A stretch of 64,000 nt of DNA, taken from positions 146,178-210,177 of the forward strand of contig JACPWO010000002.1 of NCBI GenBank assembly GCA_016197005.1, written 5' to 3'. The notes beneath the pieces were generated by a model. That model was not told where the DNA came from, did no database searches, and saw only the letters and a program-made list of their open reading frames with translations. This document shows positions 1 through 64,000 of this stretch, piece by piece. A program made the translations under genes and the position numbers. How positions within the stretch are numbered: the first letter of the stretch is position 1; each line of letters opens with the position of its first letter. The DNA is from Candidatus Anderseniibacteriota bacterium. Its GTDB lineage: Bacteria; Patescibacteriota; Andersenbacteria; UBA10190.

Positions 1-231
1 ATTGATACGCAGCATGAAGTAAAAGAGATTATTCTCACTGGTGGCGGCTCTAACTTACCGACGCTGGAACAAGCATTCCTCCGGCATTTTGATAACGTTC
101 ATATGCAGCGCGGAAATCCATGGGTAAACGTAGTAAATGAACACGCCACTCATCGTTTACCAGTAGAACTTACAGATTCAGTACGATATAGTACAGCGCT
201 CGGACTGGCTCTTCGCCCTGTTATTCTATGA
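1..231 (+). CDS. pilM: type IV pilus assembly ATPase-like protein PilM, C-terminal fragment (5' partial at window edge)
   Basis: Frame-1 translation ...ILTGGGSNLPTLEQAF...STALGLALRPVIL parallels the C-terminus of the complete PilM at 1665..2702 (ILLAGGAANLPGI...ATALGLALRQ). Stop at 229-231 overlaps the next ATG (ATGA). Confidence 0.6.
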   Translation: MDTQHEVKEIILTGGGSNLPTLEQAFLRHFDNVHMQRGNPWVNVVNEHATHRLPVELTDSVRYSTALGLALRPVIL

Positions 232-770
232 AAGATTTAATTAATCTTATGCCGCCCGCCGCTAAGCAACGGCGCGTGCGATATCTTTATATAAAGCGAG
301 CCAAGGCACTCTACACCACGCTTCTTTTAGTGTTGATTATTATCGGTGCTGGCTATGGTGTTGTATGTGGAGTATTTTGGCAGGCCTCTCGTGACGCGAG
401 CGCTCAGCTTTCCTTGGATTCCAGTAAAACGAGTAATGCCACTCAACAAACCGAGCAGATTAATACTCTCCTAAAAGAGGCAAAGGAGCGACTGTACGAT
501 CAGCGTCCGTGGTTACCAGATGTCGCAGCGGCACTGAAGTTGGTACCAGCTGAAGTCACAATTACCGCTGTCGAAATTGCTCCCGTGGAAATTGCAGTGG
601 AGGACAAAGTTATTGCTATAAGCGGACAATCCAATTCTCGATCAGCTACCCTCCAATTTCAAAAAAATCTTGAGGGTTTGCCCTGGGTAAAAACCGTAGA
701 AGCACCTTTGCAGAATTTTGCTAGTGGACCTGATGTTTCATTCCGATTTACTTTAACGCGCAAGCCATGA
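228..770 (+). CDS. PilN-like fimbrial assembly membrane protein
   Basis: N-terminus MKDLINLMPP matches the PilN INLLP signature, followed by a single TM segment. Translationally coupled to flanking pil genes. Confidence 0.55.
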   Translation: MKDLINLMPPAAKQRRVRYLYIKRAKALYTTLLLVLIIIGAGYGVVCGVFWQASRDASAQLSLDSSKTSNATQQTEQINTLLKEAKERLYDQRPWLPDVAAALKLVPAEVTITAVEIAPVEIAVEDKVIAISGQSNSRSATLQFQKNLEGLPWVKTVEAPLQNFASGPDVSFRFTLTRKP

Positions 771-1357
771 AGTCACTTTGGATAGATTGGAGTATTCGTA
801 TTGGCATCCTCATACTGGTTTGTGCTGGACTTTATATATTACATAACCAAGCAATGGCAGCTCGCAATGCGTATACTGCGGCTATAAACGAGTTAGAACA
901 AACTCCACTGCGTCTGCTTGAATCAGCCAGTCGGGCGGCTGACTTATCTCGTCGAGAATTTGATATCAGTCGGATACAGCATCTACTCGTGCCTCGGAAT
1001 CAAATTGTTGATGTCGTGAGCGCAATTGAAGCGCAAGCCAAACGCCACCAGGTAGAAGTAAGTATTCCAGAAATTGTCGAGTCGGAAGAAGCTGGAGGTG
1101 TCATTCAAGATATTACAGTTCGAGTCTCGGTTGATGGTAATCCGGAGAATATAGTGGATTTTTCTCACAGTGTTGAACATTTGCCTTATTTGTTAAATGT
1201 AGAGAGATGGTCACTCTCGACTCGTAGCTTTGCTGTTCCACAGTCCGCTGCCCAGGCACCAACTTCTCGGACTACTGAAGTTACTGCCATCACCGGGCAC
1301 GCCGAAATTGAAATTATTGTAGTCGTAAGTAATACAAGTGATGAAAACCCCAAGTAA
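767..1357 (+). CDS. PilO-like pilus assembly membrane protein
   Basis: N-terminal TM followed by a coiled-coil segment. 4-nt overlap with upstream PilN-like gene. Fold assignment is by position and architecture only. Confidence 0.45.
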   Translation: MKSLWIDWSIRIGILILVCAGLYILHNQAMAARNAYTAAINELEQTPLRLLESASRAADLSRREFDISRIQHLLVPRNQIVDVVSAIEAQAKRHQVEVSIPEIVESEEAGGVIQDITVRVSVDGNPENIVDFSHSVEHLPYLLNVERWSLSTRSFAVPQSAAQAPTSRTTEVTAITGHAEIEIIVVVSNTSDENPK

Positions 1358-1655
1358 AAAATTAAAAACCAAATTACGTCACCGCCATTTTGGCGTGGCC
1401 GTTAAAGAAAGGGTGCAGACGCTTTTTCTGCACCGCTATCGCTTATTGCAATACACTGTTTTAGTAGTAGGGGCTTTAGCGAGTGCAGCTGTCGCTGCGT
1501 CGTTGCTTCTGCGAGAAGGGGAGTTGTCAGAGAGTAACAGAGAAGCGCCGGTACGACTTAATGTTGATGTTGCTGATGAGCTGGAGCTTGCAATTGAAAA
1601 TCGACAGACGGCATATGAGAATCCGCCAGGAGTATCTCCTAACATATTCGAGTAA
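1338..1655 (+). CDS. small membrane protein, pilus-cluster associated (hypothetical)
   Basis: 105-aa ORF with one hydrophobic segment (VLVVGALASAAVAASLLL) between two pil modules. Confidence 0.4.
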   Translation: MMKTPSKKLKTKLRHRHFGVAVKERVQTLFLHRYRLLQYTVLVVGALASAAVAASLLLREGELSESNREAPVRLNVDVADELELAIENRQTAYENPPGVSPNIFE

Positions 1656-1664
1656 TATACATAT

Positions 1665-2702
1665 ATGGTTGGCATAGATATCTCAGATCGTTCTATTAAA
1701 GTAGCGGAGGTCTCGGAGGGACAGTCGCAACATATTGTTTCTGTTTGTTGGAGTTCACTGCCACCAGGGGCACTTCAGCGTGGAATTGTACAAAATGCTC
1801 CCCTGATTATTGAGGCAATTACCCAAGCCTTTCAAAAATGTTCACCGGTGCCAGTTAAGAAACGATCAGTTATTGCCTCTATACCTGAGGTACGATCTTT
1901 TGTGCGCGTCCTTGAATTACCCGCTATGGCGGAAGAAGAGCTTGATGAAGCCATAAAGTGGGCAGTACGACAACACATTCCCTTTGATTTGGAGCGTATG
2001 TACATCGATTGGGAACCAGTTGGTGAGCCAGATTTAAGTGGGCGTCGACAGGTGCTAGTGGGAGCGGCTCAACGTGATGTAGTAAATCCACTACTGGAAG
2101 TGCTGGAAGCGGCCGGACTACGGGTCACGGCTTTAGAGTTAGAAGCACAAGCAATTGTTCGCAGCCTTTTGCCGCTTGATCGCAGAGGCGTACAAGGTGT
2201 TTTAATTGTTGATTTAGGAGCCACGACAACGAATATTATTTATGTAAATGCTGGATCACTGCGCTTTTCTACAAGTATTGAGGTGGGGGGAGACACGCTT
2301 ACGTGGCAATTAGCCGGTTCGCTTCACTTGCAGCCAGCGGTAGCGGACGAAAAGAAAGCAGAAATTGGATTGCGCCAACAACAAGATCAGGACGTAGCCA
2401 CGGCGCTTCGTATTGCGACGCTGGAACTTGCGCGAAAGGTAGAAAAGGTTGTCCGGGAAGTAGGAACGCAAGAAGGCTCACAACAAGCAGTGCGAGAAAT
2501 TTTGTTAGCAGGCGGAGCCGCTAATTTGCCTGGCATCATTGAAATCTTTGCCGAAATATTTCCAGGCATTCCAATTCAGATGGGTAACCCCTGGACAAAT
2601 CTGGTGCGAGAAGAAGAAAAGTCATTTCAAATGTCACCACAAGATGCTAGTCACTTTGCCACTGCCTTGGGACTAGCCTTACGACAAGATGTCTCGACAT
2701 GA
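1665..2702 (+). CDS. pilM: type IV pilus assembly protein PilM (actin-like ATPase)
   Basis: Begins MVGIDISDRSIKVAEV (typical PilM start). Actin-fold length 345 aa. C-terminal LLAGGAANLPGI motif. Confidence 0.8.
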   Translation: MVGIDISDRSIKVAEVSEGQSQHIVSVCWSSLPPGALQRGIVQNAPLIIEAITQAFQKCSPVPVKKRSVIASIPEVRSFVRVLELPAMAEEELDEAIKWAVRQHIPFDLERMYIDWEPVGEPDLSGRRQVLVGAAQRDVVNPLLEVLEAAGLRVTALELEAQAIVRSLLPLDRRGVQGVLIVDLGATTTNIIYVNAGSLRFSTSIEVGGDTLTWQLAGSLHLQPAVADEKKAEIGLRQQQDQDVATALRIATLELARKVEKVVREVGTQEGSQQAVREILLAGGAANLPGIIEIFAEIFPGIPIQMGNPWTNLVREEEKSFQMSPQDASHFATALGLALRQDVST

Positions 2703-3430
2703 AAGCAGTAAGTACACTTCGTAAATCTAACGTGAAGGTTCTTATTCTCGGTTGTTTATTCTTGGTGGCCTTAGCCGCGCTGCAACCGTATGTATGGCGG
2801 CTCGTGAGTGCGACTTCTCGCTTAGTAGAAGAGCGTCGGGCGGCGGTTTTACAGCTCAACAATATTCAGACAATTGTTGCTGACTTAGAGCAAGTTGAGC
2901 AATCGGCTGAGGCGACATCAGCGCAGCTTTCTCAAGTACTCATTAGTGAAGATGAAGTAACGCAAGCAGTAGAACGACTAGAACGAGAAGCAGACAAGCG
3001 TGGGTTACAACTGAAGGTAGAAAATATTCAGCGAGTCACGAACCAGGCGAGCGATATTAATTTAACTCAGTTGGTAGTAACCATTACGGCTTTTGGAGCG
3101 GCAGATAAGTTATTTGAATATATTGATGCCGTTGAGCATTTCCCGGAAATTATGTTTACGCGGGATTTTGTCTTGCGCCAAGCACCTGCTCGTTCGAAGG
3201 ATGGCGCAGTAGTCCATGCACTTAACATGAATGCCGTCTTTTATATGAATACTCCAGCAACGGTTGCGACTGAAGGTGATTCTACTCAAAATCGTGGTGC
3301 TCCCACTGATCTTGGTGGCGTTTCTCCGCGTGATGCGCTTTATTGGAGTAGTGTCGGAATTGTCGGCATCGGCGGTGTCTTGCTGCTAGGTGGAATAATC
3401 ATGATGATTAAGCGTAGAACACTTATTTAA
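2699..3430 (+). CDS. PilN/PilO-like pilus assembly membrane protein
   Basis: ATGA overlap with pilM. N-terminal TM, long coiled-coil. C-terminal second TM. Confidence 0.5.
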   Translation: MKAVSTLRKSNVKVLILGCLFLVALAALQPYVWRLVSATSRLVEERRAAVLQLNNIQTIVADLEQVEQSAEATSAQLSQVLISEDEVTQAVERLEREADKRGLQLKVENIQRVTNQASDINLTQLVVTITAFGAADKLFEYIDAVEHFPEIMFTRDFVLRQAPARSKDGAVVHALNMNAVFYMNTPATVATEGDSTQNRGAPTDLGGVSPRDALYWSSVGIVGIGGVLLLGGIIMMIKRRTLI

Positions 3431-3433
3431 TCT

Positions 3434-3808
3434 ATGGCTTCTTTCAAAAAACAAGGATTGCAGCAAGTAGGAGGTCGTGTTGGCCGGCGGGTGGCTAAAT
3501 TTATAGCTGGTCGAACAATGTTTTTGTTATTACTTTTAGCCAGCGTGACGTTAAGTGGAATTTTTGTGTGGCAGCGAGCGGTTAGCTCGCTCCTTGAAGA
3601 ACCTATCATACCAGCTGATCAGGTAGCAGCTACTGTCCAGCTTAGTACGCAAGAACTACAGTCCATCATTGAACGCCGGGCGCAGCGTATTAACTTTACT
3701 CCTCGCTCGTTTGCTCGATTTAACCGCCTGTTTCCAGGTACCGCTGCTTCACCTTCAACTTCACCGATACCCTCTCCTTCCCCAACAGTCAGTCCTGCGG
3801 CAGGATAA
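3434..3808 (+). CDS. pilus-cluster membrane protein with Pro/Thr/Ser-rich C-terminus (hypothetical)
   Basis: Single TM (MFLLLLLASVTLSGIFVW) followed by a PT-rich tail TAASPSTSPIPSPSPTVSPAAG. Confidence 0.4.
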   Translation: MASFKKQGLQQVGGRVGRRVAKFIAGRTMFLLLLLASVTLSGIFVWQRAVSSLLEEPIIPADQVAATVQLSTQELQSIIERRAQRINFTPRSFARFNRLFPGTAASPSTSPIPSPSPTVSPAAG

Positions 3809-3812
3809 AGAT

Positions 3813-4226
3813 ATGTCGCAAACTCGTGTATTGGCTTTTGGCTCCTTTGATATTCTCCATGAGGGGCACAAATATTTTTTGACGGAGGCTCGTAAAACAG
3901 GAGACTACCTCACGGTTGTTGTGTCCCGGGATGGATATATTCGGGACAGTAAGAGGCGAGAGCCTTCAGTGCGTGAGGAGGAACGGGTAGAAGCAGTTAC
4001 AAAGCTGGCTATTGCTGATGAGGTAATGCTTGGAGACGAGGCATCGGGGTATGGGCTGCTCAAAGAGCTTTCGTTTGATGTTCTGGTGGTGGGCTATGAT
4101 CAAAAGCCAAGTGATACTGCTATTCGTCGTCTTTTGGATGATGCCGGCAAAAAGGAAGTGCGGCTGGTACGGCTGCCACCATATAAGCCAGAGACATATA
4201 AATCCTCACTCCTGCGGAAAGCATAG
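3813..4226 (+). CDS. cytidylyltransferase-family nucleotidyltransferase (HxGH motif; FAD synthetase/RibL- or TagD-like)
   Basis: MSQTRVLAFGSFDILHEGHKYFL carries the HxGH nucleotidyltransferase motif. Start trimmed from ORF-track 3669 to ATG 3813 to remove overlap with the upstream gene. Confidence 0.6.
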   Translation: MSQTRVLAFGSFDILHEGHKYFLTEARKTGDYLTVVVSRDGYIRDSKRREPSVREEERVEAVTKLAIADEVMLGDEASGYGLLKELSFDVLVVGYDQKPSDTAIRRLLDDAGKKEVRLVRLPPYKPETYKSSLLRKA

Positions 4227-4244
4227 GCGTGCTAGGATAGGTAC

Positions 4245-4796
4245 ATGCGGGAAATAAATCTCCTTCCCACCCCTCGCCGCACTTTTCTGCGTCGACAGTG
4301 GATATATGACTCACTGCGGCGTTTTGTGTTTAACATAAATGTCGCTCTGATTATTATGACGGCGGTAGCGCTTGCTACGTTGGCCGGGTTACGTAGCGTT
4401 TCTTTCTTTACCTCAGCTGATGCGGAATCTACTATTCCTGAATATCTAGGAAAGTATCAAGCCACTAAACAAGCAATTGAAGAAAAGAATCGGCTCATTG
4501 CTCAGGCTAGCGCGGCCGACCAAGGTCGAATCATTTGGGGGGATTATATAACCGAGCTTTTAAATGTACTACCGCCCGGCACTCTTGTTGAACGTATTAC
4601 GGCTGATGCGGACCAGGAAGAAATAATGGTCACTGGAGATACGGTAAACCGCAGCTCCTTAACGCTACTGGATGCCCGTATTAAAAGTTTATCGTGGGCG
4701 AAAGAAGTACGTGCGCCACTTACAAACTTACTTGATCGCGAAAACCCAGAGTTTTCCTTCACCATTATTCTGAATAGGAACGCAGCAGAGCCGTAA
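4245..4796 (+). CDS. PilN-like fimbrial assembly membrane protein (third copy)
   Basis: MREINLLPTPRR is a PilN-type N-terminus. Single TM follows. Confidence 0.5.
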   Translation: MREINLLPTPRRTFLRRQWIYDSLRRFVFNINVALIIMTAVALATLAGLRSVSFFTSADAESTIPEYLGKYQATKQAIEEKNRLIAQASAADQGRIIWGDYITELLNVLPPGTLVERITADADQEEIMVTGDTVNRSSLTLLDARIKSLSWAKEVRAPLTNLLDRENPEFSFTIILNRNAAEP

Positions 4797-4821
4797 TCTC
4801 CCTTTACACGAGAATCCTTTT

Positions 4822-4859
4822 CTACTACCCTTAAGTCTCTTAGGTAGTAGCTCTTTTTT
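4822..4859 (+). terminator. rho-independent terminator
   Basis: CTACTACC-loop-GGTAGTAG hairpin followed by CTCTTTTTT. Confidence 0.6.
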
Positions 4860-4956
4860 GGGGACGTAGCTCAGTGGGAGAGCGTCAGAGTATTGCTCGT
4901 CTCGCGAGGGGCAATTACAACTCTGAAGGTCGAAGGTTCAAGTCCTTCCGTCTCCA
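4860..4956 (+). tRNA. tRNA-Val-like gene with a roughly 25-nt hairpin insertion in the anticodon arm (anticodon most plausibly UAC; ACA is also possible depending on boundaries)
   Basis: Acceptor GGGGACG/CGTCTCC with discriminator A. D-arm GCTC-AGTGGGA-GAGC. Anticodon stem TCAGA/TCTGA. Variable loop AGGTC. T-arm GAAGG-TTCAAGT-CCTTC. The anticodon loop region is 32 nt instead of 7 and contains the hairpin ATTGC-TCG-tctcg-CGA-GGG-GCAAT immediately 5' of TTACAAC. No CCA encoded. Confidence 0.6.
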
Positions 4957-4960
4957 TTTC

Positions 4961-4983
4961 GCACCCGCTTTGGGTGCTTTTTG
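4961..4983 (+). terminator. rho-independent terminator after the tRNA
   Basis: GCACCC-gcttt-GGGTGC hairpin followed by TTTTTG. Confidence 0.6.
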
Positions 4984-4996
4984 TTATACTCATTCT

Positions 4997-5938
4997 ATGG
5001 CTGAACCGATTATCCTTCCTGCAGGCGCAGCAATTGCCATTATTGCCTTCTTGCTGGCTCTACTACCCGCTGGATTCTTTCTGTGGCTATGGTATTTACG
5101 TCGTCGTGACCGCAGTGTCCCGGCGAGCGTTATGGCAGCTGCTTTCGTGAGCGGTCTTTTGCTTATTCCAGCGGCCTTTTGGCTGGAAGAGGGGGGTCAA
5201 AAGATTTGGGCTTTTCTTAGTCCGGCCACCGTTCATTATTTCAGTACCGATACTCTCGCCTTATTTGAATTGCAGGATGCAATTTTACCTGCCATAGCTG
5301 CATTCCTGATTGTAGCCACCGTTGAAGAAGGGCTACGATATATTGTTTTACGGGTGTGGTTCCGCTTTAGCAAAGGCATTGATCAAATATTTGATGGTCT
5401 TATTGTTGGTGTCGGTGTAGGAGTGGGGTTTGCGACACTGGAAAACACACTTTATTTCCTGGATCTTTTCCGAGGTGGTAGTTTTGATACTCTCGTATTC
5501 GTTTTCTTTCTCCGCTTTGCCATTTCAACCTTAGCTCATGTTAGCTTCTCGGGACTGATGGGAGTTTGGTTGGCTAAGAACTCGCTTGAGTTTCTTTCAG
5601 GCAGACGCTACGCCCTGATGGCCTTTTTTATTCCGTGGTTCTTACACGGTCTCTTCGATTGGCTTCTGACAATTGGTATGAGTATGTATGCCGTACTTGT
5701 TTTACTAGCCCCGCTGCTTGTCTTAATCGGTTGGGCAGGGCAGTCCCACATGTTCGTCGTACATAGGCGTAACGGCAAAACATTAGCGGCCGGAGAGGCA
5801 GTAAGTTCTAGAGAAGTACGGGCCGTGAATAAACTTATGCAAACGCAGGATTCACCATGGAATAAATACGCTCCCTGGCTTTCTCGCACCAAAACATATC
5901 AAAAGATGCTAACATTAATACGTGAAGAAGAACTCTAA
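4997..5938 (+). CDS. PrsW-family intramembrane metalloprotease-like protein
   Basis: Multi-pass membrane protein with EEGLRY, FATLENTLY and HGLFD motifs (PrsW-like EExxK/R, FxxxE, HxxxD pattern). ORF-track start 4874 lies inside the tRNA and was trimmed to ATG 4997. Confidence 0.6.
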   Translation: MAEPIILPAGAAIAIIAFLLALLPAGFFLWLWYLRRRDRSVPASVMAAAFVSGLLLIPAAFWLEEGGQKIWAFLSPATVHYFSTDTLALFELQDAILPAIAAFLIVATVEEGLRYIVLRVWFRFSKGIDQIFDGLIVGVGVGVGFATLENTLYFLDLFRGGSFDTLVFVFFLRFAISTLAHVSFSGLMGVWLAKNSLEFLSGRRYALMAFFIPWFLHGLFDWLLTIGMSMYAVLVLLAPLLVLIGWAGQSHMFVVHRRNGKTLAAGEAVSSREVRAVNKLMQTQDSPWNKYAPWLSRTKTYQKMLTLIREEEL

Positions 5939-6329
5939 AGTCATTCTCATTGGCGGGTTAATACTGGTTATTGTGCTGCTCGGTGCACTCGTTAGTATGT
6001 TTGGGAATGTAACTATTCGGGCCCTTTCTGAGACTTCTCCCCAACTTACGTTAACGCAGCCAATCCTCCCGGGAGTGCCGTTTACGGTACAGTGGTCAGG
6101 CCTAGAAGTAGCTGATACAGGCACCCCCGCTGCTTTCTATATTCGCTCGGCTAGTAAGGAAATATGGTTATCACAAGCCCTCCTTAGTGATGGGGTGGTT
6201 ACAAGTGAAGTTCCTTGTGAAATTGAAGCTGGTGCGCACCAATTACTCATGAAGGATACGGGGAGTGGAGAAGTACTTGCGACTGCAACGGTAGAAGTAC
6301 TCGAAAGCGGACAAGATTGCGCTTTTTAG
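5922..6329 (+). CDS. small membrane-anchored secreted protein (hypothetical)
   Basis: N-terminal TM/signal anchor [20 protein letters not shown], then roughly 100-aa extracytoplasmic domain. Confidence 0.35.
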
Positions 6330-7255
6330 AGCTGCGAGAAATATTCAATTGTTTTGCGGAGTCCTTCTTCTAGAGGGATGTGCGGTTCCCAATTAAGCAC
6401 TTTCTTAGCCAGTGAAATGTCGGGACGACGTTGTCGTGGATCCGCTTCTGGTAAGGGGTGGTACTCTACTTGAGATTTAGATTCTGTCATTTCCACAATT
6501 TTAATTGCGAGCTCTTTCATTGTGAGTTCAGTTGGGTTTCCAATGTTAATAGGTCCAATATGTTTTTCGTTGTTCATAAGAGCTATGAGCCCGGCAACTA
6601 AATCGTCGACGTAGCAAAAAGAGCGAGTTTGTTTTCCTTCGCCGTACATCGTGAGTGGTTTGTCAGCAAGGGCTTGAGTTATGAAATTACTGACGACCCG
6701 TCCATCATCGGGGTGCATGCGTGGGCCGTACGTATTAAATATACGAGCAATGCGAATCTCAATACCGTGTTCACGGTGATAATCCATACATAGTGTTTCC
6801 GCAACACGCTTGCCTTCGTCGTAACACGCTCGTGGTGAAAGCGGACTAACATTCCCATTGTATGTCTCTGGCTGCGGATGAACGTCAGGATCGCCGTATA
6901 CTTCTGAGGTTGACGCTTGGAGGAGACGAGCGCCGGTGCTTTTTGCTAAACCAAGAACATTAATCATGCCAATGGTGTTGGCTTTAACGGTACGGATTGG
7001 ATTTTTCTGGTAATGAATCGGGGAAGCAGGACACGCCAGGTTATATATCTGATCTATTTTTCCCTCAACACGAAGTGGTTCGATAATGTCATGTTCGATG
7101 AGCTCAAATGTGTCTTTTTCTAGAAGATGCTGAATGTTTTTCTTTTGTCCGGTAAAGAAGTTATCGACGCAAATAACTGAGTGACCAGCTTCAACTAAGC
7201 GGTCACATAAGTGACTACCGATGAAACCAGCGCCGCCGGTTAATAAAATCCTCAT
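6326..7255 (-). CDS. uxs: UDP-glucuronate decarboxylase (UDP-xylose synthase, SDR family)
   Basis: [15 protein letters not shown] Rossmann start. [10 protein letters not shown] and [12 protein letters not shown]...[21 protein letters not shown] match UXS hallmark blocks nearly residue for residue. Confidence 0.9.
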
Positions 7256-7270
7256 ACTAAGAGGATTTTA

Positions 7271-7618
7271 TTACTTCTTGACGTGATCGACAATTTTTCC
7301 AAAAAGATCTGGTTGTTCTTTAGCCATCTGAGCCAGCATCTTGCGGTTGATTCCGACCTTCTTTTCTCGCAGGGCATTAATGAACCGAGAGTAGGAAAGA
7401 CCATAGGGACGAACAGCGGCGTTAATGGCAATATGCCAGCCGGCGCGGAAAACTGCTTTTTTCTTGCGACGATCCCGATAGGCATGCTGACCAGCTTTCA
7501 GAATAGCCTCTTTGGCAATCTTAAAGACAGTACGACGACGACCACGGAATCCTTTCGCACGCTTTAACCACTTCTTATGACGGGCTCGTTTAACAACACT
7601 GCGAGGAGCTTTAGGCAT
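7271..7618 (-). CDS. rplT: 50S ribosomal protein L20
   Basis: MPKAPRSVVKRARHKKWLKRAKGFRGRR... is the canonical L20 sequence. Confidence 0.95.
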   Translation of the reverse strand: MPKAPRSVVKRARHKKWLKRAKGFRGRRRTVFKIAKEAILKAGQHAYRDRRKKKAVFRAGWHIAINAAVRPYGLSYSRFINALREKKVGINRKMLAQMAKEQPDLFGKIVDHVKK

Positions 7619-7623
7619 AGATA

Positions 7624-7821
7624 TTAGGCGTAAGGGAGAAGATCTTGAATTCGACGGCTGTCAGTACTTGAAACATTCTGATCAGGGTGTTTGCGACGAG
7701 TTTCATTACCAGTAGCTTTAGCATTGAAATGTGCCTGGTGGACAGCTCGGTGTTGCACTTTCCCATTAGAGGAAACGCTGAAACGCTTCATAGCTGCTCG
7801 CTTTGTTTTCTGTTTAGGCAT
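7624..7821 (-). CDS. rpmI: 50S ribosomal protein L35
   Basis: MPKQKTKRAAMKRFSVSSNGKVQHR... is an L35 signature. Sits in the infC-rpmI-rplT operon order. Confidence 0.9.
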   Translation of the reverse strand: MPKQKTKRAAMKRFSVSSNGKVQHRAVHQAHFNAKATGNETRRKHPDQNVSSTDSRRIQDLLPYA

Positions 7822-7836
7822 ACGGCTATTGATACA

Positions 7837-8391
7837 TTATCTCTTGACCGCCGTCAACAGCACCGATAAGGCATTTCCGGCTCGAGAGATTTTATCTTCG
7901 GGGCGAGCGCCGCCTGGGACTTCCGTAATAAACTGCTCCATCTTTTTGTATGCTAAATCTGCTCGTTGACGCTCCCGTCCGCGTAGGCGCACTTCTATCT
8001 TGACCTTATGTCCTTCTTCTAAGAAGCGAGCCGTTTGTTGCAGTCGGAGTTGCCAGTCATTGCCGCTAGTTTTAAAACCAAGACGGATACCTTTAATGTC
8101 CTTTCCCTTCGTTTTTGCCTTCTGTTTGGCCTCTTTTTTCCGTTGCTCGTACATATGTTTTCCGAGGTCTAAAATGCGGACAACTGGCGGATCAGTCTTT
8201 TGGGCAACAATTACTAAATCTGATTCAGCCTCGGCTGCTTTAAGACGAGCTTCTTCAATCGTAACAACGCCTAACTGAGTGCCGTCAGCGCCAATGAGCC
8301 GCACGGTTTCCGAGCGGATCTCATCATTAGCCGGCGGGCGTTTTACCTGCGGCTTTGGTCGATATCTGAATCGTCTACGTCGAGCTGGCAT
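7837..8391 (-). CDS. infC: translation initiation factor IF-3
   Basis: ...NDEIRSETVRLIGADGTQLGVV...DLVIVAQKTDPPVVRILD... Start set at ATG 8391 (MPARRRR). A non-AUG start further upstream cannot be excluded, as is usual for infC. Confidence 0.85.
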   Translation of the reverse strand: MPARRRRFRYRPKPQVKRPPANDEIRSETVRLIGADGTQLGVVTIEEARLKAAEAESDLVIVAQKTDPPVVRILDLGKHMYEQRKKEAKQKAKTKGKDIKGIRLGFKTSGNDWQLRLQQTARFLEEGHKVKIEVRLRGRERQRADLAYKKMEQFITEVPGGARPEDKISRAGNALSVLLTAVKR

Positions 8392-8466
8392 GCGGCTTAT
8401 CTTAGGGGAAATATGCTCGCAGATCAACTGCCGTTGCCATATAATGAACATAAAAGAAACACCTCT

Positions 8467-9546
8467 ATGCAAAAGCGAATTGTAGCTCACTTTGATATGG
8501 ATGCCTTCTTTGCCGCTATTGAAGAGCGGGATAATCCTCGTTTTCGCGGAATGCCCATTGTCGTGGGAGCAGATCCGCAACGTGGCAGTGGTCGTGGCGT
8601 AGTGTCTACTGCTAATTATGCTGCTCGGGCATTTGGTATTGGCTCGGCTATGCCCATAACGAGAGCTTGGAAGCTCGCTCAGCTGGCCCAGCAGCGAGGA
8701 GAGCCAGCCACTATTTTTCTGCCTGGTAGTTGGCGTCGGTACAACGAATCTTCAGATCGGATTATGGCTATCGTTAAAAAGTTAACTCCGATGATGCAAC
8801 AGCGAAGTGTGGATGAAGCCTATGCGGATATATCTCACGTAGGATCAACTGAAGCGGCAACTGCACTGGCGAGGAAGATTAAGGAAGAAATTGCTGCGAC
8901 GGAAAAATTAACGTGCTCAGTTGGTATTGGTCCGAATAAGTTAGTGGCAAAAATTGCATCAGATTTTGATAAACCGGATGGGTTTACGATCGTCGATGAA
9001 AGTGCGGTCGAGCAGTTTTTAGCACCGCTACCAGTTCGGGCAATTCCAGGAATTGGTCCTAAGACCGAAGAGCGGCTTAAAGAAATAGGCGTTGCAACAA
9101 TTAAAGATTTATACCGGCAATCGGAAAATGATCTTATCGAGAAGTTCGGGTCATGGGGAGAGGAGCTATATCGAAAAGCACGTGGACTTGATGATCGACC
9201 AGTGATGGAAGAGTACGTTCGAAAATCTATTGGGGAGCAGCAGACATTTCCTAAAGACGTATCTGATGCCGGGGTTGTTATTCAAACGATGAGTGAAGTT
9301 GTGCGCAGTGTTTTTTCTTTGCTTCAGGACAAAGGATATACAGGTGCTCGTACCGTTGTGATTACAGTTCGCTTTCATGATTTTGAAACCATTTCCTCAA
9401 TGCACACGGTAAAAGAAACAATGGTTGATTCCCTGACAGTAGAACGAGAAGCAATTCGTTTGCTGCTTCCGTTCTTAGACATGAGGCGGAATCCAAAGAA
9501 AAAGCCGCTTCGCTTGGTGGGCGTGCGGCTGGAAAAGCTGGAGTGA
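8467..9546 (+). CDS. dinB: DNA polymerase IV (Y-family)
   Basis: MQKRIVAHFDMDAFFAAIEERDNP...VVSTANYAARAFGI is the Y-family polymerase N-terminus. Start trimmed to ATG 8467. Confidence 0.85.
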   Translation: MQKRIVAHFDMDAFFAAIEERDNPRFRGMPIVVGADPQRGSGRGVVSTANYAARAFGIGSAMPITRAWKLAQLAQQRGEPATIFLPGSWRRYNESSDRIMAIVKKLTPMMQQRSVDEAYADISHVGSTEAATALARKIKEEIAATEKLTCSVGIGPNKLVAKIASDFDKPDGFTIVDESAVEQFLAPLPVRAIPGIGPKTEERLKEIGVATIKDLYRQSENDLIEKFGSWGEELYRKARGLDDRPVMEEYVRKSIGEQQTFPKDVSDAGVVIQTMSEVVRSVFSLLQDKGYTGARTVVITVRFHDFETISSMHTVKETMVDSLTVEREAIRLLLPFLDMRRNPKKKPLRLVGVRLEKLE

Positions 9547-9777
9547 TTACTGTTGTGGAAAATGAGCATCCGTTCTGGCTCGGGGAACAGTCCAAGGAAT
9601 AGACTTCCAGCCACAGCGTCGTTTTCGTTCGTATTCACTCCATCCTTTTTGAATCTGTAGGCAAGCAGCTTGAATTTCTTTAGGGCTGGGAATATATGAT
9701 CCCCTTGAGGCCTTTAGAGCTTCTTCGTGTGTTTCGCCGTCGCTATAGATTTGACAAGGCATAAGAACTCCTGCCAA
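9547..9777 (-). CDS. hypothetical small protein
   Basis: 76-aa ORF convergent with dinB. No motif recognised. May be spurious. Confidence 0.25.
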   Translation of the reverse strand: MAGVLMPCQIYSDGETHEEALKASRGSYIPSPKEIQAACLQIQKGWSEYERKRRCGWKSIPWTVPRARTDAHFPQQ

Positions 9778-9851
9778 AAGAGAACAATGAGACCCTTTTA
9801 GCCAGGATCACCAGGCATTCGCACCGTATGATTTTTTCTTGTACATGACAA

Positions 9852-11000
9852 GTGAATTCTTTCTTGAGGTATATTAATGAAATGAGTAACAGAGCAAAGG
9901 AGTACATAACTGAACTTCTAAAGGGAGTAGATATTGAGGTGGGAGGCAGTAGGCCCTGGGATATACAAGTACATGATGAGCGCCTTTACACAACCATCTT
10001 GCGACGTGGATCTCTGGGTGTAGGCGAATCGTACATGGATACATGGTGGGATGTAATTGCTCTCGATGAATTTTTCTTTCGTGTTCTGCGAGCTGGTCTG
10101 GAGGAGCGAGTTACATTTAATCCTTTCCTGGCAGCTTTGTTTATTACCAGCTTCTTAGTGAACAGGCAGCGTCAATCCAAAGCATATGAAGTAGGAGAAA
10201 AACATTATGACATTGGTAATGACGTATATACCGGCATGTTGGATAAACGACTTACATATACCTGTGGATACTGGAAACAAGCACATACTTTAGAAGAAGC
10301 ACAGGAAGCAAAACTGGATCTGGTATGTCGGAAAATAGGGCTAGAGAAGGGGATGACGGTGTTAGATATTGGTTGTGGGTGGGGAAGTTTTGCTGCCTTT
10401 GCGGCAGAGAAGTACGGCGCAAAAGTAGTAGGCGTCACTGTATCTAAAGAACAGGCTGCACTTGGTCAAAAAAGAGTTGCTGGATTACCAGTGGATATTC
10501 GTCTTGAAGATTATCGGGAAACGGAAGGATCATTTGATCGCATTGTTTCCTTAGGCATGTTTGAGCACGTGGGATATAAAAACTATCGGACGTATGTGCA
10601 AAAGGCACACTCACTTTTGAAACCAGAGGGTCTCTTCTTGCTTCATTCAATTGGTAACAATAAATCAGTTACAGCGACTGATCCGTGGATAGATAAATAT
10701 ATTTTTCCGAATGGGATGCTTCCTTCTGTTAAACAAATTGGAAAAGCAATTGAGGGGCTGTTTGTTATGGAAGACTGGCACAATTTTGGAGCGGACTATG
10801 ATAAAACACTGATGGCGTGGTTTCATAATTTTAATGTTGCCTGGCCGAATCTTAAGAACGGTTATAGTGATACGTTTTACCGAATGTGGAAATATTATCT
10901 TTTGTCGACTGCGGGAGCATTTCGCGCACGGAAGGTTCAACTGTGGCAGATTGTATTGTCCCCGGAGGGAGTACGCGGAGGATATACTTCAGTGAGATAA
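9852..11000 (+). CDS. cfa: cyclopropane-fatty-acyl-phospholipid synthase
   Basis: LDIGCGWGSFA SAM-binding motif. IVSLGMFEHVG. C-terminal MEDWHNFGADYDKTLMAW...GAFRARKVQLWQIV closely tracks proteobacterial Cfa from memory. Start is either GTG 9852 or ATG 9882. Confidence 0.9.
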   Translation: MNSFLRYINEMSNRAKEYITELLKGVDIEVGGSRPWDIQVHDERLYTTILRRGSLGVGESYMDTWWDVIALDEFFFRVLRAGLEERVTFNPFLAALFITSFLVNRQRQSKAYEVGEKHYDIGNDVYTGMLDKRLTYTCGYWKQAHTLEEAQEAKLDLVCRKIGLEKGMTVLDIGCGWGSFAAFAAEKYGAKVVGVTVSKEQAALGQKRVAGLPVDIRLEDYRETEGSFDRIVSLGMFEHVGYKNYRTYVQKAHSLLKPEGLFLLHSIGNNKSVTATDPWIDKYIFPNGMLPSVKQIGKAIEGLFVMEDWHNFGADYDKTLMAWFHNFNVAWPNLKNGYSDTFYRMWKYYLLSTAGAFRARKVQLWQIVLSPEGVRGGYTSVR

Positions 11001-11041
11001 AAAAACCACTTGAGCGAAGTCGCGCAAGTGGTACGAACGTA

Positions 11042-11718
11042 TCACGTGGTGTCCGGCTTTGATGAATGATCTTCGCGGAACTCGATCGTTATTGGGAACT
11101 TCGGTTGGGCACAAAGACGGATCAAAAGTTCGCCGAGCGCTTCTGGAGCCGAATTGCCAAACCCGGTTCCTTCAAATTCAGCTATCTCGGCCGAGAAGCG
11201 ACCGTTTTCGCCGGACTTGGGGCCTGTTAGGATGATGTTCCATTTGTTCGATCGACGATCCGGTGTGGTTGCCTGAATCATTATGCCTCCACTGGCTGAG
11301 GGGAGGGGATAATGCGTACGCGGTAGCGATTGATACCGAATGTTGGTACGCACAATCCCGCGCCCCATTGACTGCAAAGCAAATCGTCTCCTTTGACAAC
11401 TTGTCCGATGACAACAGGATCTTTTGGTTGCTCTGAAGCAAAAACAAACTGCGTTCCAACAAAGGATTCCTGCAGAAAATCTTCAGGCAAGTCCTCTCGC
11501 CTAGGGAAAGCGGAGAATTCAGCGGATGTTACGAGGGTGAGCGGATATCTTTTAATGATTTCCAGTCGTTTTTCTTCTTTCCTTTGTTTTTCTCTTGCCC
11601 GGTGGCTTTCAGCTCGTTCTCGATTGCGGCGCTGAATTTTGCGCACCACCTTTCTGATGTTAACAGCCATTGCCCCAACGAATATCATTGCCAACAGTGT
11701 GACTAACCATGGGTTCAT
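11042..11718 (-). pseudogene. membrane-anchored protein split into two overlapping frames (possible frameshift or authentic overlap)
   Basis: ORF 11281..11718 (N-terminal TM plus KR/E-rich helix) and ORF 11042..11377 overlap by 97 nt in different frames on the same strand. Together they span one intergenic-free block. Confidence 0.3.
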
Positions 11719-11801
11719 GGCATCTCCTGCTAGAAGTGTTAATTGGAACGAACAGACGTGAGATAGTAATAGGACAAAATCAATTGAATGTCAATGCGTG
11801 T

Positions 11802-11842
11802 CAAAAAAACCACCACGCTGAGAATATCTCAACAAGGTGGTT
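11802..11842 (-). terminator. rho-independent terminator (minus strand)
   Basis: On the minus strand, AACCACC...GGTGGTT hairpin followed by TTTTTTTG. Lies downstream of obg and the small ORF 11855..12073. Confidence 0.5.
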
Positions 11843-11854
11843 ATGAACGAGCGT

Positions 11855-12073
11855 TCATGATGCATCAGTATTGACACGTGACCGAACGAGAAAAATATCA
11901 TGCTCGGTAAAGCTTGTACCGTGAGACAGTAAAAGGGTAGTACGCTTTTTCTCCTTGTTATCCTTCACATAGAGCTTGTTGCGAAGAAAAGGAACTAGTA
12001 GACGTTGACCCACTTCTTGTCTCATGTCTTCCCAAATGGAACCCAATACAATGAGGTCAAAGTCCCTAAGCAA
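11855..12073 (-). CDS. hypothetical small protein downstream of obg
   Basis: 72-aa ORF between obg stop and the terminator. No motif recognised. Confidence 0.2.
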   Translation of the reverse strand: MLRDFDLIVLGSIWEDMRQEVGQRLLVPFLRNKLYVKDNKEKKRTTLLLSHGTSFTEHDIFLVRSRVNTDAS

Positions 12074-12109
12074 CTGTTTACGTTCGCTTAGTTGATATGA
12101 GGTTGTCTT

Positions 12110-13087
12110 TTACGTATCCTGAATTCCTTCCTCGTCTTTTAATGTGTTTAGCAGCTTTTTCAATGTTGTTAAGGCAGTGTCGTCGATGATGGAAACAGGT
12201 ATAACATTCGGATTTATTTTTCGTAATTCTTCCAATTTTTGTTTTACATCATCTGGTTTCGTCATATCAGCATGAGAAAGTAATATATATTCCTTCTTTT
12301 GTAGTAACGCTGGGTTAAATTTCTCCAGTTCAGCACGAATTGTATTGTAATCACGCACAACATCTTCGGACTCAACCGAGACCAAATGAAACAATGTTTT
12401 CGTTCGTTCAATATGTTTTAAAAATCGAACGCCCAATCCTTTTCCGGTAGCAGCTCCTTCAATAATTCCCGGTATATCAGCAATGATGAGTCCGTAATAC
12501 GATCCGAGGTTCGGTTCTAAGGTGGTAAACGGATAATTGCCCACTTTAGAGCGAGCGGCAGTTAATTCGTTCAATAAGCTTGATTTGCCAGCATTGGGTA
12601 ATCCCACCAGCCCGACACTCGCAATAAGACGCAACTCCAAACGAAGTGTCACTTCCTCTCCCGCCTTTCCTTCCTCAAACTGTTTCGGTGACGTATTTAC
12701 CGCCGACCGAAATTTATAGTTACCGCGGCCGCCGCGGCCTCCGGCTGCTATCAGCAGTCGCTCACCAACTTTTGTAATCTCACGAATCTCACCGGTTTCC
12801 ACCGTTATTACCCGGGTACTATTTGGCACGGGCACTATTAAGTCTTCCCCACCATGTCCGTCGGTCAGCTGTCCTAGACCATGATCACCATCAAGGGCTC
12901 GGATTGCTTTACGACTGGCAAGCGGGGTAAGAGCATTAATATCAGCTACTCCCTCGAGATAAATAGATGCACCCCGACCTCCAGAGCCTCCTCGCGGGCC
13001 GAGCGTCATCTTTGTCTTACTAAACTCGACAGCACCCCGACCCCCAGAGCCGGCTTTAAAATGCACTGTTACCTCATCTATTAACAT
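12110..13087 (-). CDS. obg: GTPase Obg
   Basis: Gly-rich Obg fold (GGRGGRGN) then G-domain GLVGLPNAGKSSLLN...NYPFTTL...DIPGIIEGA. Confidence 0.9.
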   Translation of the reverse strand: MLIDEVTVHFKAGSGGRGAVEFSKTKMTLGPRGGSGGRGASIYLEGVADINALTPLASRKAIRALDGDHGLGQLTDGHGGEDLIVPVPNSTRVITVETGEIREITKVGERLLIAAGGRGGRGNYKFRSAVNTSPKQFEEGKAGEEVTLRLELRLIASVGLVGLPNAGKSSLLNELTAARSKVGNYPFTTLEPNLGSYYGLIIADIPGIIEGAATGKGLGVRFLKHIERTKTLFHLVSVESEDVVRDYNTIRAELEKFNPALLQKKEYILLSHADMTKPDDVKQKLEELRKINPNVIPVSIIDDTALTTLKKLLNTLKDEEGIQDT

Positions 13088-13149
13088 GTGCCCATCCTAG
13101 CACAACTCGGGTATGAGAATGGTTGAATACGAAAACCTGTCCTAGCCAG

Positions 13150-13404
13150 TTATACTATCTCGCCCTGTATGAGTTTTTCCTTTTTTGCCCGTTTCCAACT
13201 CTTTACTTCAATTTCTGTTTTTCGCGCTACTGACTGATTTGGAAGTTCCGGAGATGTATACACCAATGTAAATGGTCCTTGATTAACGGCCATTCGAGAC
13301 CCTTTTCCAGTATTGTGATCTCGTATCCGTCTTTCTGGTTCCGTAGTTATTCCAACGTAATATCTACCAGTACGAGCTTGCGCGATGTAGAGATACCAGG
13401 GCAT
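13150..13404 (-). CDS. GIY-YIG nuclease-superfamily small protein (UPF0213-like)
   Basis: MPWYLYIAQARTGRYYVGITTEPERRIRDHNTGKG matches the GIY-YIG core. Confidence 0.7.
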   Translation of the reverse strand: MPWYLYIAQARTGRYYVGITTEPERRIRDHNTGKGSRMAVNQGPFTLVYTSPELPNQSVARKTEIEVKSWKRAKKEKLIQGEIV

Positions 13405-13482
13405 GGAGATAATTGTAGTCCTTCGACGAAGAAGAGTTTACCCTGCGTGGCGATGCGTTTTTTAAGAGATCGCTCTTGGCGA

Positions 13483-13809
13483 CTACTCTAATCCAAACTT
13501 CTGTCTTAATTTCAGGTCTTCTTCTTCAAGTTCTTCCTTGGTTTTTTGTATGCCATGTTCTGTTCTAAACCTCGCCATCTCATCTTTAATTTTTTGATAC
13601 TCTTGTTCACGTATTATCTGCGTGTGGTTTTCAGAGTTGTTCACACGAGAAATACGCTGGTCGGCGCTCGTATCTTTTGCTGCTTGCTTGGCTATTCTCT
13701 TTTCTATCCGCGACCAGTCAGTACTACCTGTTGATTTTTCTGGTTTTTGGCTATCAGAAGGTGTGTCGTTTTCTTCGGGAGTAATCTTTGGTTCCGATTC
13801 AATACCCAT
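13483..13809 (-). CDS. hypothetical charged protein
   Basis: Low-G+C ORF rich in K/E/Q. Start trimmed to MGIESEPK. Confidence 0.35.
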   Translation of the reverse strand: MGIESEPKITPEENDTPSDSQKPEKSTGSTDWSRIEKRIAKQAAKDTSADQRISRVNNSENHTQIIREQEYQKIKDEMARFRTEHGIQKTKEELEEEDLKLRQKFGLE

Positions 13810-13876
13810 GTAAAAAGTGTAATCCATCAAAAGGGGTGAAACTAGTCGCTTAGTTAGCACCAAGCAACTTTATAGT

Positions 13877-13891
13877 GTGGACACGGCGGGA
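13877..13891. repeat. direct repeat GTGGACACGGCGGGA, copy of the ssrA 3' terminus (distal attachment-site-like)
   Basis: 15/15 identity with 15230..15244, which is the 3' end of the tmRNA gene. Confidence 0.7.
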
Positions 13892-14050
13892 TCAAATGCA
13901 AACACCGCAAGTAGTACTTATGAGATAATAGGTGACTTGTTAGTAAGGGTAAGAGAAGCGCTGGAAATATTGCAGATGACATGGATTAGTAAAGAAAAAG
14001 AACCCTTGATGTAATCGCGGGTTCTGCTTGCACCGGCTGAGAAGAGGGAA

Positions 14051-14452
14051 TTACTCCTCCTGCTGTAGAATCCAGTGATAGTCGTTATCGAGCAACGTGT
14101 CGTGGTCACTTGTGAACTCGCCGCCGACTTCCGCGCGAATCTCTTGCAGTCGCTTCATTGCCGCCTTCGCGTCCTTCTTCGAGAATGTTGAGGTTTTCAG
14201 AATGTCACCCACACCCAATCCTGACCTTTTCCGCTTCAGCATCCCGAGGATTATCAAGCGACACCCTCGGTATTCCAACCGCAGCTCCATCAGTCGTTGC
14301 CCTTCCGAGGTTTCTTTGGCCCACTGCAGAAGAGCTTTTTGAAACGTCAGCCGGTTCCGCTCGAAGATTTTATCCAGCCAATCGTGTTCGTAGTCGGAAG
14401 AGAGTACTGCCTCAGCGTTAACCTCAACAGTGATAGTCATATCGAACTTCAT
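14051..14452 (-). CDS. hypothetical protein in G+C-rich insert B
   Basis: High G+C with G/C-rich third positions, unlike the flanks. Start trimmed to MKFDMTI. Confidence 0.4.
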   Translation of the reverse strand: MKFDMTITVEVNAEAVLSSDYEHDWLDKIFERNRLTFQKALLQWAKETSEGQRLMELRLEYRGCRLIILGMLKRKRSGLGVGDILKTSTFSKKDAKAAMKRLQEIRAEVGGEFTSDHDTLLDNDYHWILQQEE

Positions 14453-14574
14453 TGGAGAACCCTTTTGTAGAGTGGTTTGCCTCTTGCCTAACACACGTTA
14501 AGCCGTAGGTTTGTTGCTGGAAAGAACCATCCTTAACGAATAATAAAACTCTTAAATTTAAATTGTGTCAAGTG

Positions 14575-14588
14575 GTGGACATGACGGG
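14575..14588. repeat. degenerate copy of the ssrA 3'-end repeat (GTGGACATGACGGG)
   Basis: 12/14 match to GTGGACACGGCGGG. Sits between the two G+C-rich ORFs and is preceded by TGTCAA, as is the copy at 15230. Confidence 0.5.
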
Positions 14589-14718
14589 CGTATCTTCAGA
14601 ACCATTCTTGATAAAATATTGCAATGGCATGAATTTTTGGTAAAGAAAACCCAGCTAGCCGAAGCTAAACTGGGGTAATGATGGTGGTCAGTTTCCACCG
14701 GGTTATTTAAGCAGTGAC

Positions 14719-15141
14719 CTACTCGCTTTTAGCGAGTTGCGTTTCCAAGCGGGCGATCTCGATTTCGAGTTGTTCGGGGCTCATGTCCTGAAGTCGGTCG
14801 AACATCGCGATTTCGAATGGATCATCGGGATTCACGCAGTTCTCACGGTAGTGTTCACGGCGTTTATCCTCGGCGACTTCCGCGGCGGTGAGACCAGAAG
14901 CGATCAACGTCTCGTTCTCGTCGCAGCCGACACTTTGCTCGCCAGTGAGATTCCAGTAAAGGTCCCACTGACCGAGTTTCCCTGGACGAAGTTGTCCGAA
15001 CTCGTAGCCGACGTTTTCCTTCGTCGTGTAGACGTTGAACCAATACAGCGTCTCTGCAGACAAATGACCTTCGATTGCTCGGCGTTGAGTCATCCAGAAT
15101 CTAAAGAACTGCTCCCTCTCCTCTACGGTTATTTCTTTCAT
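14719..15141 (-). CDS. hypothetical protein in G+C-rich insert A
   Basis: High-G+C ORF. The ORF-track N-terminal extension to 15276 overlaps the tmRNA 3' end, so start trimmed to ATG 15141 (MKEITVEE). Confidence 0.4.
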   Translation of the reverse strand: MKEITVEEREQFFRFWMTQRRAIEGHLSAETLYWFNVYTTKENVGYEFGQLRPGKLGQWDLYWNLTGEQSVGCDENETLIASGLTAAEVAEDKRREHYRENCVNPDDPFEIAMFDRLQDMSPEQLEIEIARLETQLAKSE

Positions 15142-15227
15142 GGCGGAGATCCTAGAACTGAAATGGGTGGAGTGTGAGAGTAAAGAACGTGCCGTTATAT
15201 TAGCACGTAAATTATTATTTGTCAAAT

Positions 15228-15626
15228 TGGTGGACACGGCGGGAATTGAACCCGCGTCTGAAACGCGATTACTCAATCTTCTACGCGCGTAGCTGTTCTA
15301 GTGATACTCACCGCAAAGCAGCAGAACAGCAAAGCCTTTGTTGTGAGTGAGATAGTGCAAGTCAACTAATACGTATCTCAGCCGTATCAGTTCAATCCGT
15401 CTAGGTTGACACCGTGATAGTGCGCGACGGATCGCACCAGACGATGGCTATAGGTTTTAAGCTACAGCGAACGCGAACGAAGGGGTGAGTGCAGATGCAA
15501 TCGCCGTCTTCGCGCGGTTAAACAAGTTTGCACGTGACTTGATGAGCTACTGGTATTTACGAGTGTATAACTCTTCACTCGGCGCGCTGATTGTGTAAAA
15601 AACATTCCATCGAAGCCTGTCATGCC
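15228..15626 (-). ncRNA. ssrA: tmRNA (transfer-messenger RNA)
   Basis: The 3' end reads GCGGGTTCAATTCCCGCCGTGTCCACCA, a tRNA-like T-arm plus acceptor and CCA. The 5' end GGGCATGACAGGCTTCGATGG resembles the conserved tmRNA 5' end and can pair with the 3' acceptor strand. An internal in-frame tag reading ends ...PSFAFAVA followed by TAA. Lies adjacent to smpB. Confidence 0.8.
15230..15244. repeat. direct repeat GTGGACACGGCGGGA at the tmRNA 3' terminus (proximal attachment-site-like)
   Basis: Identical to 13877..13891. Confidence 0.7.
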
Positions 15627-15677
15627 CAGTACCTATTTGAATTGCTTCCAATAGTTGTGGGGCAGCCCACACTTCTT

Positions 15678-16136
15678 TTAAAGATCTCGTCCGGCGAGAA
15701 GTCGCTGCGTTTCTCGGTCAAGATCTTTCTCTTTCTTTTGCTGCTTCTTTTCATACTTACGTTTCCCGCGAGCGAGTCCTACCGCAAGCTTTATTCGACC
15801 ACGCTTAGTATAGACACGAAGTGGTATAATTGTCAATCCTTGGGAGGATTTAGATCCAATCAAACTTTTAAGTTCTGATTTTTTAATGAGGAGGCGACGG
15901 GGACGAGAAGGGTCATACGTAGCCGGGGCATTGGCAATTTGCCATGGAGGAATAACCGCATTGGTGAGCCATGCTTGTTCATCATGAATAGTGACAAAAG
16001 CCCCTTTTAGACTGATATTCCCGCTTTTTACTGACTTTACTTCAGTGCCGAGCAATTCTAACCCAGCCTCGAGGCTTTCGAGGACTTCGTAGTCAAATCG
16101 GGCTCGTTTATTAATTGCTAAGCTCTTTTGGGGCAT
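15678..16136 (-). CDS. smpB: SsrA-binding protein SmpB
   Basis: MPQKSLAINKRARFDYEVLESLEAGLELLGTEVKSVKSGNISL...PSRPRRLLIKKSEL is an SmpB signature. Start trimmed to ATG 16136. Confidence 0.85.
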   Translation of the reverse strand: MPQKSLAINKRARFDYEVLESLEAGLELLGTEVKSVKSGNISLKGAFVTIHDEQAWLTNAVIPPWQIANAPATYDPSRPRRLLIKKSELKSLIGSKSSQGLTIIPLRVYTKRGRIKLAVGLARGKRKYEKKQQKKEKDLDRETQRLLAGRDL

Positions 16137-16215
16137 ATATAGGGCTAGTATGCCTGTTTTTAGGCCTTTCTGGAATCTATGTTGACAAATAATCATATTA
16201 GTGATATCTTAGGGT

Positions 16216-17034
16216 TTGCCAATGGTTGGCATTACCGCTGTTTCTGAATGTTCTTTTGGAAAAGCGGTCTCCATTACTGAACGTGCAAACAAGGCACAGG
16301 AGATTTCGATGCGTAACATGTCTCAAGTGCGTATGGCCTGTCGGGCACTTACGGAGTTTGATGCCCGCTGCCGCAACTATGTGAATGGCTGCGGGAAATG
16401 CTCGGGGCACGAGGGAAAGCCCGATGTGGGTATCGCCCCGCTTCTGCTGCTGACGTTCTCGCTCAGTGGCAAAAAGCTCCGAGCATTCAAGGACCAGCCC
16501 GATCTCCGTGTCTGGAATCGGGACCTTGAAAAGAAACTCAGCGTCCGCCAGCGCCACATCGACGAAGCGGAACGCCTCGGAAGAAAAGCTGAGGGCGTCT
16601 ACGGCCAAGGTCGAGTCGACAGTGGGGTACTTGTCTTCAAGGACATGCAAACGGATCCCACGGTCCAAGTCGTCACCGTTGATCATCTGTGGCGCTCAGA
16701 ACTCGAGGAGGCGGGTTACCGACTCATCGATGTTCATGTCGAAGAAGACGAGAAACAACCGAAAGGCCGGTTGGTCATCCGCTATCTCGACCCGGAGCAG
16801 GTGGAGTTCTCTCCTGAGATCGGTCAGGAAATCTCCCACACAACCCGTGGGATGATTGATGACCTCCTCCAGGCTTCGTTCAAATACGCCTGGATCTACT
16901 CGAACCACCCCAACCGGTCCGGCTTGAGAAACGATACGCTGAACATGCGGGAGCGTCTGACCGACGGCGTCCCGAGTGGTCTCCCGTCTCCGGCCCGTCT
17001 CGTCGTTGATGGAGGTTGCTGGAACTTGGAATAG
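16216..17034 (+). CDS. hypothetical protein on a G+C-rich foreign-looking segment (N-terminal Cys cluster CRNYVNGCGKCSGH)
   Basis: Roughly 0.85-kb segment with visibly higher G+C and G/C-rich codon third positions in this frame. Has its own terminator at 17068..17109. The antisense ORF 16198..16686 has junk-like composition. Start uncertain (16216, 16312 or 16321). Confidence 0.45.
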   Translation: MPMVGITAVSECSFGKAVSITERANKAQEISMRNMSQVRMACRALTEFDARCRNYVNGCGKCSGHEGKPDVGIAPLLLLTFSLSGKKLRAFKDQPDLRVWNRDLEKKLSVRQRHIDEAERLGRKAEGVYGQGRVDSGVLVFKDMQTDPTVQVVTVDHLWRSELEEAGYRLIDVHVEEDEKQPKGRLVIRYLDPEQVEFSPEIGQEISHTTRGMIDDLLQASFKYAWIYSNHPNRSGLRNDTLNMRERLTDGVPSGLPSPARLVVDGGCWNLE

Positions 17035-17067
17035 GAAGTCATCGTGACCCCCCTGCCGAGTTCAACA

Positions 17068-17109
17068 CCCCGCGCTTACCTTCTTGGTGAGTGCGGGTTT
17101 TCTTTTTTT
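17068..17109 (+). terminator. rho-independent terminator
   Basis: CCCGCGC...GTGCGGG hairpin followed by TTTTCTTTTTTT. Confidence 0.55.
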
Positions 17110-18547
17110 ATATCTCTCCTTCCACAACTCTTCTCTGGGTCGGAGGTTCTAGTTTTTCTAACGTAGCTGTCACTGAACCAGCACCAACTTCTTTTTTGGC
17201 ATCAATGTCAGTGGCCTCTACCCACGTTGGGATTGGGTTGCCGCCATGTAATCGGAAGAGAAACATGAGAAAAGTAGTAGCGTAAACTGCTTTCGGAAGA
17301 GAAAAGTTAACTACCACAATTTTTTTGTTACTAATCGCATGTCCGTGTATTTGGGGCGTAATCCACGGTGGAATAGTACGAGAGCGTCTCCGTAAAAATG
17401 GGTATGGGCGTAGGTGTTCCTGGTAATCCTTGGTATTGTCTCGCTCGAGATAATAGTCAAACAAACGATCTGCCTCATCACTTGTCTGCGGAAGAGGAAG
17501 GGGATCGGGAGAAGTAACTTGCCCAGCCATGGCTTGAGATAGAAATTGGTTAACGAGAAAACTACCGTAGCTATAAAACCAGAATCGTACTTGATCCTGA
17601 ATAGCTAGAAGAGCCTGAGTGGGACGATCGCCAGCTATGAGTGCATCAAGCAGTAGACGTTCGTGCCGAAACTTATATGGCAAGATATCAAATGTTTTTT
17701 TCATCTTCTGCCAATCACCATATGATTCTTTCGCTTTAACTCGCATAGATTTGTAAATCGGAACATCAAATGGACTAGTGCCAACCAAAAACGCCCGAAT
17801 GGCTTCTTCTGGTTTTCCTTGCGACAACAGCAAACCAAGATGCGGGTTAATGAGTCTATGTCCAAATCGCTGAGTGCCAAAGAAATTTGGAAATCCATCT
17901 TTTCCCAGCTTTTGTAGCGACTCCGAGAATGCTTGCTCATCAATATCTTGTTCTGTTCTGACGGTGATGGTAAATCGGTTACCAACCAGTTGCCCGGGAG
18001 ATATGGCTCCTTTGCCAATTTGTTTGGGTTTAATAAAGAAGTGGCTTTTGGGAAGTGCATTGAGTTTTTCAACAGTAGTACCGCGAATACTTACTCGCTG
18101 GCTGGTGAGGGCTCTCCCATCCTTCATCCCGGCATAGCCGACTTTCTGTGGTGAGATACCTACTTGAGAAGAAAGCTGGTTAATGGCTTCAAATGTACCA
18201 ATGCCAATTTTTACTAAGTCAGCATAAATAGTTTCTCCTTCAGATATCTCTTGAGTAAAAGGTTCTGTCGATGGGTCTATCGTAGTTTGGTCACCTTCTC
18301 CTTTTAATTCCTCAACAATAAAGTCTTGGGGATAGTAGCGAAGGTAGCCGGTTAACGAAGGATTAACCCCAGTAATACCAACATATTGCAAAGCGGTAGC
18401 TGGATCATACTGCGAGGAACGCACCATTTGATCTGGGTATTTTTTTGCCAGTTTTTCGTAGTTCTCCTGCTCCAATTTGAATAGCTCGGACTCACTTACT
18501 TGTTCCTTTTTGTCCATAGGTAATTCCAGTGTATCCTTTATAATCAC
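17108..18547 (-). CDS. truD: tRNA pseudouridine synthase TruD/Pus7-like
   Basis: FPNFFGTQRFG is the TruD hallmark motif. 479 aa, longer than typical bacterial TruD. Confidence 0.7.
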   Translation of the reverse strand: MIIKDTLELPMDKKEQVSESELFKLEQENYEKLAKKYPDQMVRSSQYDPATALQYVGITGVNPSLTGYLRYYPQDFIVEELKGEGDQTTIDPSTEPFTQEISEGETIYADLVKIGIGTFEAINQLSSQVGISPQKVGYAGMKDGRALTSQRVSIRGTTVEKLNALPKSHFFIKPKQIGKGAISPGQLVGNRFTITVRTEQDIDEQAFSESLQKLGKDGFPNFFGTQRFGHRLINPHLGLLLSQGKPEEAIRAFLVGTSPFDVPIYKSMRVKAKESYGDWQKMKKTFDILPYKFRHERLLLDALIAGDRPTQALLAIQDQVRFWFYSYGSFLVNQFLSQAMAGQVTSPDPLPLPQTSDEADRLFDYYLERDNTKDYQEHLRPYPFLRRRSRTIPPWITPQIHGHAISNKKIVVVNFSLPKAVYATTFLMFLFRLHGGNPIPTWVEATDIDAKKEVGAGSVTATLEKLEPPTQRRVVEGEI

Positions 18548-18550
18548 ATT

Positions 18551-20239
18551 ATGCTTAATCTCAAAAAAGCTTTAGCGGCAGACATCCGGGAAGGAGCGAT
18601 TGCGGCCGGCTATAACCTAAAACCGGACCAACCTGTGTCCGTAGCACACACCGATAAACCAGAACACGGGGATTACGCCAGCGCCATTGCTTTGTCTTTG
18701 GTCAAAGGATCAAAGCAAAAACCGCTGGACATTGTAGGCGCCATTGCTCAGCACATGCCAAAGAAGGAATATATTGGAAAGATTGAAGCGGCTCCACCCG
18801 GGTTTTTGAATATCACGATCAGTCATGACTGGCTCGCCAGTAAAGTTGACGACATTATTGAGCAAGAAAAAGTAATTGAAGAAAATATTGGTGAAGGAAA
18901 GCTCGTGAATCTTGAGTTTATCTCCGCTAACCCTACGGGCCCGCTTACGCTTGGTAACGCTCGAACTGCTTTCTCCGCAGATACACTGGCGAACGTCTTA
19001 ACCGCTGCCGGATTTAATGTCACACGCGAATACTACATCAATGACGCTGGTACCCAGATAGCGCGCCTGGGAGAGTCGGTACTGCGGCGAGCCCTTGAAC
19101 AAAAAGGTATCAAAGTTGAATTTGCTGAAGACCTCTATCAAGGAGAGTACATTATTGGACTCGCCAAAAAAATAACTGAGTTATGGAAAGAAAATGAAGG
19201 TAAGGAATTTATTGAGAGTGACTTAACGGATAAAGACCTCATAGAGAAAATTAGCACCGAGGCAATGGAACAAATGCTAGCGGCGATCAAAAAGACTATT
19301 CATGATGATCTTCGTATTCACTTTGATATCTGGACCAGTGAACGCGCTTTGAAAAAAACGCAGGCAGCCGAGCACACCCTGGCCAAGCTAAAGAAGAATA
19401 ACTTGGTATACGAAAAAGATGGCGCGGTATGGTTTAAGGCAACTGAATTTGGAGAAGCAGAAGACAAGGTATTGGTAAAAAGTAGCGGTCAGTACGCCTA
19501 CATCATGCCGGACATTGCGTATCATCAGAACAAATATGATCGGGAGTTTGATTTAATCTTTACGTTCTTAGGAGCTGATCACTTGGGACAAGTATCCAAG
19601 CTTACCGCAGCGATGAAGGCGCTCGGAAACGATATAGAAAAATTACATTTTGTCGTAGCTCAGTGGCTCAGTCTACAAAAAGACGGCAAGGAATTTACAC
19701 CGTCAAAAAGAAAGGGAAACGTGTATTCGCCTTCAGATCTCATTGCTGAAATAGGATATGACGCCGCGCGGTTCTTTATGGTGCAACGCAGTTTGCGCAC
19801 TCATTTGGTTATTGATTTAGATATCGCGAAAGAACGCAACGAACGAAATCCCGTGTATTACGTTCAGTACGCATACGTGCGGCTACAATCAATTTTACGA
19901 AAAGCTAAGCAACATGGCTTCATTGAAGAGGTGGGTGAGCAAGTTCCGAAACCAGGAAAATTGATGTTAGCCGAAGGCCCAGAGATGACGCTCCTTAAAG
20001 CATTGTATGGCTTGCCAGAAACCGTAGCAGAAATTTCTCAGACATTTGAAGTGCAAACATTGGCTTACTTTGCCCATGAATTGGCTCGTTCAGTACACTC
20101 GTTTTATCGAGATGTACGAGTACTGGCCAGTGAAGATAAGGATGTAGTGCTTAGTCGATTACAGCTGGTCGCCGCTGCTAAAAAGGTGCTTGGGCAAACA
20201 CTCGACTTGCTAGGGATATCAAAACCTGATGTGATGTAG
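18551..20239 (+). CDS. argS: arginyl-tRNA synthetase (class I) with degenerate HIGH motif
   Basis: FISANPTGPLTLGNAR aligns with the ArgRS SANPTGPLHxGHxR block, but both His are replaced (TLGN). C-terminal DALR-type anticodon-binding region present. Confidence 0.85.
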   Translation: MLNLKKALAADIREGAIAAGYNLKPDQPVSVAHTDKPEHGDYASAIALSLVKGSKQKPLDIVGAIAQHMPKKEYIGKIEAAPPGFLNITISHDWLASKVDDIIEQEKVIEENIGEGKLVNLEFISANPTGPLTLGNARTAFSADTLANVLTAAGFNVTREYYINDAGTQIARLGESVLRRALEQKGIKVEFAEDLYQGEYIIGLAKKITELWKENEGKEFIESDLTDKDLIEKISTEAMEQMLAAIKKTIHDDLRIHFDIWTSERALKKTQAAEHTLAKLKKNNLVYEKDGAVWFKATEFGEAEDKVLVKSSGQYAYIMPDIAYHQNKYDREFDLIFTFLGADHLGQVSKLTAAMKALGNDIEKLHFVVAQWLSLQKDGKEFTPSKRKGNVYSPSDLIAEIGYDAARFFMVQRSLRTHLVIDLDIAKERNERNPVYYVQYAYVRLQSILRKAKQHGFIEEVGEQVPKPGKLMLAEGPEMTLLKALYGLPETVAEISQTFEVQTLAYFAHELARSVHSFYRDVRVLASEDKDVVLSRLQLVAAAKKVLGQTLDLLGISKPDVM

Positions 20240-20241
20240 GT

Positions 20242-20883
20242 ATGCGTATAGGTATAGATGCCCATATCGTTCTCCCGAAGCATAAGCGGTACGATCCCAA
20301 GATCGCCCGCTATACGGAGCAACTCATAAAAAACTTGCTGGAGGCAGATAAGAAGAAAGAGCACACCTGGGTACTTTTCTTTGATAGTCGTATGACCGAC
20401 ACGAAGAAATTTGAAGGAAAGAATGTTGAAATTAAGCATTTCCCCTTTGTGCAGTATCGCCAGTACTTGCCGGTGCTCTACTCCCACATGCTTATCTCTT
20501 CTTTCTTAACAGCTGCTCGTCTGGATGTTTTCCACTCACCTGAAGGTCTCATTCCTTTTATGTATCCCGGTAAAATTGTAACGACCTTTCATTACATTCC
20601 GCGAGGAGAGACAGAAAGTAATATGTTTGTCCGAACATTTATGTTGGGAGCACGAACGGCATTTGCGCAGCTGTGTAAACGAGCTCGTCGCATTATTGTG
20701 AACAAGCCTCAAGACAAAAAACTCCTGGCTGAACGTCACGGATATCCAGAAAACAGAATAGTAGTGATGGAAGTAGGGGACATGGAACGAGTAGATTGGC
20801 CAAAGCGTGTTCAAGAACTAATCCACGTCTACGAAGACGTAGCCAAAAGAAAACCTACCCAGAAAAAAGAGGCGAAGAAGTAA
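20242..20883 (+). CDS. glycosyltransferase family 4 N-terminal-domain-like protein (short; possibly truncated)
   Basis: MRIGIDAHIVLPKHKRY resembles GT4 N-terminal domains. Only 213 aa, so it lacks a C-terminal catalytic domain. Confidence 0.35.
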   Translation: MRIGIDAHIVLPKHKRYDPKIARYTEQLIKNLLEADKKKEHTWVLFFDSRMTDTKKFEGKNVEIKHFPFVQYRQYLPVLYSHMLISSFLTAARLDVFHSPEGLIPFMYPGKIVTTFHYIPRGETESNMFVRTFMLGARTAFAQLCKRARRIIVNKPQDKKLLAERHGYPENRIVVMEVGDMERVDWPKRVQELIHVYEDVAKRKPTQKKEAKK

Positions 20884-20904
20884 ATTCTTAAATAATGGAA
20901 ATGA

Positions 20905-20930
20905 AAAACTCCCCCTGGGGAGTTATTTTG
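20905..20930. terminator. bidirectional intrinsic terminator between convergent genes
   Basis: ACTCCC-cctg-GGGAGT hairpin flanked by A-run and T-run. Confidence 0.5.
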
Positions 20931-20935
20931 CCTTT

Positions 20936-21238
20936 TCATTTTTCACCAAGCTGGCGCCCGCGTTTTTCCAGTTGCTTTGCTCGTTCTCGCAGAGACTCAA
21001 CGGTCTCGCCAACGGCATCAGCGTAGTGCTCCTTTTGCTCGGGGCTGAGTGAGCCGATATCCTTTTCAAAGTATTCCAGCTCATCAGGCGTCACCTCGCT
21101 TCCTTTTTCTGCCATGTGTTGCCTAACCTGAGCAATCGTTAGACTATGATCAATCCGAAACTGTCTTCCTGACCGACCGAACCAGGAGCGAATCATTATT
21201 TTCCTCCGAAGGTGCAAGTTTGCTTGGGAATGCTGCAT
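20936..21238 (-). CDS. hypothetical small protein
   Basis: 100-aa ORF, charged C-terminal half. Start possibly at internal MIRSWFG. Confidence 0.3.
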   Translation of the reverse strand: MQHSQANLHLRRKIMIRSWFGRSGRQFRIDHSLTIAQVRQHMAEKGSEVTPDELEYFEKDIGSLSPEQKEHYADAVGETVESLRERAKQLEKRGRQLGEK

Positions 21239-21255
21239 TCCCTATGCTTCCTTAT

Positions 21256-24120
21256 ATGTCACCTGCGGCAAAAGGTAAATTTCGTCCAGTCGATCCGCGT
21301 CCAAACATTGATGAATTGGAGCACGGTATTTTAGATATCTGGGAGAAGGAAAAAACGTTTGAAGTATCCCTGGAGCAGAATAAAGATAAGCCACTTTTTA
21401 CATTTTATGATGGGCCGCCATATGCTACTGGCAAGCCCCACTACGGACACGTCTTACAGTCCGCTATTAAAGATACGATCTTAAGATACAAAACGATGCG
21501 CGGATATTATGTCCCGCGTCGAGTCGGCTGGGATACCCATGGTCTGCCAGTCGAGGTACTCGTTGAAAAAGAGTTAGGCCTAAGAACAAAACGAGAGGTA
21601 GAGGAATATGGCATTGAAAAGTTTAACCAGAAATGTCGCGAAGCAGTATTCCGTTACATTGATGAATTTACCGCTACCTTAAAACGTTTGGGCCGCTGGG
21701 CAGATTATGAAAATGGGTATGCCACGCTTGATCGAGATTACATGGAATCCGAGTGGTGGGTATTTCAGCGGCTTTGGGAGAAGGATTTGGTATACAAAGA
21801 TTTTCGGTCAACTCCGTACTGTATTCGCTGCGCTACACCGCTTTCCAATTTTGAAACTGGAATGGGATACAAAGATACAACAGACACTGCTGTATATGTG
21901 CTCATGCCAATTCGGGATCAGTCGCTTTTCCTGCTTGTCTGGACAACTACGCCTTGGACATTGCCTGGAAATGCAGCCGTCGCCTTTAACCCTGCAGTTT
22001 CGTATGTGTCCGTAAAAGTTGATGGTAAAGAAATTATCATTGCCAAGGACAGAGTTGTGGCCGTATTTGGTGAAGATACAGAAATTGTACGAGCGTGGTC
22101 ACAAAAAGAATTAGCCGCGATGACCTACGAAGCGCCGTATCCAGCCTCCGAAATACCAGCTGATGCTAAGAATATGTATACCGTGGTACCGGCAGATTTC
22201 GTTACCGCAGAAGACGGTACCGGCTTTGTACACATTGCGCCAGCCTTTGGCACTGATGACTTTGAGTTGTCCAAAAAAGTTGGACTGCCAGTCATTCGCA
22301 CCATAAATCCGAGTGGAATATTTGAAGAACATATTCCGCAGTGGGGCAGCCAGCACATCTGGAAAGTAAATAAGGCAATTCCCAAAGACTTACAAGCACG
22401 CGGACTACTTGTAAAAGAAGAGCAGTACAAGCATAGCTATCCCCATTGCTGGCGTTGTGATGAGCCCCTCATTTACTACGCACTCGACAGCTGGTTTGTA
22501 CGGGTCACTCAACTAAAAGAAGATATGCTAGCTCAGAATGAGAAAATTTCCTGGATTCCTGAGCATTTGAAGGAAGGTCGTTTTGCTAAGGGTATTAAGT
22601 CAGCTCCTGACTGGGCGGTATCTCGTAATCGCTACTGGAGTGTGCCAATACCGGTGTGGGAGTGTGACAGTTGTGATCACCGCGTATGTATTGGCAGTAT
22701 TGCTGAACTGCAAGAAAAATCTGGTGCTACGAATATAGAAGACATTCATCGACCGTATGTCGATAGCTTTACGTGGAAGTGTGAGCGGTGTGAGGGAACA
22801 ATGAAGCGTATTTCGGAGGTACTGGATGTGTGGTTTGATTCTGGATCAATGCCATACAGCCAGTGGCATTACCCGTTTGAAAATAAGGAGTTTGTCGAAA
22901 AGGGTTTTCCAGCAGATTTTATTGCAGAGAGTATTGAGATGACTCGTGCGTGGTTTTATGTCCTGCACGTGTTATCAACTGCCCTCAAAGAAAGCCCTGC
23001 CTACAAGAACGTCATCGGCTCTGGCATCATTTTTGGTGAAGATGGTAACAAGTTGTCTAAGAAACTGAAGAATTATCCTGACGTTGAGCCTACCCTTGAA
23101 AAGTACGGCGCCGATACCATTCGTCTCTTTTTCTTATCCAGCACGTTGGGAGAGCCGTACGTATTCTCAGAGAAAGATCTACAACAGTTGTTTAGAAACT
23201 TCACAATGCGTCTGTGGAATGTGTATAGCTTCTTTGTGCAGTATGCCAATACTGCTGACTGGGAACCGGCGAAAGAGACGGTACCTAGTTCTGAGCAGAT
23301 CCTGGACAAATGGATTTTAACTAGAATTAAACAGTTGGAGTACGTCGTCATACAAAAAACTGACTCATATCGGGTAGATGTTTCAGCTCGAGAATTTGTT
23401 ACCTTCGTTGACGACTTAAGTAATTGGTACGTCCGCCGGTCTCGGGAACGTTTTCAGCCGCGGGGTGAACAAGATAGTGCTGCCTTCGTTACTTTACATG
23501 CGGTGCTCGTACGTTTGGCAAAACTCCTAGCTCCCTTCATGCCGTTCTTATCGGAAGAGCTGTATCGAAATGTAACGGGAGCAGGTTCGGTCCATTTAGC
23601 TGACCTTTCCGATCCAAGTGAACTTTCTCAAGACGAGCAGGCGCTTCTTTCAACAATGACAGCAGCTCGCGAGATTGTCTCGCAAGGCCTTTCGGCTCGA
23701 GCCCAAGCAAACATTAAAGTGAGGCAGCCATTGGGAAAATTAACCGCGCCAGGCGTGGATGCGCTGCCGCCCGGAGTTATTGAAATGATAAAAGAGGAAG
23801 TCAACGTTGATGAGGTTGTGGTTGGTGACAAACTCGAACTTGCGACGGAAATATCAGAAGAATTACGAGATCGTGGTACTGCTCGCGAAATCATTCGGCA
23901 TGGACAGGTTCTGCGTCGTACCGCTGGGTATGCTTTGGATGATCGAATTACGCTTGTGCTATCTACTTCCGACGAAGGACTAAAACAGGTATTAGCAAAA
24001 TATCAGGAGGAGATTGTAACTGCCTTACAGGTCAACGAGATTACCGAAAACGGGGAGACTGATACCAAAAAAGAAGTTATGGTCGACGGGAAGTTGATTG
24101 TAGTAGGAGTCAGGAAATAA
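21256..24120 (+). CDS. ileS: isoleucyl-tRNA synthetase, eukaryote-like type 2
   Basis: FYDGPPYATGKPHYGHVL (HIGH). KLSKKLKNY (KMSKS variant). Editing domain present. Start trimmed to ATG 21256 (MSPAAKGKF). Confidence 0.9.
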   Translation: MSPAAKGKFRPVDPRPNIDELEHGILDIWEKEKTFEVSLEQNKDKPLFTFYDGPPYATGKPHYGHVLQSAIKDTILRYKTMRGYYVPRRVGWDTHGLPVEVLVEKELGLRTKREVEEYGIEKFNQKCREAVFRYIDEFTATLKRLGRWADYENGYATLDRDYMESEWWVFQRLWEKDLVYKDFRSTPYCIRCATPLSNFETGMGYKDTTDTAVYVLMPIRDQSLFLLVWTTTPWTLPGNAAVAFNPAVSYVSVKVDGKEIIIAKDRVVAVFGEDTEIVRAWSQKELAAMTYEAPYPASEIPADAKNMYTVVPADFVTAEDGTGFVHIAPAFGTDDFELSKKVGLPVIRTINPSGIFEEHIPQWGSQHIWKVNKAIPKDLQARGLLVKEEQYKHSYPHCWRCDEPLIYYALDSWFVRVTQLKEDMLAQNEKISWIPEHLKEGRFAKGIKSAPDWAVSRNRYWSVPIPVWECDSCDHRVCIGSIAELQEKSGATNIEDIHRPYVDSFTWKCERCEGTMKRISEVLDVWFDSGSMPYSQWHYPFENKEFVEKGFPADFIAESIEMTRAWFYVLHVLSTALKESPAYKNVIGSGIIFGEDGNKLSKKLKNYPDVEPTLEKYGADTIRLFFLSSTLGEPYVFSEKDLQQLFRNFTMRLWNVYSFFVQYANTADWEPAKETVPSSEQILDKWILTRIKQLEYVVIQKTDSYRVDVSAREFVTFVDDLSNWYVRRSRERFQPRGEQDSAAFVTLHAVLVRLAKLLAPFMPFLSEELYRNVTGAGSVHLADLSDPSELSQDEQALLSTMTAAREIVSQGLSARAQANIKVRQPLGKLTAPGVDALPPGVIEMIKEEVNVDEVVVGDKLELATEISEELRDRGTAREIIRHGQVLRRTAGYALDDRITLVLSTSDEGLKQVLAKYQEEIVTALQVNEITENGETDTKKEVMVDGKLIVVGVRK

Positions 24121-24143
24121 CCGCCTATTTTTGCTCCAGCTTG

Positions 24144-24175
24144 AAAACACGTCGTTCCAGACGGTGTGTTTTTGT
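24144..24175 (+). terminator. rho-independent terminator after ileS
   Basis: AACACGTC...GACGGTGTGTT imperfect hairpin followed by TTTTTG. Confidence 0.5.
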
Positions 24176-25420
24176 ATATAGAAATCAGTAGTCGTTCGTT
24201 AGAAAAGTCGGAACAGTAGAAGTGCGGCTCGGGCGAGAGAGGAGGTGGCATCAGGGTTTTTTACGAGCACTGCCTAAGGGCAATGGCTTGCTAAAATAGA
24301 ATATGCACCTCTTCTCGACAGCAATGAGTTAGTTCGAGATCCCGTCTGGGATGCTCGCCATCACGCACAAGTATCTGTGGAGGAGGTTACCATCCCCTCT
24401 CGATCGAGCCGCACTTTCATCATTAATGCAGTGAACACTATGTCCACTTCAATTGTGGGTATTGATGTCGCATCTCGCAAGCTTGATATGTGCATTGAGC
24501 AAGACGGGAAGCAGCAATATGCCACCATCGAAAATACGGCGCAGGCAATTGCGCAGTACGCAAAGGAGCACAAGCTCTCGCGCAAGAACTGTCTCGTTGG
24601 CCTGGAGGCAACGAACGATTACCACTTCGTGGTAACCCGGTTCTTTCTCAAGAAAGGGATTCCGGTTAGGATCATGAATCCCATTGTGACTAAGCGATAC
24701 ACCCGCACGACAGTGCGGGGGAAAAAGACAGACAAGACAGATGCACAGAACATTGCTCGTCTGGCCGCGGAAGGAGAGGGAGAATTGGCTAGCTTAAGCA
24801 ATGTAGACAACCGAGAGAAGGAACTTTTGAGACTCTCCCGATCACTTGTGAAGCTGAAAGTTCAGCTGACGTTGCGCCTGCAGAGCCTGCGCCGCAAGCA
24901 ACTCAAGAACACTGGCCGCATCGAACGAAAGCTGGAAAAGATTGAGGGCATGCTTTTTGATGTAGCAGAAGAGTTAGTAGGTGAAGTTACTGAAGATCGC
25001 TCCCACGACGAAGAGCTCATCGACTCCATTCCCGGATTCTCCACTAAGCTCTCCGCAATTGTTCATCATGAATTAGGCGATGTTACGAGATTCAAGAACG
25101 CGAGAAGCCTCGCTTCTTTTGCCGGACTTGATCCGAGGGTGGTACAGAGTGGCGGCAGGCTGCATACCAGCGGACGCCTCATGAAGCGAGGTTCCCCGTA
25201 CTTACGGTCAGCATTGTTCTTGGCTGCAAACGTGGCCTACCATTACGACGAAGAGCTTGGTGAATACTATGCAAAAAAGAAAGCCGAGGGAAGATCGCAC
25301 AAGGAAGTCCTATGCATCATTTCAAGGAAACTCCTGTACCGTATCTGGGCAGTGCTTAAAGAACAGCGAGAGTATGTAGTGAAACAAAATACAAACTAAA
25401 TGCTCTTGCGGAAGACATAG
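24176..25420 (+). mobile_element. IS110-family insertion sequence (boundaries approximate)
   Basis: Single DEDD-type transposase gene preceded by a roughly 265-nt non-coding left end and followed by a very short right end. This matches IS110-group architecture, which has no terminal inverted repeats. Confidence 0.6.
24440..25399 (+). CDS. IS110-family transposase (DEDD RuvC-like N-domain plus Ser-containing C-domain)
   Basis: IVGIDVASRKLD, LVGLEATNDYH and KTDKTDAQNIARLAA blocks (DEDD). C-terminal IPGFSTKLSAIVHHELGDVTRFKNARSLASFAGLDPRVVQSGG block. Confidence 0.85.
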   Translation: MSTSIVGIDVASRKLDMCIEQDGKQQYATIENTAQAIAQYAKEHKLSRKNCLVGLEATNDYHFVVTRFFLKKGIPVRIMNPIVTKRYTRTTVRGKKTDKTDAQNIARLAAEGEGELASLSNVDNREKELLRLSRSLVKLKVQLTLRLQSLRRKQLKNTGRIERKLEKIEGMLFDVAEELVGEVTEDRSHDEELIDSIPGFSTKLSAIVHHELGDVTRFKNARSLASFAGLDPRVVQSGGRLHTSGRLMKRGSPYLRSALFLAANVAYHYDEELGEYYAKKKAEGRSHKEVLCIISRKLLYRIWAVLKEQREYVVKQNTN

Positions 25421-25783
25421 TTAGCTATTTTCTACATGTTCTAAGCGTTCAGGCATATCATCTTGATAGCGAACTCGTTTATCTAGGGCTGTAATAGCTG
25501 ATGTGTTGATTTTAACCTCAGTTTCTAGGTCATCAACCTTTGTCTTTAAAATATCAACTGTACCGGAAAGACGAGAAACACCAGTTTCGAGAGAGCTTAA
25601 TCGTTCATCGAGATTGAAGACACTCTTTTCAACAGAACCAAGCCGTTTATCGAGACCAACCATACCTTTTTCAACAGAACCAAGCCGTTTATCAACCTTT
25701 CCGCTGAACAAACCAATAGCATCTACCAGTTCTTCCCACTCCGCGTGGGTAATAGGCTGATTCTTTGAATCTTTTCGAGGCAT
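25421..25783 (-). CDS. coiled-coil protein with 14-residue tandem repeats (hypothetical)
   Basis: Repeats DKRLGSVEKGMVGL / DKRLGSVEKSVFNL / DERLSSLETGVSRL. Underlying roughly 42-bp nucleotide tandem repeat at about 25610..25700. Confidence 0.4.
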   Translation of the reverse strand: MPRKDSKNQPITHAEWEELVDAIGLFSGKVDKRLGSVEKGMVGLDKRLGSVEKSVFNLDERLSSLETGVSRLSGTVDILKTKVDDLETEVKINTSAITALDKRVRYQDDMPERLEHVENS

Positions 25784-25824
25784 AAAAACAGTGTACCACC
25801 TTCTTATGATACAATCAGTACAAT

Positions 25825-26553
25825 ATGCCTCGGTCACAGAAGCTGAAGGCTTTGGTGCTTTCTCGTCGTAATATTGGCGAAGCTGATCGCCTCGTTACTT
25901 TTTTGACGCGTGAATATGGGATTATGAAAGGCGTGGCCAAGGGTGTTCGGAAAATTCCTTCGAGTCGTGGTGGTCACCTTGAGCCCTTTACCCAAGTGTT
26001 AGTGCTTGTGCGAATGAGTCGAGGAGCAACGTATATAGGAGCGACTGAAACCGAAACGTACTTTCCACAGTTGCGTGCCAATGGTAAAACTCTGACTCAT
26101 GCTCGAGCCATGGCCTATGCTGCTATTTCGTTATTGGGTGAGCAGGATCCGGTTCCTGAGCTGTATGACATGATGCAAGAAGCCTGGCACCTGTTACCTA
26201 AGCTGCCCTCAGCGAAGCAAGACGTAGTCGAGGGAGCAGCTCTTCTTTTAGTGCTGAGGCTGGCGGGCGTGTTACCAAATTGGCAGAACTGCCAAGCGTG
26301 TGGGCTCACGACTCCGACCGAATCAGTTGTGTTGGACGCTACTCAAGGTGGTTGGCATTGTCTTACGTGTCACCAATCACTCCGCGATACGAAATTTTCT
26401 ATGTCACCGAAACTTATTGCCCTGCTTAGATACCTTTCTGCTCACCCCGAGGCAACTACTCGTCTGGCAGTTGCCGAACATGATAGTTCTCAATTTTTAT
26501 CTTCGCTCCGGTACTTTATGCGAGGAATGTTAAATCAGGTAACGGCTAGTTAG
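25825..26553 (+). CDS. recO: DNA repair protein RecO
   Basis: LKALVLSRRNIGEADRLVTFLTREYGIMKGVAKGVRK...LEPF is the RecO N-terminal OB-fold signature. C-terminal Cys pairs (CxxC...CxxC) present. Confidence 0.8.
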   Translation: MPRSQKLKALVLSRRNIGEADRLVTFLTREYGIMKGVAKGVRKIPSSRGGHLEPFTQVLVLVRMSRGATYIGATETETYFPQLRANGKTLTHARAMAYAAISLLGEQDPVPELYDMMQEAWHLLPKLPSAKQDVVEGAALLLVLRLAGVLPNWQNCQACGLTTPTESVVLDATQGGWHCLTCHQSLRDTKFSMSPKLIALLRYLSAHPEATTRLAVAEHDSSQFLSSLRYFMRGMLNQVTAS

Positions 26554-26556
26554 AGT

Positions 26557-28527
26557 ATGGAAGACAAGAAAGATATAGATAAACAAGTGCCTGAGCAGGA
26601 TGATTCTATCTCCATGTTGCGTAAGCAGCTGTATGCAAAGGATGAGTCGAGAGAATTACAGACACGAGCGAAGGAACTAGCAACCCCTCGACAACTTGCC
26701 GAAGTTCCTCTTGAGCAAAATGAGGGTTCAGGTTTAGTGGATATTATTGCTAAACAAAAGCGTCGTCGGCAGAAACTTTTGTACATTGTTTCTATTGCCG
26801 GAGTTGTGATCGCTGTCACCGCCGCCTCGGCGGCTGCTACGTTGTGGTATCGCCGAGCGCATCGAGTGTTGCCGGAAAATATTGTACTGACCATTCAAGC
26901 ACCAGCTGACGTAATGGCCAGCGATACCATTGAAGTAATACTGAAGTATAAGAACGATAGTCGAGTTCGCTGGGATAATGTTGAGCTGCGACTAGATACG
27001 CCAGCTGGATTTCGAGTGGGCGCTCAGGACGAAAGGTTGAAGCAAACTGCTCGCAACCAATACACCGCTTCTCTCGGAACAGTAGAACCCGCTGCGGAAG
27101 GGCAACTTACCTTTTCTGGCCAGCTCATTGGCGAGCAAGGTTCTACAGCCTTAGTACGCACTCAGATTTTCTTTACGCCAGAGAATTTCCCCAGCGGACG
27201 CTTTGACGCATCTCAATCTCACTCGATAACGATCGCTTCAGTACCGTTGGAAATTTCTGTGGCGGCCCCGGGCAGTGCGGCCAGTGGGGAGCGAATCCCG
27301 GTAACGATTCGTGTTCGCAATATTGGGGACGAACCCATTATTGGCGGAAAATTAAAAATGGAGCCAGCCCCAGGAGTACAGCTGGCGCCAGAGGATACGG
27401 AGTTTTCTCCAGACTTTTCAATTTCAGATAGCTCGTGGCAACTACCCACATTACAGTCACTGGAAGAAGTAACGCGTATAGCGGTGTGGTATGTGGATGG
27501 ACAAGCCGGCGAACGTAGAATTGTGACAATTAAAGGCTTGGCAAATGCCGGCGAAGAAGAGTTCCTTCTTCGCACTGTTGATCAATCAATTGCCATCTCT
27601 GCTTCTGAAGTTGCAATCTCGCAGACATTTACCGGACGAGAAAGTGATCAGCCGCTTATAGCTGGTGAAACAATTGAAGGGAAAATAGAGTATCAAAACA
27701 CGGGCACAACTGCACTTTCCAACGCTGTGGTCAGTCTGCAATTCGAAGGTAATGTTATTGATCCATCGAAAATTCAAATTGATACCGGTGCGTATGACCC
27801 GATAGCTCGCACTATTAATTGGAAGGCTGCCTCTGTACCGGAACTGGCAACACTTGCTCCCCAAGAAAAAGGAGAGCTTAAATACAAGTTTGCGCTCCTG
27901 CCGCTGGCTTCTCTCCCGGCTGATGAAAGTGTAAAAAACCAAAACCTCATTATTACCGCTTCCATTACTAGTCCAGATCTCCCGGTTCGCTCAGGACAAG
28001 AAGAACGCTCGGTTACTGATCGTCTGGTGTTACCAGTAGCGACAAGTTTGCTGTTGTCGGTAGATTCTTTCTATGACGATGGACGGTTAGGTCTAAAGTC
28101 GAGTGGGCCTCTGCCGCCAAAGGTTGGTAGCACAACCAGCTATACGGTTCGCTTTAGGCTCGGAACTTCGCTCAATGACGTGGGTGATGTAAAGCTACGG
28201 GGGGTACTGCCAGAATCTGTCCATTACACCGGAAATGTATATAAAACTGAAGGCGAAGTAACCTTTAATGATCATACAAACGAAGTACTATGGGATATTC
28301 CATTTATTGCTGGCCTGGCAGGTCGATCTGGCCCGGCCCCCGAGCTCCACGTGCAAGTGTCGGTAACTCCGGGTGAGAATGTTCGTGGTCAAGAAGTTGT
28401 TTTACTTTCGGCTGCGGCTGCACAAGCTACTGACTTATTTGCAGATATTGCGGTGAGTGCAGAAGTAAAAGTGAACGATCTTCCAGATACAGAAAAAGCT
28501 GTTCCGACTAAGGGAGAAGTTGAGTAA
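26557..28527 (+). CDS. large membrane-anchored surface protein with repeated beta-sandwich (DUF11/CARDB-like) domains
   Basis: Cytoplasmic charged N-terminus, one TM (LLYIVSIAGVVIAVTAASAAATLWY), then roughly 560 aa of repeated roughly 110-aa modules. Confidence 0.45.
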   Translation: MEDKKDIDKQVPEQDDSISMLRKQLYAKDESRELQTRAKELATPRQLAEVPLEQNEGSGLVDIIAKQKRRRQKLLYIVSIAGVVIAVTAASAAATLWYRRAHRVLPENIVLTIQAPADVMASDTIEVILKYKNDSRVRWDNVELRLDTPAGFRVGAQDERLKQTARNQYTASLGTVEPAAEGQLTFSGQLIGEQGSTALVRTQIFFTPENFPSGRFDASQSHSITIASVPLEISVAAPGSAASGERIPVTIRVRNIGDEPIIGGKLKMEPAPGVQLAPEDTEFSPDFSISDSSWQLPTLQSLEEVTRIAVWYVDGQAGERRIVTIKGLANAGEEEFLLRTVDQSIAISASEVAISQTFTGRESDQPLIAGETIEGKIEYQNTGTTALSNAVVSLQFEGNVIDPSKIQIDTGAYDPIARTINWKAASVPELATLAPQEKGELKYKFALLPLASLPADESVKNQNLIITASITSPDLPVRSGQEERSVTDRLVLPVATSLLLSVDSFYDDGRLGLKSSGPLPPKVGSTTSYTVRFRLGTSLNDVGDVKLRGVLPESVHYTGNVYKTEGEVTFNDHTNEVLWDIPFIAGLAGRSGPAPELHVQVSVTPGENVRGQEVVLLSAAAAQATDLFADIAVSAEVKVNDLPDTEKAVPTKGEVE

Positions 28528-28577
28528 AAAAGAACGCCTGCTGGTTTAGGGCAGGCGCAATGGGCACAAGTTGTTCC

Positions 28578-28895
28578 TCACGCCGTCGTGAAGGGCTCTT
28601 CGCATTGGAGCTGGGCTTGCAGTTCCCTTGCGATGGCATTGCAGACGGTGCGCACGGTTACTTGTTGAACCGTTTGTGGCGGTGCTCCTTCAAAGTGAGG
28701 GAGCAACTTCCGAAGCGTGCCAGGGAGCAAGTGAAACTCGCTCTCGAGGTAGAAACGCAGGTCGTCGATATCCATCCCTGCGTCGGCTCCGAGATCTCGC
28801 GTGAGTGTTACGTGCGGCGTAATCTGCTCGCGATTCACTTGCAGCCGATCCATCAAGACTTTGCACACTCGATCCCGGATTTCACGCCTTGTCAT
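28578..28895 (-). CDS. acyl-carrier-protein-like small protein lacking the conserved phosphopantetheine-attachment Ser
   Basis: ITPHVTLTRDLGADAGMDIDDL parallels ACP xxDLGADSLDxVEL, but Ser is replaced by Ala. Sits on a roughly 0.4-kb G+C-rich micro-insert. The antisense ORF 28560..28901 looks like junk. Confidence 0.45.
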   Translation of the reverse strand: MTRREIRDRVCKVLMDRLQVNREQITPHVTLTRDLGADAGMDIDDLRFYLESEFHLLPGTLRKLLPHFEGAPPQTVQQVTVRTVCNAIARELQAQLQCEEPFTTA

Positions 28896-28950
28896 GACTG
28901 ATCTCCATCGAGACATGTGAACAATTGCGCTTCAATGTTGGCGCAATCGC

Positions 28951-28979
28951 AATGTACCACTCCCTGTGTATATTGTCAA
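28951..28979 (-). promoter_or_regulatory. sigma70-like promoter for the ACP-like gene
   Basis: On the minus strand, TTGACA-17 nt-TACATT. Confidence 0.35.
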
Positions 28980-29822
28980 CTAGCGAATTGGTGATTTGAG
29001 TACTTGGTCGTAAATCTCGGGTGTAGACACATCAAACCATTGTCCTTCAAAGGGATAGCCGTGAAGGGATTGTTGCTTTACGAGCTTTGGGAAAATATCT
29101 TCTTCAAGAGAAAGGCCTTTCGAAAATCGTTTGGGATATAGCTCAAAAATCCGTTGATCCAGCACGGCGCAACCAGCAAATACGAGCGGAGAAGTTTCCC
29201 CGGCCGTATCTGGTTTTTCTACGAAATCCACGATGCGAGTACCACGTAGTCGGACGGATCCATAAGGGCCAGGATCAGTAACGGAAGTTAGCGCAAGCGT
29301 AGCGGCTGCTGAACGGGCTGCCTCGTGTGTTTGCAAAAGTTCGGTTAGATCAATATTTATAAGAACGTCACCATACAACATAAGGAATGGAGAGGTGTTT
29401 AACTTCTCCTTTGCTCGCCATAGCGACACACCCGTTCCGGCGAGAGAATCTTCGCGGACATATTGAATACGTACTCCGAACTGTGAGCCATCGCCAAAAT
29501 GTTTCTCTATTTTTTCACTAAGATGGTGAGTTGTAATAATAATATCCTTGAATCCGTGTTCGCGTAGCAGTGCGATTGTATATTCCAGTAATGGTTTGCC
29601 ATGTACAGGGATGAGGGGCTTCGGAATCTCATACGTAAACGGACGCATTTTTACGCCTTCACCACTGGCTAAAATTACCGCCTGTGTATTACCGGATCCA
29701 ACTGCGCGGGCGAGCACATATTCCAAGGCATGCGACCGATTTCGGATACGGTTGCCGTCTACCATGTTATCTATGGAGCGCAGGAGGTCTTCTCGGATTG
29801 TCACGGTGATACGGCTTCTCAT
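28980..29822 (-). CDS. sugar-phosphate nucleotidyltransferase fused to an N-terminal ribbon-helix-helix (CopG/NikR-like) domain
   Basis: N-terminus ITVTIREDLLRSIDNMV...NRSHALEYVLARAV (RHH-like). Then AVILASGEGVKMRPFTYEIPKPLIPV (G1P nucleotidyltransferase signature). Confidence 0.7.
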   Translation of the reverse strand: MRSRITVTIREDLLRSIDNMVDGNRIRNRSHALEYVLARAVGSGNTQAVILASGEGVKMRPFTYEIPKPLIPVHGKPLLEYTIALLREHGFKDIIITTHHLSEKIEKHFGDGSQFGVRIQYVREDSLAGTGVSLWRAKEKLNTSPFLMLYGDVLINIDLTELLQTHEAARSAAATLALTSVTDPGPYGSVRLRGTRIVDFVEKPDTAGETSPLVFAGCAVLDQRIFELYPKRFSKGLSLEEDIFPKLVKQQSLHGYPFEGQWFDVSTPEIYDQVLKSPIR

Positions 29823-29857
29823 TTGACAATTGTTACATTAGTGTCGACAGTTGATCC

Positions 29858-30985
29858 ATGTTTTCCTTTGCGGTTACAAAACAGCTTCATGCTGCCCGGC
29901 TAAGCCGGCTATCAACTCCTCATGGTGTCATAGAAGGACCCTTTTTTCAATTTGTTGCCACTCGTGCCGCCATTCGCGGCATGGTCTTCCAAGAAGATTT
30001 AGAAAAAATGAAGGTACAAATTGTTTTGGCCAATACCTATCATCTTCATCTGCAGCCCGGCGAAGATATTGTGGCTAAGGCCGGAGGTTTGCACGGATTT
30101 ATGCAGTGGTCTGGACCGATTACCACCGACTCTGGTGGATACCAAGTATTTTCTCTAGGAAATAACGTCAAGCTGGATAGTGAAGGCGTTACCTTTCGGT
30201 CACATATTGATGGCACACTGCTGCGACTGACGCCCGAGTCGGCTATGGACATTCAACATAAGCTGGGAGCGGACATTGTGATGCCACTTGATGTGTGTAC
30301 GCCCTTCGGAGCAACTCGAGAGGAAGTCGCGGCAGCGGTGGAGCAAACATATGTCTGGGCGCAGCGATGCGCAGAAGCGATGCAACGTTTTCCCGCTAAC
30401 ACACAAGCACTTTACGGCATTGTACAGGGTGGGGTGTATCCGGATTTACGCCAACAAGCAGCCGAACGGATGCGAGAACTCAATTTCTTTGGATACTCGA
30501 TTGGCGGCGAACTTCAAGAAGCCGGAGAGAAAGAATTAGAAAAAGTAGTAAAGGCAACTATACAGCATCTGCCAGCTGATAAACCTCGGTACCTCATGGG
30601 GTACGGCACGCCAGAAGATATTGTTGAAGCAGTGCGAGCGGGCGTTGATCAGTTTGATTGTGTACTGCCAATTCGTAACGCCCGGCATGGCCAGATAATG
30701 ACAGATTTAAACAAGGAGTATGTAGCGGAATGCTTACAGGATCCTGACAAACCAATTGATCCTAAAAAGTTATATACCAAATTTGATATTACGAAGGCGC
30801 CATATCGAAGTGACTATTCACTTTTCTCACCAAACCATCCGATTATTCAAAAGTCTTACACCAAAGCCTACGTGCATCACTTACTTCGAGCGGAAGGACC
30901 GTCTGGATTGCGGTTAGCAGTACTTCATAATATCCATTTCTATGAACAACTCATGCGTGAGATTCGAGATGTTATTCGAGGATAG
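29858..30985 (+). CDS. tgt: queuine tRNA-ribosyltransferase
   Basis: VLANTYHLHLQPGED and PITTDSGGYQVFSLG (TGT catalytic Asp region). LMGYGTPEDI. The canonical CxCxxC zinc motif is not obvious. Confidence 0.85.
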   Translation: MFSFAVTKQLHAARLSRLSTPHGVIEGPFFQFVATRAAIRGMVFQEDLEKMKVQIVLANTYHLHLQPGEDIVAKAGGLHGFMQWSGPITTDSGGYQVFSLGNNVKLDSEGVTFRSHIDGTLLRLTPESAMDIQHKLGADIVMPLDVCTPFGATREEVAAAVEQTYVWAQRCAEAMQRFPANTQALYGIVQGGVYPDLRQQAAERMRELNFFGYSIGGELQEAGEKELEKVVKATIQHLPADKPRYLMGYGTPEDIVEAVRAGVDQFDCVLPIRNARHGQIMTDLNKEYVAECLQDPDKPIDPKKLYTKFDITKAPYRSDYSLFSPNHPIIQKSYTKAYVHHLLRAEGPSGLRLAVLHNIHFYEQLMREIRDVIRG

Positions 30986-31003
30986 GGGCGCTATACTATA
31001 TGA

Positions 31004-31540
31004 ATGGACCCACGAGATTCAGGAAGATTTGGTATTCGCCCACCGTCAGCACCGGGCAGATCAGGTGATTCTTCCCAATCAGATCGTTTTGCTGGTGCAT
31101 CAATGGGGCGCGCTCCTAATCCGGAGTCATCTATCTTACGCAAGGAAAATCCTCTTAAATCCGCACTATTAGGAGACGAAAAGCGGAAAGATTTTCGTGA
31201 AGAAGTATGGAAGCCAGAAAGAAAAAAATTACTAAGAGACGCTCGCAAAACTCGTTTGGCATACAAAGAACAAGAGCGATCAATCGAGCGTTACTTCAAT
31301 CGTGGCAAAAAAACGAAGGAGTTTGAACGAACTCTGCGTAAGTTGGGTATGACTGAAGAGAGTCCTCAGTTTGCTCAAAAAAAGATCATCAAAGATCTCA
31401 AAAAGCAAGAGCGAGAGGCGATAAGAAAAATGCGTGATCAGCGAGATGAGCGAAAAGATCAGCTTTGGGAAAACTACTCACAATCAGCAGAGCAAGATGA
31501 TGCACGTAAAAGTGGACTGAGTCGCCTTCTTTCTCTATAG
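31004..31540 (+). CDS. highly charged K/R/E-rich protein (hypothetical)
   Basis: 178 aa with a disordered N-terminus then lysine/glutamate-rich helices. A TATACT -10-like box ends about 7 nt before the ATG, so the mRNA may be leaderless. Confidence 0.35.
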   Translation: MDPRDSGRFGIRPPSAPGRSGDSSQSDRFAGASMGRAPNPESSILRKENPLKSALLGDEKRKDFREEVWKPERKKLLRDARKTRLAYKEQERSIERYFNRGKKTKEFERTLRKLGMTEESPQFAQKKIIKDLKKQEREAIRKMRDQRDERKDQLWENYSQSAEQDDARKSGLSRLLSL

Positions 31541-31552
31541 TACTTAGTTACT

Positions 31553-32875
31553 ATGTCAGAAATGCCAACCATGGATACAATCGTAAATCTGGCCAAACGC
31601 CGTGGTTTTATCTTCCCTGGCTCCGAGATTTATGGTGGGCTAGCGAACAGTTGGGATTACGGACCCCTGGGAGTTGAACTGAAGAACAATATTAAGCGTT
31701 TGTGGTGGAAACATTTTGTCCATGCGCGTTTAGATATGGTTGGAATTGATGCCGCCTTGATGATGAACCCCAGAGTATGGGAGGCAAGCGGACACGTAGA
31801 AACTTTTCACGATCCTCTCGTTGAATGTAAAAGTTGTCACGCTCGTTTTCGTGCTGACCATGTGGATACAGCAAAGCCCTGCCAGAACTGTGGCAAAAAA
31901 GGCACCTTCACTGATCCCGCCAATTTTAATTTAATGTTTAAGACTCACCTCGGCCCAAAACAAGAAGACGCCACTACGGTATACCTACGTCCAGAAACGG
32001 CTCAAGCTATGTTTGTAGATTTTCTAAATGTAGCTCAAACCAGCCGTCGTCGTATTCCATTTGGTATTGCCCAAGTAGGGAAGGCGTTTCGCAATGAAAT
32101 TGCTCCAGGTAACTTTATTTTCCGCACCCGTGAGTTCGAGCAGATGGAAATTGAATATTTCATTCCGCCAAAAGGTTGGGAAGAGCACTTTGAAACTTGG
32201 CTGAAAGCGATGCATAACTGGATTAAACTATGCGGTATTAAAACTGAATTAATCCATGAGTTTGAGGTACCGAAAGATGAATTGGCCCATTATTCCAAAC
32301 GAACGGTAGATATTCAGTTTGATTTTCCTTTTGGTCAGGAGGAGTTATATGGTTTGGCGTATCGCACTGACTTTGATTTAAAACGTCATGCTGAGTTCTC
32401 AGGAAAAGATATGACCTATACCGATCCGATATCTAATGAAAAGTATATTCCTCATGTGGTTGAACCTACTTTTGGAGTGGATCGTACACTGCTGGCACTG
32501 CTGGTATCAGCTTATACCGAAGAAGACGCGCCCACGGCCAGTGGGGATAGCGAAAAGCGCATTGTGATGAAGTTTCCGCCATATCTAGCACCGTATCAGG
32601 TGGCAGTACTACCTTTATCCAAGAAACCAGAGTTAGAAGAAGTTGCTCGAAAGTTGGCGTTAGACTTAGCCCAAAAGTGGAGCGTGGACTATGACGTTAC
32701 GCAATCAATTGGCCGTCGCTATCGTCGGCAAGATGAAATTGGAACCCCATGGTGCGTCACGGTGGACTTTGATTCCTTAAACGACAATCAAGCTACTATT
32801 CGTGATCGTGACACGATGAAGCAAGAACGTATCGCTATTCAAGATATCCCTCAATACATCCAAGAAAAATTATGA
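31553..32875 (+). CDS. glyQS: glycyl-tRNA synthetase (alpha2 dimeric type)
   Basis: MDTIVNLAKRRGFIFPGSEIYGGLANSWDYGPLG is the class II GlyRS N-terminus. Confidence 0.9.
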   Translation: MSEMPTMDTIVNLAKRRGFIFPGSEIYGGLANSWDYGPLGVELKNNIKRLWWKHFVHARLDMVGIDAALMMNPRVWEASGHVETFHDPLVECKSCHARFRADHVDTAKPCQNCGKKGTFTDPANFNLMFKTHLGPKQEDATTVYLRPETAQAMFVDFLNVAQTSRRRIPFGIAQVGKAFRNEIAPGNFIFRTREFEQMEIEYFIPPKGWEEHFETWLKAMHNWIKLCGIKTELIHEFEVPKDELAHYSKRTVDIQFDFPFGQEELYGLAYRTDFDLKRHAEFSGKDMTYTDPISNEKYIPHVVEPTFGVDRTLLALLVSAYTEEDAPTASGDSEKRIVMKFPPYLAPYQVAVLPLSKKPELEEVARKLALDLAQKWSVDYDVTQSIGRRYRRQDEIGTPWCVTVDFDSLNDNQATIRDRDTMKQERIAIQDIPQYIQEKL

Positions 32876-34143
32876 GTTTTCCTCTCATTCGTAAAACGCT
32901 TCCGTCAGGATTGCGACTACTTCTGCTTCCACGAGAAGAAATGCAATCAGTTACTGTTCTCACACTTGTTGGCGTGGGAAGTCGGTATGAAAGTCCACGG
33001 CAGAACGGCCTCTCACATTTCTTGGAACATATGTTTTTTAAGGGGACTGAGAACCGTCCAACAACGAAGGAGATTGCGGAAGCAATCGATAACGTCGGTG
33101 GAGAGTTTAATGCGTTTACTGGCGAAGAATACACGGGCTACTACGTGAAAGTAGCCGCCCGACACTTATCTGTCGCTGCTGATGTCGTGTCAGATATTTT
33201 GCTACGTCCTCTTTTCCCAGCGGAAGAAATCGAGCGCGAGCGCGGGGTCATCATCGAAGAAATTCGTATGTACACGGATAACCCAATGCGACATGTCCAG
33301 CATGTGTGGATGGAAGCACTCTATGGAAGTCATCCCCTCGGCCGTCGTATTGATGGTACAGAAGAAACCGTAAGTGCTCTGAAGCGAGCAGACTTTCTCG
33401 CGTATACCAAAAAACACTACCATACGAAAAATGCTGTTGTTGTTGTCGCCGGGAATTTTGATGCCAATAAAACAACGAAAATGCTGGAAACACTTTTTAA
33501 GTCCTTACCGCTTGGTGCGCAAGCGAAGCCAAAACCATGGACAAAACGCACCGCTGTTCATCGGTTCAAACATAGCTACCGTAAAACCTTAGATCAGGCA
33601 CATATTATTCTCGGTGTTCCGGGTGTACCACGAGGAGATGAGCGAGAGTACGCCGCAGCGCTGCTGGCAACCGTATTGGGTGGCGGTATGAGTTCTCGTC
33701 TGTTCCTCCAGATCCGTGAACGGCATGGTTTGGCATACATGGTGCGAACGTCTTCCGACGGATACTTGGGTACCGGTAGTTTTGCCACTCAAGCGGGAGT
33801 GCGCTTGGAGAAAACCCACGATGCGATGAGAATGATTCAAGAAGAATATGATCGGATTATGGTGGAAGAAGTACCGCTGGCAGAACTGAACAAGGCAAAA
33901 GAGATTGTGCGGGGTCAAATGGTGCTTCAACTGGAAGAAACGAATGCACTCGCGATGTTTTCTAGCGAACAGGAATTACTGGAAGGTAAGATCCTGACCC
34001 CAGGCGAGATTAACAAAAAGATTGATGCGGTTACTCCGCAGGAAGTTCAGGCACTCGCTCAGCAAATTTTGGGCAGGAAACAGCGCGCAGTGGCACTTTT
34101 AAGTCCTCATCGCTCAACAACGAAATTTGAGAAGCTTCTGTAG
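32872..34143 (+). CDS. M16-family zinc peptidase (pitrilysin-like)
   Basis: HFLEHMFFKGT inverted zincin motif HxxEH. Confidence 0.8.
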   Translation: MSFPLIRKTLPSGLRLLLLPREEMQSVTVLTLVGVGSRYESPRQNGLSHFLEHMFFKGTENRPTTKEIAEAIDNVGGEFNAFTGEEYTGYYVKVAARHLSVAADVVSDILLRPLFPAEEIERERGVIIEEIRMYTDNPMRHVQHVWMEALYGSHPLGRRIDGTEETVSALKRADFLAYTKKHYHTKNAVVVVAGNFDANKTTKMLETLFKSLPLGAQAKPKPWTKRTAVHRFKHSYRKTLDQAHIILGVPGVPRGDEREYAAALLATVLGGGMSSRLFLQIRERHGLAYMVRTSSDGYLGTGSFATQAGVRLEKTHDAMRMIQEEYDRIMVEEVPLAELNKAKEIVRGQMVLQLEETNALAMFSSEQELLEGKILTPGEINKKIDAVTPQEVQALAQQILGRKQRAVALLSPHRSTTKFEKLL

Positions 34144-34175
34144 CGAGATTCTAAAAACAGGATTACGATTCATGT

Positions 34176-35216
34176 ATGATTGAGAAGCAAAAAATAGAGA
34201 TCGGATCAAATACGGTATTTCGTGTTATTTTGATTCTCCTCGGCCTTTGGTTCCTCTTTATCATCCAGGACATTCTTATGATGCTCATTGGAGCATTTGT
34301 GATAGCTGCAGCGATAGAACCAGTTGCCAGATATCTTCAGCGTTACAAGGTGCCGCGAGCATTATCGGTCGTTATTGTCTACTTCCTTGTCCTTTTAGTG
34401 CTGGGAGCCTCCTTAGTTCTTATCGCTCCAGCCCTTGCGCAGCAAACCGCACAGCTGGCTCAATCACTTCCGGATTTACTAGTCGATCTACAATCTCGCC
34501 TTGGTTTGCAAGCGTTCTTCGATGTCGATCAGGTACTGCCGAGTATCCAGAATGGTTTGCGTCAGGTTTCGGATAACCTAGCTAATATTGGCGTCAATAT
34601 ATTTCAACAGACGCGCAATGTTTTCTCTGGTATCTTCTCCTTCTTGTTTGTTCTTATTATTGCTTTCTACTTAGTTATAGAAGAAGACGGATTAAAAAAG
34701 TCTTTCCGTATTATTATTCCGGCTAACCACATGGCATATGTGGAAACAATCCTCGATCGCATTACATACAAGCTTGGCAGGTGGGTGTTGGCTCAGTTAG
34801 CTCTTGGGGTCATTATTGGTGTCGTAGTTGGTGTTGGTTTGTGGTTAATGGGGGTACCACATGCACTCCCTCTTGGTTTAATTGCCGGTGTACTGGAAAT
34901 TATTCCAGTTATCGGCCCTATTATCGCCGGTGTCTTCGGAATTTTTGTTGCACTATCTCAATCTCTCCTTTTGGGAGTTGGCGCGGTCGTTTTCTATGTG
35001 GTAGTACAGCAACTTGAGAATCACGTCTTAATCCCAAGTATTATGCGTAAAGCAACTGGCCTTAATCCCTTAGTTACATTGATTGCCGTCTTAGTTGGAG
35101 CTCGGTTGGCGGGAGTTGTTGGCGTGATACTCTCGGTACCAGTGGCTACCATGCTGAGTATTTTCCTATCAGACTTCTTGAGAAATTCGAGCGTTGAGGA
35201 CGAATTAGCGGGATAA
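34176..35216 (+). CDS. AI-2E family transporter (UPF0118/PerM-like)
   Basis: 8 TM helices with a central VVVQQLENHVLIPSIM block typical of the family. Confidence 0.6.
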   Translation: MIEKQKIEIGSNTVFRVILILLGLWFLFIIQDILMMLIGAFVIAAAIEPVARYLQRYKVPRALSVVIVYFLVLLVLGASLVLIAPALAQQTAQLAQSLPDLLVDLQSRLGLQAFFDVDQVLPSIQNGLRQVSDNLANIGVNIFQQTRNVFSGIFSFLFVLIIAFYLVIEEDGLKKSFRIIIPANHMAYVETILDRITYKLGRWVLAQLALGVIIGVVVGVGLWLMGVPHALPLGLIAGVLEIIPVIGPIIAGVFGIFVALSQSLLLGVGAVVFYVVVQQLENHVLIPSIMRKATGLNPLVTLIAVLVGARLAGVVGVILSVPVATMLSIFLSDFLRNSSVEDELAG

Positions 35217-35260
35217 AAAAATCGCCGGACAGATTTTGTCTGTACGGCGGTAGTGAGCAG

Positions 35261-35695
35261 TTACGCAATGGCAACCTTGTTTTTTGTGATCCGAATCCCA
35301 TTGAAAATCTTTAGCCCGAGAGCCGCTACTTCCTGTTCTTTGTCAGGTGGTGCGAGGGCATGGGCAGCTGGATGAGTTCCGACAACTTCGCGCGATTCGT
35401 CGCATTGGTAGTTAAGCAAAAGAACACGAATTTTGCTTAACTGCTCTTCTGTAAGTTGGCGAAAGGCTTGTGGTGACATGATAGTGGCAGATCTGCCGCT
35501 ATCCTCAATGAAATGTTTGAGATCAAGCGCATGCTGGATGAATTCTTCATCAGCGCGGGCCTTTTTCTCGTCTTGTACGTGCCTTTCGTCGAGGTCACTT
35601 CCTTCTTCATCGTGCACTTGCTGGGCCGGCTCTTTACCAACCTGTGCGCAATTCACCAACTTCTCGAGGTCTGCAACCAAAAGAACGAGTTCCAT
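35261..35695 (-). CDS. hypothetical acidic protein
   Basis: No motif recognised. Start trimmed to MELVLLVADL. Confidence 0.3.
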   Translation of the reverse strand: MELVLLVADLEKLVNCAQVGKEPAQQVHDEEGSDLDERHVQDEKKARADEEFIQHALDLKHFIEDSGRSATIMSPQAFRQLTEEQLSKIRVLLLNYQCDESREVVGTHPAAHALAPPDKEQEVAALGLKIFNGIRITKNKVAIA

Positions 35696-35760
35696 AGTCT
35701 CTCTTATCCTCAAGAGGCCAAGATACAACCTGCTCCTTTGCAGGCATGGCAGCTAGATTA

Positions 35761-36216
35761 CTAAAGAATACGAAGAAAAACAAGAGCGGAAAAAACGAAT
35801 ATTCCTTGCCAGATGAGGCCTTTTGCAACTTTAACAGTTTCGAGTTGTAGAGAGTCGTGAAAGCGAAAAATGGGCTTACTCCAGGCCAGCAGGGAAGAAT
35901 TTTGCCATTTTGGTCCCAAAAGCTCCCATGACATGTGGAAAACATCAGGTAAGTTGCCGCCGATAATGGCAATTAGAATTGGGGTCGTGAGAAATGCTTT
36001 TCCCATGATTAAGTAAGCCAATCCTAATCCGGTGAGTACGTCTAGCGCGGCAAATGGGATAAAAAGTTTTCCCCAGCTCTTTGGGTAAAAATTCCAGTGA
36101 AGAAGGGTGTCGAGAAAGAGGTGGAAAACGAATGTTGATAGGAATATAAGCAGGGGATTTTCTACATAGACCCCGAAAGGAAGACTAATTAATGTATGAG
36201 CTAGAGATAGCATGAT
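35761..36216 (-). CDS. membrane-bound metal-dependent hydrolase-like protein (DUF457/YdjM-like, tentative)
   Basis: Multi-TM protein with His residues in TM segments (LAHTLISLPFG...HLFLDTLLHWNF). Start trimmed to avoid overlap with divergent tatD. Confidence 0.35.
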   Translation of the reverse strand: MMLSLAHTLISLPFGVYVENPLLIFLSTFVFHLFLDTLLHWNFYPKSWGKLFIPFAALDVLTGLGLAYLIMGKAFLTTPILIAIIGGNLPDVFHMSWELLGPKWQNSSLLAWSKPIFRFHDSLQLETVKVAKGLIWQGIFVFSALVFLRIL

Positions 36217-36258
36217 CTGGAAGATAGGGAAGAATAAAGATACTCTACATTCTAACGT

Positions 36259-37038
36259 ATGTTTGACTCTCATGCTCATATAGCGGTTTCCCAATTCGAT
36301 AAGGATCGAGAAGTGGTTATTGAGCGGGCACGTAACGCTGGCCTTTTTGGTTGGCTCGAAGTAGGAACTGACATTGAGCAAAGTCACAAAGCAATTGCTC
36401 TTGCGGAAACGCAAGACGGTGCATACGCAACTGTCGGTGTCCATCCTAGTGATATTGGATCCCTTACGGAAAGCGGCTGGAAGAAAATAGACGAGCTGCT
36501 GTCAAATTCAAAAGTAAAAGCAGTCGGTGAAATTGGGTTGGATTTTTATCGTGGTGGAAATCTTAGTGAGCAGACGGAAGTTCTTCTGCGCTTCCTTGAA
36601 CTAGCACAAAAACATTCTTTGCCCATTGTATTTCACGTACGCAATGGCGAAATGACAGATGCGCACGAAGAATTATTAAAAATACTTAATAATCTTTCGA
36701 CTGACAGAAAACCTAGTGGAGTGATTCATACGTTTAGTGGCAACTTACTTCAGGCGCAGAAATATTTAGAATTGGGATTATATCTTTCATTTTCTGGTGT
36801 AGTGACCTTTAAAAATGCCGGCGCAATTGTTGAGGCTGCAATTAATACTCCGCTTGATCGTATTCTCATTGAAACTGACTGCCCGTTTCTGGCACCGGTG
36901 CCATATCGTGGTAAACGTAATGAGCCAGCGTATGTACAGTACGTAGCAGCGAAAATTGCCGAATTACACCATATTCCTGTGGAAAAAGTGATTGAACACA
37001 CAGATGTCAATGCTCACAAGCTTTTTAATATTCCCTAA
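36259..37038 (+). CDS. tatD: TatD-family metal-dependent DNase/hydrolase
   Basis: MFDSHAHI start. Hx-H...E...H...D TIM-barrel pattern. Confidence 0.85.
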   Translation: MFDSHAHIAVSQFDKDREVVIERARNAGLFGWLEVGTDIEQSHKAIALAETQDGAYATVGVHPSDIGSLTESGWKKIDELLSNSKVKAVGEIGLDFYRGGNLSEQTEVLLRFLELAQKHSLPIVFHVRNGEMTDAHEELLKILNNLSTDRKPSGVIHTFSGNLLQAQKYLELGLYLSFSGVVTFKNAGAIVEAAINTPLDRILIETDCPFLAPVPYRGKRNEPAYVQYVAAKIAELHHIPVEKVIEHTDVNAHKLFNIP

Positions 37039-37211
37039 ATATTCTCTATATAGGGGCGAAGAGGTTTTAATGACCATTATGTTTGTGCAGATTATTTGAC
37101 GACCTGCCAAGAAAGGAGTATCCCGAAAGAAAGGATGTTCCTTGCAATATAAGTAGAAAGCACCTCGTCCAGTTGGACGGATCTATACACTGACTCTGAA
37201 AGGAGTAAGTC

Positions 37212-37682
37212 ATGTTAATAGTAATGCTTGAGGACTATTCCCCGCTGATAATACAGCGACGGGCTGAACTTGAGGCAGCGGGACACCGGGTTGTCGTCGC
37301 GACTACAATCACCAAAGGGTATGAAGTTTATGGTTGTTATTGCGGAGAGCCGGGAATCATTACGTTTGACTTTTCTATGCCAAGACAAGCGGGCGAAATA
37401 AAGCTTGGCAACACTCTGTCTTTGATTCAACGGGCTTTCCTTGAGTTTAGTACCGGGCAAAGCCGTCTGTACCCAGTGGCAGCAAGTTCACTGGCTGAAG
37501 CTCGTCTTCAGCAAAAGAAAGCAGGCTGCCTCCTGGTAATTTCAGATGTCAGATCTTATGGAAGTGAGGTCATTGCCTGCGCTGAGCGCTTGCCACTCAT
37601 TTCCACACGGATGCACCAGCTACAAATGCTTGCAGAAGGAGTGCCTAATCTGATCTGCTCTCAGCCAACAATTCATTGTTGA
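37212..37682 (+). CDS. stand-alone response-regulator receiver (CheY-like) domain protein
   Basis: MLIVMLEDYSPL (acidic pocket) and ITFDFSMPRQAG (phospho-acceptor Asp region). AAGGAG Shine-Dalgarno 7 nt upstream. Confidence 0.4.
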   Translation: MLIVMLEDYSPLIIQRRAELEAAGHRVVVATTITKGYEVYGCYCGEPGIITFDFSMPRQAGEIKLGNTLSLIQRAFLEFSTGQSRLYPVAASSLAEARLQQKKAGCLLVISDVRSYGSEVIACAERLPLISTRMHQLQMLAEGVPNLICSQPTIHC

Positions 37683-37762
37683 TTATATACCGCGTTTTCT
37701 TACTTGAGATCTCGCGGTTTTTTATACTTGCCACCTTCTCCTCAATGCTCGATTCTACATAT

Positions 37763-40153
37763 ATGCCATACAATCCCACAGAGATAGAAAAGAAGTGGCA
37801 GAAGTACTGGAAAGACCAGAGTATTTTTACGACTGAAGATAATACGGAAAAGCCAAAGAAATACATCTTGGATATGTTCCCATATCCTTCTGGTAGTGGT
37901 TTACACGTCGGTCACCCAAAAGGATATATTGCCACGGATATTTTTTCTCGATATTACCGCATGTGTGGCTATCGCGTACTTCATCCTATGGGGTGGGATG
38001 CATTTGGCTTGCCAGCTGAAAACTATGCTATTGCTAACAAGGTTCATCCGAGAGTGGCGGTAGAGAAGAACGTTCAACGTTTTAAGGAGCAGCTTGAGAT
38101 CATTGGTTTTGACTATGATTGGGACAGAGAAATAAATACGACTGACCCACAGTATTACAAATGGACACAGTGGATTTTCCTACAGCTATTGAAAGCTGGG
38201 CTGGCCTATGAGTCCCATGAGCCCATTAATTGGTGTCCGGTAGATAAAACGGGACTTGCTAATGAAGATGTTGAAAATGGTCGGTGCGAACGCTGTGGAG
38301 CGTTAGTGGAGCTGCGTCCCATGCGACAGTGGGTGCTTAAGATTCGTGATTACGCTGAAAAATTGATCGACGGATTAGAAGAGCTAGATTGGCCACACTC
38401 CATTAAAGAGTCTCAACGTAACTGGATTGGGCGATCAGAAGGTGCGCTGATTACATTTAAAGCGTCGAATATTGATCTATCAGTGTTTACTACCCGCCCA
38501 GATACAATATTTGGAGTTACGTATATGGTAATTGCTCCGGAACATGAATTAGTGGAGAGATTACTTGTATCGAAAGCAGTGAAAAATGCGGAAGAAGTAA
38601 GGGAATATGTCGAGCAGACAAAAAACAAATCCGAATTGCAGCGTAAAGAAGACGAGAAGGAAAAAACGGGAGTTGAAATTAAGGGAATACAAATAACCAA
38701 TCCAGCCACGGGTGAAAAGGTTCCAGTTTTCGTTGCCGACTACGTTCTTATGGGGTATGGCACCGGCGCGATTATGGCCGTACCGGCTCATGATGAGCGA
38801 GATTTTGCATTCGCGAAAAAATATAACCTGCCTATCAGAGAAGTGATATCTGCTGGTGAATTACCTTCTATTGCTGATGGAAAACTTGTTAACTCGGGAG
38901 AATTTAATGGACTGCCTAGCGAAGAAGCAAAAAAGAAAATTACGCAGTGGTTACAAGAAAAAGGAATCGGTGAAGCGAAAGTAGATTACAAGCTTCGTGA
39001 TTGGGTATTTTCTCGTCAGCGGTATTGGGGTGAGCCAATTCCTATAATTCATTGCGAAACATGCGGTGTCGTACCTGTGCCCGAAAAAGATTTACCGGTC
39101 GAATTACCAGCAGTTGAACACTATGAGCCAACCGGTACGGGAGAATCTCCGCTCGCTAACATTGAAGAGTGGGTAAATGTATCTTGTCCGAACTGCAAGG
39201 GGAGTGCGAAGCGAGAAACAAATACTATGCCGCAATGGGCTGGTTCTTCTTGGTACTATCTTAGATATATGGATCCGAAGAATACAGACGTATTAGTAGA
39301 TAAAGAGAAAGAAAAACAATGGATGCCGGTAGATATGTATGTGGGCGGGGCTGAACATGCTACTCGTCATCTCATTTACGCCCGCTTTTGGCACCGCTTT
39401 TTGTATGACCAGGGGTATGTAAGTACGTCGGAGCCATTTATGCGGTTGCAACATGTTGGCCTTATTTCTGGAGAAGACGGACGTAAAATGAGTAAACGTT
39501 GGGGTAATGTCATTAACCCCGATGATGTGGTACACGAGTACGGTGCCGATACACTGCGGGTATATGAAATGTTTATGGGGCCATTTAGCAGCGGCGCAAT
39601 GTGGAGTACGGCTAGTATTAGGGGGGCAAGACGGTTCTTAGAACGAATCTGGGAAATTGCCGAAAAGCCTATTAACAAAGAAGAGGTTTCTGATGAAGTA
39701 AATCTAGCGTTGCATCGAACTATAAAGCGCGTAACCGAGGGGATTGAGCAATTCAGATTTAATACTGGCATTGCCGCCATGATGGAATTAGTAAACGTGC
39801 TTGAGAAAAAAGATTTTTCACGAGAAGTTATACAAAACTTTATTCTCATTCTCTCTCCCTTCGCCCCACATATTGCTGAGGAGTTATGGCAAAAGATGGG
39901 AAATACAGAATCAATTGCATACCATCCTTGGCCGAAATATGACGGAAAATTACTGTCTGAAGCGGATGTCACTATTCCTATTCAAATAAATGGAAAGGTA
40001 CGTGGGGAACTGACGGTTGCCGCTGGTGCCGATCAAGGAACTGTGGAGAGCAAAGCCAGAGAATTACCTAATGTTCAAAAACATCTAGAGGGTAAAGAAG
40101 TTCGCAAAGTTATTTACGTTCAGGATCGATTGCTCAATATAGTAGTGAGCTAG
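37763..40153 (+). CDS. leuS: leucyl-tRNA synthetase
   Basis: MPYNPTEIEKKWQKYW start. HVGHPKGY (HIGH). KMSKRWGN (KMSKS). Start trimmed to ATG 37763. Confidence 0.9.
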   Translation: MPYNPTEIEKKWQKYWKDQSIFTTEDNTEKPKKYILDMFPYPSGSGLHVGHPKGYIATDIFSRYYRMCGYRVLHPMGWDAFGLPAENYAIANKVHPRVAVEKNVQRFKEQLEIIGFDYDWDREINTTDPQYYKWTQWIFLQLLKAGLAYESHEPINWCPVDKTGLANEDVENGRCERCGALVELRPMRQWVLKIRDYAEKLIDGLEELDWPHSIKESQRNWIGRSEGALITFKASNIDLSVFTTRPDTIFGVTYMVIAPEHELVERLLVSKAVKNAEEVREYVEQTKNKSELQRKEDEKEKTGVEIKGIQITNPATGEKVPVFVADYVLMGYGTGAIMAVPAHDERDFAFAKKYNLPIREVISAGELPSIADGKLVNSGEFNGLPSEEAKKKITQWLQEKGIGEAKVDYKLRDWVFSRQRYWGEPIPIIHCETCGVVPVPEKDLPVELPAVEHYEPTGTGESPLANIEEWVNVSCPNCKGSAKRETNTMPQWAGSSWYYLRYMDPKNTDVLVDKEKEKQWMPVDMYVGGAEHATRHLIYARFWHRFLYDQGYVSTSEPFMRLQHVGLISGEDGRKMSKRWGNVINPDDVVHEYGADTLRVYEMFMGPFSSGAMWSTASIRGARRFLERIWEIAEKPINKEEVSDEVNLALHRTIKRVTEGIEQFRFNTGIAAMMELVNVLEKKDFSREVIQNFILILSPFAPHIAEELWQKMGNTESIAYHPWPKYDGKLLSEADVTIPIQINGKVRGELTVAAGADQGTVESKARELPNVQKHLEGKEVRKVIYVQDRLLNIVVS

Positions 40154-40191
40154 CGGAGCATCATCTAGTGCGAGGTGCTATTATTTCTTCT

Positions 40192-43100
40192 ATGCCTTCC
40201 GTAGGCTCTCGTTTTCGTATACGCAGGCGCAGATCTCCATTTGCCGCTGTGCTTCCAGCCGCTCGATCATTCCTTACGTTTGGTCTGGTTATGGCAATGC
40301 TGGTAAGTATTTATCAGCACTTTACTTCTCCTTGGGAAGTAGGTGCTTTGGAGTTTACGCCGCATGTGGTGGGTTCGGAGGGTGAAGCTAGTGGTATTCT
40401 CGGTATCGACTCAGCGGACATGGATGGTGATGGGGATATAGATATCGTTACGGCAGGGAATGATGGAATTAAAGTGTATGAACAAGACGGTAAAGGCCGA
40501 GAAACATATACTTCAAAAATTATTGATGACCAAGATGGCATTCACATTCAGATCATTGATTTTAACGACGATGATAACCCTGACATTTTAGTCACGCTTG
40601 CTGGTTCATCGAGTGTGAAGTGGTACAAGAACGAAGGCGGTCTCGAATTCAGCGGCGCCTTTATTGGTACTGGCAGTAACGGCCAGGCCTTTGGAATTGA
40701 TTTAGATAGCGATGGTGACAACGACATTGTTGTTGCTGCTTCGGAAAGTGAAACATATGTCATGCGGGCGTGGTTTAACGATGGCACTGGATCTTTTGCG
40801 TCTACAACTATTACCTCAAGTGGCGATCCAACAGTAACGGCGATAGGAGCAGGAGATTTTGATGGGGAAGGCTATCCTGACATTGCTGTTTCCGGAAGTG
40901 GTGGTATTAAAGTATTCGATACCGCTGATGGGTCTACCTGGACTCGCTATGACGTAGATACAGATAATACTGATCACACCTATCTTGTGGTAGCAGATGT
41001 AAATAGTGATGAGAAGCCAGATATTACACTGACCCGACAGAATGGTGATGCTATTGAATATTATCGCTACAGTGGTGTAAATGAGTTTGAGAAAAATACA
41101 GTCGATACAGATATCGATGCCACCATTGTTCGCGTATCAGATCTGGATGAAGACGGCGACGAAGATTTAATTGTTACTGCCCAAGATGATAACACTATCT
41201 TTTGGTACGAAAATAACGGCGAAGAAGAATTTACTCAAAGAACACTAGCCAGCGACGTTACAACCGTGTTCGGTGTAACCACTGACGATTTTGATGGTGA
41301 TGGCGATTTAGATTTTGCGGCTGGTAACCATGCCGAAGGCACTATTCTGTGGTATGAACAGACACTCTCAAAGCCGGTTGCTACTGTTCCTTCTAATATT
41401 CGTCAGACAACTGATGGCGCAGGGCGCGTTACGTTTGATACTATCGTCTCTGATGACGATTTTGAGCAAACGCGCCTGCGCATTCAATATTCAACCGATG
41501 GTACTACCTGGCACAAGCCATGGCTGCTGCGTGTAACACCAGCTAAGGGTTCGGTTGATCTTAAAAATAGCAATGGATACCAAGTTGGTACGAGCAACGG
41601 TATAGATACTGACGATAACGCATCCGTAAAACTAACGCTGTTATGGGATACAAAGAGTTCAGAAAATACCGGCGGACCAATAAAGGGGGACGTCAATACG
41701 GTGCAACTACGAATAATTCCCAATGATGGAAATGGCAACGGAGATACGGTAGTAAGCTCAAAGTTTAGAGTAGATAACAGCGGTCCCAGCGGTCTTTCTG
41801 GTCTTACGGTTACGGGTACTTCGGAGACTTCAGTTGCCTTGTCCTGGAACAAACCAACAGATAGCTCGACCTATGTGTATCAGATTTTTTATGGTACCGA
41901 TCACGCCGCTGTGCTCGAACAACGAGCTACGGCGTGGGATGAGGACGATGATGCTGACATGAATGACATCGAAGCTACGTCTACTACCATAACGGGCCTT
42001 ACTCAAAATACGACCTATACATTTAAGATTTTTGCTACGGACGCATTCGGTAATATTGCAGCTGCGCCTAGTGTTCGTGGTACTGCACATTCTACTATCC
42101 CAACTCCAACACCCACTGCGGCGACAATAACTCCTACCCCGACGTTAGCTCCGGGTGCTACGCCACCGCCAGCTACCCCCACTCCAACTCCGACGCCAAT
42201 TTCCAGCGAACCGTTGTTTGGCACTCCTACCCCAACCCCTACAGCTACTCCTGGTGTAGAAATCTCTTCAACCCCAACTCCGACAGCGACGCCACCATCG
42301 ACGACGTTTGAAAATGAACCACCAATTGCTGACGCGGGTCTTAATCAGGCAGTGAATCCTTCTGCTCTCGTTATTCTTGATGGTTCAGCTTCAACTGATC
42401 TTGATAACGAACCATTGTCATTTGTCTGGCGACAGTTATCGGGACCCGCGGTTGAGCTTGTCTCGGAGCGTACCGCTACTCCTTCTTTCTCGGCTGGTGA
42501 AGAAAATGAAACATATATTTTTGCACTGACCGTTCGCGACCGATCCGGGGCATCGGCAGGCGACACTGTTACAGTTGCAGTAAGGCCTTTACCACCCGTT
42601 GCCGGCGTGCCAGTTGAGACCGGCGAAGAACCGGGCGTCGTAACTCCTACTGAATCAACTTCACCTTTTATCCAGCGAATACTATCTCCGCTAGATATTG
42701 GTCTTCTTCTCTTGGCGCTCTTGCTGACGGCTGTATCCCTCCTGGAGCGCGTATTCCGCAGCGTAACGGGCCGAACACTCGGTGAGGAAAGTACTCAAGT
42801 AGAATCTTCGAAAGGAAAAGTTGTGCACTTCAGAACAGGTGAAGCAATCAGTGGAGCACTCGTATTGGTGTATAGCGAAGATGGAAAATTACGATCTCGT
42901 GAGCGAACGAATGCGAAAGGAGAATTTGCGACCCTATTTCCACCAGGGCAATACACGATTGGCGTTCAGTCGGAAAATTTTACGTTCTCACCGGCTGCTT
43001 CACCAACTATTAAACCGGAATCCGGTATTCTCTATTCTGGTGGGAAAATTACAGTACCGACTGCGGGCAAACCGCTCTCAATTGTTATCCCTATGAAGCC

Positions 43101-43623
43101 AACTGGCCGAGAAATTACTGCCCTGCGTACCCGCTTCTTGCATATTTGGCAGGGGACACAACAATGGAGCCGTCTAGCTTCATGGCCGGTATTTATCTTT
43201 GGTTCGCTTCTTAATACCGTTCTCATCTTTCTATCTCCAAGTCCCCTGTATCTTGGTATTGAGGTAGCCTATGTCATCTTGATCATTATCAAGGTTGCGC
43301 TTGAGGTGAGAATGCGACCGGCGTATGGCTTAGTGCGTGATGCCATTACTCATGTTCCCGCTGACTTATCGGTTGTCCGGTTATTTGAACAGGGAACAAA
43401 CAGGTTGGTTATGACTCGAGTGACAGACTCGCAAGGAAAATTCTTTGCACTACCACCAACTGGAACGTATACCGTTACGGTTACTAAATCTGGTTACGCT
43501 ATCTTCTCAAAAGAGAATGTAAAAATTACCTCGGAGCATGACTCTGTTTTGCAGATGACAGCTGATCTTATGCCGGTTGCTCCGCAAAGTGCGCTGGCTC
43601 AAGCACGCACGGCAATTTTGTAA
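40192..43623 (+). CDS. giant multidomain surface protein: seven FG-GAP/VCBS-like beta-propeller blades, FN3, Pro/Thr linker, PKD-like domain, TM segments, two carboxypeptidase-regulatory-like domains
   Basis: Repeated DxDxDGxxD blocks (DMDGDGDIDIVTA, DFNDDDNPDILVT, DLDSDGDNDIVVAA, ...). FN3-like WNKPTDSSTYVYQIFYGTD...TYTFKIFATD. TPTPTPT linker. PKD-like FVWRQLSGPA. Two GxxxxxVxDSQGxFxxLPPGTYT modules. Confidence 0.6.
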   Translation: MPSVGSRFRIRRRRSPFAAVLPAARSFLTFGLVMAMLVSIYQHFTSPWEVGALEFTPHVVGSEGEASGILGIDSADMDGDGDIDIVTAGNDGIKVYEQDGKGRETYTSKIIDDQDGIHIQIIDFNDDDNPDILVTLAGSSSVKWYKNEGGLEFSGAFIGTGSNGQAFGIDLDSDGDNDIVVAASESETYVMRAWFNDGTGSFASTTITSSGDPTVTAIGAGDFDGEGYPDIAVSGSGGIKVFDTADGSTWTRYDVDTDNTDHTYLVVADVNSDEKPDITLTRQNGDAIEYYRYSGVNEFEKNTVDTDIDATIVRVSDLDEDGDEDLIVTAQDDNTIFWYENNGEEEFTQRTLASDVTTVFGVTTDDFDGDGDLDFAAGNHAEGTILWYEQTLSKPVATVPSNIRQTTDGAGRVTFDTIVSDDDFEQTRLRIQYSTDGTTWHKPWLLRVTPAKGSVDLKNSNGYQVGTSNGIDTDDNASVKLTLLWDTKSSENTGGPIKGDVNTVQLRIIPNDGNGNGDTVVSSKFRVDNSGPSGLSGLTVTGTSETSVALSWNKPTDSSTYVYQIFYGTDHAAVLEQRATAWDEDDDADMNDIEATSTTITGLTQNTTYTFKIFATDAFGNIAAAPSVRGTAHSTIPTPTPTAATITPTPTLAPGATPPPATPTPTPTPISSEPLFGTPTPTPTATPGVEISSTPTPTATPPSTTFENEPPIADAGLNQAVNPSALVILDGSASTDLDNEPLSFVWRQLSGPAVELVSERTATPSFSAGEENETYIFALTVRDRSGASAGDTVTVAVRPLPPVAGVPVETGEEPGVVTPTESTSPFIQRILSPLDIGLLLLALLLTAVSLLERVFRSVTGRTLGEESTQVESSKGKVVHFRTGEAISGALVLVYSEDGKLRSRERTNAKGEFATLFPPGQYTIGVQSENFTFSPAASPTIKPESGILYSGGKITVPTAGKPLSIVIPMKPTGREITALRTRFLHIWQGTQQWSRLASWPVFIFGSLLNTVLIFLSPSPLYLGIEVAYVILIIIKVALEVRMRPAYGLVRDAITHVPADLSVVRLFEQGTNRLVMTRVTDSQGKFFALPPTGTYTVTVTKSGYAIFSKENVKITSEHDSVLQMTADLMPVAPQSALAQARTAIL

Positions 43624-43677
43624 TATAAAAATGAAGTTCAGCCTTTTTCTTTTCATACCGTTTGTTACTATCTTTTT

Positions 43678-44370
43678 ATGCAGGCAGTAATCTTAATGGC
43701 CGGTAAGGGTACTCGTTGGGCTAAGTACTACCAAGGTCCAAAACAGCTCACCCCACTTGCTGGAAAACCAGTGCTCGACCATTTGCTCGATGCGCTGCCT
43801 TCAGAGGTAACTGAGTTAGTCTTTATTGTTGGTGGACCTCACGAACCAACCCTTCGGGAATATTTCAAATCAAGGGAACATAATGGCCGGCCTATTACCT
43901 TTATTGTGCAAAAGGAACAGCTGGGATTAGCACATGCCTTTCGAGTTGCGAAGGATATTGTAAAAGGTCGCTGGTTGGGAGCGGTTGCTGATGACATCAT
44001 TGACCCAGCGGGCCTTAAAAAATTATTTGATCACGATCTTTCCATACTTGCCTTCCGAGTTCCAAACCCATCAAGCTTCGGAGTGCTAGTTACTGATGAG
44101 AACCACAACCTCGTCCGTGCAGTAGAAAAGCCAAAGGAGTATATCTCTGATCTCGTGTGGACGGGGCAAATGATTATGGATGAGCGATTTTTCAATATTG
44201 AAATTGAGCCGTCAGCGCGCGGTGAATACGAAACCCCTGATGTTTGGATGAAGTTGATGGCAGAGGGGGCAACAATAAAAGTAGTGGAAGCAGATATGTG
44301 GCTTCCTATAAACGACAAGGATCAACTAATGGCTGCTGAGAAAGTATTGGGATCAGCCACGTCCGATTGA
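43678..44370 (+). CDS. sugar-1-phosphate nucleotidyltransferase
   Basis: MQAVILMAGKGTRW signature of the NTP-transferase fold. Confidence 0.65.
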   Translation: MQAVILMAGKGTRWAKYYQGPKQLTPLAGKPVLDHLLDALPSEVTELVFIVGGPHEPTLREYFKSREHNGRPITFIVQKEQLGLAHAFRVAKDIVKGRWLGAVADDIIDPAGLKKLFDHDLSILAFRVPNPSSFGVLVTDENHNLVRAVEKPKEYISDLVWTGQMIMDERFFNIEIEPSARGEYETPDVWMKLMAEGATIKVVEADMWLPINDKDQLMAAEKVLGSATSD

Positions 44371-45672
44371 GTGATATACGAATCCGAGTTTTTCCATCTC
44401 TGCTGGCTTGAACATGTTGCGACCATCAATGATTACCGGATCTTTCAGAAGTTTAGTGACTTTATCCCAATCTGGTGTTTCAAACTCTTTCCACTCAGTC
44501 ATTATTACCAAGGCATCCGCACCTTTTAGTGCATCATACATATCTTTTTCGTAAGAAACTTTATCTCCCAGTACAAATTTTGCAGTCTCCGTCGCTTCCG
44601 GATCATACGCTTGTATTTTAAATCCTTTCTTTTTAAGTGATTCAACCACTGTGATTGAAGGCGCCTCACGCATGTCGTCAGTATTTGGTTTAAAGGCAAG
44701 TCCCCACATAGCGAGTGTTTTTCCTTTTTTACCGCCCACCGCGTTAGTAATTTTCTTAATAAAAAAGTTGCGAGCTTCTTTGTTGACCGATTCTGTGTCT
44801 TTTAAGAGGTTAAAGTCATATCCATGTTTTTCCGCAATCTTTACGAAAGCCGAAACATCTTTGGGAAAACAGGAACCACCATACCCAACTCCCGCCTTTA
44901 AGAAGCTGCTACCAATGCGTTTATCCATACCAATACCCTTGGCGACGTCATCAATATTTCCACCAGTGAGTTCACAAATTTGAGCGACGGCATTAATGAA
45001 GGAGATCTTGGTGGCGAGGAACGAGTTGCTGGCATATTTAATAAGCTCAGCACTCTTTACGTCAGTAACAAATAACTGCATGGGAAGTGGAGCGTAAATT
45101 TCTCGCATTACTTTCTCGGCTCGTTTGTTTGATACGCCAATAACATGACGATCGCCAGTCATGAAGTCTTCAATGGCTGAGCCCTCACGCAAGAATTCTG
45201 GATTGCTGACAACATCAAAATCTATTTTCTTCTTGTTATGCTTTGCTAGAATCTTCGCCACAAAGTCTCCGGTTGTTGGTGGCACTGTACTTTTGTTTAC
45301 TACAATCTTGTATGCATCTGCTGCCTGAGCAATTTGCGTAGCAGCACCTTCAACATACGAAAGATCGGCGTGACCATCTTTATCTGGGGGAGTTTGGACA
45401 GCAATAAAAATAATGTCAGATTCTTGTACTGCCTTAGCTAAGTCAGTCGTAAAAGAAAGGCGTCCCGCTTTTACGTTTTTCTTAATAAGAGTATCGAGAC
45501 CGGGTTCGTAAATAGGGACGAGGCCACGACGGAGTTTATCGACTGTTTCTTGCTTGCGGTCAACCAAAATAACCTTATGGCCGATATCGGAAAGGCAGGT
45601 TCCAGATACGAGGCCGACGTAGCCAGCGCCAATGAAGGCGAGCTTGTGTCGGAAGTGCTTATGAGTTGGCAT
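44353..45672 (-). CDS. ugd: UDP-glucose 6-dehydrogenase
   Basis: KLAFIGAGYVGLVSGTCLSDIGH Rossmann. GGSCFPKD catalytic Cys block. Confidence 0.85.
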   Translation of the reverse strand: MPTHKHFRHKLAFIGAGYVGLVSGTCLSDIGHKVILVDRKQETVDKLRRGLVPIYEPGLDTLIKKNVKAGRLSFTTDLAKAVQESDIIFIAVQTPPDKDGHADLSYVEGAATQIAQAADAYKIVVNKSTVPPTTGDFVAKILAKHNKKKIDFDVVSNPEFLREGSAIEDFMTGDRHVIGVSNKRAEKVMREIYAPLPMQLFVTDVKSAELIKYASNSFLATKISFINAVAQICELTGGNIDDVAKGIGMDKRIGSSFLKAGVGYGGSCFPKDVSAFVKIAEKHGYDFNLLKDTESVNKEARNFFIKKITNAVGGKKGKTLAMWGLAFKPNTDDMREAPSITVVESLKKKGFKIQAYDPEATETAKFVLGDKVSYEKDMYDALKGADALVIMTEWKEFETPDWDKVTKLLKDPVIIDGRNMFKPAEMEKLGFVYHSIGRG

Positions 45673-45726
45673 TGGTTTCGATTGTTAACTTAAGAATAGA
45701 GGCTGTCAACTGCTATACTATAATGC

Positions 45727-46905
45727 ATGTCGGTATTCGGGTATTCAACTTTGGCTCGCTGGGGTGAGACGTTGTTTCACCTTAAAATGACGCCAGAATT
45801 AAAAGAGCTCTATCTCTTCTCGCTATTGTCTTCCTCTGCCTTTGCCTTAGTTGCTATTTTTGAGCCAGTCTTTTTTTACCAGGAAGGTTTTTCACTTTCT
45901 TTCATTGCTCTCTATTACGCTTTCCATTACACCGTGTATGTTTTTCTGCTGCCACTAGGTGGCATGTTCGCCTCACGCTTTGGAGTGGAGCGTGGTATTT
46001 CACTTTCACTACCATTTTTCGTTTTATATTTTTTGACACTGGCAGCCATCCCATCTAATCACAGTTTTATTTATCTAGCCGGTATTTTACTGACCGTGCA
46101 CAAAATATTTTACTGGCCTTCTTTCCACGCCGATCTCGCAAAGTTTGGTGACAAGGTCAACCGTGGTACCGAACTTTCTTGGATGTCACTCCTTAAAAAC
46201 GGTGTTGGTGTGGTGGGTCCGCTCCTGGGTGGTTTTATAGCGGCAATTTTTGGTTTTCCTGTTTTGTTTATAGCAGTAGCCGTCTTATTACTTCTGTCTG
46301 CATTTCCTTTACTGCGAACGAAAGAAAATTATCATGCCCGCCAAATTACTTACGCTGCGCCTTGGCAGCTAATGGGTCAGCGAAAAAATCGGCGGATGGT
46401 TTTGAGTATGATTGGATGGGGAGAGAACTTTGTTGATCTGGTCTACTGGCCAATTTTTATGTTTATTGTGTTAGGCAGCACAGAACTTTTGGGAGTTGTT
46501 GCTTCTATTACTGTGGCGATGATGACAGCGTTCGGATTTTTTATTGGCGAGATGGCTGACCGATATCCTCGTCGATCGCTTATCCGTCTCCATATCCCTT
46601 TTATGATGGTAGGGCACCTACTGCGCCCTCTATCTGGCGGAATATTTAGATTGTTCTTAACAGAAACGTTTTCTCGCTTAGCGTTTGTGGGTGTACAACT
46701 CCCAACTTTTTACCGACTGTATGAACTATCCCGTCGTAATAGCACGATTACGTACATGGTCGCGATGGAAATGGTGCTGGCCATAACGAAAGCAGTCGTT
46801 GCTTTTACTTTGGCATGGGTGTTTGCCACGCTATTACCTTACGAAGCTTTTTGGGCAGCGTTTGGACTAGCCGCTTTTCTTTCTTTGTTTTACGGGTTTT
46901 TATAG
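45727..46905 (+). CDS. MFS-type transporter
   Basis: 12 predicted TM helices. Start may be at internal MTPELKELYL. Confidence 0.5.
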   Translation: MSVFGYSTLARWGETLFHLKMTPELKELYLFSLLSSSAFALVAIFEPVFFYQEGFSLSFIALYYAFHYTVYVFLLPLGGMFASRFGVERGISLSLPFFVLYFLTLAAIPSNHSFIYLAGILLTVHKIFYWPSFHADLAKFGDKVNRGTELSWMSLLKNGVGVVGPLLGGFIAAIFGFPVLFIAVAVLLLLSAFPLLRTKENYHARQITYAAPWQLMGQRKNRRMVLSMIGWGENFVDLVYWPIFMFIVLGSTELLGVVASITVAMMTAFGFFIGEMADRYPRRSLIRLHIPFMMVGHLLRPLSGGIFRLFLTETFSRLAFVGVQLPTFYRLYELSRRNSTITYMVAMEMVLAITKAVVAFTLAWVFATLLPYEAFWAAFGLAAFLSLFYGFL

Positions 46906-47721
46906 TCGGTACTGTTGGCCGATCTTTTGGATCAACTTATCGTTAGTTAACGCCTGTAAAATTTCTTGAGCTGACCAATCTTTTTCGGATTGCCGCAATT
47001 CATCTTCCAAAAAATCCAGTAATTCTGTTTGCGGCAACATGTGTTTTGGGGAATTGAGTAATTTTTTTATTGCTTTGGCTCGGAATGAGCGAAACGAGCC
47101 GGTGAAGGTACTCTGTTTCACATAATGACGACTGCGTTTGTTGATAGCGGTATTTTTTAGAACAGTTGCACCGTAATCAAAGAGCGCCCAGTGCCATGCT
47201 CTTGGATCTTTCTTCCAAACGGCTTTCTCGGCAATAACGAGAATGTCTTTGTCGGATACATCCTGCTTATTCGGAAAAAAGAAGTGTAAATAAACCCGGC
47301 GAATGTTCGTATCTATAAATGTTTCAATGCTGCCAAACGCAAAACAGGCGACTGCGCCAGCGGTATATGGACCAATACCAGGTAGTTCGATAAGTTCGGC
47401 AGAAGTGCGCGGAAACTTCCCACTATATTTTCTTTCGATAGCTTGAGCGGTTTCTTTTAAGAATCTGGCTCGCCTCCAGTATCCTAGGCCCGACCACACC
47501 GAAAGTAATTTTCCTTCTGGCGCTTTTGCTAAATCCCTTACGGTCGGAAACGTCTGTAAAAATTCTTTGTATTTTGGCAAGACACGACTTACCTGTGTTT
47601 GCTGCAACATGATTTCGGAGACGAGGATTTTGTAAGGATCCTTCGTTTTTCGCCATGGTAGATCTCGTTTATTTTTCTGGTACCAAGAGAGAATTTTTCT
47701 TTGAAAGGCCGCGGTTGTCAT
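46900..47721 (-). CDS. HhH-GPD DNA glycosylase (MutY/Nth family) without recognisable 4Fe-4S cysteine cluster
   Basis: LPWRKTKDPYKILVSEIMLQQTQV...LPGIGPYTAGAVACFAF (HhH-GPD). No CX6CX2CX5C motif. Start trimmed to ATG 47721, 4 nt from the tRNA-Leu 3' end. Confidence 0.65.
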   Translation of the reverse strand: MTTAAFQRKILSWYQKNKRDLPWRKTKDPYKILVSEIMLQQTQVSRVLPKYKEFLQTFPTVRDLAKAPEGKLLSVWSGLGYWRRARFLKETAQAIERKYSGKFPRTSAELIELPGIGPYTAGAVACFAFGSIETFIDTNIRRVYLHFFFPNKQDVSDKDILVIAEKAVWKKDPRAWHWALFDYGATVLKNTAINKRSRHYVKQSTFTGSFRSFRAKAIKKLLNSPKHMLPQTELLDFLEDELRQSEKDWSAQEILQALTNDKLIQKIGQQYRL

Positions 47722-47724
47722 TTG

Positions 47725-47807
47725 TGCCGAAGGTGGGAATCGAACCCACATGATCTTGCGATCACACGATTTTGAGTCGTGCGCGTCTCCCGTTCCGCCA
47801 CTCCGGC
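47725..47807 (-). tRNA. tRNA-Leu(CAA), type II with long variable arm
   Basis: On the minus strand: acceptor GCCGGAG/CTTCGGC plus A. Anticodon arm CACGA-CTCAAAA-TCGTG (anticodon CAA). Variable arm TGATC-GCAA-GATCA. T-arm GTGGG-TTCGATT-CCCAC. Confidence 0.85.
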
Positions 47808-47875
47808 CTGCTGTGAAACTGTGTATATGTACTTATTGTCTATCCTTGCCTTTACACAGTACAGTATAACTACAT

Positions 47876-48640
47876 ATGGCTGAAGTGCTGGCGGTCGTCA
47901 ACCAAAAAGGCGGGGTGGGGAAAACTACCACCAGCGTCAATTTGGGATCCTTTTTAGCAAATCAGGGTAAAAAAACATTGGTTGTTGATTTAGATCCGCA
48001 AGCTAATGCTACTGCTGGAGTTGGTCTTAAAGTTCCTGAAAAACAGCCAACGGTGTACGAAGTTATTATTGGCACTGCTTCTCCGGAGCAGGCCATTTTA
48101 ACTACCCGGGTTCCGAACTTGCATATTATGCCCGCAACACCGGATTTAGCTGGAGGAGCTATTGAGCTTATGGACCAACCAAATAGAGAATATCGTTTAC
48201 GGAAGGCTCTTAAAGCTTTGGGCGAACATTACCAGTTCATTCTCATTGATTGTCCACCCAGTCTTGGCCTTCTTACTATTAATGGTTTAGTTGCAGCTGA
48301 TCGTCTCCTCATTCCAGTCCAGTGTGAGTTCTATGCTCTTGAAGGACTTCATCAACTTCTCAATACGATCAAACTTGTTCGCGCTCATCTTAATCCTAAG
48401 CTACAAGTGCTCGGGGCCGTTCTTACAATGTACGATCGACGCACCGCTTTAAATCGTAAGATTGTCAGGGAAGTGCGTAAAACATTCCCCGGTCACGTAT
48501 TTGAAAGCATTATCCCACGCAATACTGAACTGGCGGAGGCGCCGAGCGTCGGAAAGACTATTTTAGAATATGACGCTGACTCGCGGGGAGCGAAGGCCTA
48601 CGAATACTTGTCGGAAGAAGTCATCAGCCTGTATAGTTAA
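47876..48640 (+). CDS. parA: chromosome partitioning ATPase ParA/Soj
   Basis: AVVNQKGGVGKTTTSVNLG deviant Walker A. Confidence 0.9.
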   Translation: MAEVLAVVNQKGGVGKTTTSVNLGSFLANQGKKTLVVDLDPQANATAGVGLKVPEKQPTVYEVIIGTASPEQAILTTRVPNLHIMPATPDLAGGAIELMDQPNREYRLRKALKALGEHYQFILIDCPPSLGLLTINGLVAADRLLIPVQCEFYALEGLHQLLNTIKLVRAHLNPKLQVLGAVLTMYDRRTALNRKIVREVRKTFPGHVFESIIPRNTELAEAPSVGKTILEYDADSRGAKAYEYLSEEVISLYS

Positions 48641-48646
48641 GAGGTT

Positions 48647-49969
48647 ATGGCACTAGGACGAGGACTCGCTTCACTTATACCCCACCGCAAAGTACAAGAT
48701 GCGGACGAGGTGCTCGATGAATTGGATAATCAGATTGAAAGTGCTGATGAGGTCATTGAAACAACAGTCGAAGAGACACAAGCAGTAAGCATCCCGGTTG
48801 CGCAAGAAAGTGATGACAATGATCTGTTTGAGACTGAAGAAGGAGAGGCTGAATCAGTAGAAGTAGTAACGCCGGAAAAAACAGTAGAGCACAAACCGGA
48901 AGAAGCCATTATGGAAGACTTCCGTCAACTTGAAGGTGGACCAGAAATTGAAATGCCACCAAAACCGAATGTCACTCCACTTGAATTTGATCCAGAAACA
49001 GACAGCGATCTTTTTGAGATTGCTGGTCGAGCAGCTGCCAAGATTGAAGCTAAGGAAAAGGTAAAAATTGTCAGCAAAAAAGCAGTTAGCCTAAAGGGCG
49101 ACAAGTGGGACCAACATGAAGATAGTGTCCAGCATGTCGCTATTGGAGATATCACTATTAACCCCCTGCAGCCTCGCCGACACTTTGATCCACAAGAACT
49201 AGAGGAGCTTCAAGCCTCCATCAATCAGCATGGTATTTTGCAGCCATTGGTTGTTAGGCGAATGGAAGATGGGAAATACGAACTCATTGCCGGCGAGCGA
49301 CGTCTGCGTGCAGCTAAAGCTTTGAAGTGGACAAAAGTTCCCGCGGTTGTTCGTAAAGATGTGCAGGGAGACGAATCCCGCATGGTATATGCCTTAATTG
49401 AAAACATTCAGCGCCAGGATTTGGATCCAATTGAATTAGCGTATGCATACCAGAAACTATCCGAAGAATTTGGAATGAGCCATGAAGATATTGGTGACCG
49501 AGTCGGTAAGTCACGCGTGAGCATTACCAATGCAATGCGAGTTATGCAGTTGCCAGCCGAAATCCAGCAAGGATTGAGCGAAGGTATCATTTCTCCAGGG
49601 CATGCCCGAGCCATTCTTATGATTCCTGATGAGGGCAAGCAAGTCCGATTCTACAAACACTTAGTAGAAGAAGGCCTCACCGTTCGCAAGGCGGAAACTC
49701 GTGCTCGCCGCATTCAACGACAGCTCAAAGTCCATGATCCAATGCGTAGTAAGGATCGTAAGCGTCATCCATTAGCTAATAAGTATGGCCCGGCACTGGA
49801 AGAGCGATGGGGCACTGACGTAAATGTGAAGTTTAACGAAGACAAGAATCGTTTTGAGGTTATTCTCAAGGCCTACAGTATGGATGAGTTTGAGCAGCTG
49901 GTCGGTCGTCTCCTGGGAAGTCAACAAATGCCGGATATTTCGAAAGACGACGACGTTCTCGAGGCGTAA
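48647..49969 (+). CDS. parB: chromosome partitioning protein ParB/Spo0J with long acidic N-terminal extension
   Basis: N-terminal LGRGLASLIP box. Roughly 150-aa acidic linker. ParB/Srx domain GILQPLVVRR...ELIAGERRLRAAK. HTH domain. Confidence 0.85.
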   Translation: MALGRGLASLIPHRKVQDADEVLDELDNQIESADEVIETTVEETQAVSIPVAQESDDNDLFETEEGEAESVEVVTPEKTVEHKPEEAIMEDFRQLEGGPEIEMPPKPNVTPLEFDPETDSDLFEIAGRAAAKIEAKEKVKIVSKKAVSLKGDKWDQHEDSVQHVAIGDITINPLQPRRHFDPQELEELQASINQHGILQPLVVRRMEDGKYELIAGERRLRAAKALKWTKVPAVVRKDVQGDESRMVYALIENIQRQDLDPIELAYAYQKLSEEFGMSHEDIGDRVGKSRVSITNAMRVMQLPAEIQQGLSEGIISPGHARAILMIPDEGKQVRFYKHLVEEGLTVRKAETRARRIQRQLKVHDPMRSKDRKRHPLANKYGPALEERWGTDVNVKFNEDKNRFEVILKAYSMDEFEQLVGRLLGSQQMPDISKDDDVLEA

Positions 49970-50010
49970 GAAATTAGCTTTACGAAAATTTGAAACGAAC
50001 GTTTATGACG

Positions 50011-52197
50011 TTAGTCCTGTTCGTTCTCTTTCGTAAATTTACATTCCTTATTTGAGCAGCGAATGGTATTTTTTGCGCCATATACAAGCAAACTATCGCA
50101 GGTCGGACACTTTTCTCCATTCGGTTTACTCCAATAGGCGTTTTCACACTTCGGATAACGGTTGCAGGCAAAGAAAATCTTTCCGCGACGAGAGCGCTTT
50201 TCAATAATTTTCCCTTCGCCGCACTTTGGACAATTTACTCCAATTTCCTTTTCAATTTTCTTAATGTGTTTGCAATCAGGATAGCCGGAACACCCAAGAA
50301 ACGGTCCGAATCTACCTCGTTTTACAACAAGCGGCTTACCACAATCTGGGCACATCTCGCCGGTGTGCTCTTGTTGTAATTCTTTTTCTTCACCAATTGG
50401 TTCGGTGTGCTTACAGTCAGGATAATTAGAGCAAGCTTTAAACTTACCGAAGCGACCAAGCTTTATGACCAGTTCATTACCGCAATCAGGACACTTTTCT
50501 CCTGTTTTTTCTTCGGTAATATCTGATTTCTTTAATTCCTTATCCTTCGTTTTTATTTGTTTATGAAAAGGATCATAGAATTCCTTCATGAGGGGCTGCC
50601 ACTGTTTATTCCCAGATGCGACTTCATCTAAGTCTTCTTCCATCGCTGCTGTAAAGGCAATATCCACAATATTAGGGAAATGCTCAGTTAAAACACCGTT
50701 TACCAGAGTGCCAATTTCTGTAGGGGCGAGACGTTTTTCGTCATTCTTCACTACATATTCACGCCGCTGAATAGTGTCAATAATTGGAGCGTAGGTGCTG
50801 GGGCGACCAATACCATGTTCTTCCAGCGCCTTTACCAACGTTGCTTCTGAATACCGAGCCGGGGGTTGAGTAAAGTGTTGTTCATGCTGAAGTTTACGGA
50901 AAGCAAGCGAATCGTCTTTTTCGAGAGGCGGTAGGACTGTTTCCTTAAAGGCAGCTTTTTCTCCCAAGGCTCTAACGAATCCATCGAATACAACGGTCGT
51001 ACCAATAGCGCGGAACGTGTACGTGCCAGCCGAAATATCTGCGGATGTTTGTTCCAGCCGTGCCTCCGTCATTTGTGAAGCTACCATGCGCTGCCAAATG
51101 AGTCGGTATAGCTTTATGTGTGATGGCTCAACTTCACTGGCTAACGTTTCGGGAAGACGAGCGGGGTCAGTCGGACGGATAGCTTCATGTGCTTCTTGAG
51201 CTCCTTTGGATTTTGTTTTGTAGAAACGAGGAGAGGGCAGTGCATATTCTTTGCCAAATGTTTGCTCAATAGTTTCCTTTGCTTTGGCCGTGGCCTCAGC
51301 CGCCAAATTAACTGAGTCAGTACGCATATATGTAATGTGTCCATTTTCATACAATTGCTGCGCGAGCATCATAGTGCGTTTGCTCGAAAAACCAAGCTGG
51401 TTGTATGCCGCTTGTTGCAACGTACTGGTAGTAAATGGAGGCGGCGGAGTTCGTTTCCGTTCTTTCTTAGCAACATCAGTTACGACGTAGGAAGCATCTT
51501 GTAGTTCCGTTAAAACCTTCTCTGTTTGTTCTTTGGTTTCAATCTCCAGTTTTTTGAAAGCTTTTCCATCTTTCGCGTAGAGATATGCAGTAAATTCAGT
51601 GTTCTCTTTGGCGAGATGAGCATCGACCGTCCAGTATTCCTGGGGCTTAAATGCTTTTATTTCTTCTTCACGTTCGACAATGAGACGAACGGCCACCGAT
51701 TGAACCCGTCCTGCCGAAAGTCCGCGGCGAACCTTTTTCCAGAGGAGCGGAGATAGTTCGTACCCCACTAAACGATCCAGGATGCGGCGAGACTGCTGGG
51801 CATCTACGAGTGGCTGGTTTATCTCACGGGGGTTATCTATGGCTTTTTGAATGGCAGATTTCGTAATTTCCGCAAAGGTAATTCGTTTTGCTTTGGATGG
51901 CTTTACTTTCAATATCTCAGCTAAGTGCCAGGCAATGGCTTCTCCTTCTCTATCTTCATCAGTAGCGAAGTAGATAATATCTGCTTTTTTAGCGGCGGCC
52001 TGGAGCTCCTTAATATGTGGGCGTGCCTTTACTGGAATGACGTACTTTGGTTCAAAATCATTTTCAACATCGACACCCAATTTGCTTTTAGGTAAATCGC
52101 GCACGTGGCCATAACTGCTTTTTACGATAAAGCCTTTGCCCAAATATTTTTGAATTGTTTTCGCTTTAGCTGGCGACTCAACAATTACCAGATTCAT
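50011..52197 (-). CDS. topA: DNA topoisomerase I (type IA) with C-terminal zinc-ribbon repeats
   Basis: MNLVIVESPAKAKTIQKYLG...SSYGHVRDLP Toprim start. Several C-terminal CPxCG...C zinc fingers. Confidence 0.9.
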   Translation of the reverse strand: MNLVIVESPAKAKTIQKYLGKGFIVKSSYGHVRDLPKSKLGVDVENDFEPKYVIPVKARPHIKELQAAAKKADIIYFATDEDREGEAIAWHLAEILKVKPSKAKRITFAEITKSAIQKAIDNPREINQPLVDAQQSRRILDRLVGYELSPLLWKKVRRGLSAGRVQSVAVRLIVEREEEIKAFKPQEYWTVDAHLAKENTEFTAYLYAKDGKAFKKLEIETKEQTEKVLTELQDASYVVTDVAKKERKRTPPPPFTTSTLQQAAYNQLGFSSKRTMMLAQQLYENGHITYMRTDSVNLAAEATAKAKETIEQTFGKEYALPSPRFYKTKSKGAQEAHEAIRPTDPARLPETLASEVEPSHIKLYRLIWQRMVASQMTEARLEQTSADISAGTYTFRAIGTTVVFDGFVRALGEKAAFKETVLPPLEKDDSLAFRKLQHEQHFTQPPARYSEATLVKALEEHGIGRPSTYAPIIDTIQRREYVVKNDEKRLAPTEIGTLVNGVLTEHFPNIVDIAFTAAMEEDLDEVASGNKQWQPLMKEFYDPFHKQIKTKDKELKKSDITEEKTGEKCPDCGNELVIKLGRFGKFKACSNYPDCKHTEPIGEEKELQQEHTGEMCPDCGKPLVVKRGRFGPFLGCSGYPDCKHIKKIEKEIGVNCPKCGEGKIIEKRSRRGKIFFACNRYPKCENAYWSKPNGEKCPTCDSLLVYGAKNTIRCSNKECKFTKENEQD

Positions 52198-52276
52198 GGC
52201 AGTACCATACGGGAGGGCGGAAAATTTCGCAAATGAACCAAAAAGAGAAGCTATTCCTGGTATTCTTTTTCTTCTC

Positions 52277-52945
52277 TTATCCCAGCTTTAAAATATCGAG
52301 TAAGTCTTGAGAAGAAATAACAGGAGTAGCGCCCTCATGAATTAAATAATTGGTGCCCGCACTATATGGGTCAGTAACGTGTCCAGGAATAGCCAAAACT
52401 TCTCGGTTGTACTCAAGTGCCAGTCGGGCGGTTATGAGAGAGCCAGATTTAAGAGCAGCCTGTACAACGAGTGTTGCTCGACACAGTCCAGCAACAATCC
52501 GGTTACGTCGAGGAAAACTATATTTTTGTACACCAGTGCCTGCCGGATATTCGGAAACAAGTGCTCCGCCAGCTTCTAAAATTTCGATAGCTAAAGTGCG
52601 GTGAGCAGCGGGGTATATAGTGGCGTCATCAATACCCCCACCTAAGACCGCAATAGTAGGAGAATGAGCTTCAACGCACGTCTGATGAGCTAGCGCATCT
52701 ACACCATACGCCAGACCAGAGACGATCACTGCTCCAGCTTTAATAACTGGTGGCAGAAGAATATCAAGTGCTTCTTTGGAATGTACGTGCGCTTTTCTGC
52801 TTCCGACAACTGCGAGAAGGTTGGGATGGGATAAAAGGTTTACGTTGCCACGGACATATAACTGCTTTGGACAGTCTTGTATTTCCTTCAAGAGCGGAGG
52901 GAATAAGTCGCTATAAAGAGGGAGCAATAGAATCTCTTCATAAGA
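52277..52945 (-). CDS. dprA: DNA processing protein DprA/Smf
   Basis: LAVVGSRKAHVHSKEAL...VSGLAYGVDALAH...SFPRRNRIVAGL Rossmann-like DprA core. Start trimmed to ATG 52945. Confidence 0.8.
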   Translation of the reverse strand, partial: SYEEILLLPLYSDLFPPLLKEIQDCPKQLYVRGNVNLLSHPNLLAVVGSRKAHVHSKEALDILLPPVIKAGAVIVSGLAYGVDALAHQTCVEAHSPTIAVLGGGIDDATIYPAAHRTLAIEILEAGGALVSEYPAGTGVQKYSFPRRNRIVAGLCRATLVVQAALKSGSLITARLALEYNREVLAIPGHVTDPYSAGTNYLIHEGATPVISSQDLLDILKLG

Positions 52946-52953
52946 CATAGTTG

Positions 52954-55857
52954 CTATTGTAGAACAGTAATGAGTTTCTGAACGAGAGTAGGGGTAATGG
53001 TTTCCGTATCCCAGGTAAGGGCTTGTCCTCGTACGCGCCAATTGCCCAACGAAGAAAGGCGCGCGAGAACACGAGGAGCATCAGTTGCTTCAATAATGAG
53101 GCGAACATACGGATCTTCATCCGATGGCGTAATTGCTTGCGTCGTAATTTTGGTAATACTGATTGCTCCCGCAATGCGAGACAGACGCAAAATAAGGATG
53201 AAGTTCTGTACCTCTGTAGGAAGGGGGCCGTATTGCTTACTAAGCTCAGAGCTTTTCGTAGTAACTTCTTCCGCAGTCTTTGCTCTAGATAATCGGATAT
53301 ACCATTTTGTTCGCTCTGATGAATCACTAACATATGTGACAGGAAGAAGAGCGGGCAAAGGCAGCGCAACGTCGGCCTGGACAGCTATGGCCACTTCTTC
53401 AGTAGTAGAAGCACTGCGTACCATATCTAAATAGAGTTGTACTCCGACAGCTTCCGCTGATCCAGATTGCTGTGCCCCCAATAAATTACCGGCTCCTCTA
53501 ATTTCTAAGTCGCGACGCGCTAACTCCCAGCCAGAGCCTAGTCTACTAGCTTCAGTCAGAGCGGCTAGGCGACGACGTTGAATTGAAGTGAGATTTTGTT
53601 GGGTATAAAAGAAATGGGCATAGCCTTGGCGCTCCCGTCGGCCAATTCTTCCTCGGAGCTGATATAAATCAGATAACCCAAAGTGCGGGGCGTGCATCAC
53701 GATCATGGTATTAGCTCCAGGCAGATCAAGACCATGTTCCACAATGCTAGAACTAATGAGAATATTCGTTTCTCCAGAATCAAACGAGTGAATAACACGA
53801 GCTAAGTCTTCATCGGGAAGCCGTCCATGGCCGACTGCGATTCGGGCGGTTGGAATGAGAGATTCAACTTCGTGAGCCAGCGCAGCTAGTTGTCGGATCT
53901 TTGGAGTAACAATATATACCTGACCATTTCGCTGTAGTTCTTTTTCAATTGCTTGCTGTAGTTTTTCATTAGTTAGTTTTCCGACTGACGTCTTTACTGC
54001 TTTGCGGGCGGAAGGAGCAGTGGTGATAATAGAAAGAGCGCGCAGTCCAGAAAGCGCCATTGAAAGCGTGCGGGGGATAGGGGTAGCAGAAAGTGAAAGT
54101 ACATCCACGGTCGATCGCATTTTTTTAAGATGCTCTTTCTGCTTTACACCGAAGCGTTGTTCCTCATCAATAATGAGAAGAGTAAGATTGTGCCAGGATA
54201 TTTTTGGACTAAGCGCAGCATGTGTCCCAATAACAATCGTCGCGCTGCCATCAGAAATTGCCTCTCGACTTTTGGTTTGTGCAGCTGGCGAAGTAAAACG
54301 AGACAGCAAATGAATGTTTTTTACGAGCTGTGGTAATCGCTGTCGAAATACGTCGTAATGTTGTTGTACGAGCAACGTAGTGGGAGCTAGAAGTAATACT
54401 TGTCGGCCATGTGCGGCAGCGTGTCTGGCGGCGCGGAGCGCAATTTCTGTTTTACCAAAACCAACATCCCCCACGACGAGCCGATCCATTGGAATATCTT
54501 TTTGCATATCCTCTCTTACTTCTTGCCAGGTACGTACTTGATCATCAGTAAGTCTATGAGGAAATGACTCATTTAATTCTTTTTCTATCTTTTCTTCTAG
54601 AATGTATGGCGCTCGTGTCATTGCCGAGCGTTTTCCAGCAATAGCTAGGAGTTCCTTCGCAAGCGCAATCGCATCATGCTGAGCTTTTTGTTTCGTACGT
54701 TTCCAAGCGGTGCCGTGTAGACGATGAATAGTTGGTTGAGATTGTCCAACATATGCCGTGACCTTGTGGGCATACTCTACTGGAACAGAAAGGGCATCTC
54801 CCTGTGCATATCTCAGTACCAAGTAATCTCGCGGGATACCTTCAATGTTTCGGCTTTGCAGACCTTCAAACACGCCAATGCCGTGATCGGTGTGAACAGC
54901 TGGTCGGCCAATTATGAGCTGAGCAATAAGTTCCATCGCTCGTTCGTAACTAATTGGCGATCCGGCCGCAGTTTTTACCGGCTGAAGTTGAGAAAAGAGT
55001 TGAGTTAAAGTTTCAGCGAGACCTGATGGAAAGGTAAAAGTAGCTTGCGAAGAGTTTCCAATAATCGTTTTTAATCCGCGAGCAGTTACTTCTGGAGGGC
55101 AAATGACAATACCAGTGCTTAATACTTCTTGCCAGTGAACAGTTTTCTGAGGAAATTTCATTGGTAGCAGTTCAGTGTGTCGCAATGCCTTTGAGCGCTG
55201 TCCTTGCTGGAGTGTGATGCTCTCAATTTTATCTCCACCAAACGTAATATGAATTTTCCCCGGTAGTATTGGATGCCATACTGTTACACTTTCTCCGCGC
55301 ACGACAATCGTTCCGGGCTCATTAGTTGCCGCATTTCGGTTGTAGCCAGCTGTAACTAAGCGATGAATAAGATCGGATAAAGGCAGACGCGTACCAATGT
55401 GAAGACGAATAATACTTTCGTGATACTGTCTTGGATCCGGTAAGGAAGAATCAAGTAGTGAAGCTGGAATAACAAATCCGGCGGGAACCTTTTTTGAGAA
55501 GAGAGTATGGTAAGCCGCACTTAAATCCGTTATGACATCCGCTTCTATTTCCTGCTCGGAAAGGTTACCGCTGAGCGTATGCCAAGAAAGTGGAACTGAG
55601 AGTGCTGTGGAAAGTGAGTGACTGGTGAGAGCTGTATCTCTGGCATCCGCGATGCCACCCAAAGTAATAGAAAAAAACCGTCGTGGCTCAGGCCAAAAGC
55701 TCACAGCAGCCATGATATGACTCATAGATTCACTCAACTTAAGTGTGTCTTTCTCGGAATAGACGGCTCCGGCAAGGTCAGGGCCTAATTCAGCTAAAAT
55801 AGGCCGTATTTCGGCATATATCTCTGATGGAATTTTCCGTCCAGTTAGAATTGACAT
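52954..55857 (-). CDS. mfd: transcription-repair coupling factor Mfd
   Basis: Superfamily-2 helicase motifs (GDVGFGKTEIALRAA, LLIIDEEQRFGV, SATPIPRTL, QLRGRIGRR) with N-terminal UvrB-like and C-terminal TRG-like regions. 967 aa. Confidence 0.85.
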   Translation of the reverse strand: MSILTGRKIPSEIYAEIRPILAELGPDLAGAVYSEKDTLKLSESMSHIMAAVSFWPEPRRFFSITLGGIADARDTALTSHSLSTALSVPLSWHTLSGNLSEQEIEADVITDLSAAYHTLFSKKVPAGFVIPASLLDSSLPDPRQYHESIIRLHIGTRLPLSDLIHRLVTAGYNRNAATNEPGTIVVRGESVTVWHPILPGKIHITFGGDKIESITLQQGQRSKALRHTELLPMKFPQKTVHWQEVLSTGIVICPPEVTARGLKTIIGNSSQATFTFPSGLAETLTQLFSQLQPVKTAAGSPISYERAMELIAQLIIGRPAVHTDHGIGVFEGLQSRNIEGIPRDYLVLRYAQGDALSVPVEYAHKVTAYVGQSQPTIHRLHGTAWKRTKQKAQHDAIALAKELLAIAGKRSAMTRAPYILEEKIEKELNESFPHRLTDDQVRTWQEVREDMQKDIPMDRLVVGDVGFGKTEIALRAARHAAAHGRQVLLLAPTTLLVQQHYDVFRQRLPQLVKNIHLLSRFTSPAAQTKSREAISDGSATIVIGTHAALSPKISWHNLTLLIIDEEQRFGVKQKEHLKKMRSTVDVLSLSATPIPRTLSMALSGLRALSIITTAPSARKAVKTSVGKLTNEKLQQAIEKELQRNGQVYIVTPKIRQLAALAHEVESLIPTARIAVGHGRLPDEDLARVIHSFDSGETNILISSSIVEHGLDLPGANTMIVMHAPHFGLSDLYQLRGRIGRRERQGYAHFFYTQQNLTSIQRRRLAALTEASRLGSGWELARRDLEIRGAGNLLGAQQSGSAEAVGVQLYLDMVRSASTTEEVAIAVQADVALPLPALLPVTYVSDSSERTKWYIRLSRAKTAEEVTTKSSELSKQYGPLPTEVQNFILILRLSRIAGAISITKITTQAITPSDEDPYVRLIIEATDAPRVLARLSSLGNWRVRGQALTWDTETITPTLVQKLITVLQ

Positions 55858-55913
55858 ATTTGCATTATCACTTATGGTGGAGGTACATAATACATCTTTC
55901 CACAGTATAAAGT

Positions 55914-56711
55914 ATGGAATTTACAAAGGAACTTAAGAAGTTAGGTTTGAAGGACAAAGAAGCGGCTGTGTATTTGGGTTGCTTAGAGCTAGGTTCAGCT
56001 ACCGCCCAGCAAATTAGCAGGAAAGCTCATGTAGTGCGAGCTACTACGTATGTAGAACTAGAATCTTTGATGCAAATGGGATTAGTGACAAAGTTCAAGC
56101 AAGGAAAGAAAACACTTTTTTCAGCAGAGCCACCACGACAGCTTACTCGACTTCTTGAGAAGCAAGAAGAAAGTATAAAAGAAAAGAAGGAAGGGCTAAA
56201 TCATCTGTTGCCAGAACTCCAGATACTTATGAAAACTGGAGGGGGTAAGCCATCAGTTCGTTATTTCGAAGGTAAGGAGGGATTGCATGCAATACGACAA
56301 GAAATTGTTATGCACACGCAACCGGGGCATACAGTTTATAATTTTACGCCCATTGATTACTTGAATGCAGTATTTCCAGAAAATGAAACCGTGTATTACA
56401 AACAACGATCGGCAAAAGGAATAAAGGCAAAAACCATTTTTACTACGAAGTCACCTACTGTTCGGGATAGAGTGTTTGCAGAGCTATATCAGCAACAAAC
56501 AGAAAAACGCTTCGTTAAGCCTGAAGATTTTCCGAGTACGAGCGGAATGACTATTTATGAAGATAGGATCGCGATAGGGTCGTTTACGGGTGACCTAATG
56601 GGGGTTGTCATAGAAAGTGAGCAGATGACAGATATGATGGTGCGACTCTTTGAGTTAGCGTGGATTACTGCGTTTACAGAAAAAGACTATAGAAAGAAGG
56701 TAAAAGGTTGA
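55914..56711 (+). CDS. TrmB-family transcriptional regulator
   Basis: N-terminal winged helix LGLKDKEAAVYLGCLELGSATAQQISRKAHVVRATTYVELESLMQMGLV. C-terminal effector domain. Confidence 0.6.
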   Translation: MEFTKELKKLGLKDKEAAVYLGCLELGSATAQQISRKAHVVRATTYVELESLMQMGLVTKFKQGKKTLFSAEPPRQLTRLLEKQEESIKEKKEGLNHLLPELQILMKTGGGKPSVRYFEGKEGLHAIRQEIVMHTQPGHTVYNFTPIDYLNAVFPENETVYYKQRSAKGIKAKTIFTTKSPTVRDRVFAELYQQQTEKRFVKPEDFPSTSGMTIYEDRIAIGSFTGDLMGVVIESEQMTDMMVRLFELAWITAFTEKDYRKKVKG

Positions 56712-56736
56712 CTTTTATCTTTCTCTTTTCATAATA
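56708..56736 (+). promoter_or_regulatory. sigma70-like promoter TTGACT-17 nt-ATAATA
   Basis: Near-consensus -35/-10 with 17-nt spacer overlapping the trmB-like stop codon. No protein gene follows for roughly 700 nt. Confidence 0.4.
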
Positions 56737-56743
56737 GAAGCAG

Positions 56744-57249
56744 CTGAGGTGCGTTGCCTTAGCAGTGTCATGGATGGTCACCGCATCCTCTTACCTCGAA
56801 GGAGGTGTTCTATGGGTGGTTACCCAATGGACTAACGAGGATGGAGCGACCAAGAGAGTAGCGCCAGAAAGGCTCTCGACATGCATAGGAAAAGGTTGAG
56901 TCTGGCGTTAGTACGGCCGGCACTTGGTTTCTGAGCTTCAATTCAGATACTAAGTTTCAAGCCCGGCTATGAAACGAAACGGTTCTTTGCAACCGAGAAT
57001 ATAAATGGAAGGTCGTGCAATGTTGACAGGCCTTGTCGATATTGCCTCCGTCCGGACCCATCCCCCGATCCCACCTGATACCAATCGCCATTAGTGCGAA
57101 TCATGGGTCGTGGTGGATGGGTCTTCGTACACTTGAGTTACTGTCAAGTTTGCAGAAGGGCGTCCACCTCTGAACATGGATTCCTTTTAGCGCAAACTTG
57201 TCAGGGCCCGGTTCTTCTTTCGAGAAGTCCCGGGCTTCTTTCTTTTATT
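56744..57249 (+). ncRNA. candidate roughly 500-nt structured non-coding RNA of unknown class
   Basis: Bracketed by the promoter at 56708 and a strong intrinsic terminator at 57204..57249. G+C-rich with many local hairpins (GGATG..CATCC, CCTC..GGAGG, GGACCCATCC...GGATGGGTC). No ORF longer than 61 aa. Confidence 0.35.
57204..57249 (+). terminator. rho-independent terminator
   Basis: GCCCGG-tCTTC-tttcga-GAAG-tc-CCGGGC extended hairpin followed by TTCTTTCTTTTATT. Confidence 0.55.
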
Positions 57250-57276
57250 GACACCCAAATATACCGGCGGTACAGT
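57248..57276 (+). promoter_or_regulatory. sigma70-like promoter TTGACA-17 nt-TACAGT
   Basis: Consensus -35 and good -10 with 17-nt spacer. Lies roughly 150 nt upstream of pth. Confidence 0.45.
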
Positions 57277-57388
57277 TAAATGTTCCTTCGCCTATATCAT
57301 CCCGCTTTCGACGCACCTAGATTGAGGTTAGCCCCTCCTATACCTCAGGTGGGTGTCGTTCGAAAGGGGGGTAATGTAGACGAAACTA

Positions 57389-57412
57389 AACTCCGCAGTG
57401 CGGAGTTTTTTG
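57389..57412 (+). terminator. rho-independent terminator immediately upstream of the pth RBS (leader or attenuator terminator)
   Basis: ACTCCGC-agt-GCGGAGT hairpin followed by TTTTTTG. Only 14 nt from the pth start codon. Confidence 0.55.
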
Positions 57413-57425
57413 GTAGGATGATTCT

Positions 57426-57923
57426 ATGATTAAGCTTGTTGTTGGACTGGGAAATCCAGGCGCGAAATTTGAACGAACCCGACACAATATCGGAGTTCGG
57501 GTAGTAGAAGCTTGGGCGAAGGGTCCGGGCGCATCTATGCGCACACTGTATCTCCTTCCGGCAGACTTTATGAATAATTCCGGAAAGGTAGTAGCGGCGG
57601 CAATGAAAAAACATCAAGTGAAAATGGAAGAGCTTTTACTTGTGCACGATGATTTAGAAACATCATTTGGAGAAGTACGAATAAAAGAAATAGGAAGTGC
57701 TAAGGGCCACAATGGCGTGCGATCAATTCACGAAATGCTTGGCACGCAAGAAATCCGTCGTCTCATGGTAGGAGTAAGTCGCCCGCCGGCAGAAATTCCT
57801 GCCGATAGATATGTTCTATCTAAATTTAATTCTGAAGAAGAAACACTCCTTGCGGAAAAAGTTATTCCAGAAGCTGTCCAAAAAATTCAAATTATTCTTA
57901 CTCCGCGTCCGCTCCCAGAATAA
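57426..57923 (+). CDS. pth: peptidyl-tRNA hydrolase
   Basis: MIKLVVGLGNPGAKFERTRHNIG canonical Pth start. Confidence 0.9.
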   Translation: MIKLVVGLGNPGAKFERTRHNIGVRVVEAWAKGPGASMRTLYLLPADFMNNSGKVVAAAMKKHQVKMEELLLVHDDLETSFGEVRIKEIGSAKGHNGVRSIHEMLGTQEIRRLMVGVSRPPAEIPADRYVLSKFNSEEETLLAEKVIPEAVQKIQIILTPRPLPE

Positions 57924-59427
57924 TAAGAACGTCGGCTTCAGATTCCGCTTCGTCTTCTGGCACATCTGTCGTTGATGAAGCCTCTAGCAGTTCCGCTATC
58001 GCTTGCACTCCATCAGCCGCGGTGTTCGCAATTTGATAAACTACCGTCTCTTTTTTATCACGTGTGGCGGCGTTTCCAATTCCCGTAACCTCATATCCTT
58101 CGGACGTGAGTTGATCGCGGGTGCGAGCGGCTAGACCGGCAACATTTGTACCGTTACGAATTTCAACTGATGGTTTGGCTTGTTCCTCTTCCTTTTCAGC
58201 CGGGGCGGGAGTAGGGGTGGTAGGAGCTTGGGTTGGTTCGATAGATTTGCTAACGTCTTCAGAGAAAATGTTTGCTGCGATTGATTGAATCTCTGAGTAG
58301 TCGCCAGTGCGAGTTCGTAAAACGGAGGCGGGCTGTCCGCCCAAAACTTCGGTTGTTCCAACCAACACTCCGTTATGTCCGGTAGTGAGAACAACAGAAT
58401 GTACCTTGGTTCTATCTATGAGGCGAGCGAGTTCAAAGAATCGCTTCATTTCCCACAGCTGCATATCAGTCCGAATATTATTTGCTAGTGATTCAAGTAT
58501 TTGGTTGACAGCGCCAAAATCAAAGGCGGTGTTTACCGAGAATACTTTCTCGCGAAGAGCTAGCAGGAGTTGTTGTTGCCGTGCTGCGCGCTTAAAGTCT
58601 CCACCTTCTGGTCCCTCAATGTAGCGAGCGCGAGCATATGCTAGTGCTCGCTCACCGTTCATGGTTTCTGTACCGGCCGGGAAAGAAATTTTGTGCCAGT
58701 AATCTGTAAAGCTATTTTCAATTGTAATATTTACGCCTCCGACTGCATCGACAATGGACTTAAAGGCAGTGAAATCAACTCGAGCGTAGTAGTGTATCGG
58801 CTGCCCGGTTATTTCTTCTACCTTTTCTCGCAGTAGTTGCGGTCCTTTGTGTTCGCCTTGGGCTTCTCCAATTGCATGGACAGAATTTATTTTAGAAAAA
58901 TAATCTTCCCCTGGGACTTGTACATACAAATCACGGGGAATGGAAAGAAGAGAAACATCTCCATTTTTTGGATGGATACTGACCACCATAATTGTGTCAG
59001 CTAAATTTTCTCCACTGTGACCTTCGCCACCGACAGCCAGTAGCATAACGTTAATGCGTCCTTCTTCCTCGCCTGCAAGAAATTCGCCGGAAGAAAACAG
59101 GAGATCTTTAATTTGTCCGAAGAGAGAGCGATCGGTCACTGTAATTTTGTTGCTGGCAGCTAAGATGCGATATCCAAATGCACCGCCACCAATAATACCG
59201 AGGACGAAAAGGAGGAGTACAATCCGCCGTAACCATGAGCCATAGCTACGACGACGGCGTGGTGACGTACTTCGTCGGCGAGGTGCGGGTGGAGCAATCG
59301 TACGAGTAGGAGCGGTCTTCTCAGTCTGGACTGTATCACTTAAGCGATAGCGCCGACGGACATCACGTAAAACCCCTCGTTGCGCCCGTGGGGGAAGTCC
59401 TGGCCCTGGGTAAGTTGATGCGGTCAT
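57898..59427 (-). CDS. LytR-CpsA-Psr (LCP) family cell-envelope glycopolymer transferase with C-terminal LytR_C domain
   Basis: Basic cytoplasmic tail, TM, LCP core (INVMLLAVGGEG...DTIMVVSIHP...SIPRDLYV). C-terminal VEIRNGTNVAGLAARTRDQL domain. Confidence 0.8.
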   Translation of the reverse strand: MTASTYPGPGLPPRAQRGVLRDVRRRYRLSDTVQTEKTAPTRTIAPPAPRRRSTSPRRRRSYGSWLRRIVLLLFVLGIIGGGAFGYRILAASNKITVTDRSLFGQIKDLLFSSGEFLAGEEEGRINVMLLAVGGEGHSGENLADTIMVVSIHPKNGDVSLLSIPRDLYVQVPGEDYFSKINSVHAIGEAQGEHKGPQLLREKVEEITGQPIHYYARVDFTAFKSIVDAVGGVNITIENSFTDYWHKISFPAGTETMNGERALAYARARYIEGPEGGDFKRAARQQQLLLALREKVFSVNTAFDFGAVNQILESLANNIRTDMQLWEMKRFFELARLIDRTKVHSVVLTTGHNGVLVGTTEVLGGQPASVLRTRTGDYSEIQSIAANIFSEDVSKSIEPTQAPTTPTPAPAEKEEEQAKPSVEIRNGTNVAGLAARTRDQLTSEGYEVTGIGNAATRDKKETVVYQIANTAADGVQAIAELLEASSTTDVPEDEAESEADVLIILGADAE

Positions 59428-59445
59428 ATTTTTAGTAAGCTGCTT

Positions 59446-60081
59446 TTGAGTATATCAAGGACATTGATGTTTGCGATAGGTGTATTACATCCCTATACTA
59501 CATCTATGATTTCCGGGATTGTGAAGTTTTTTTGGGAACTTATCAAGGCCTTCTTGGTGGCACTCGTTATTATCATCCCAATCCGCTATTTTCTAGTGCA
59601 GCCATTTTTCGTTCGAGGAGCTTCAATGGATCCCACGTTCCATGATGGAGAGTATCTCTTAATTGATCAGCTTTCTTACCGTTTCCGAGAGCCACGACGT
59701 GGCGAAGTCATTGTTTTTCGTTATCCACAGGAGCCTTCCCAGTTTTTCATTAAACGAATCGTGGGGCTGCCCGGCGAAACTGTGCGAATTGAAGATGGGC
59801 GAGTCGTTATTGTAAATAACCAGCTTCAGCAAGGAGCTGCTATTGATGAAAGTGGCTACTTACCTGAGGGACTACGAACAGGTGGACACGTGGAAATGAC
59901 CCTTCAGAAAGATGAATTTTTTGTATTAGGAGATAACCGTCCGGCCAGCTCAGATTCTCGTGCGTGGGGAGTATTACCTGAAGAAGATATTATTGGTCGA
60001 ACATGGATTCGGGCCTTTCCCTTTGACCGCCTTTCCCTTTTCCGAATTGATCCTCCTGGCTTCGTAAGTATTTCTGAGTAG
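59446..60081 (+). CDS. lepB: signal peptidase I
   Basis: VRGASMDPTF (catalytic Ser box). FIKRIVGLPGE (Lys box). GDNRPASSDSRAWG. Confidence 0.8.
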   Translation: MSISRTLMFAIGVLHPYTTSMISGIVKFFWELIKAFLVALVIIIPIRYFLVQPFFVRGASMDPTFHDGEYLLIDQLSYRFREPRRGEVIVFRYPQEPSQFFIKRIVGLPGETVRIEDGRVVIVNNQLQQGAAIDESGYLPEGLRTGGHVEMTLQKDEFFVLGDNRPASSDSRAWGVLPEEDIIGRTWIRAFPFDRLSLFRIDPPGFVSISE

Positions 60082-60128
60082 AGCAAAGTATTTGCGCATA
60101 GGCAGCAAACACTGTAATCTGCCTATCG

Positions 60129-61490
60129 ATGCCGAAAATAACGAAAAAACCGAAGCTTACAGAAGAACAAATCCAAGAGGAGTTGGATGCTGCTTTTGAT
60201 AAAGCGAATAAAAAAGATCAGATTTCCAGTCCTCGAGGCACACAAGACATTCTTCCTCACGATCATAAATACTGGGAATATATTACTGAAAGCGCTCGGT
60301 TAATTTTACGAGGTTGGTACTTCCAGGAAATCCAAACTCCTATTTTTGAAGAGAAAAAGTTGTATGAACGTGGGGTAGGACAAGAGACAGACATAGTCCA
60401 GAAAGAAATGTTTGAATTGAAATCTCGCAGTCGTGGTACTCATTACGTCTTGCGGCCAGAAGCCACTGCTGGTATTGCCCGCGCATATCTCGAACATGGT
60501 ATGCGTTCGTGGCCACGACCGGTCAAATTATTTACCGTTGGTCCTTTTTTTCGCTACGAGCGTCCCCAGGCTGGACGTTTTCGTCAGCATCACCAACTCA
60601 GTTTGGAAGTACTTGGTTCAGCCGCTCCGGTAACTGACGTTGAAGTTATGTATGTTCTCCACCTCCTCTTTAAACGCTTGGGTCTTGAAGATTATGTAGT
60701 ACAAGTCAATAGCTTAGGACTCCCAGCTGAGCGAAAGGAATATATTAAATTACTCAAAGATCATTACCGCCGAAATATTCGTAAACTTTCTCGTGAAGAT
60801 AAAGAGCGTCTGAAGCGCAATCCACTCCGAGTACTGGATTCAAAGGATGAAAAGGCTATCCGGGTGGCGAACACTGCTCCTCGGCTCATTGACCACTTAA
60901 GTGAAACTTCAAAGAAACACTTTGAGTATGTCACCAATATGTTAGGAGAGCTTGAAGTACCATTTGAAGTAAATCCACGATTGGTACGAGGACTGGATTA
61001 TTACACGCATACTGTTTTTGAATTTGTCTCTCGTACTGCTGGTGAGCAGGGTGTTTCTTTCACCTCAGGTGGAAGATATGACGGGTTAGTACGACAATTG
61101 GGAGGACGAGATACAGCTGCAGTTGGAGCTGGCATTGGTATTGAGCGAGTGGTGGATCGAATTAAGAAAGAGGGAATAGATCTGACCTTAACTGATCAGC
61201 CACTTTTGTATGTTGCCCAACTTGGAGATAGAGCTAAGGTTGTGGCACTTAAGCTTATGAGGAAGTTAAATGAAGCTGGTATTCCATTTGCTGAAGGGGT
61301 TGACCGTGACGGAATGCAGCCACAACTTAAAGCAGCTGATCGTCTTGGTGTTGGTTGGGCTGCTATTATTGGTCAAAAGGAAGTACTTGATGGCACGATC
61401 ATTCTCCGAAATATGGAAAGTGGCATGCAAGAAGTAGTCGATCAGGCCAACTTAGTCGAAGAATTACAAAAAAGACTCCACTTAGAATAG
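60129..61490 (+). CDS. hisS: histidyl-tRNA synthetase
   Basis: Class II motifs (YVLRPEATAGIARAY, FRYERPQAGRFRQHHQ, GGRYDGL) and C-terminal anticodon-binding domain. Confidence 0.9.
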   Translation: MPKITKKPKLTEEQIQEELDAAFDKANKKDQISSPRGTQDILPHDHKYWEYITESARLILRGWYFQEIQTPIFEEKKLYERGVGQETDIVQKEMFELKSRSRGTHYVLRPEATAGIARAYLEHGMRSWPRPVKLFTVGPFFRYERPQAGRFRQHHQLSLEVLGSAAPVTDVEVMYVLHLLFKRLGLEDYVVQVNSLGLPAERKEYIKLLKDHYRRNIRKLSREDKERLKRNPLRVLDSKDEKAIRVANTAPRLIDHLSETSKKHFEYVTNMLGELEVPFEVNPRLVRGLDYYTHTVFEFVSRTAGEQGVSFTSGGRYDGLVRQLGGRDTAAVGAGIGIERVVDRIKKEGIDLTLTDQPLLYVAQLGDRAKVVALKLMRKLNEAGIPFAEGVDRDGMQPQLKAADRLGVGWAAIIGQKEVLDGTIILRNMESGMQEVVDQANLVEELQKRLHLE

Positions 61491-61506
61491 GGTGTATACT
61501 TCTCTC

Positions 61507-61863
61507 ATGACTGAGAGTAATAACGACTGTATTTTTTGTTCAATTGTCGCTGGTACCACCCCAGCTGACGTAGTTTTTGATGGTGGTGACACTTTATTTT
61601 TCCGGGACATTAACCCCAAGGCCCCCGTTCACGCTGTTGGGATACCGAAAGTTCACATAACGTCGCTCGATGTACTAACCGGTGATGAACATGCGTTGGT
61701 GGGAAAGATTCTACATGAAGCAGCCGATGTGGCCCGAGATCTAGGAGTAAGTGAAAGTGGATACCGGGTTATTACGAATGTAGGAAAAGATGCCGGTCAA
61801 GAAATTGAACACCTCCACTTTCACGTGATTGGCGGAGAACCGCTGGGACCACTTCGCAGCTAA
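61507..61863 (+). CDS. HIT-family (histidine triad) nucleotide hydrolase
   Basis: CIFCSIV N-terminus. HLHFHVIGG histidine triad. Start trimmed to ATG 61507. Confidence 0.8.
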   Translation: MTESNNDCIFCSIVAGTTPADVVFDGGDTLFFRDINPKAPVHAVGIPKVHITSLDVLTGDEHALVGKILHEAADVARDLGVSESGYRVITNVGKDAGQEIEHLHFHVIGGEPLGPLRS

Positions 61864-61866
61864 GGA

Positions 61867-62289
61867 GTGATGAAAAAAATTCTTACATTTATCGTTACGA
61901 GCTCCTGGCTCCTGGTAACTCCTTTTTTTGCGTATGCAGCAATCATCCCACCCTGTGATCCGGTTCCTGGTAAAGGTAATAGTTGCGGTGTGAATGATCT
62001 TTTTCAACTACTGGTAAATATTTACGACTATCTCCTTGGGTTAGCAGCTATAGTAGCAGTACTCATGATCGTATGGGCGGGATTCCGCATTCTTATCTTT
62101 TACTGGAGTGAACAACCTGAGTCAGATCTCGAGGCAGCAAAAAATACCATTCGTCGTGCTATTTTTGGTCTTATTATTATTTTGACAGCTTATCTAGTAG
62201 TGGCCACAGTTGTGTTTAGCTTATTTGGTCTTGATCCAGGCGGTCCAGTAGGAAAAGAGCTTCAAAAAAGAGGATTGGTTGCCCCGTAA
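61867..62289 (+). CDS. small secreted double-TM protein with VirB2/TrbC-pilin-like topology (hypothetical)
   Basis: Signal peptide ending AYAA, then two hydrophobic helices separated by a short loop. 140 aa. Confidence 0.35.
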   Translation: MMKKILTFIVTSSWLLVTPFFAYAAIIPPCDPVPGKGNSCGVNDLFQLLVNIYDYLLGLAAIVAVLMIVWAGFRILIFYWSEQPESDLEAAKNTIRRAIFGLIIILTAYLVVATVVFSLFGLDPGGPVGKELQKRGLVAP

Positions 62290-62370
62290 GGTAATGTAAA
62301 AAGATCTTGACGACCACGTTAAGCCGTGGCAAGCTATTATGTGTAAGTTTTATCTGGGAGGTGTTTTTAT

Positions 62371-62622
62371 ATGGTAGAAGTTCGTAAGCGCGACAATGAA
62401 TCCACCGAAAGTCTTATCCGCCGCTTCAGCCGGAAGGTTCAGGCTAGCGGAGTTTTACTGCAGGCTAAGAAAGTCCGCTACTACCAACGTAAGAAAAGTA
62501 AGCTCAAGGCTAGAGAAGAAGCTAAAAGAAAATCAGAGCTACTTGCAGAACGAGAAAAACTCATTAAGCTCGGCTTATTAGAAGAATATACGACTCCAGG
62601 TTTTCGACGTTCGCGCCGATAA
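62371..62622 (+). CDS. rpsU: 30S ribosomal protein S21
   Basis: MVEVRKRDNESTESLIRRFSRKVQASGVLLQAKKVRYYQRK is the S21 signature. Confidence 0.85.
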   Translation: MVEVRKRDNESTESLIRRFSRKVQASGVLLQAKKVRYYQRKKSKLKAREEAKRKSELLAEREKLIKLGLLEEYTTPGFRRSRR

Positions 62623-62705
62623 ACATAACTGAGTAATAGGAAAACAAGTCGCTCGCACGAGCGGCTTGTTTTGGCTAGGGATATTTTCTGCTACACTGCT
62701 CGTGT

Positions 62706-63473
62706 ATGGCACCTCCGCCAAATCTTCCGATACCTGGTACTGACTCTGCTAGTCCAGCGAGCAGTACGCCAGGAGGAATACGTCCGGGCACTGGCTTTGA
62801 TGCACCGGATCCATTTTTGCCTCCAGGCGCTGGAGCAGGTACGCCGACTCCAAAGCCAGCTGTATATTCTGCTCCTCCTCAATCTGCTACTCCTGCGTCA
62901 CCACCTTCGCCGGTTATGAATGTGCCACCAATTGCTCCTCCGTCTTTTCAACAACCGGTGACTCCGGTACGTCGTCGTCGCTGGGGTATTCTCCTTTTTG
63001 GCAGTTTTGTCGTTTTGACGCTTCTGGCCGTAGCTGGTTTTGTGGGAGCTCGTCTTTTATTTGCTCCAGAACCTACGCCTGAGCCAACTATTCGACCGAC
63101 GGCTACTCCTCTTCCAACCACTGCTACTGCTACTGCAACGCCATTGCCAACTTCTGCTAGTGCTGAGGATCAAATAGCTGATCCTGATGGTGATGGGCTA
63201 ACAAATGCCGAAGAAGAGTTTTACAAAACCAACTCAGCTGAAGCAGATAGTGATGGTGATGGTTACGTTGATGGGGAAGAGGTACGAGCCGGCTATGATC
63301 CATTGACGAGTGGTAAACTCGACTCGGATAACGACGGGTTTGCTGATCCTGATGAGCGAGAATTTGGTTCGGATCCTTTCAATCCAGATACTGATGGTGA
63401 CGGGTATGCGGATGGAGAAGAAATTGAGAATGGATTCAATCCGCTGATCCCATCTCCTGGAGATCGGTTGTAA
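62706..63473 (+). CDS. membrane protein with Pro-rich N-terminus and thrombospondin-type-3-like Ca-binding repeats
   Basis: Pro/Ala/Thr-rich roughly 100 aa, one TM (WGILLFGSFVVLTLLAVAGFVGA). Repeated DPDGDGLTN / DSDGDGYVDGEE / DSDNDGFADPDE / DTDGDGYADGEE motifs. Confidence 0.4.
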   Translation: MAPPPNLPIPGTDSASPASSTPGGIRPGTGFDAPDPFLPPGAGAGTPTPKPAVYSAPPQSATPASPPSPVMNVPPIAPPSFQQPVTPVRRRRWGILLFGSFVVLTLLAVAGFVGARLLFAPEPTPEPTIRPTATPLPTTATATATPLPTSASAEDQIADPDGDGLTNAEEEFYKTNSAEADSDGDGYVDGEEVRAGYDPLTSGKLDSDNDGFADPDEREFGSDPFNPDTDGDGYADGEEIENGFNPLIPSPGDRL

Positions 63474-63541
63474 TAATCGTCTTGAGAGCCTAGTAGCAAA
63501 AGGTACTTTGCTCTTTTGGTATTTATCCTTACGCTGGCTCT

Positions 63542-63967
63542 ATGCCTACGGTGCTTCAATCTGAGGAAGAGTTTGTACTAACTCCAAGTGAGGTAGAACG
63601 CTTGTGGCAAGAAGTAAGGAAAGCGTGTGAATATCCAGATGATGAGGTAGCGGTACGTTGTGTGAGCGAGGAAGAGATTAAAAAGCTTAATACCAAATAT
63701 CGCAAGAAGAATCACGCAACCAATATTCTGACATTTACATATGATGAACAACACGACATTGCCCTTTGTCTTTCTGTAGCCGAAGAAGAATCACGAGAAC
63801 AGGAAGTAGCTTTGAGAGACTATGTGGCATTGCTCCTCGTGCATGCATTTCTTCACGCTACTGGCATGGATCATGAGCGGTCAGAAGAGGAAGCGGAGAA
63901 TACAGAAGACCTGGAAACTACTATTCTTTCTAAATCAGGGTTTTCCGCAATTTCTCTCTCGGCCTAA
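63542..63967 (+). CDS. ybeY: rRNA maturation endoribonuclease YbeY
   Basis: LLVHAFLHATGMDHE is the HxxxHxxGxxH zinc motif of YbeY. Confidence 0.8.
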   Translation: MPTVLQSEEEFVLTPSEVERLWQEVRKACEYPDDEVAVRCVSEEEIKKLNTKYRKKNHATNILTFTYDEQHDIALCLSVAEEESREQEVALRDYVALLLVHAFLHATGMDHERSEEEAENTEDLETTILSKSGFSAISLSA

Positions 63968-64000
63968 GAGAGCTACAATAGAGGAATGCAAAAAACATGG

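Follow-up and report, generated by a model that had tools for sequence, protein, structure and literature searches.

In archaea and eukaryotes, the bulge-helix-bulge (BHB) introns of pre-tRNAs are short anticodon-loop inserts (tens of nt) whose canonical position is 37/38. The loop pairs partly with the insert, so that the arm is extended and a bulge of 3-4 nt is left on the 3′ strand. The EndA endonuclease is not known from bacteria. A replaced anticodon arm is also found in the tRNA-like domain of tmRNA, which combines the G3:U70 pair and A73 with a T arm of normal form, has a long helix where the anticodon arm would be, and is alanylated independently of an anticodon. AlaRS reads the alanine identity set (G3:U70, G2:C71, G4:C69, A73, and G20) without contacting the anticodon, and it charges substrates that have none, such as tmRNA and minihelices. 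This identity set and its anticodon-independent recognition were reportedly described by Hou and Schimmel and by McClain and Foss, both in 1988. In the anticodon loops of bacterial tRNAs, group I introns carry a catalytic core and span 184-894 nt, and those of Patescibacteria lie at position 35/36 (Nakagawa et al., 2026; PMC13011429). Short introns described as "enigmatic" occur in the tRNAs of Lak megaphages and are conserved over several phage genomes (Devoto et al., 2019; PMC6784885). Disrupted tRNA genes and pseudogenes of prokaryotes are mostly fragments, att-site remnants, and duplications, and are missed by default gene finders (PMC9897764; PMC4390854).

A tRNA-like gene that touches on each of these systems lies on the forward strand of a metagenome-assembled genome (MAG) of Candidatus Andersenbacteria (Patescibacteria/CPR), within the 64-kb stretch of DNA that was analyzed as a whole and is called the window here (Table 1). 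Positions 4860-4956 match the Rfam tRNA model RF00005 over their full length (model positions 1-71) with 59.1 bits and an E value of 3e-10, the gathering score of the model being 29. An earlier reading of the sequence alone had described canonical tRNA parts apart from 32 nt between the halves of the anticodon stem, and the sequence and the Rfam alignment bear this out, since the 32 nt found where a 7-nt anticodon loop is expected are the sole anomaly. That reading had also named a normal tRNA of 73-76 nt with other boundaries as one outcome that would overturn it; Rfam instead matches the gene end to end, with the 32-nt loop. Each of the 21 canonical stem pairs is intact, all conserved tertiary positions are preserved, and no signs of decay are seen. 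The gene has U8, A14, G18G19, G53T54T55C56, and A58, as expected for the cloverleaf of an elongator tRNA, and does not have the 7-nt anticodon loop on a 5-bp stem of a canonical one. The minimum free energy (MFE) structure of the RNA is a cloverleaf at -40.8 kcal/mol (z -4.0 against dinucleotide shuffles). Positions 4797-4996 are identical (200/200) in an independent Logan assembly from another sequencing run (SRR12113416; L259), thus the insertion is no assembly artefact. In its default bacterial mode, ARAGORN calls no tRNA at 4860-4956, and no other RNA family is found in this region in Rfam even at E ≤ 10.

Table 1. Features of the tRNA-like gene and of its flanks, in window coordinates.
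Feature	Position	Strand	Evidence
Upstream hairpin CTACTACC..GGTAGTAG, then CTC-TTTTTT	4822..4859	+	Fold -12.5 kcal/mol, z -2.6
Whole tRNA-like gene, 97 nt, CCA not encoded	4860..4956	+	Rfam, MFE fold, L259 identity
Acceptor stem 5′ strand GGGGACG, G3 = 4862	4860..4866	+	Pairs with 4949-4955 (Rfam, fold)
D arm GCTC-AGTGGGA-GAGC, 7-nt D loop with G18 G19 G20	4869..4883	+	Rfam alignment
Anticodon stem 5′ strand TCAGA	4885..4889	+	Pairs with 4922-4926 (Rfam)
32-nt stretch GTATTGCTCGTCTCGCGAGGGGCAATTACAAC between anticodon-stem halves	4890..4921	+	Rfam [32] vs [7]
23-nt palindromic insert ATTGCTCGTCTCGCGAGGGGCAA, ARAGORN "intron" at 33/34	4892..4914	+	ARAGORN -i
TTACAA = positions 33-38 of tRNA-Val(UAC) loop	4915..4920	+	ARAGORN -i, fold
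Anticodon stem 3′ strand TCTGA	4922..4926	+	Rfam alignment
Variable loop AGGTC and T arm GAAGG-TTCAAGT-CCTTC	4927..4948	+	Rfam alignment
Acceptor stem 3′ strand CGTCTCC (U70 = 4953) and discriminator A73	4949..4956	+	Rfam, fold
Downstream intrinsic terminator GCACCC-GCTTT-GGGTGC (hairpin 4961-4977) and TTTTT	4961..4982	+	z -3.9

The self-contained hairpin of about 25 nt that had been proposed within the anticodon arm is upheld, with a length of ~23-25 nt and a stability above that of shuffled sequences (z about -2.6 to -2.9). Beyond the 5-bp anticodon stem, the predicted arm continues through two further pairs (G:C and U:A) and a 7-bp helix (AUUGCUC/GGGCAAU) to a small cap, and the fold places UACA (4916-4919) as a 4-nt bulge on the 3′ strand, between the two extra pairs and the 7-bp helix. 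Because the insert pairs not only within itself but also with nucleotides of the loop, the predicted anticodon arm becomes a single, continuous but irregular helix of ~16 bp, from which UACA bulges out on the 3′ side. The arm alone folds at -18.9 kcal/mol, compared with -10.4 ± 2.8 kcal/mol for 2,000 loop shuffles, 0.65% of which are as stable. Since the arm is thus more stable than 99.35% of the shuffles, the insert is a real palindrome and not random filler. No further copy of the insert is found in the window (≤3 mismatches; blastn-short). A palindromic element of the REP or MITE type was therefore rejected for the window, as such elements are expected in many copies and the insert is unique in 64 kb. 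A K-turn was rejected as well, the sequence having no tandem G.A pairs.

Excision of the hairpin does not restore a canonical tRNA. If the 5-bp stem is kept, the sequence allows eight excisions of 25 nt, which give the anticodons ACA, AUA, or AUU only, all of them with A34; in bacteria, A34 is known only from tRNA-Arg(ACG). A UAC anticodon requires the excision of 23 nt (4892-4914), leaving the 9-nt stretch GUUUACAAC, which amounts to a 7-nt loop on a 6-bp stem. Of the two 7-nt loops that hairpin removal had been expected to leave, ACA is thus obtained with 25 nt, and UAC is not, as it comes with 23 nt and a 6-bp stem. It is the UAC product that ARAGORN builds in its intron mode (-i), where it calls tRNA-Val(tac) with a 23-nt intron at 33/34 (4892-4914) by shifting the anticodon stem to CAGAG/CUCUG, in effect a 6-bp stem made of U27:A43 and five more pairs. 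An intron at the canonical position 37/38 would, from the sequence, leave the anticodon AUU. The BHB motif that the sequence-only reading suggested looking for did not turn up in a convincing form: an exhaustive search returns one candidate, with the bulges GUA and GGG, a 4-bp helix (UUGC/GCAA), and a 4-bp inner helix, in which the outer helix, of no more than 2 bp, is in competition with the anticodon stem. Cuts in both of its bulges leave a 14-nt loop (GUGGCAAUUACAAC) and not a 7-nt or UAC loop. The splicing genes suggested along with it are not found either, since none of the ~60 open reading frames (ORFs) of the 64-kb window encodes RtcB, Rnl, EndA, a polynucleotide kinase, or a tRNA-splicing endonuclease. 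A group I intron was rejected because the insert, at 23-32 nt, has no catalytic core and no Rfam intron family matches at E ≤ 10. No excision scheme yields a canonical tRNA product.

The amino acid identity of the gene is in conflict with its anticodon loop. The acceptor stem opens with G1:C72, G2:C71, G3:U70 (4862/4953), and G4:C69, and together with A73 and G20 this makes the alanine identity set complete in the sequence. Among the 434 tRNAs in all loci fetched for the comparison, G3:U70 occurs in 22 of 29 tRNA-Ala, in none of 19 tRNA-Val (0/19), and in 16 of 349 non-Ala tRNAs. When the anticodon arm is left out, the body is nearest to tRNA-Ala(GGC/UGC) and then to tRNA-Val(UAC). A phage tRNA-Val(UAC) with the loop CTTACAA (L257) is identical to the gene over the first 24 nt and shares its types of D loop and T loop. 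As judged from these likenesses, the body is of an Ala/Val type. G3:U70 with A73 points to Ala, whereas UAC, the only plausible anticodon, is that of Val. The tRNA-Val label given earlier agrees with UUACAA, which matches the Val(UAC) loop, but it had been assigned with G3:U70 unnoticed, and the presence of this alanine identity pair in the acceptor stem makes it doubtful. Similarly, the D arm, which had been called Val-like, is so, and is equally Ala-like. With an Ala acceptor and a Val-like UUACAA, splicing would be expected to give a tRNA that inserts alanine where valine is encoded. The complete and anticodon-independent identity set makes charging by AlaRS an expected outcome if the gene is transcribed, and the RNA could probably still be processed and charged with alanine.

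The surroundings of the gene are ordinary, in line with the bacterial context previously ascribed to the window. The window carries bacterial housekeeping genes, including PilM-type pilus genes, a nadD-like gene, and genes for PrsW, L20, L35, IF-3, Obg, SmpB, TruD, ArgRS, LeuRS, HisRS, Tgt, RecO, TopA, DprA, Mfd, Pth, an LCP protein, and YbeY. A standard tmRNA (15228-15627; 121.9 bits in Rfam) adjoins smpB. Because this separate tmRNA exists and the tRNA-like gene has neither a tag ORF nor pseudoknots, tmRNA was rejected as its identity. At the 5′ end, the gene is abutted by a hairpin of 8 + 4 bp followed by CUC-U6, which is probably the terminator of a 183-aa ORF. The terminator of its own that had been attributed to the gene is present downstream, as a hairpin and T run, and prsW starts 15 nt past it, at 4997. 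No sigma-70-like promoter is recognized in 4500-5300, which counts for little, as CPR promoters may differ from the sigma-70 pattern. With a terminator-like hairpin at its 5′ end and no promoter found, transcription of the gene would need read-through. Three other tRNA genes occur in ~84 kb of the contig (the 64-kb window plus 10 kb on each side), namely tRNA-Leu(CAA) in the window and tRNA-Pro(GGG) and tRNA-Pro(CGG) in the 10-kb extension past the window end (L260). All have normal loops with no insertion; judged on these ~84 kb, an anticodon-loop insertion is not a genome-wide habit. The tRNA-Leu, like the tRNA-like gene, does not encode CCA.

Relatives do not share the gene at this site. 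PrsW homologs were looked up in five contigs (L003-L007), and no tRNA is present at the syntenic site in relatives whose PrsW is 54-72% identical. Where the identity is 54-61%, the nadD-like gene is followed directly by prsW, and in the relative with 72% identity the upstream neighbor is a different one, again with no tRNA. The upstream 183-aa ORF, which is PilN-like, has a single homolog (67% identity; L255) in a database of 5.8 billion proteins. No tRNA lies 3′ of this homolog; the upstream gene order is common to both genomes. The L255 contig shares the genes upstream and not those downstream, and L003-L007 share the downstream genes and not the immediate upstream ORF. Since the gene order of the relatives differs and they have no tRNA there, the tRNA-like gene sits at a junction unique to its species.

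Pattern scans also return no second example. These scans require an exact match to degenerate patterns, and the source genome is in neither large collection. An Ala-type pattern, consisting of a D arm, a T loop preceded by 10-40 extra nt, and U70-C71-C72-A73 (U70 being required), was run on 185,579 species-representative genomes and gave 114 loci, none of which resembles the gene. About half of these are archaeal tRNA-Ala genes with introns, and the remainder are unrelated bacterial long tRNA-like genes or evident tandem partial duplications. A Val(UAC) pattern with the insertion 5′ of UUACAA, which required exact GGGAGAGC and UUACAA, gave 13 chance matches and no true case in the JGI metagenomes. 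In eight of the 13, GGGAGAGC occurs by chance upstream of a complete, normal tRNA-Val, and in the other five there is no insertion-bearing tRNA-Val. The same pattern had no match in IMG/VR (0 matches). Neither the exact 3′ half nor the stem was matched in scans of IMG/VR; only the 5′ 24-mer was, by a normal phage tRNA-Val(UAC). BLAST against 50,697 phage records returned only a 29-nt T-arm segment of tRNA-Pro. A broader IMG/VR pattern for a class I tRNA with 10-40 additional nt had at least 120 matches, for many of which ARAGORN suggested analogs with a hairpin on the 5′ side; these were rejected. Among the matches listed, those with an intact anticodon stem are mostly tRNA-Tyr(GUA) with ordinary 37/38 introns, some of them on giant virus-labelled contigs. 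In other phyla, there are conserved, covarying families of tRNA-like genes in which the acceptor is of the Ala type and the anticodon arm is replaced, and the gene has no sequence similarity to them. Within the scans run, it is a singleton that is seen only in this lineage and does not belong to a conserved RNA family. Comparable aberrant or duplicated tRNA genes occur at low frequency in other MAGs (e.g., L133, L158, L163, and L154), and the L154 copies carry mismatches.

Set against the described systems, the gene resembles each in part. With BHB introns it shares a short anticodon-loop insert, partial pairing between loop and insert that extends the arm, and a 3′ bulge of similar size. However, its 37/38 reading gives AUU, its best Val reading requires position 33/34, its BHB-like motif has the 2-bp outer helix and the 14-nt loop described above, and EndA is not found in the window. 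Like the group I introns of Patescibacteria, the insert is found in the same phylum and in the anticodon loop, and its 5′ exon would end in U. Unlike them, it is 23-25 nt long, matches no model, and has no terminal G. As in the tRNA-like domain of tmRNA, G3:U70 and A73 are accompanied by a normal T arm, a long helix replaces the anticodon arm, and anticodon-independent alanylation is predicted for the gene as well; in contrast to tmRNA, it has a full D arm, a length of 97 nt, no mRNA-like tag ORF, and no pseudoknots. The introns of Lak megaphages are likewise short insertions in tRNA genes, in a phage or bacterial setting, for which no splicing mechanism is known, but they are conserved in several phages, whereas the present element is a chromosomal singleton. 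With disrupted prokaryotic tRNA genes and pseudogenes, it has in common that it is isolated, bears one disabling anomaly, lies at a variable junction, and escapes default finders. It differs from most of them in being full-length and undecayed and in carrying a clean palindromic hairpin. It is in this group of non-canonical or disrupted tRNA genes of prokaryotes that the gene is best placed, where it stands as an unusual variant.

The reading that is preferred, and that is given about an even chance of being right, is of a young, lineage-specific gene derived from a tRNA, in which decoding has been disabled by the palindromic insertion, and which is a pseudo-tRNA or a tRNA-like by-product that has yet to decay. 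It is proposed that a duplicated or acquired class I tRNA gene of the Ala/Val type recently gained the palindrome of ~23-25 nt in the 5′ part of its anticodon loop, possibly along with a rearrangement. The resulting RNA would not present a 7-nt anticodon loop and would be unable to read codons on the ribosome. If transcribed, it would still be expected to be cut by RNase P, to receive CCA, and to be charged by AlaRS. Weak expression is probable because the gene lies directly behind a terminator-like hairpin with no recognizable promoter. This disabled-copy reading is consistent with the intact cloverleaf, the 32 nt in place of the anticodon loop, the arm that is more stable than its shuffles, and the lack of any consistent mature tRNA, as well as with the Ala/Val conflict, the singleton status, the normal loops of the other tRNAs of the contig, the missing promoter, and the low-frequency occurrence of comparable aberrant tRNA genes in other MAGs. 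The earlier alternative of a tRNA-derived or pseudo-tRNA locus fits better than an intron does, although the Val label that came with it is doubtful. Two points run counter to a disabled copy. An old pseudogene would be expected to have accumulated mismatches like those in the L154 copies, yet the gene is undecayed and has a strong terminator. In addition, the clean hairpin, coaxial with the anticodon stem, and the exact UUACAA could reflect selection.

That the gene is a genuine intron-containing tRNA is quite unlikely. The 23-nt hairpin (4892-4914) would in this case be removed after transcription by a protein endonuclease and an RtcB- or Rnl-type ligase, or by other chemistry, giving a tRNA whose 6-bp anticodon stem bears the loop UUUACAA (anticodon UAC). 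This agrees with the tRNA-Val(tac) that ARAGORN -i builds with its 23-nt intron at 33/34, with UUACAA at positions 33-38 of tRNA-Val(UAC), with the match of the first 24 nt, D loop, and T loop to the phage tRNA-Val(UAC), and with the undecayed body. A BHB-like arrangement (GUA/GGG bulges, 4-bp UUGC/GCAA, and 4-bp inner helix) is present, Patescibacteria are unusually rich in introns (PMC13011429), and "enigmatic" short tRNA introns are known from Lak megaphages (PMC6784885). However, the product would have a 6-bp stem and G3:U70, and so would be an Ala acceptor that reads Val codons, and the outer helix of the BHB-like motif is 2 bp, competes with the anticodon stem, and leaves a 14-nt loop that is not UAC. 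A splicing endonuclease and an RNA ligase are absent from the 64-kb window, scans of three large collections return no second example, and tRNA-Leu(CAA), tRNA-Pro(GGG), and tRNA-Pro(CGG) of the same contig have no insertion. The novel short bacterial intron that had been put forward thus finds no support, as the excision products, the BHB search, the size of the insert relative to group I introns, the splicing genes of the window, and the singleton status all argue against it.

It is doubtful, though less so, that the RNA is a selected non-decoding molecule. Such an RNA would be kept because it can be alanylated without an anticodon and used outside translation, for instance as an Ala donor for aminoacyl transfer to the cell envelope, or because it titrates a tRNA-binding protein or an anticodon nuclease as a decoy or sponge, with the extended arm keeping it off the ribosome. 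No ortholog or paralog is found in the relatives and collections scanned, so that nothing speaks for selection; nor does the window hold a Fem/MprF-type partner gene nearby or a detectable promoter. What points toward it is the complete alanine identity set on intact acceptor, T, and D modules, together with an arm that is a stable, ordered helix and not a random insertion. AlaRS is known to charge anticodon-less substrates such as tmRNA and minihelices. The covarying Ala-acceptor families of other phyla show that such RNAs with a replaced anticodon arm exist, but the gene is unlike them in sequence. The position of the gene exactly at a junction unique to this genome, between genes shared with L255 upstream and with L003-L007 downstream, raises the further prospect of a chimeric scar, formed by recombination between the anticodon loops of two related tRNA genes, or by imprecise excision of an element, with filler DNA added. 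The 5′ side of the loop has UUGC, an Ala-like anticodon, the 3′ side has the Val-like UUACAA, and G3:U70, as the single wobble pair, could mark the fusion. Nevertheless, pairing across the proposed junction is perfect in both the acceptor stem and the anticodon stem, what would be filler is a clean palindrome, and no direct repeat of a tRNA half, integrase, or att-like duplicate is found within the window, making a scar of this kind very improbable.

On present evidence, the gene is a single-lineage oddity that is real and unusual, isolated, and unsupported as a case of splicing. If the hairpin were spliced, it would be the first short bacterial tRNA intron to depend on proteins, belonging to neither group I nor group II, and would reopen the timing of the origin of the BHB/ligase pathway. 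If instead the gene were a selected alanine-accepting mimic, it would join the small set of non-ribosomal users of aminoacyl-tRNA. Each of these outcomes would add a new kind of tRNA biology to that of bacteria, here in the Candidate Phyla Radiation; that the gene holds a short intervening sequence removed without a group I or group II route (with a Val anticodon and Ala identity), or is such an anticodon-masked mimic under selection, is considered improbable. The gene also serves as a pointer to the low-frequency, uncharacterized long tRNA-like genes in bacterial and phage genomes. For annotation, it is a warning, as ARAGORN misses it by default and names it "tRNA-Val" in intron mode, and an ORF lister runs a reading frame across it, a GTG-started frame of 354 aa.

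The nearest architectural analogue of the tRNA-like gene in the window is found in an Obscuribacteraceae MAG (locus L154), where three decayed tRNA-Ala-like copies lie at a spacing of about 1 kb. In the second and third of these copies, about 19 nt are inserted as a hairpin on the 5′ side of a UUUGCGC loop, with a sixth stem pair possible, and the first shares the hairpin core of the other two and differs in its 3′ flank. In contrast to the window gene, however, the acceptor and T stems of the Obscuribacteraceae copies carry mismatches.

One group of tRNA-like genes, each 103-126 nt, forms a conserved family with members in Armatimonadota, Chloroflexota, and some proteobacterial MAGs. The members possess an Ala-type acceptor (G3:U70 in 10 of 12) and normal D and T arms; where the anticodon arm would be, they have instead a conserved domain, CCAUCGCC..UUGCC-hairpin-GGCCG..GAUGGUUAUC, whose pairs covary. 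At the two loci with inspected flanks, L132 and L138, an adjacent second copy exists in tandem. Rfam 15 labels the family as "tRNA" only. Separately, a Saccharibacteria (CPR) MAG contains two aberrant tRNA-like genes side by side, one combining G3:U70 with a branched anticodon domain of 50 nt and the other bearing an internal tandem duplication (GCAGAGCGCAAG x2).

Among viral sequences, a normal tRNA-Val(UAC) lies within a phage array of 11 tRNA genes (IMG/VR UViG_3300012940_000023). Over the first 24 nt and in both the D and T loops, this tRNA is identical to the window gene, whereas it possesses G3:C70, unlike the window gene. Many IMG/VR viral contigs, several of them with giant-virus MAG labels, encode tRNA-Tyr(GUA) with introns of 12-38 nt at the canonical 37/38 position and a loop beginning YUGUAG. 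Some of these intron-bearing genes were wrongly assigned by ARAGORN to other isotypes with "5′ introns."

An independent assembly of the same species, the 2988-nt Logan contig from SRR12113388, ends 12 nt past the stop codon of the upstream 183-aa ORF and immediately before the hairpin and tRNA-like gene. The break may stem from heterogeneity among strains or from a fault in assembling this region. The 183-aa ORF directly precedes the tRNA-like gene, has a single homolog in the protein database, and begins with MREINLLP, by which we take it to be PilN-like. Further upstream, PilM-type genes occur twice, and small ORFs that match nothing in Pfam follow each of them. Downstream, the true start of prsW is the ATG at window position 4997, giving a protein of 313 aa in agreement with the NCBI record and all homologs. 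A GTG-started ORF of 354 aa running through the tRNA-like gene was rejected as a prsW start, being a mechanical product of the ORF list.

Elsewhere in the window, the sole mobile-element gene seen encodes an IS110-family transposase and is flanked by an IleRS-like synthetase gene and recO. The window also encodes a TruD-family tRNA pseudouridine synthase, an enzyme uncommon among bacteria outside Proteobacteria.

Coordinates of the tRNA-like genes, viral tRNA genes, and protein-coding genes discussed
Feature	Locus	Position	Strand	Remarks
Decayed tRNA-Ala-like copies	L154	2096-2187, 3121-3211, 4180-4270
Long tRNA-like family, tandem pair	L132	529-636, 674-799
Long tRNA-like family, tandem pair	L138	5314-5436, 5459-5567
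Long tRNA-like family, further members	L171, L176, L182, L184, L198, L217, L224, L229
Aberrant tRNA-like pair	L230	2694-2800, 2833-2920
Phage tRNA-Val(UAC)	L257	1514-1586
Viral tRNA-Tyr(GUA) with 37/38 introns	L015, L025, L027, L034, L039, L043, L053, L060, L078, L113, L123, and others
Upstream stretch with PilM-type gene and small ORFs	window	1665-4796
Upstream stretch with PilM-type gene and small ORFs	L258	8979-10004
Rejected GTG-started ORF	window	4874-5938	+
TruD-family synthase	window	17108-18547	-	479 aa; adjoins ArgRS
IS110-family transposase	window	24377-25399	+	DEDD_Tnp_IS110 + Transposase_20

Follow-up and report, generated by a model that had tools for sequence, protein, structure and literature searches.

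Genes for tRNA and tmRNA are textbook sites of integration, and the islands recognized in Islander- and TIGER-type searches, which rely on the integrase gene, are typically at least 5 kb long and are known to form tandem arrays. CPR bacteria have tiny genomes and few recognizable mobile elements. In an uncultivated groundwater bacterium of this group (Candidatus Andersenbacteria; CPR/Patescibacteria), two segments, each carrying one gene, lie directly downstream of the tmRNA gene, ssrA, between copies of its 3' end. How did these segments come to be there, and could units so small be the product of serial site-specific insertion into ssrA, as a preliminary description of the locus had proposed? 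To address this question, we analyzed a 64-kb stretch of DNA containing the locus, hereafter called the window, together with related genomes and with metagenome, virus, phage and plasmid sequences. The features of the locus are as follows.

13483..13863, minus strand: first gene past the array, encoding a low-complexity, charged product of 108-126 aa; GC3 0.37, native
13877..13891, minus strand: site A, attR-like; the exact 15-nt ssrA 3' core, then AC..., with no CCA
13892..14572, minus strand: unit 1, 681 bp; -35 box, ORF1, terminator and a tail of ~100 nt
14051..14452, minus strand: ORF1, a rare small protein of 133 aa
14573..14589, minus strand: site B, an internal att-like junction; GCCCGTCATGTCCACCA, matching the ssrA end including CCA at 14/17 positions
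14590..15227, minus strand: unit 2, 638 bp; promoter, ORF2, terminator and a tail of ~55 nt
14719..15141, minus strand: ORF2, an all-alpha protein of 140 aa
15228..15627, minus strand: ssrA (tmRNA gene), intact; Rfam RF00023, 121.9 bits, full model 1-374
15230..15244, minus strand: site C, attL-like; the 15-nt core TCCCGCCGTGTCCAC in functional ssrA, then CA, then ATTTGACA
15678..16136, minus strand: smpB (tmRNA partner gene); Pfam SmpB, E = 9.6e-48; GC3 0.37

The Rfam match to the tmRNA is full length, extending to model position 374, and ends exactly at site C; ARAGORN missed the tmRNA, and Rfam recovered the same gene. The CCA is encoded at the 3' end of ssrA (terminal sequence ...GGGTTCAATTCCCGCCGTGTCCACCA), and manual reading of the sequence revealed a G3:U70 pair in the acceptor stem and a tag ORF terminating in ...AFAVA and a stop. 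The surroundings appear native, with smpB, of native composition, located directly upstream of ssrA. The product of the 13483..13863 gene had no family match in Pfam, PHROGs, PADLOC or NCBIfam.

A search of the window confirmed that the terminal 15 nt of ssrA, GTGGACACGGCGGGA, recur perfectly at 13877..13891, in the same (direct) orientation as the copy at 15230..15244 and ~1.35 kb away from it. A third copy, GTGGACATGACGGGC at 14575..14589, was the sole further match in the window at up to three mismatches. This degenerate copy had been scored as 12/14 in the preliminary description; the real count is 12/15, or 14/17 when the CCA is included (14573..14589). The 64 kb contained just 4 distinct pairs of exact direct 15-mers. 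When the 1.3 kb separating the outer copies was shuffled 20,000 times, a 14/17 match to the ssrA end appeared in 17 cases. The three copies are therefore non-random, and within the window the 15-mer is not the generic repeat that it might have been. None of the tRNA genes in the window has comparable 3'-end repeats.

Alignment to the Rfam model showed that the core begins at the last base of the T-loop and continues through the 3' strands of the T-stem and acceptor stem to the 3' end of the RNA, which is the geometry expected of an island that supplies a replacement 3' end. The three sites differ in what follows. Sites C and B read GTCCAC-CA-TTGACA, the TTGACA box at 14566..14571 directly following site B as its counterpart follows site C, and site A reads GTCCAC-AC. 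The ssrA gene of the closest relative (L112) terminates as site A does, with GTCCAC followed by AC, and an encoded CCA is absent from most of the CPR ssrA genes examined. Site A may thus be what was originally the 3' end of ssrA, displaced along with its native flank, and a repeat running from the T-loop to the RNA 3' end, with CCA lacking only at the distal copy, fits the logic of attL and attR sites. Beyond the 15-17-nt core, similarity among the left flanks was not significant in local alignments compared with shuffles. To the right of the core, sites C and B showed marginal similarity (301/5,000 shuffles), which is explained by the common TTGACA box.

Each of the two segments contains a single minus-strand ORF, as previously described, and the public record annotates both ORFs as genes. 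The raised G+C content that had been estimated by eye was borne out, with 51-52.5% G+C in the ORFs as compared to 46% in the window. GC3 was 0.642 for ORF1 and 0.631 for ORF2, which is 2.7-2.9 sd higher than that of 45 window genes (0.42 +/- 0.08), a clear difference from the resident composition. Site B is positioned in a composition trough between ORF1 and ORF2.

Both units are compact, consisting of a TTGACA box right after the repeat, a single ORF and an intrinsic terminator, with ~55-130 nt of spare DNA per unit and no pseudogene debris. In unit 2, a promoter scan identified a sigma-70-like promoter at 15197..15225 (TTGACA-17-TAATAT, extended TG, 10/12 consensus) that starts 3 nt past the CCA, and RNA folding placed a terminator hairpin and T-run at about 14642..14674. 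The promoter region of unit 1 (~14543..14571) has a -35 TTGACA and a weak -10 (TTTTAT/TATTAT), and its terminator hairpin and T-run lie at about 13990..14025 by RNA folding; the terminator loop motif GATTACATCAAGGG is common to unit 1 and the contig of an ORF1 homologue (L117). The 3' tails of the units folded no better than shuffles (z = -1.4 and +0.15). We found no inverted repeats bounding either unit, neither unit encodes a transposase, and family searches detected no transfer genes in them. Neither ORF matched a recombinase family, or any other family, in Pfam, PHROGs, PADLOC or NCBIfam.

We consider it moderately probable that the units are two horizontally acquired one-gene modules that were inserted serially and site-specifically into the 3' end of ssrA, by a recombinase from elsewhere. 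Recombination would occur inside the 15-17-nt block between the T-loop and the RNA end. With each insertion, DNA of the element would restore a functional 3' end to ssrA, with the CCA encoded and the TTGACA box of the cargo immediately after it, and the earlier 3' end would be displaced downstream, giving the order ssrA(site C) - unit 2 - site B - unit 1 - site A. The units would then be integrase-less mini-islands of the cis-mobilizable type, and the recombinase may have been supplied by the rest of the genome, by a helper element or by a part of the element that has since been lost. What we infer is how recombination proceeded, in which order the units came in and that the recombinase acted in trans. 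The terminator hairpin of ssrA itself was presumably lost, so that transcription from the strong ssrA promoter may also run on into ORF2. One extra assumption follows from the perfect distal and degenerate inner repeats, namely that the arm of unit 2 differed from the host sequence or that the units arrived jointly. An empty site would have the junction ...GGGTTCAATTCCCGCCGTGTCCAC joined to ACTATAAAGTTGCTTGG, a unit-2 circle would have ...GAAGATACGCCCGTCATGTCCACCAATTTGACAAATAAT, and a circle of unit 1 or a composite circle of units 1+2 would have ...GCATTTGATCCCGCCGTGTCCACCACTTGACACAATTT or the same left part then ...CCAATTTGACA.

No tyrosine or serine recombinase (PF00589- or PF00239-type) was found in the 64 kb, using precomputed Pfam assignments for the genes called between ~4.05 and 64 kb and a scan of the larger ORFs in the first 4 kb. 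The earlier remark that no integrase lies in or beside the units thus holds across the window. A 270-aa G+C-rich ORF had no homologues and no match in Pfam, PHROGs, PADLOC or NCBIfam, and its single-sequence AlphaFold model was unusable (pLDDT 38). The sole recombinase in the window is an IS110 DEDD transposase (24377..25399). It was considered as the trans-acting recombinase and dropped as unsupported; nothing ties the transposase to the core sequence.

Searches for an empty site and a donor covered several collections. All public contigs with exact ORF1 or ORF2 were 100% identical over 7 kb, indicative of one strain, and there was no empty site among them. In the nearest relatives (L112 and L018), ssrA is followed by a terminator, without ORF1, ORF2 or the core repeat, and downstream synteny differs; SmpB of L112 is ~69% identical to that of the window. 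Among GTDB representatives reached via SmpB, the best sibling was 63% identical and not syntenic downstream. A metagenome scan with a 22-mer of the ssrA end recovered mostly tRNA genes and three tmRNA contigs, none of which had the repeat. In IMG/VR, the 17-mers of site C and site B each had 6 matches; 11 of these lacked flanking similarity, consistent with chance, and the remaining one (L012) was a genuine tRNA-like 3' end on an unrelated contig. IMG/VR held no relatives of ORF1, ORF2 or the ORF2 family profile, and GenBank phages and PLSDB plasmids held none of ORF2; none of these three sets yielded a donor element with ORF1, ORF2 or a matching attP.

The two genes differ in their distribution. 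A word-indexed search with ORF1 returned only itself, and exhaustive phmmer found three remote homologues with 36-48% identity. ORF1-like genes form 4 clusters versus 64 for the ORF2 family, all of the latter in Parcubacteria, and the pair was never seen together outside this strain. The predicted structure of ORF2 is a confident all-alpha bundle that matched no known structure, recombinase-like ones included. Its module is conserved in DNA from the -35 box through the terminator in 6 genomes. ORF2 of the window and of L100 are 78% identical, although the SmpB proteins of the same pair are only 46% identical, and GC3 of ORF2 is 0.58-0.73 in hosts of 33-50% G+C, independent of host G+C. These sequence comparisons show the ORF2 module to be mobile among Parcubacteria.

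The module is found in several contexts, adjoining ssrA in 2 of the 8 loci read. In L100, it is again located downstream of ssrA, amid ssrA 3'-end fragments. In four other genomes (L013, L015, L102 and L118) it lies between core genes without ssrA-derived repeats, and in L106 the flanking repeat is a different one. That the same ORFs might occur elsewhere without flanking repeats had been named as evidence against ssrA integration, and this was observed for the ORF2 module only. The module is therefore not an obligate ssrA cassette, and it must be able to reach genomes by routes besides ssrA integration.

Analogous arrays also occur at ssrA in related CPR genomes (L019, L036, L088 and L100). 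L019 contains three 184-nt direct repeats that start at the ssrA T-loop, with about 99% identity across 130 nt and with unrelated small cargo between them. In L036 and L088, a copy of the ssrA 3' end lies 170-180 nt downstream, followed in L036 by CCA-TTTTGACA and an ORF. No integrase was found near the L019 and L100 arrays among the genes scanned or called, and the corresponding check of the L036 and L088 flanks was partial. The pattern recurs in at least four other Patescibacteria loci that were read, which suggests that it is not a one-off. The case for serial site-specific insertion has gained the extent of the core, the CCA polarity, GC3, the arrays of relatives and published precedent, and the empty site, integrase and donor that it calls for were not found in the material searched.

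Could the repeats have arisen by chance, with ORF1 and ORF2 being ordinary native genes? The 64 kb does contain four exact 15-mer pairs, and window-wide shuffles with three mismatches allowed gave at least three matches in 8/100 cases. However, the exact copy comprises the last 15 nt of ssrA and nothing else, runs in the same direction and lies within 1.4 kb, the site B 17-mer was rarely matched in shuffles, GC3 stands far above the window mean, and the pattern recurs in relatives. Coincidence is scarcely credible and is effectively refuted by GC3, the shuffle test and the count of 15-mer pairs. A more serious alternative is that the units are decayed islands, once of normal size and equipped with an integrase, from which deletion bias in a streamlined CPR genome left one useful cargo gene and att scars that are now immobile. 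The lack of a recombinase in the window and the degenerate inner repeat, as for an unselected scar, would agree with decay, and islands that carry an integrase are the norm at ssrA (PMC4383910, PMC3146451). On the other hand, deletion would need to have been near-perfect, and twice, since the promoter of unit 2 begins so close to the CCA; both units are clean and free of debris, the outer repeat is still perfect, and the ORF2 module occurs alone with its boundaries unchanged in 7 other contexts, with no integrase among the called genes. We view decay as a minority possibility, though one that deserves to be kept in mind.

It is also possible, but unlikely, that a single composite insertion of 1.35 kb took place, bounded by the perfect 15-mers, and that site B is an older accretion junction from a previous host with a slightly different ssrA end. 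The outer repeats match at 15/15 positions versus 12/15 for the inner one, the GC3 values of ORF1 and ORF2 are nearly equal, and tandem accretion of ssrA islands with co-mobilization has been proposed for Dehalococcoides (PMC3146451). The very different family sizes of the two genes, which were never seen together outside this strain, argue against a composite. No other feature distinguishes between a composite and two separate events. Finally, a dedicated integrase might not have been involved at all. Foreign DNA, circular or linear, bearing a short copy of the ssrA end could have entered by natural transformation and then have been inserted by RecA-dependent (Campbell-type) or by homology-facilitated or microhomology-mediated illegitimate recombination, which would also leave direct repeats. 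CPR bacteria presumably depend on DNA uptake, the L019 repeats are long enough for homologous recombination, and the ORF2 module reaches non-ssrA sites without repeats. In the window, however, the block is only 15-17 nt with dissimilar flanks, and efficient RecA recombination usually requires a longer minimum homology. The block also has exactly the extent of the segment, from T-loop to 3' end, on which tDNA integrases act, and ssrA was precisely regenerated twice, so this route seems quite improbable.

Site-specific insertion of the two modules has its closest precedent in Dehalococcoides, where ssrA islands are arranged in tandem with a 20-bp ssrA repeat from the T-loop on, and where 15 ssrA islands, about half, lack an integration module and were proposed to be cis-mobilizable (PMC3146451). 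Those islands are multi-gene, with rdhA operons, and sibling islands of the array carry DsiB, a serine recombinase specific for ssrA (McMurdie et al. 2011, PMC3146451). The two systems share tandem inserts directly downstream of a single-copy ssrA, a streamlined genome and atypical composition, but the units described here measure 0.64-0.68 kb with one gene each, ~10-fold smaller, have no integration module in the units or in the 64 kb, and reside in a CPR host. By analogy, the window units are best read as tandem ssrA islands of the Dehalococcoides kind, in the form of integrase-less mini-islands put in place one after the other. As in Islander/TIGER tDNA islands, the target is regenerated at one end and the displaced 3' fragment lies at the other, but units without an integrase would escape integrase-seeded searches. 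IS and MITE elements differ from the units, which lack terminal inverted repeats and a transposase and whose 15-nt repeat corresponds to the tmRNA end and not to some arbitrary target.

A cis-mobilizable element (CIME) is defined by reference to an ICE or IME, its cognate partner with the same att sites, and is usually several kb long. CIMEs and the accretion arrays of ICE/IME families, for example the Streptococcus ICESt1/ICESt3 family, resemble the present units in their att or att-like flanks, in their lack of recombination and transfer genes and in their tandem arrangement at a conserved site, and by this analogy the mobility of the units, if any, would depend on a recombinase in trans. 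They differ in that no cognate autonomous element with the same att sites was found for the window units in the window, in the relatives' loci read, or in the IMG/VR, phage and plasmid sets.

Integron arrays, especially sedentary chromosomal ones, likewise consist of serial sub-kb, mostly single-ORF units of unknown function with a recurring recombination-site-like spacer and the newest unit beside a fixed anchor, and the near-identical 184-nt repeats of L019 recall the species-specific attC repeats of Vibrio superintegrons. Most integron cassettes have no promoter and rely on Pc for expression, and their attC is an imperfect palindrome with R''/R' (GTTRRRY) core sites. In contrast, the window units have their own promoter box and terminator, the repeat is a tmRNA 3' end without flanking inverted repeats, the anchor is neighbored by smpB instead of intI, and PF00589 is absent from the window. 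A bolder proposal, which we hold to be doubtful, is an integron-like gene capture system in CPR/Patescibacteria, in which the tmRNA 3' end, or elsewhere other short anchor repeats, would serve as a docking site, and sub-kb promoter-gene-terminator cassettes such as the ORF2 family would be stacked and shuttled between lineages by a recombinase unlinked to the arrays, either a host enzyme or a new family. In our literature search, we found no account of integrons or of cassette arrays at ssrA in Patescibacteria.

Catalogues of islands start from integrase genes and pass over units this small. If the units are only the scars of decayed islands, the finding is ordinary. If sub-kb, integrase-less units truly stack at ssrA in CPR bacteria, they would offer a cheap route of gene gain, and if gene capture does operate, these would be the smallest site-specifically mobilized units known at a tDNA site. 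The arrangement provides a searchable signature, tmRNA 3' core followed by CCA, TTGACA and an ORF, with which MAGs could be mined, both for accessory genes and to find the missing recombinase. The ORF2 family, highly conserved and G+C-rich throughout, with a confident fold and no structural match, is a candidate selfish or defense-related cargo.

The sequence lies on contig JACOTL010000006.1 (492 kb) of the MAG GCA_016178385.1, which NCBI assigns to Candidatus Andersenbacteria (Parcubacteria, within the CPR). The window carries a single tmRNA gene (ssrA), which was detected by Rfam (121.9 bits, complete over model positions 1-374) and missed by ARAGORN. Read in the RNA orientation, with decreasing window coordinates, the gene order is smpB, ssrA, ORF2, ORF1, a 108-aa gene, a GIY-YIG gene and obg. 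Three copies of the ssrA 3' end, designated sites C, B and A from the functional gene outward, delimit two one-ORF units. Attachment site is abbreviated att, and CCA denotes the encoded tmRNA 3' terminus.

Features of the ssrA array in the window
15678..16136, smpB, directly upstream of ssrA
15228..15627, minus strand, ssrA
15230..15244, site C, within functional ssrA; core followed by CA, then ATTTGACA; attL-like
14590..15227, unit 2: promoter, ORF2, hairpin and T-run, tail
14719..15141, ORF2
14573..14589, site B; CA inside the 17-mer, then CTTGACA; internal junction
13892..14572, unit 1: same plan as unit 2, weaker -10 element
14051..14452, ORF1
~13990..14025, hairpin and T-run of unit 1
13877..13891, site A; core followed by ACTATAAAG, without CCA; attR-like, putative displaced native end

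The exact 15-mer pair reported in the preliminary description, TCCCGCCGTGTCCAC (RNA sense) at 15230..15244 and 13877..13891, was confirmed. The middle copy is also present and is the sole further match in the window at up to three mismatches, although it ends at 14589 rather than 14588 (14575..14589). Together with the adjoining CCA (14573..14589) it matches the ssrA end at 14 of 17 positions, and shuffling the 1.3 kb that separates the outer copies 20,000 times gave a match this good in 17 cases. The whole window has no more than four distinct pairs of exact direct 15-mers, and one pair comprises the very last bases of ssrA; all three copies are therefore real. A tmRNA alignment placed the start of the repeat at the last T-loop base, from which it spans the 3' strands of the T-stem and acceptor stem and the discriminator. 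Alignments of the left or right flanks of the sites were no better than shuffles, so that identity is limited to the core; the one marginal exception, the right flanks of sites C and B (301 of 5,000 shuffles), is due to the TTGACA box common to both.

Unit 2 carries a sigma-70-type promoter (TTGACA-17-TAATAT, 10/12, extended TG) whose -35 box starts 3 nt past the CCA and, beyond ORF2, a G+C-rich hairpin, a T-run and a tail of ~55 nt. No inverted repeats were found at the borders of either unit. The higher G+C noted earlier was borne out at third codon positions (GC3): the value is 0.642 in ORF1 and 0.631 in ORF2, whereas 45 window genes average 0.42 (sd 0.08). Native-looking values flank the array on both sides (0.37 in smpB and 0.37 in the gene beyond site A). 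At 15197..15227, ssrA runs directly into the ORF2 promoter, and the sole hairpin candidate 3' of ssrA overlaps the -10 box; in most relatives a terminator hairpin follows ssrA immediately. Thus, transcription of the tmRNA may read through into ORF2.

The absence of an integrase also held for the window: no tyrosine or serine recombinase was found using precomputed Pfam matches for every called gene from ~4 kb to the window end and, for the first 4 kb, a scan of the larger ORFs. An IS110-family DEDD transposase (24377..25399, plus strand; PF01548 and PF02371) is the sole recombinase present, and no link between it and the ssrA core sequence was found. It lies ~9 kb from ssrA, is likewise atypical in composition (GC3 0.57) and is closely followed by a 42-nt tandem duplication (25626..25679; an exact 15-mer run at 42-nt spacing). 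Neither a 270-aa ORFan at 16222..17034 nor the 108-aa neighbour had family matches, and the structure prediction of the former was unusable (pLDDT 38); a novel recombinase is thus conceivable, though nothing points to one.

Public contigs that encode an identical ORF1 or ORF2 were all 100% identical over the 7 kb compared, and therefore offered no strain-level polymorphism for an empty-site test. The nearest genomes recovered, as judged by SmpB, were L112 (~69% identical, tblastx) and L018 (63%). Both have a terminator hairpin after ssrA and no ORF1, ORF2 or core repeat; since synteny downstream of ssrA is unlike the window in each, they are only loose 'empty' comparators. The 22-nt 3' end of ssrA in L112 is the same as in the window and continues GTCCAC and then AC, without CCA, exactly as at site A. 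Encoded CCA is also absent from most ssrA genes of CPR bacteria examined. These observations support site A and its flank as the original ssrA end, in which case the elements would have supplied the ends with CCA at sites C and B. The mini GIY-YIG protein encoded two genes past the array is 84% identical to one from L018, whose SmpB is 63% identical, and in L018 and L112 the first gene on the downstream side of ssrA encodes a different small GIY-YIG protein. These genes (window 13150..13404, minus strand; L018 5626..5874 and 4319..4546; L112 1414..1653) may themselves be mobile or ssrA-associated.

The ORF2 family comprises 64 clusters, all of ~140 aa and without a Pfam domain in any; the named members come from Parcubacteria, and family members are 52-85% identical to ORF2. 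Only three remote homologues of ORF1 were found (36-48% identity), one of them on a contig with the same promoter-ORF-terminator plan and a terminator loop motif in common. Alignment of six loci showed that DNA conservation of the ORF2 module sets in exactly with the -35 TTGACA and stops at the terminator. GC3 of ORF2 is 0.58-0.73 irrespective of host G+C (0.33-0.50), and ORF2 of the window and of locus L100 are 78% identical, against 46% for SmpB of the same two hosts. ORF2 is a mobile module. Its eight known contexts differ from one another, and no integrase was found among the called genes in any of them.

Contexts of ORF2
Window: downstream of ssrA
L100: downstream of ssrA; several ssrA 3'/5'-end fragments in both orientations between tmRNA and module
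L106: within an array of small units; separators are 36-60-nt direct repeats unrelated to ssrA
L013, L015, L102 and L118: among ordinary core genes, repeats undetected
One further contig: adjoining a Fic gene; known from genes alone

IMG/VR yielded no relative of either ORF, and GenBank phages and PLSDB plasmids yielded none of ORF2. In L106 (Logan SRR29476923 contig, 4144..5726), at least five of the direct repeats (consensus ...GAAGATGGnGGTnTnATAGAGTTTAA..., often with a small hairpin after them) divide the stretch from a NUDIX gene to an SMC-like gene into units of 240-720 bp. The ORF2 module makes up one of these, its TTGACA box lying 3 nt past the repeat. The locus looks like a cassette array unrelated to ssrA, with no integrase among called genes.

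Repeats of the ssrA end recur in related genomes. L019 (contig CAYJKV010000001.1; SmpB 62% identical) has three direct repeats of ~184 nt starting in the ssrA T-loop (8988..11892), 82-90% identical overall and ~99% over the ~130 nt downstream of ssrA, a stretch that contains three hairpins. The left arm is common to copies 2 and 3 and unlike ssrA, and the genes in the intervals are small, unrelated and heterogeneous in composition. One of them (208 aa, minus strand) lies between perfect 25-nt hairpin repeats of its own (TTCAAACATCGGGTGTTTGAATTTT, 10302 and 11223), which suggests a nested insertion. No integrase family match was found among the ORFs scanned downstream of ssrA in L019 or among the called genes of L100. 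In two other loci, L036 and L088, the ssrA end occurs a second time, in direct orientation, 170-180 nt downstream; the L036 copy reads ...CTCCAC-CA-TTTTGACA with an ORF after it, a junction built like those in the window. Just past the ssrA terminator, L100 (1296..1700), L036 (8896..8913) and L088 (5473..5520) carry the 3' strand of the acceptor and T-arm in inverted form, interrupted by a hairpin; in L036 and L088 this inverted fragment lies between ssrA and the direct copy. L100 has in addition degenerate tmRNA 5'-end copies, a 104-nt tandem duplication and a weak sub-threshold Rfam match to the permuted-tmRNA model (23.6 bits, E = 0.008). Such sequences could have been left by inversions between att sites, or could represent pseudo-ssrA fragments.

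We favour, with some reserve, serial (or composite) site-specific insertion of integrase-less one-gene modules at ssrA; the preliminary description had proposed serial insertion, and the repeats, CCA polarity, GC3 and recurrence argue for site-specific insertion. Site-specific integration into tDNA would leave a T-loop-to-3'-end block, rebuild a functional ssrA precisely and give the CCA polarity observed at sites C, B and A; foreign GC3, a tandem layout and recurrence in relatives would likewise be expected of it. There is also a precedent: ssrA islands of Dehalococcoides stand in tandem between copies of a 20-bp repeat whose start lies in the T-loop, and 15 of them, which lack any integration module, were proposed to be cis-mobilizable elements (PMC3146451). 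The same logic underlies Islander-type databases (PMC4383910). That the outer repeats are perfect and the inner one degenerate may reflect a unit 2 arm unlike host sequence, with crossover in the common TGTCCACCA, or the two units may have come in together as a single composite.

Small units are favoured over decay products by the clean modular anatomy, by the fact that the ORF2 module keeps its boundaries from genome to genome, and by the units of similarly small size in L019 and L106. Even so, a streamlined genome with a strong deletion bias could yield this picture by decay of larger islands, a reading that we consider rather unlikely. Homologous or microhomology recombination, with no recombinase, is plausible for the 184-nt repeats of L019 but unlikely for the window, where the block is only 15-17 nt. 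A bolder reading, which we consider rather improbable, is an integron-like system of gene capture that has the tmRNA end as its anchor and relies on an unlinked recombinase. For insertion at ssrA, the hotspot itself, tandem arrays and integrase-less members are already known; different here are the 0.64-0.68 kb scale, the single gene per unit, the self-contained promoter/terminator design and the CPR host. The loci hint that mini-cassette arrays bounded by repeats may be more widespread in Patescibacteria, a pattern of which we found no description in the literature.

An 86-kb viral contig (IMGVR_UViG_3300033388_007160, locus G+C 0.54) bears at 5490..5506 the sequence ...ACGCGGGTTCGAATCCCGCCGTGTCCACCA, a genuine tRNA- or tmRNA-like 3' end whose last 17 nt are identical to the window's; it probably represents an unrelated prophage's attachment site or host-flank tDNA. 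On the opposite side of smpB, wedged tightly between smpB and truD, is a third foreign one-gene module (16182..17107, plus strand), at which no flanking repeat was seen. It consists of a promoter (TTGACA-17-TATCTT, extended TG) 80% identical over 25 nt to that of ORF2 (inverted-repeat pair I1), the 270-aa ORFan (GC3 0.642), which has no homologue among 5.8 billion proteins and no Pfam match, and a strong terminator (17069..17107). A tRNA at 4860..4956 (plus strand; Rfam 59.1 bits), unreported by ARAGORN, has a 32-nt stretch at the 7-nt anticodon loop of the model, which suggests an intron; taken at its longest ORF (from 4874), the adjacent PrsW-protease gene overlaps the tRNA. Between a CMAS-like methyltransferase gene and obg (11042..11718, minus strand), two small uncharacterised ORFs of 79 and 145 aa (GC3 0.55 and 0.45), the latter with a weak PHROG lipoprotein match, sit in a stretch of locally high G+C and may represent another small acquired segment.

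What the first reader, a model, noticed from the sequence alone, without database searches (positions are those of the whole stretch)
24176..24439. IS110-family element with a long non-coding 5' end that could encode a bridge-type guide RNA
The transposase at 24440..25399 has the DEDD RuvC-like domain and C-terminal Ser domain of IS110-family recombinases. The element has a roughly 265-nt non-coding left end directly after the ileS terminator and an almost absent right end. Recent work on IS110/IS621 elements showed that this non-coding end encodes a structured bridge RNA that specifies target and donor. The left end here contains several hairpin-capable segments (e.g. GGTGGCATCAGGG followed by TTTTTT, and TGCC-taag-GGCA).
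Basis: partly seen in the sequence, partly recalled or inferred. Interest (0 to 1): 0.6.

Follow-up and report, generated by a model that had tools for sequence, protein, structure and literature searches.

The report
IS110 element with bridge RNA
The 267-base non-coding left end of this small mobile element very probably encodes a bridge RNA, a folded guide RNA that tells the element's recombinase which DNA to insert into; this is an undescribed but ordinary member of a known class.

Summary
Window 24173..25424 is a 1,252-bp IS110-group insertion sequence. It sits in the U-tract of the ileS terminator of a Candidatus Andersenbacteria (CPR) genome.

- **Recombinase:** the CDS 24440..25399 (319 aa) passes Pfam and NCBIfam IS110 models. 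It keeps the residues that align with the IS621 catalytic D-E-D-D and Ser.
- **Ends:** the left end is 267 nt and the right end 25 nt.
- **Conservation:** the left end is homologous to the upstream regions of about 25 related transposases in unrelated contexts. It folds into a covariation-supported structure: 81.8% of cells paired against 44-53% in slid controls, with compensatory changes at 51 of 54 pairs.
- **Structure:** a long closing helix carries two stem / internal-loop / hairpin arms.
- **Guides:** the four loop strands behave as bridge-RNA guides. Across relatives each tracks its own element's left flank, right flank, right-end tail or left-end start (0 of 100,000 permutations reach the observed match in all four tests).
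- **This copy:** RTG AAAATAG is a 7/7 complement of the right flank. LTG matches the left flank 7/9.
- **Promoter:** a -35/-10 pair with 17-nt spacing forms only across the circle junction.

Expression and activity are untested. It is a new member of a known kind, and interest is modest.

The parts
24144..24172 (+). ileS intrinsic-terminator hairpin (AAAACACGTCGT / ACGGTGTGTTTT). Its 3' arm and U-tract form the left target.
   Evidence: Inverted repeat I9. The restored empty site folds as hairpin + UUUUAUUUUC.
24164..24172 (+). Left target plus left copy of the core: GTGTGTT + TT.
   Evidence: Matches LTG GGGTTTTTT at 7 of 9 positions in the register shared by relatives.
24173..24439 (+). Left end (LE) of the insertion sequence, 267 nt. 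It starts TGTATAT and is the bridge-RNA gene.
   Evidence: Homology with relatives begins here. Model R1 scores 166.8 bits on 24218-24419 and has no other hit in the window.
24175..24180 (+). -10 hexamer TATATA of the promoter that is completed only in the circular form. The predicted transcription start is near 24187.
   Evidence: Same position as TATATT/TATACT in 16 of 20 relatives, 17 nt from a -35 in the right end. The start site is inferred.
24220..24245 (+). P1 closing helix, 5' strand. Pairs with 24390-24416.
   Evidence: 24-nt inverted repeat, 88% complementary. All 12 outer pairs show compensatory changes.
24246..24307 (+). Target-binding arm: basal stem 24246-51/24303-07, internal loop, hairpin 24264-90.
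   Evidence: Helices 4-6: 86%, 76% and 74% paired, and 12 of 14 pairs show changes on both sides.
24254..24262 (+). Left target guide (LTG) GGGUUUUUU, in the sense of the left flank.
   Evidence: Across 20 elements the loop matches its own left flank 6.9/9 against 4.46/9 for other elements' flanks; 0 of 100,000 permutations.
24293..24299 (+). Right target guide (RTG) AAAAUAG, the reverse complement of CTATTTT at 25425-31.
   Evidence: 7/7 in this copy. Across 18 elements the 5 non-core bases match 4.56/5 against 1.43/5; 0 of 100,000 permutations.
24308..24386 (+). Donor-binding arm: basal stem 24308-14/24380-86 plus 24318-21/24375-78, internal loop, hairpin 24335-57.
   Evidence: Helices 7-9: 89%, 100% and 85% paired, and all 20 pairs show changes on both sides.
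24326..24334 (+). Left donor guide (LDG) GAGUUAGUU, in the sense of the right-end tail TAGTTAG + core.
   Evidence: The LDG follows every right-end-tail variant in the family (AGTTAG, AGTTGG, AGTAGG, AGGAGG, AGGAAG, GTTAGT). Own 6.35/7 against 5.31/7; 0 of 100,000.
24367..24371 (+). Right donor guide (RDG) ACAAG, the reverse complement of CT+TGT (donor core plus left-end start).
   Evidence: The RDG follows left-end-start variants: ACAAG/CTTGT, ACGAG/CTCGT, ATGAA/TTCAT, ATAAG/CTTAT.
24390..24416 (+). P1 closing helix, 3' strand.
24440..25399 (+). IS110-family recombinase, 319 aa. Residues D9, E56, D98, D101 and S237 align with the IS621 catalytic residues.
   Evidence: Pfam, NCBIfam. Alignment to IS621 chain 8wt6_A, E 4.4e-26. 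E56, D98, D101 and S237 are invariant and D9 nearly invariant in 34 homologues.
25400..25424 (+). Right end (RE), 25 nt, ending CATAGTTAG. It contains the -35-like TTGCGG at 25406-11.
   Evidence: Right-end tail conserved in relatives. The -35 lies 13 nt before the core, as in 16 of 20 relatives.
25425..25431 (+). Right copy of the core (CT) plus right target ATTTT.
   Evidence: Perfect complement of the RTG.

Best explanation
Window 24173..25424 is an intact IS110-group insertion sequence.

**The RNA (shown).** Its left end encodes a roughly 230-nt bridge RNA. The RNA folds into a closing helix (P1) that carries two arms. Each arm is a basal stem, an internal loop and a hairpin.

**The guides (shown by comparison).**
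- In the first arm, GGGUUUUUU (24254-62) is read in the sense of the DNA left of the insertion point. AAAAUAG (24293-99) is read as the complement of the DNA to its right.
- In the second arm, GAGUUAGUU (24326-34) and ACAAG (24367-71) match the element's own joined ends in the same way.

**Mechanism (inferred by analogy with IS621).**
- The element excises as a circle.
- The RE-LE junction then completes a promoter: TTGCGG, 17 nt, TATATA. This promoter transcribes the RNA.
- The 319-aa DEDD-plus-serine recombinase binds both arms. It exchanges strands at a 2-nt core between the circle junction and a site of the form GGGTTTT-(T/C)T-ATTTT. That motif is the 3' shoulder and U-tract of an intrinsic terminator.

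**This copy.** It landed in the ileS terminator. Its right side matches perfectly and its left side has two mismatches.
For: - **Protein.** IS110 Pfam domains and the NCBIfam equivalog are passed. The sequence aligns with solved IS621 and keeps residues at the D-E-D-D-S catalytic positions.
- **Ends.** LE 267 nt, RE 25 nt. This is the IS110-group pattern described in PMC11208160.
- **Homology.** The left end is homologous in about 25 elements from unrelated contexts. The CM also finds L014, L023, L024 and L008, which were not in the seed alignment.
- **Structure.**
  - MAFFT alignment: 77.9% of cells paired against 44-54% for slid controls; 51 of 57 pairs have compensatory changes; 0 of 500 shuffles reach the observed value.
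  - CM alignment of 25 sequences: 81.8% paired; covariation score 0.549 against at most 0.175 for slid controls.
- **Guides.** RTG, LTG, LDG and RDG each match their own element's flank or end better than other elements' (0 of 100,000 permutations each).
  - Elements L016 and L025 have a TT core instead of CT, and both have AA instead of AG in the RTG and the RDG.
  - Elements not used in the alignments also fit: L023 LT 7/7 plus one of the two core bases (8/9), L024 LTG 8/9, L076 LTG 9/10 and RTG 7/7, L081 LTG 6/6 of the available bases.
- **Multicopy relative.** The relative P0079 has at least 8 copies. All are bounded by the same ends and flanked by CT-GAAGTTT, which its RTG ACUUCAG complements over its first seven bases, CTGAAGT.
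- **Promoter.** A -35/-10 pair with 17-nt spacing spans the junction at a fixed position in 16 of 20 elements. No -35 is present in the integrated context of the window.
Against: - **No expression or activity data.** Neither can be obtained with these tools.
- **Single, fixed copy.** Only one copy exists in the window. Every contig in the collection that carries the identical transposase, ileS or recO carries this same insertion. Recent mobility is therefore not shown, and no empty site was recovered.
- **Imperfect left target.** It matches the LTG at only 7 of 9 positions.
- **Weak junction promoter.** This copy scores 3/6 and 4/6, well below the family consensus.
- **Handshake guides.** The positions defined in IS621 show no clear complementarity here.
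- **Shared ancestry.** The donor-side covariation (LDG, RDG) could partly reflect common descent, because guide and end are inherited together.
Confidence: 0.9

Rival explanations
1. The left end is only a structured 5' leader that regulates transposase translation or stability. It would have no role in choosing DNA sites.
For: - The region lies directly upstream of the start codon.
- A TTTAATyCTTAA motif and an invariant CTATG at the start codon are conserved and could be regulatory.
- Small RNAs modulating IS110 transposase expression have been proposed for ISPpu9, as cited in PMC11208160.
Against: A leader would not need loop sequences that change with the flanking host DNA of each insertion. 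The flanks are not inherited with the element, yet the RTG non-core bases match 4.56/5 against 1.43/5 and the LTG 6.9/9 against 4.46/9.
Confidence: 0.04
2. The left end is host sequence, such as the ileS 3'-UTR or an intergenic regulatory RNA, and is not part of the mobile element.
For: It directly follows the ileS terminator. No genome lacking the insertion was found for comparison.
Against: - The same sequence and structure precede related transposases next to unrelated genes.
- Similarity ends sharply at (C/T)T-TGTATAT.
- Identical copies of a relative at different loci share exactly this boundary.
Confidence: 0.01
3. The element is a bridge-RNA element by descent but is now an immobile relic in this genome. 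The causes would be weak promoter hexamers, guide strands that can pair with each other, and a mismatched left target.
For: - There is a single copy, fixed in every assembled contig that carries the locus.
- The junction hexamers are TTGCGG and TATATA, against the family pattern TTGACx and TATATT.
- The LTG U-run and the RTG A-run pair with each other in the MFE fold.
- A site at 17095-17108 matches the predicted target with one mismatch and is unoccupied.
Against: - The ORF is intact with all catalytic positions.
- All four guides still match this copy's own ends and right flank.
- The 90% relative L049 has the same hexamers but a different RTG and a different insertion site, so the clade was mobile after those hexamers arose.
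Confidence: 0.25

Closest known systems
IS621 bridge RNA and recombinase (Escherichia coli; Durrant et al. 2024, PMC11208160; Hiraizumi et al. 2024, PMC11208158)
   Same: - Both have a DEDD RuvC-like domain plus a Tnp domain with the catalytic serine (alignment E 4.4e-26).
- Both have a long LE and a short RE.
- The LE starts TGTAT after a CT core in both.
- Both RNAs have two stem / internal-loop / hairpin modules. The 5' loop strand is sense to the left DNA and the 3' loop strand is antisense to the right DNA, with the core included in the guides.
- In both, the promoter is split across the RE-LE junction.
   Different: - The proteins match only weakly (95 bits).
- Model R1 of this RNA family does not detect the IS621 RNA (best 5 bits).
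- IS621 has three consecutive domains: 5' stem-loop 1-33, TBL 34-98, an 11-nt linker, DBL 110-177. Here the two arms abut without a linker and are enclosed by a roughly 23-bp closing helix.
- The RTG here is about 7 nt, against 4 nt in wild-type IS621.
- In this subclade the left core copy is TT and the right copy is CT.
Other IS110-group elements with predicted bridge RNAs (ISPpu10, ISAar29, ISHne5; Fig. 6 of PMC11208160)
   Same: They belong to the same group: bridge RNA in the LE, a short 2-3-bp sub-terminal inverted repeat (here ATA...TAT around the core), and 8-14 nt of loop-to-DNA pairing.
   Different: Their structures could not be inspected here because the figures are not held. It therefore could not be checked whether any of them shares the closing-helix layout.
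IS1111-group seekRNA / bridge RNA (Siddiquee et al. 2024, cited in PMC12045711)
   Same: An RNA-guided DEDD recombinase of the same family.
   Different: IS1111 elements carry the RNA in a long RE and have 7-17-bp sub-terminal inverted repeats. Here the RE is 25 nt and the RNA is in the LE.

Membership tests
IS110 family (IS110 group) insertion sequence | [quoted passage not shown] | tested here: met
   Pfam E 8.5e-25 and 1.6e-24. NF033542 scores 182.8 bits against a cut-off of 140. D9, E56, D98, D101 and S237 align with the IS621 catalytic positions.
IS110 family (IS110 group) insertion sequence | Long non-coding left end, short right end, no long terminal inverted repeats, and a 2-nt core repeated at both junctions | tested here: met
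   LE 267 nt and RE 25 nt. Cores are at 24171-72 (TT) and 25425-26 (CT). Most relatives have CT at both junctions.
Bridge RNA | Conserved structured RNA in the non-coding end, supported by covariation | tested here: met
   81.8% of cells paired against 44-53% for slid controls; 51 of 54 pairs have compensatory changes; 0 of 500 shuffles. The same conclusion holds on the structure-blind MAFFT alignment.
Bridge RNA | Target-binding loop: the 5' strand matches the top strand of the left target plus core, and the 3' strand is complementary to the core plus right target | tested here: met
   In the window, LTG 7/9 and RTG 7/7. In the family, 0 of 100,000 permutations reach the observed match. Hold-out elements also fit.
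Bridge RNA | Donor-binding loop: the 5' strand matches the RE tail plus core, and the 3' strand is complementary to the core plus LE start | tested here: met
   LDG GAGTTAG matches RE tail TAGTTAG at 6/7. RDG ACAAG pairs with CTTGT. Both follow every variant of the ends seen in the family and the TT-core variants.
Bridge RNA | Promoter reconstituted across the RE-LE junction of the circular form | tested here: met
   A -35 lies 13 nt before the core and a -10 at LE bases 3-8, 17 nt apart, in 16 of 20 elements. The window has TTGCGG/TATATA at those positions, and no -35 is present in the integrated context. These are consensus matches only; transcription was not measured.
Bridge RNA | Handshake guides: the two bases 3' of the RTG and RDG core positions pair with positions 6-7 of the non-cognate DNA | tested here: inconclusive
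   21 of 40 (TBL) and 16 of 40 (DBL) positions could pair, wobble included, which is near chance. In the window, the pairings are AA with G,A and TA with T,T.
Bridge RNA | The RNA is expressed, is bound by the recombinase and is required for recombination | not testable with these tools
   This needs RNA-seq, binding assays and recombination assays.
Rfam-curated RNA family | A match to any Rfam 15 covariance model | tested here: not met
   Only two chance-level hits at E > 3 in 23000-27000, neither on the plus strand of the left end.
IS621-type bridge RNA (sequence/structure homologue) | Detectable by a common covariance model, with the linear layout 5' stem-loop, TBL, linker, DBL | tested here: not met
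   R1 does not find the IS621 RNA. The layouts differ.

The most novel reading that the evidence does not exclude
This metagenome-only clade, which includes CPR genomes, may use a distinct bridge-RNA layout and a split core.

- **Layout.** A closing helix of about 23 bp ties the target arm and donor arm together at a three-way junction with no linker. In IS621 the two loops in one synaptic complex come from two different RNA molecules. Here the geometry might let, or force, one RNA to supply both loops.
- **Split core.** The window's subclade consistently has TT at the left junction and CT at the right. LTG and LDG read UU, and RTG and RDG read AG. This suggests a natural use of different target and donor cores read through G-U wobble.
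- **Target.** The LTG is aimed at the U-tract shoulder of intrinsic terminators, which would serve as a generic safe landing site.
Probability: 0.25. Interest if true: 0.5.

Novelty: new member of a known kind. Interest (0 to 1): 0.3.

Why it matters
- **Support for the model.** The result adds a comparatively validated bridge RNA and its compact 319-aa recombinase from a lineage known only from metagenomes. The nearest plasmid-borne relatives listed are below 40% identical. This extends the evidence that RNA-guided recombination is general in IS110 elements.
- **Annotation tool.** It gives a working covariance model (R1) and a guide map for about 25 orthologues. These could be used to annotate such elements, which the source record names only 'IS110 family transposase'.
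- **Engineering leads.** For genome engineering the family offers natural variants with a longer 7-nt right target guide, a different RNA scaffold and natural core changes (CT to TT).
- **No change to the mechanism.** None of this alters the known picture of how bridge RNAs work.

Tried and rejected
- **Rfam 15 scan** of 23000-27000 at E up to 10: nothing relevant.
- **Other copies, to define the ends directly.** The identical transposase occurs only at this one locus in all contigs found. R1 finds no second copy or solo RNA in the 64-kb window.
- **Empty site.**
  - Contigs carrying the identical ileS or recO all carry the insertion.
  - The neighbouring minus-strand ORF has only three distant homologues. 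The one looked up is not syntenic.
  - The third large protein search was not spent on ileS or recO. CPR orthologues would be too diverged to give a nucleotide-level empty site.
- **Scanning the whole non-coding RNA** for 9-mers matching the flanks was too noisy: background maxima were about 6.3/9. It was replaced by position-restricted tests.
- **Handshake-guide complementarity:** no signal above chance.
- **Homology to the IS621 RNA** using R1: none.
- **RNAalifold on the raw MAFFT alignment** recovered only 28 pairs and one spurious helix in the target arm. A hand-derived structure was used and tested with slid controls.
- **Sigma-70 scan of the integrated locus** found no promoter for the RNA.

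Full report
**What is there**

The window comes from a Candidatus Andersenbacteria (CPR) metagenome-assembled genome, GCA_016178385.1. The gene order around the finding is as follows.

- ileS, 21220..24120 (+), ends with a terminator hairpin at 24144-24172.
- A 319-aa ORF, 24440..25399 (+), follows. It carries PF01548 (DEDD_Tnp_IS110) and PF02371 (Transposase_20). It also passes the NCBIfam equivalog NF033542, 'IS110 family RNA-guided transposase', at 182.8 bits against a cut-off of 140.
- A minus-strand coiled-coil ORF, 25421..25783, comes next, and then recO at 25825..26553.

The recombinase aligns with the solved IS621 recombinase (8wt6, E 4.4e-26). It keeps D9, E56, D98, D101 and S237 at the positions of the IS621 catalytic D-E-D-D and serine. 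E56, D98, D101 and S237 are invariant and D9 nearly invariant in 34 homologues.

**Ends of the element**

About 45 loci encoding relatives with 24-90% identity were fetched.

- Upstream similarity begins sharply at (C/T)T-TGTATAT. In the window this puts the core at 24171-72 and the first left-end base at 24173.
- Downstream similarity ends at ...ATAGT(T/A)(A/G)G, followed by CT. In the window the right end is 25400..25424, and the core CT is at 25425-26.
- A relative with at least 8 identical copies in one 1.08-Mb contig shows the same boundaries at different loci.

The element is therefore 1,252 bp, with a 267-nt left end and a 25-nt right end. This is the IS110-group pattern.

**Structure**

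The left end folds far better than shuffled sequence (z = -4.0 and -4.6). I derived a structure with three parts.

- **P1**, a closing helix: 24220-31 with 24405-16, 24234-39 with 24397-402, and 24241-45 with 24390-95.
- **Target arm**: stem 24246-51 with 24303-07, an internal loop, and hairpin 24264-90.
- **Donor arm**: stem 24308-14 with 24380-86 plus 24318-21 with 24375-78, an internal loop, and hairpin 24335-57.

The structure was tested on two alignments.

| Alignment | Sequences | Cells paired | Slid controls | Pairs with compensatory change | Shuffles reaching observed |
|---|---|---|---|---|---|
| MAFFT (structure-blind) | 22 | 77.9% | 44-54% | 51 of 57 | 0 of 500 |
| Model R1 (covariance model) | 25 | 81.8% | 44-53% | 51 of 54 | 0 of 500 |

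On the R1 alignment the covariation score is 0.549, against at most 0.175 for slid controls. R1 scores 166.8 bits on 24218-24419 and finds nothing else in the window. It also detects the RNA upstream of four transposase relatives that were not in its seed (L014, L023, L024, L008).

**Guides: the decisive test**

A bridge RNA is defined by two internal loops (PMC11208160). In each loop the 5' strand equals the top strand of the left DNA plus core. The 3' strand is complementary to the core plus the right DNA.

In the window:

| Guide | Sequence and position | Partner | Match |
|---|---|---|---|
| LTG | GGGTTTTTT, 24254-62 | left flank GTGTGTTTT | 7/9 |
| RTG | AAAATAG, 24293-99 | right flank CTATTTT | 7/7 |
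| LDG | GAGTTAG(TT), 24326-34 | right-end tail TAGTTAG(CT) | 6/7 non-core |
| RDG | ACAAG, 24367-71 | CT+TGT (donor core plus left-end start) | 5/5 |

Across the family each guide tracks its own element:

| Guide | Own element | Other elements | Permutations reaching observed |
|---|---|---|---|
| RTG, 5 non-core bases at a fixed position | 4.56/5 | 1.43/5 | 0 of 100,000 |
| LTG | 6.90/9 | 4.46/9 | 0 of 100,000 |
| LDG | 6.35/7 | 5.31/7 | 0 of 100,000 |
| RDG | 4.82/5 | 4.11/5 | 0 of 100,000 |

Host flanks are not inherited with an element, so the target-side result cannot be explained by shared descent. Elements L016 and L025 have a TT core. In both, the core-reading bases of the RTG and the RDG have changed from AG to AA. 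Elements kept out of the alignments also fit:

- L023: LT 7/7 plus one of the two core bases, which is 8/9.
- L024: LTG 8/9.
- L076: LTG 9/10 and RTG 7/7.
- L081: LTG 6/6 of the available bases.

**Promoter**

In 16 of 20 elements a TTGxxx hexamer lies 13 nt before the core in the right end. In several elements it overlaps the stop codon. It sits 17 nt from TAT(A/T/C)xT at left-end bases 3-8. One relative has a perfect TTGACA-17-TATAAT.

The window has TTGCGG (25406-11) and TATATA (24175-80) at those exact positions. No -35 is present in the integrated context. This matches the published circle-junction promoter. These are consensus matches only; transcription was not measured.

**How it most likely works**

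What is shown:
- the anatomy of the element;
- the conserved fold;
- the guide-to-DNA correspondence;
- the split promoter motif;
- an intact catalytic set.

What is inferred by analogy with IS621:
- excision to a circle;
- transcription of an RNA of about 230 nt from the junction promoter;
- binding of both arms by recombinase dimers;
- strand exchange at the core between the circle junction and a GGGTTTT-(T/C)T-ATTTT site.

Removing the element in silico restores a canonical ileS terminator, a hairpin followed by UUUUAUUUUC. The 90% relative L049 also sits in the U-tract of a terminator hairpin. The best unoccupied match to the predicted target in the window, 17095-17108, is a terminator shoulder as well.

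**Comparison with known systems**

The element meets every testable defining feature of an IS110-group bridge-RNA element. It is not a close homologue of the IS621 RNA.

- R1 does not detect the IS621 RNA.
- Rfam has no matching family.
- IS621 is a linear series: 5' stem-loop, TBL, 11-nt linker, DBL. Here the arms abut and are enclosed by P1.
- The RTG is about 7 nt here, not 4 nt.
- The window's subclade (window, L049, L047, L076) always has TT at the left junction and CT at the right.

The published survey reports 'diverse structures' and predicted bridge RNAs in 85.7% of IS110 elements. I therefore treat these differences as variation within a known kind.

**Limits**

- There are no expression or activity data.
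- There is only one copy, and it is fixed in all assemblies that carry the locus. No empty site was recovered.
- The left target has two mismatches, and this copy's promoter hexamers are weak.
- Handshake-guide pairing is not evident.

**Verdict**

The element is a new member of a known kind. Interest is 0.3.

Noticed in passing
window 24171-24172 and 25425-25426; also L049, L047, L076: In the window's subclade the left copy of the core is always TT and the right copy CT. The core-reading bases are UU in the LTG and LDG and AG in the RTG and RDG. This fits a TT target core and a CT donor core read through G-U wobble, with the top-strand core staying with the left-hand DNA. Relatives L016 and L025 have switched fully to a TT core, with AA in the RTG and RDG.
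   Followed up: partly
window 24144-24172; L049 about 430-469; window 17060-17110: This element and its 90% relative both sit in the U-tract of an intrinsic-terminator hairpin. The best unoccupied match to the predicted target in the window (GGGTTTTCTTTTTT, one mismatch) is also a terminator shoulder. The conserved LTG (G)GGUUUUUU may make terminators the preferred landing sites of this subclade.
   Followed up: partly
window 25421-25783 (minus strand): The stop codon of the neighbouring 120-aa coiled-coil ORF (weak DUF7310 match) is supplied by the last bases of the right end plus the core. In the restored empty site the ORF would run 134 aa, through the ileS terminator hairpin, and end just after the ileS stop codon. 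The insertion therefore changed this protein's C-terminus, or the ORF is not a real gene.
   Followed up: partly
window 24417-24442; alignment A2 columns 325-365; L075 1840-1856: CTATG at the transposase start codon is invariant across the family, apart from one exception at the C. It is also present in IS621 (CACTATGGAA). A TTTAATyCTTAA motif between helix P1 and the start codon is conserved as well. No Shine-Dalgarno sequence is obvious. This may be a translation-control or RNA 3'-end signal.
   Followed up: no
L015 297-330, L016, L025, L029 (relatives, not the window): In one clade a perfect hairpin followed by a T-run (GAACCTAACAGTCGTTAGGTTCTTTTT) lies immediately after the junction promoter and upstream of the bridge-RNA core. 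It looks like an intrinsic terminator or attenuator. The window has only a weak 4-bp hairpin at that place (24194-24214).
   Followed up: no
L050-L059 (contig Ga0612041_0022 and others): A 48%-identical relative is present in at least 8 identical copies, some only 2-12 kb apart. All are inserted at a repeated ...GTATAT-CT-GAAGTTT... sequence, so the target is a dispersed repeat.
   Followed up: partly
window 24257-24262 and 24293-24296: Both sides of the target are T-rich. As a result the LTG U-run and the RTG A-run of this RNA are complementary to each other and pair in the MFE fold. This would close the target-binding loop in the free RNA.
   Followed up: no
window 24440-25399, residues 136-289: The C-terminal half of the recombinase gives a weak hit, below the cut-off, to the NCBIfam TIGR-Tas RNA-guided endonuclease model (22 bits, E 1e-4). 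This is consistent with the published evolutionary link between IS110 and TIGR-Tas proteins (PMC12045711).
   Followed up: no
L026 767-817, L027 1294-1344, L039 612-662, L034 942-978: Model R1 gives weak hits (E about 0.2) limited to its donor-arm positions (roughly 97-159), upstream of transposases only 30-33% identical. This suggests the donor arm is the more widely conserved half of the RNA.
   Followed up: no
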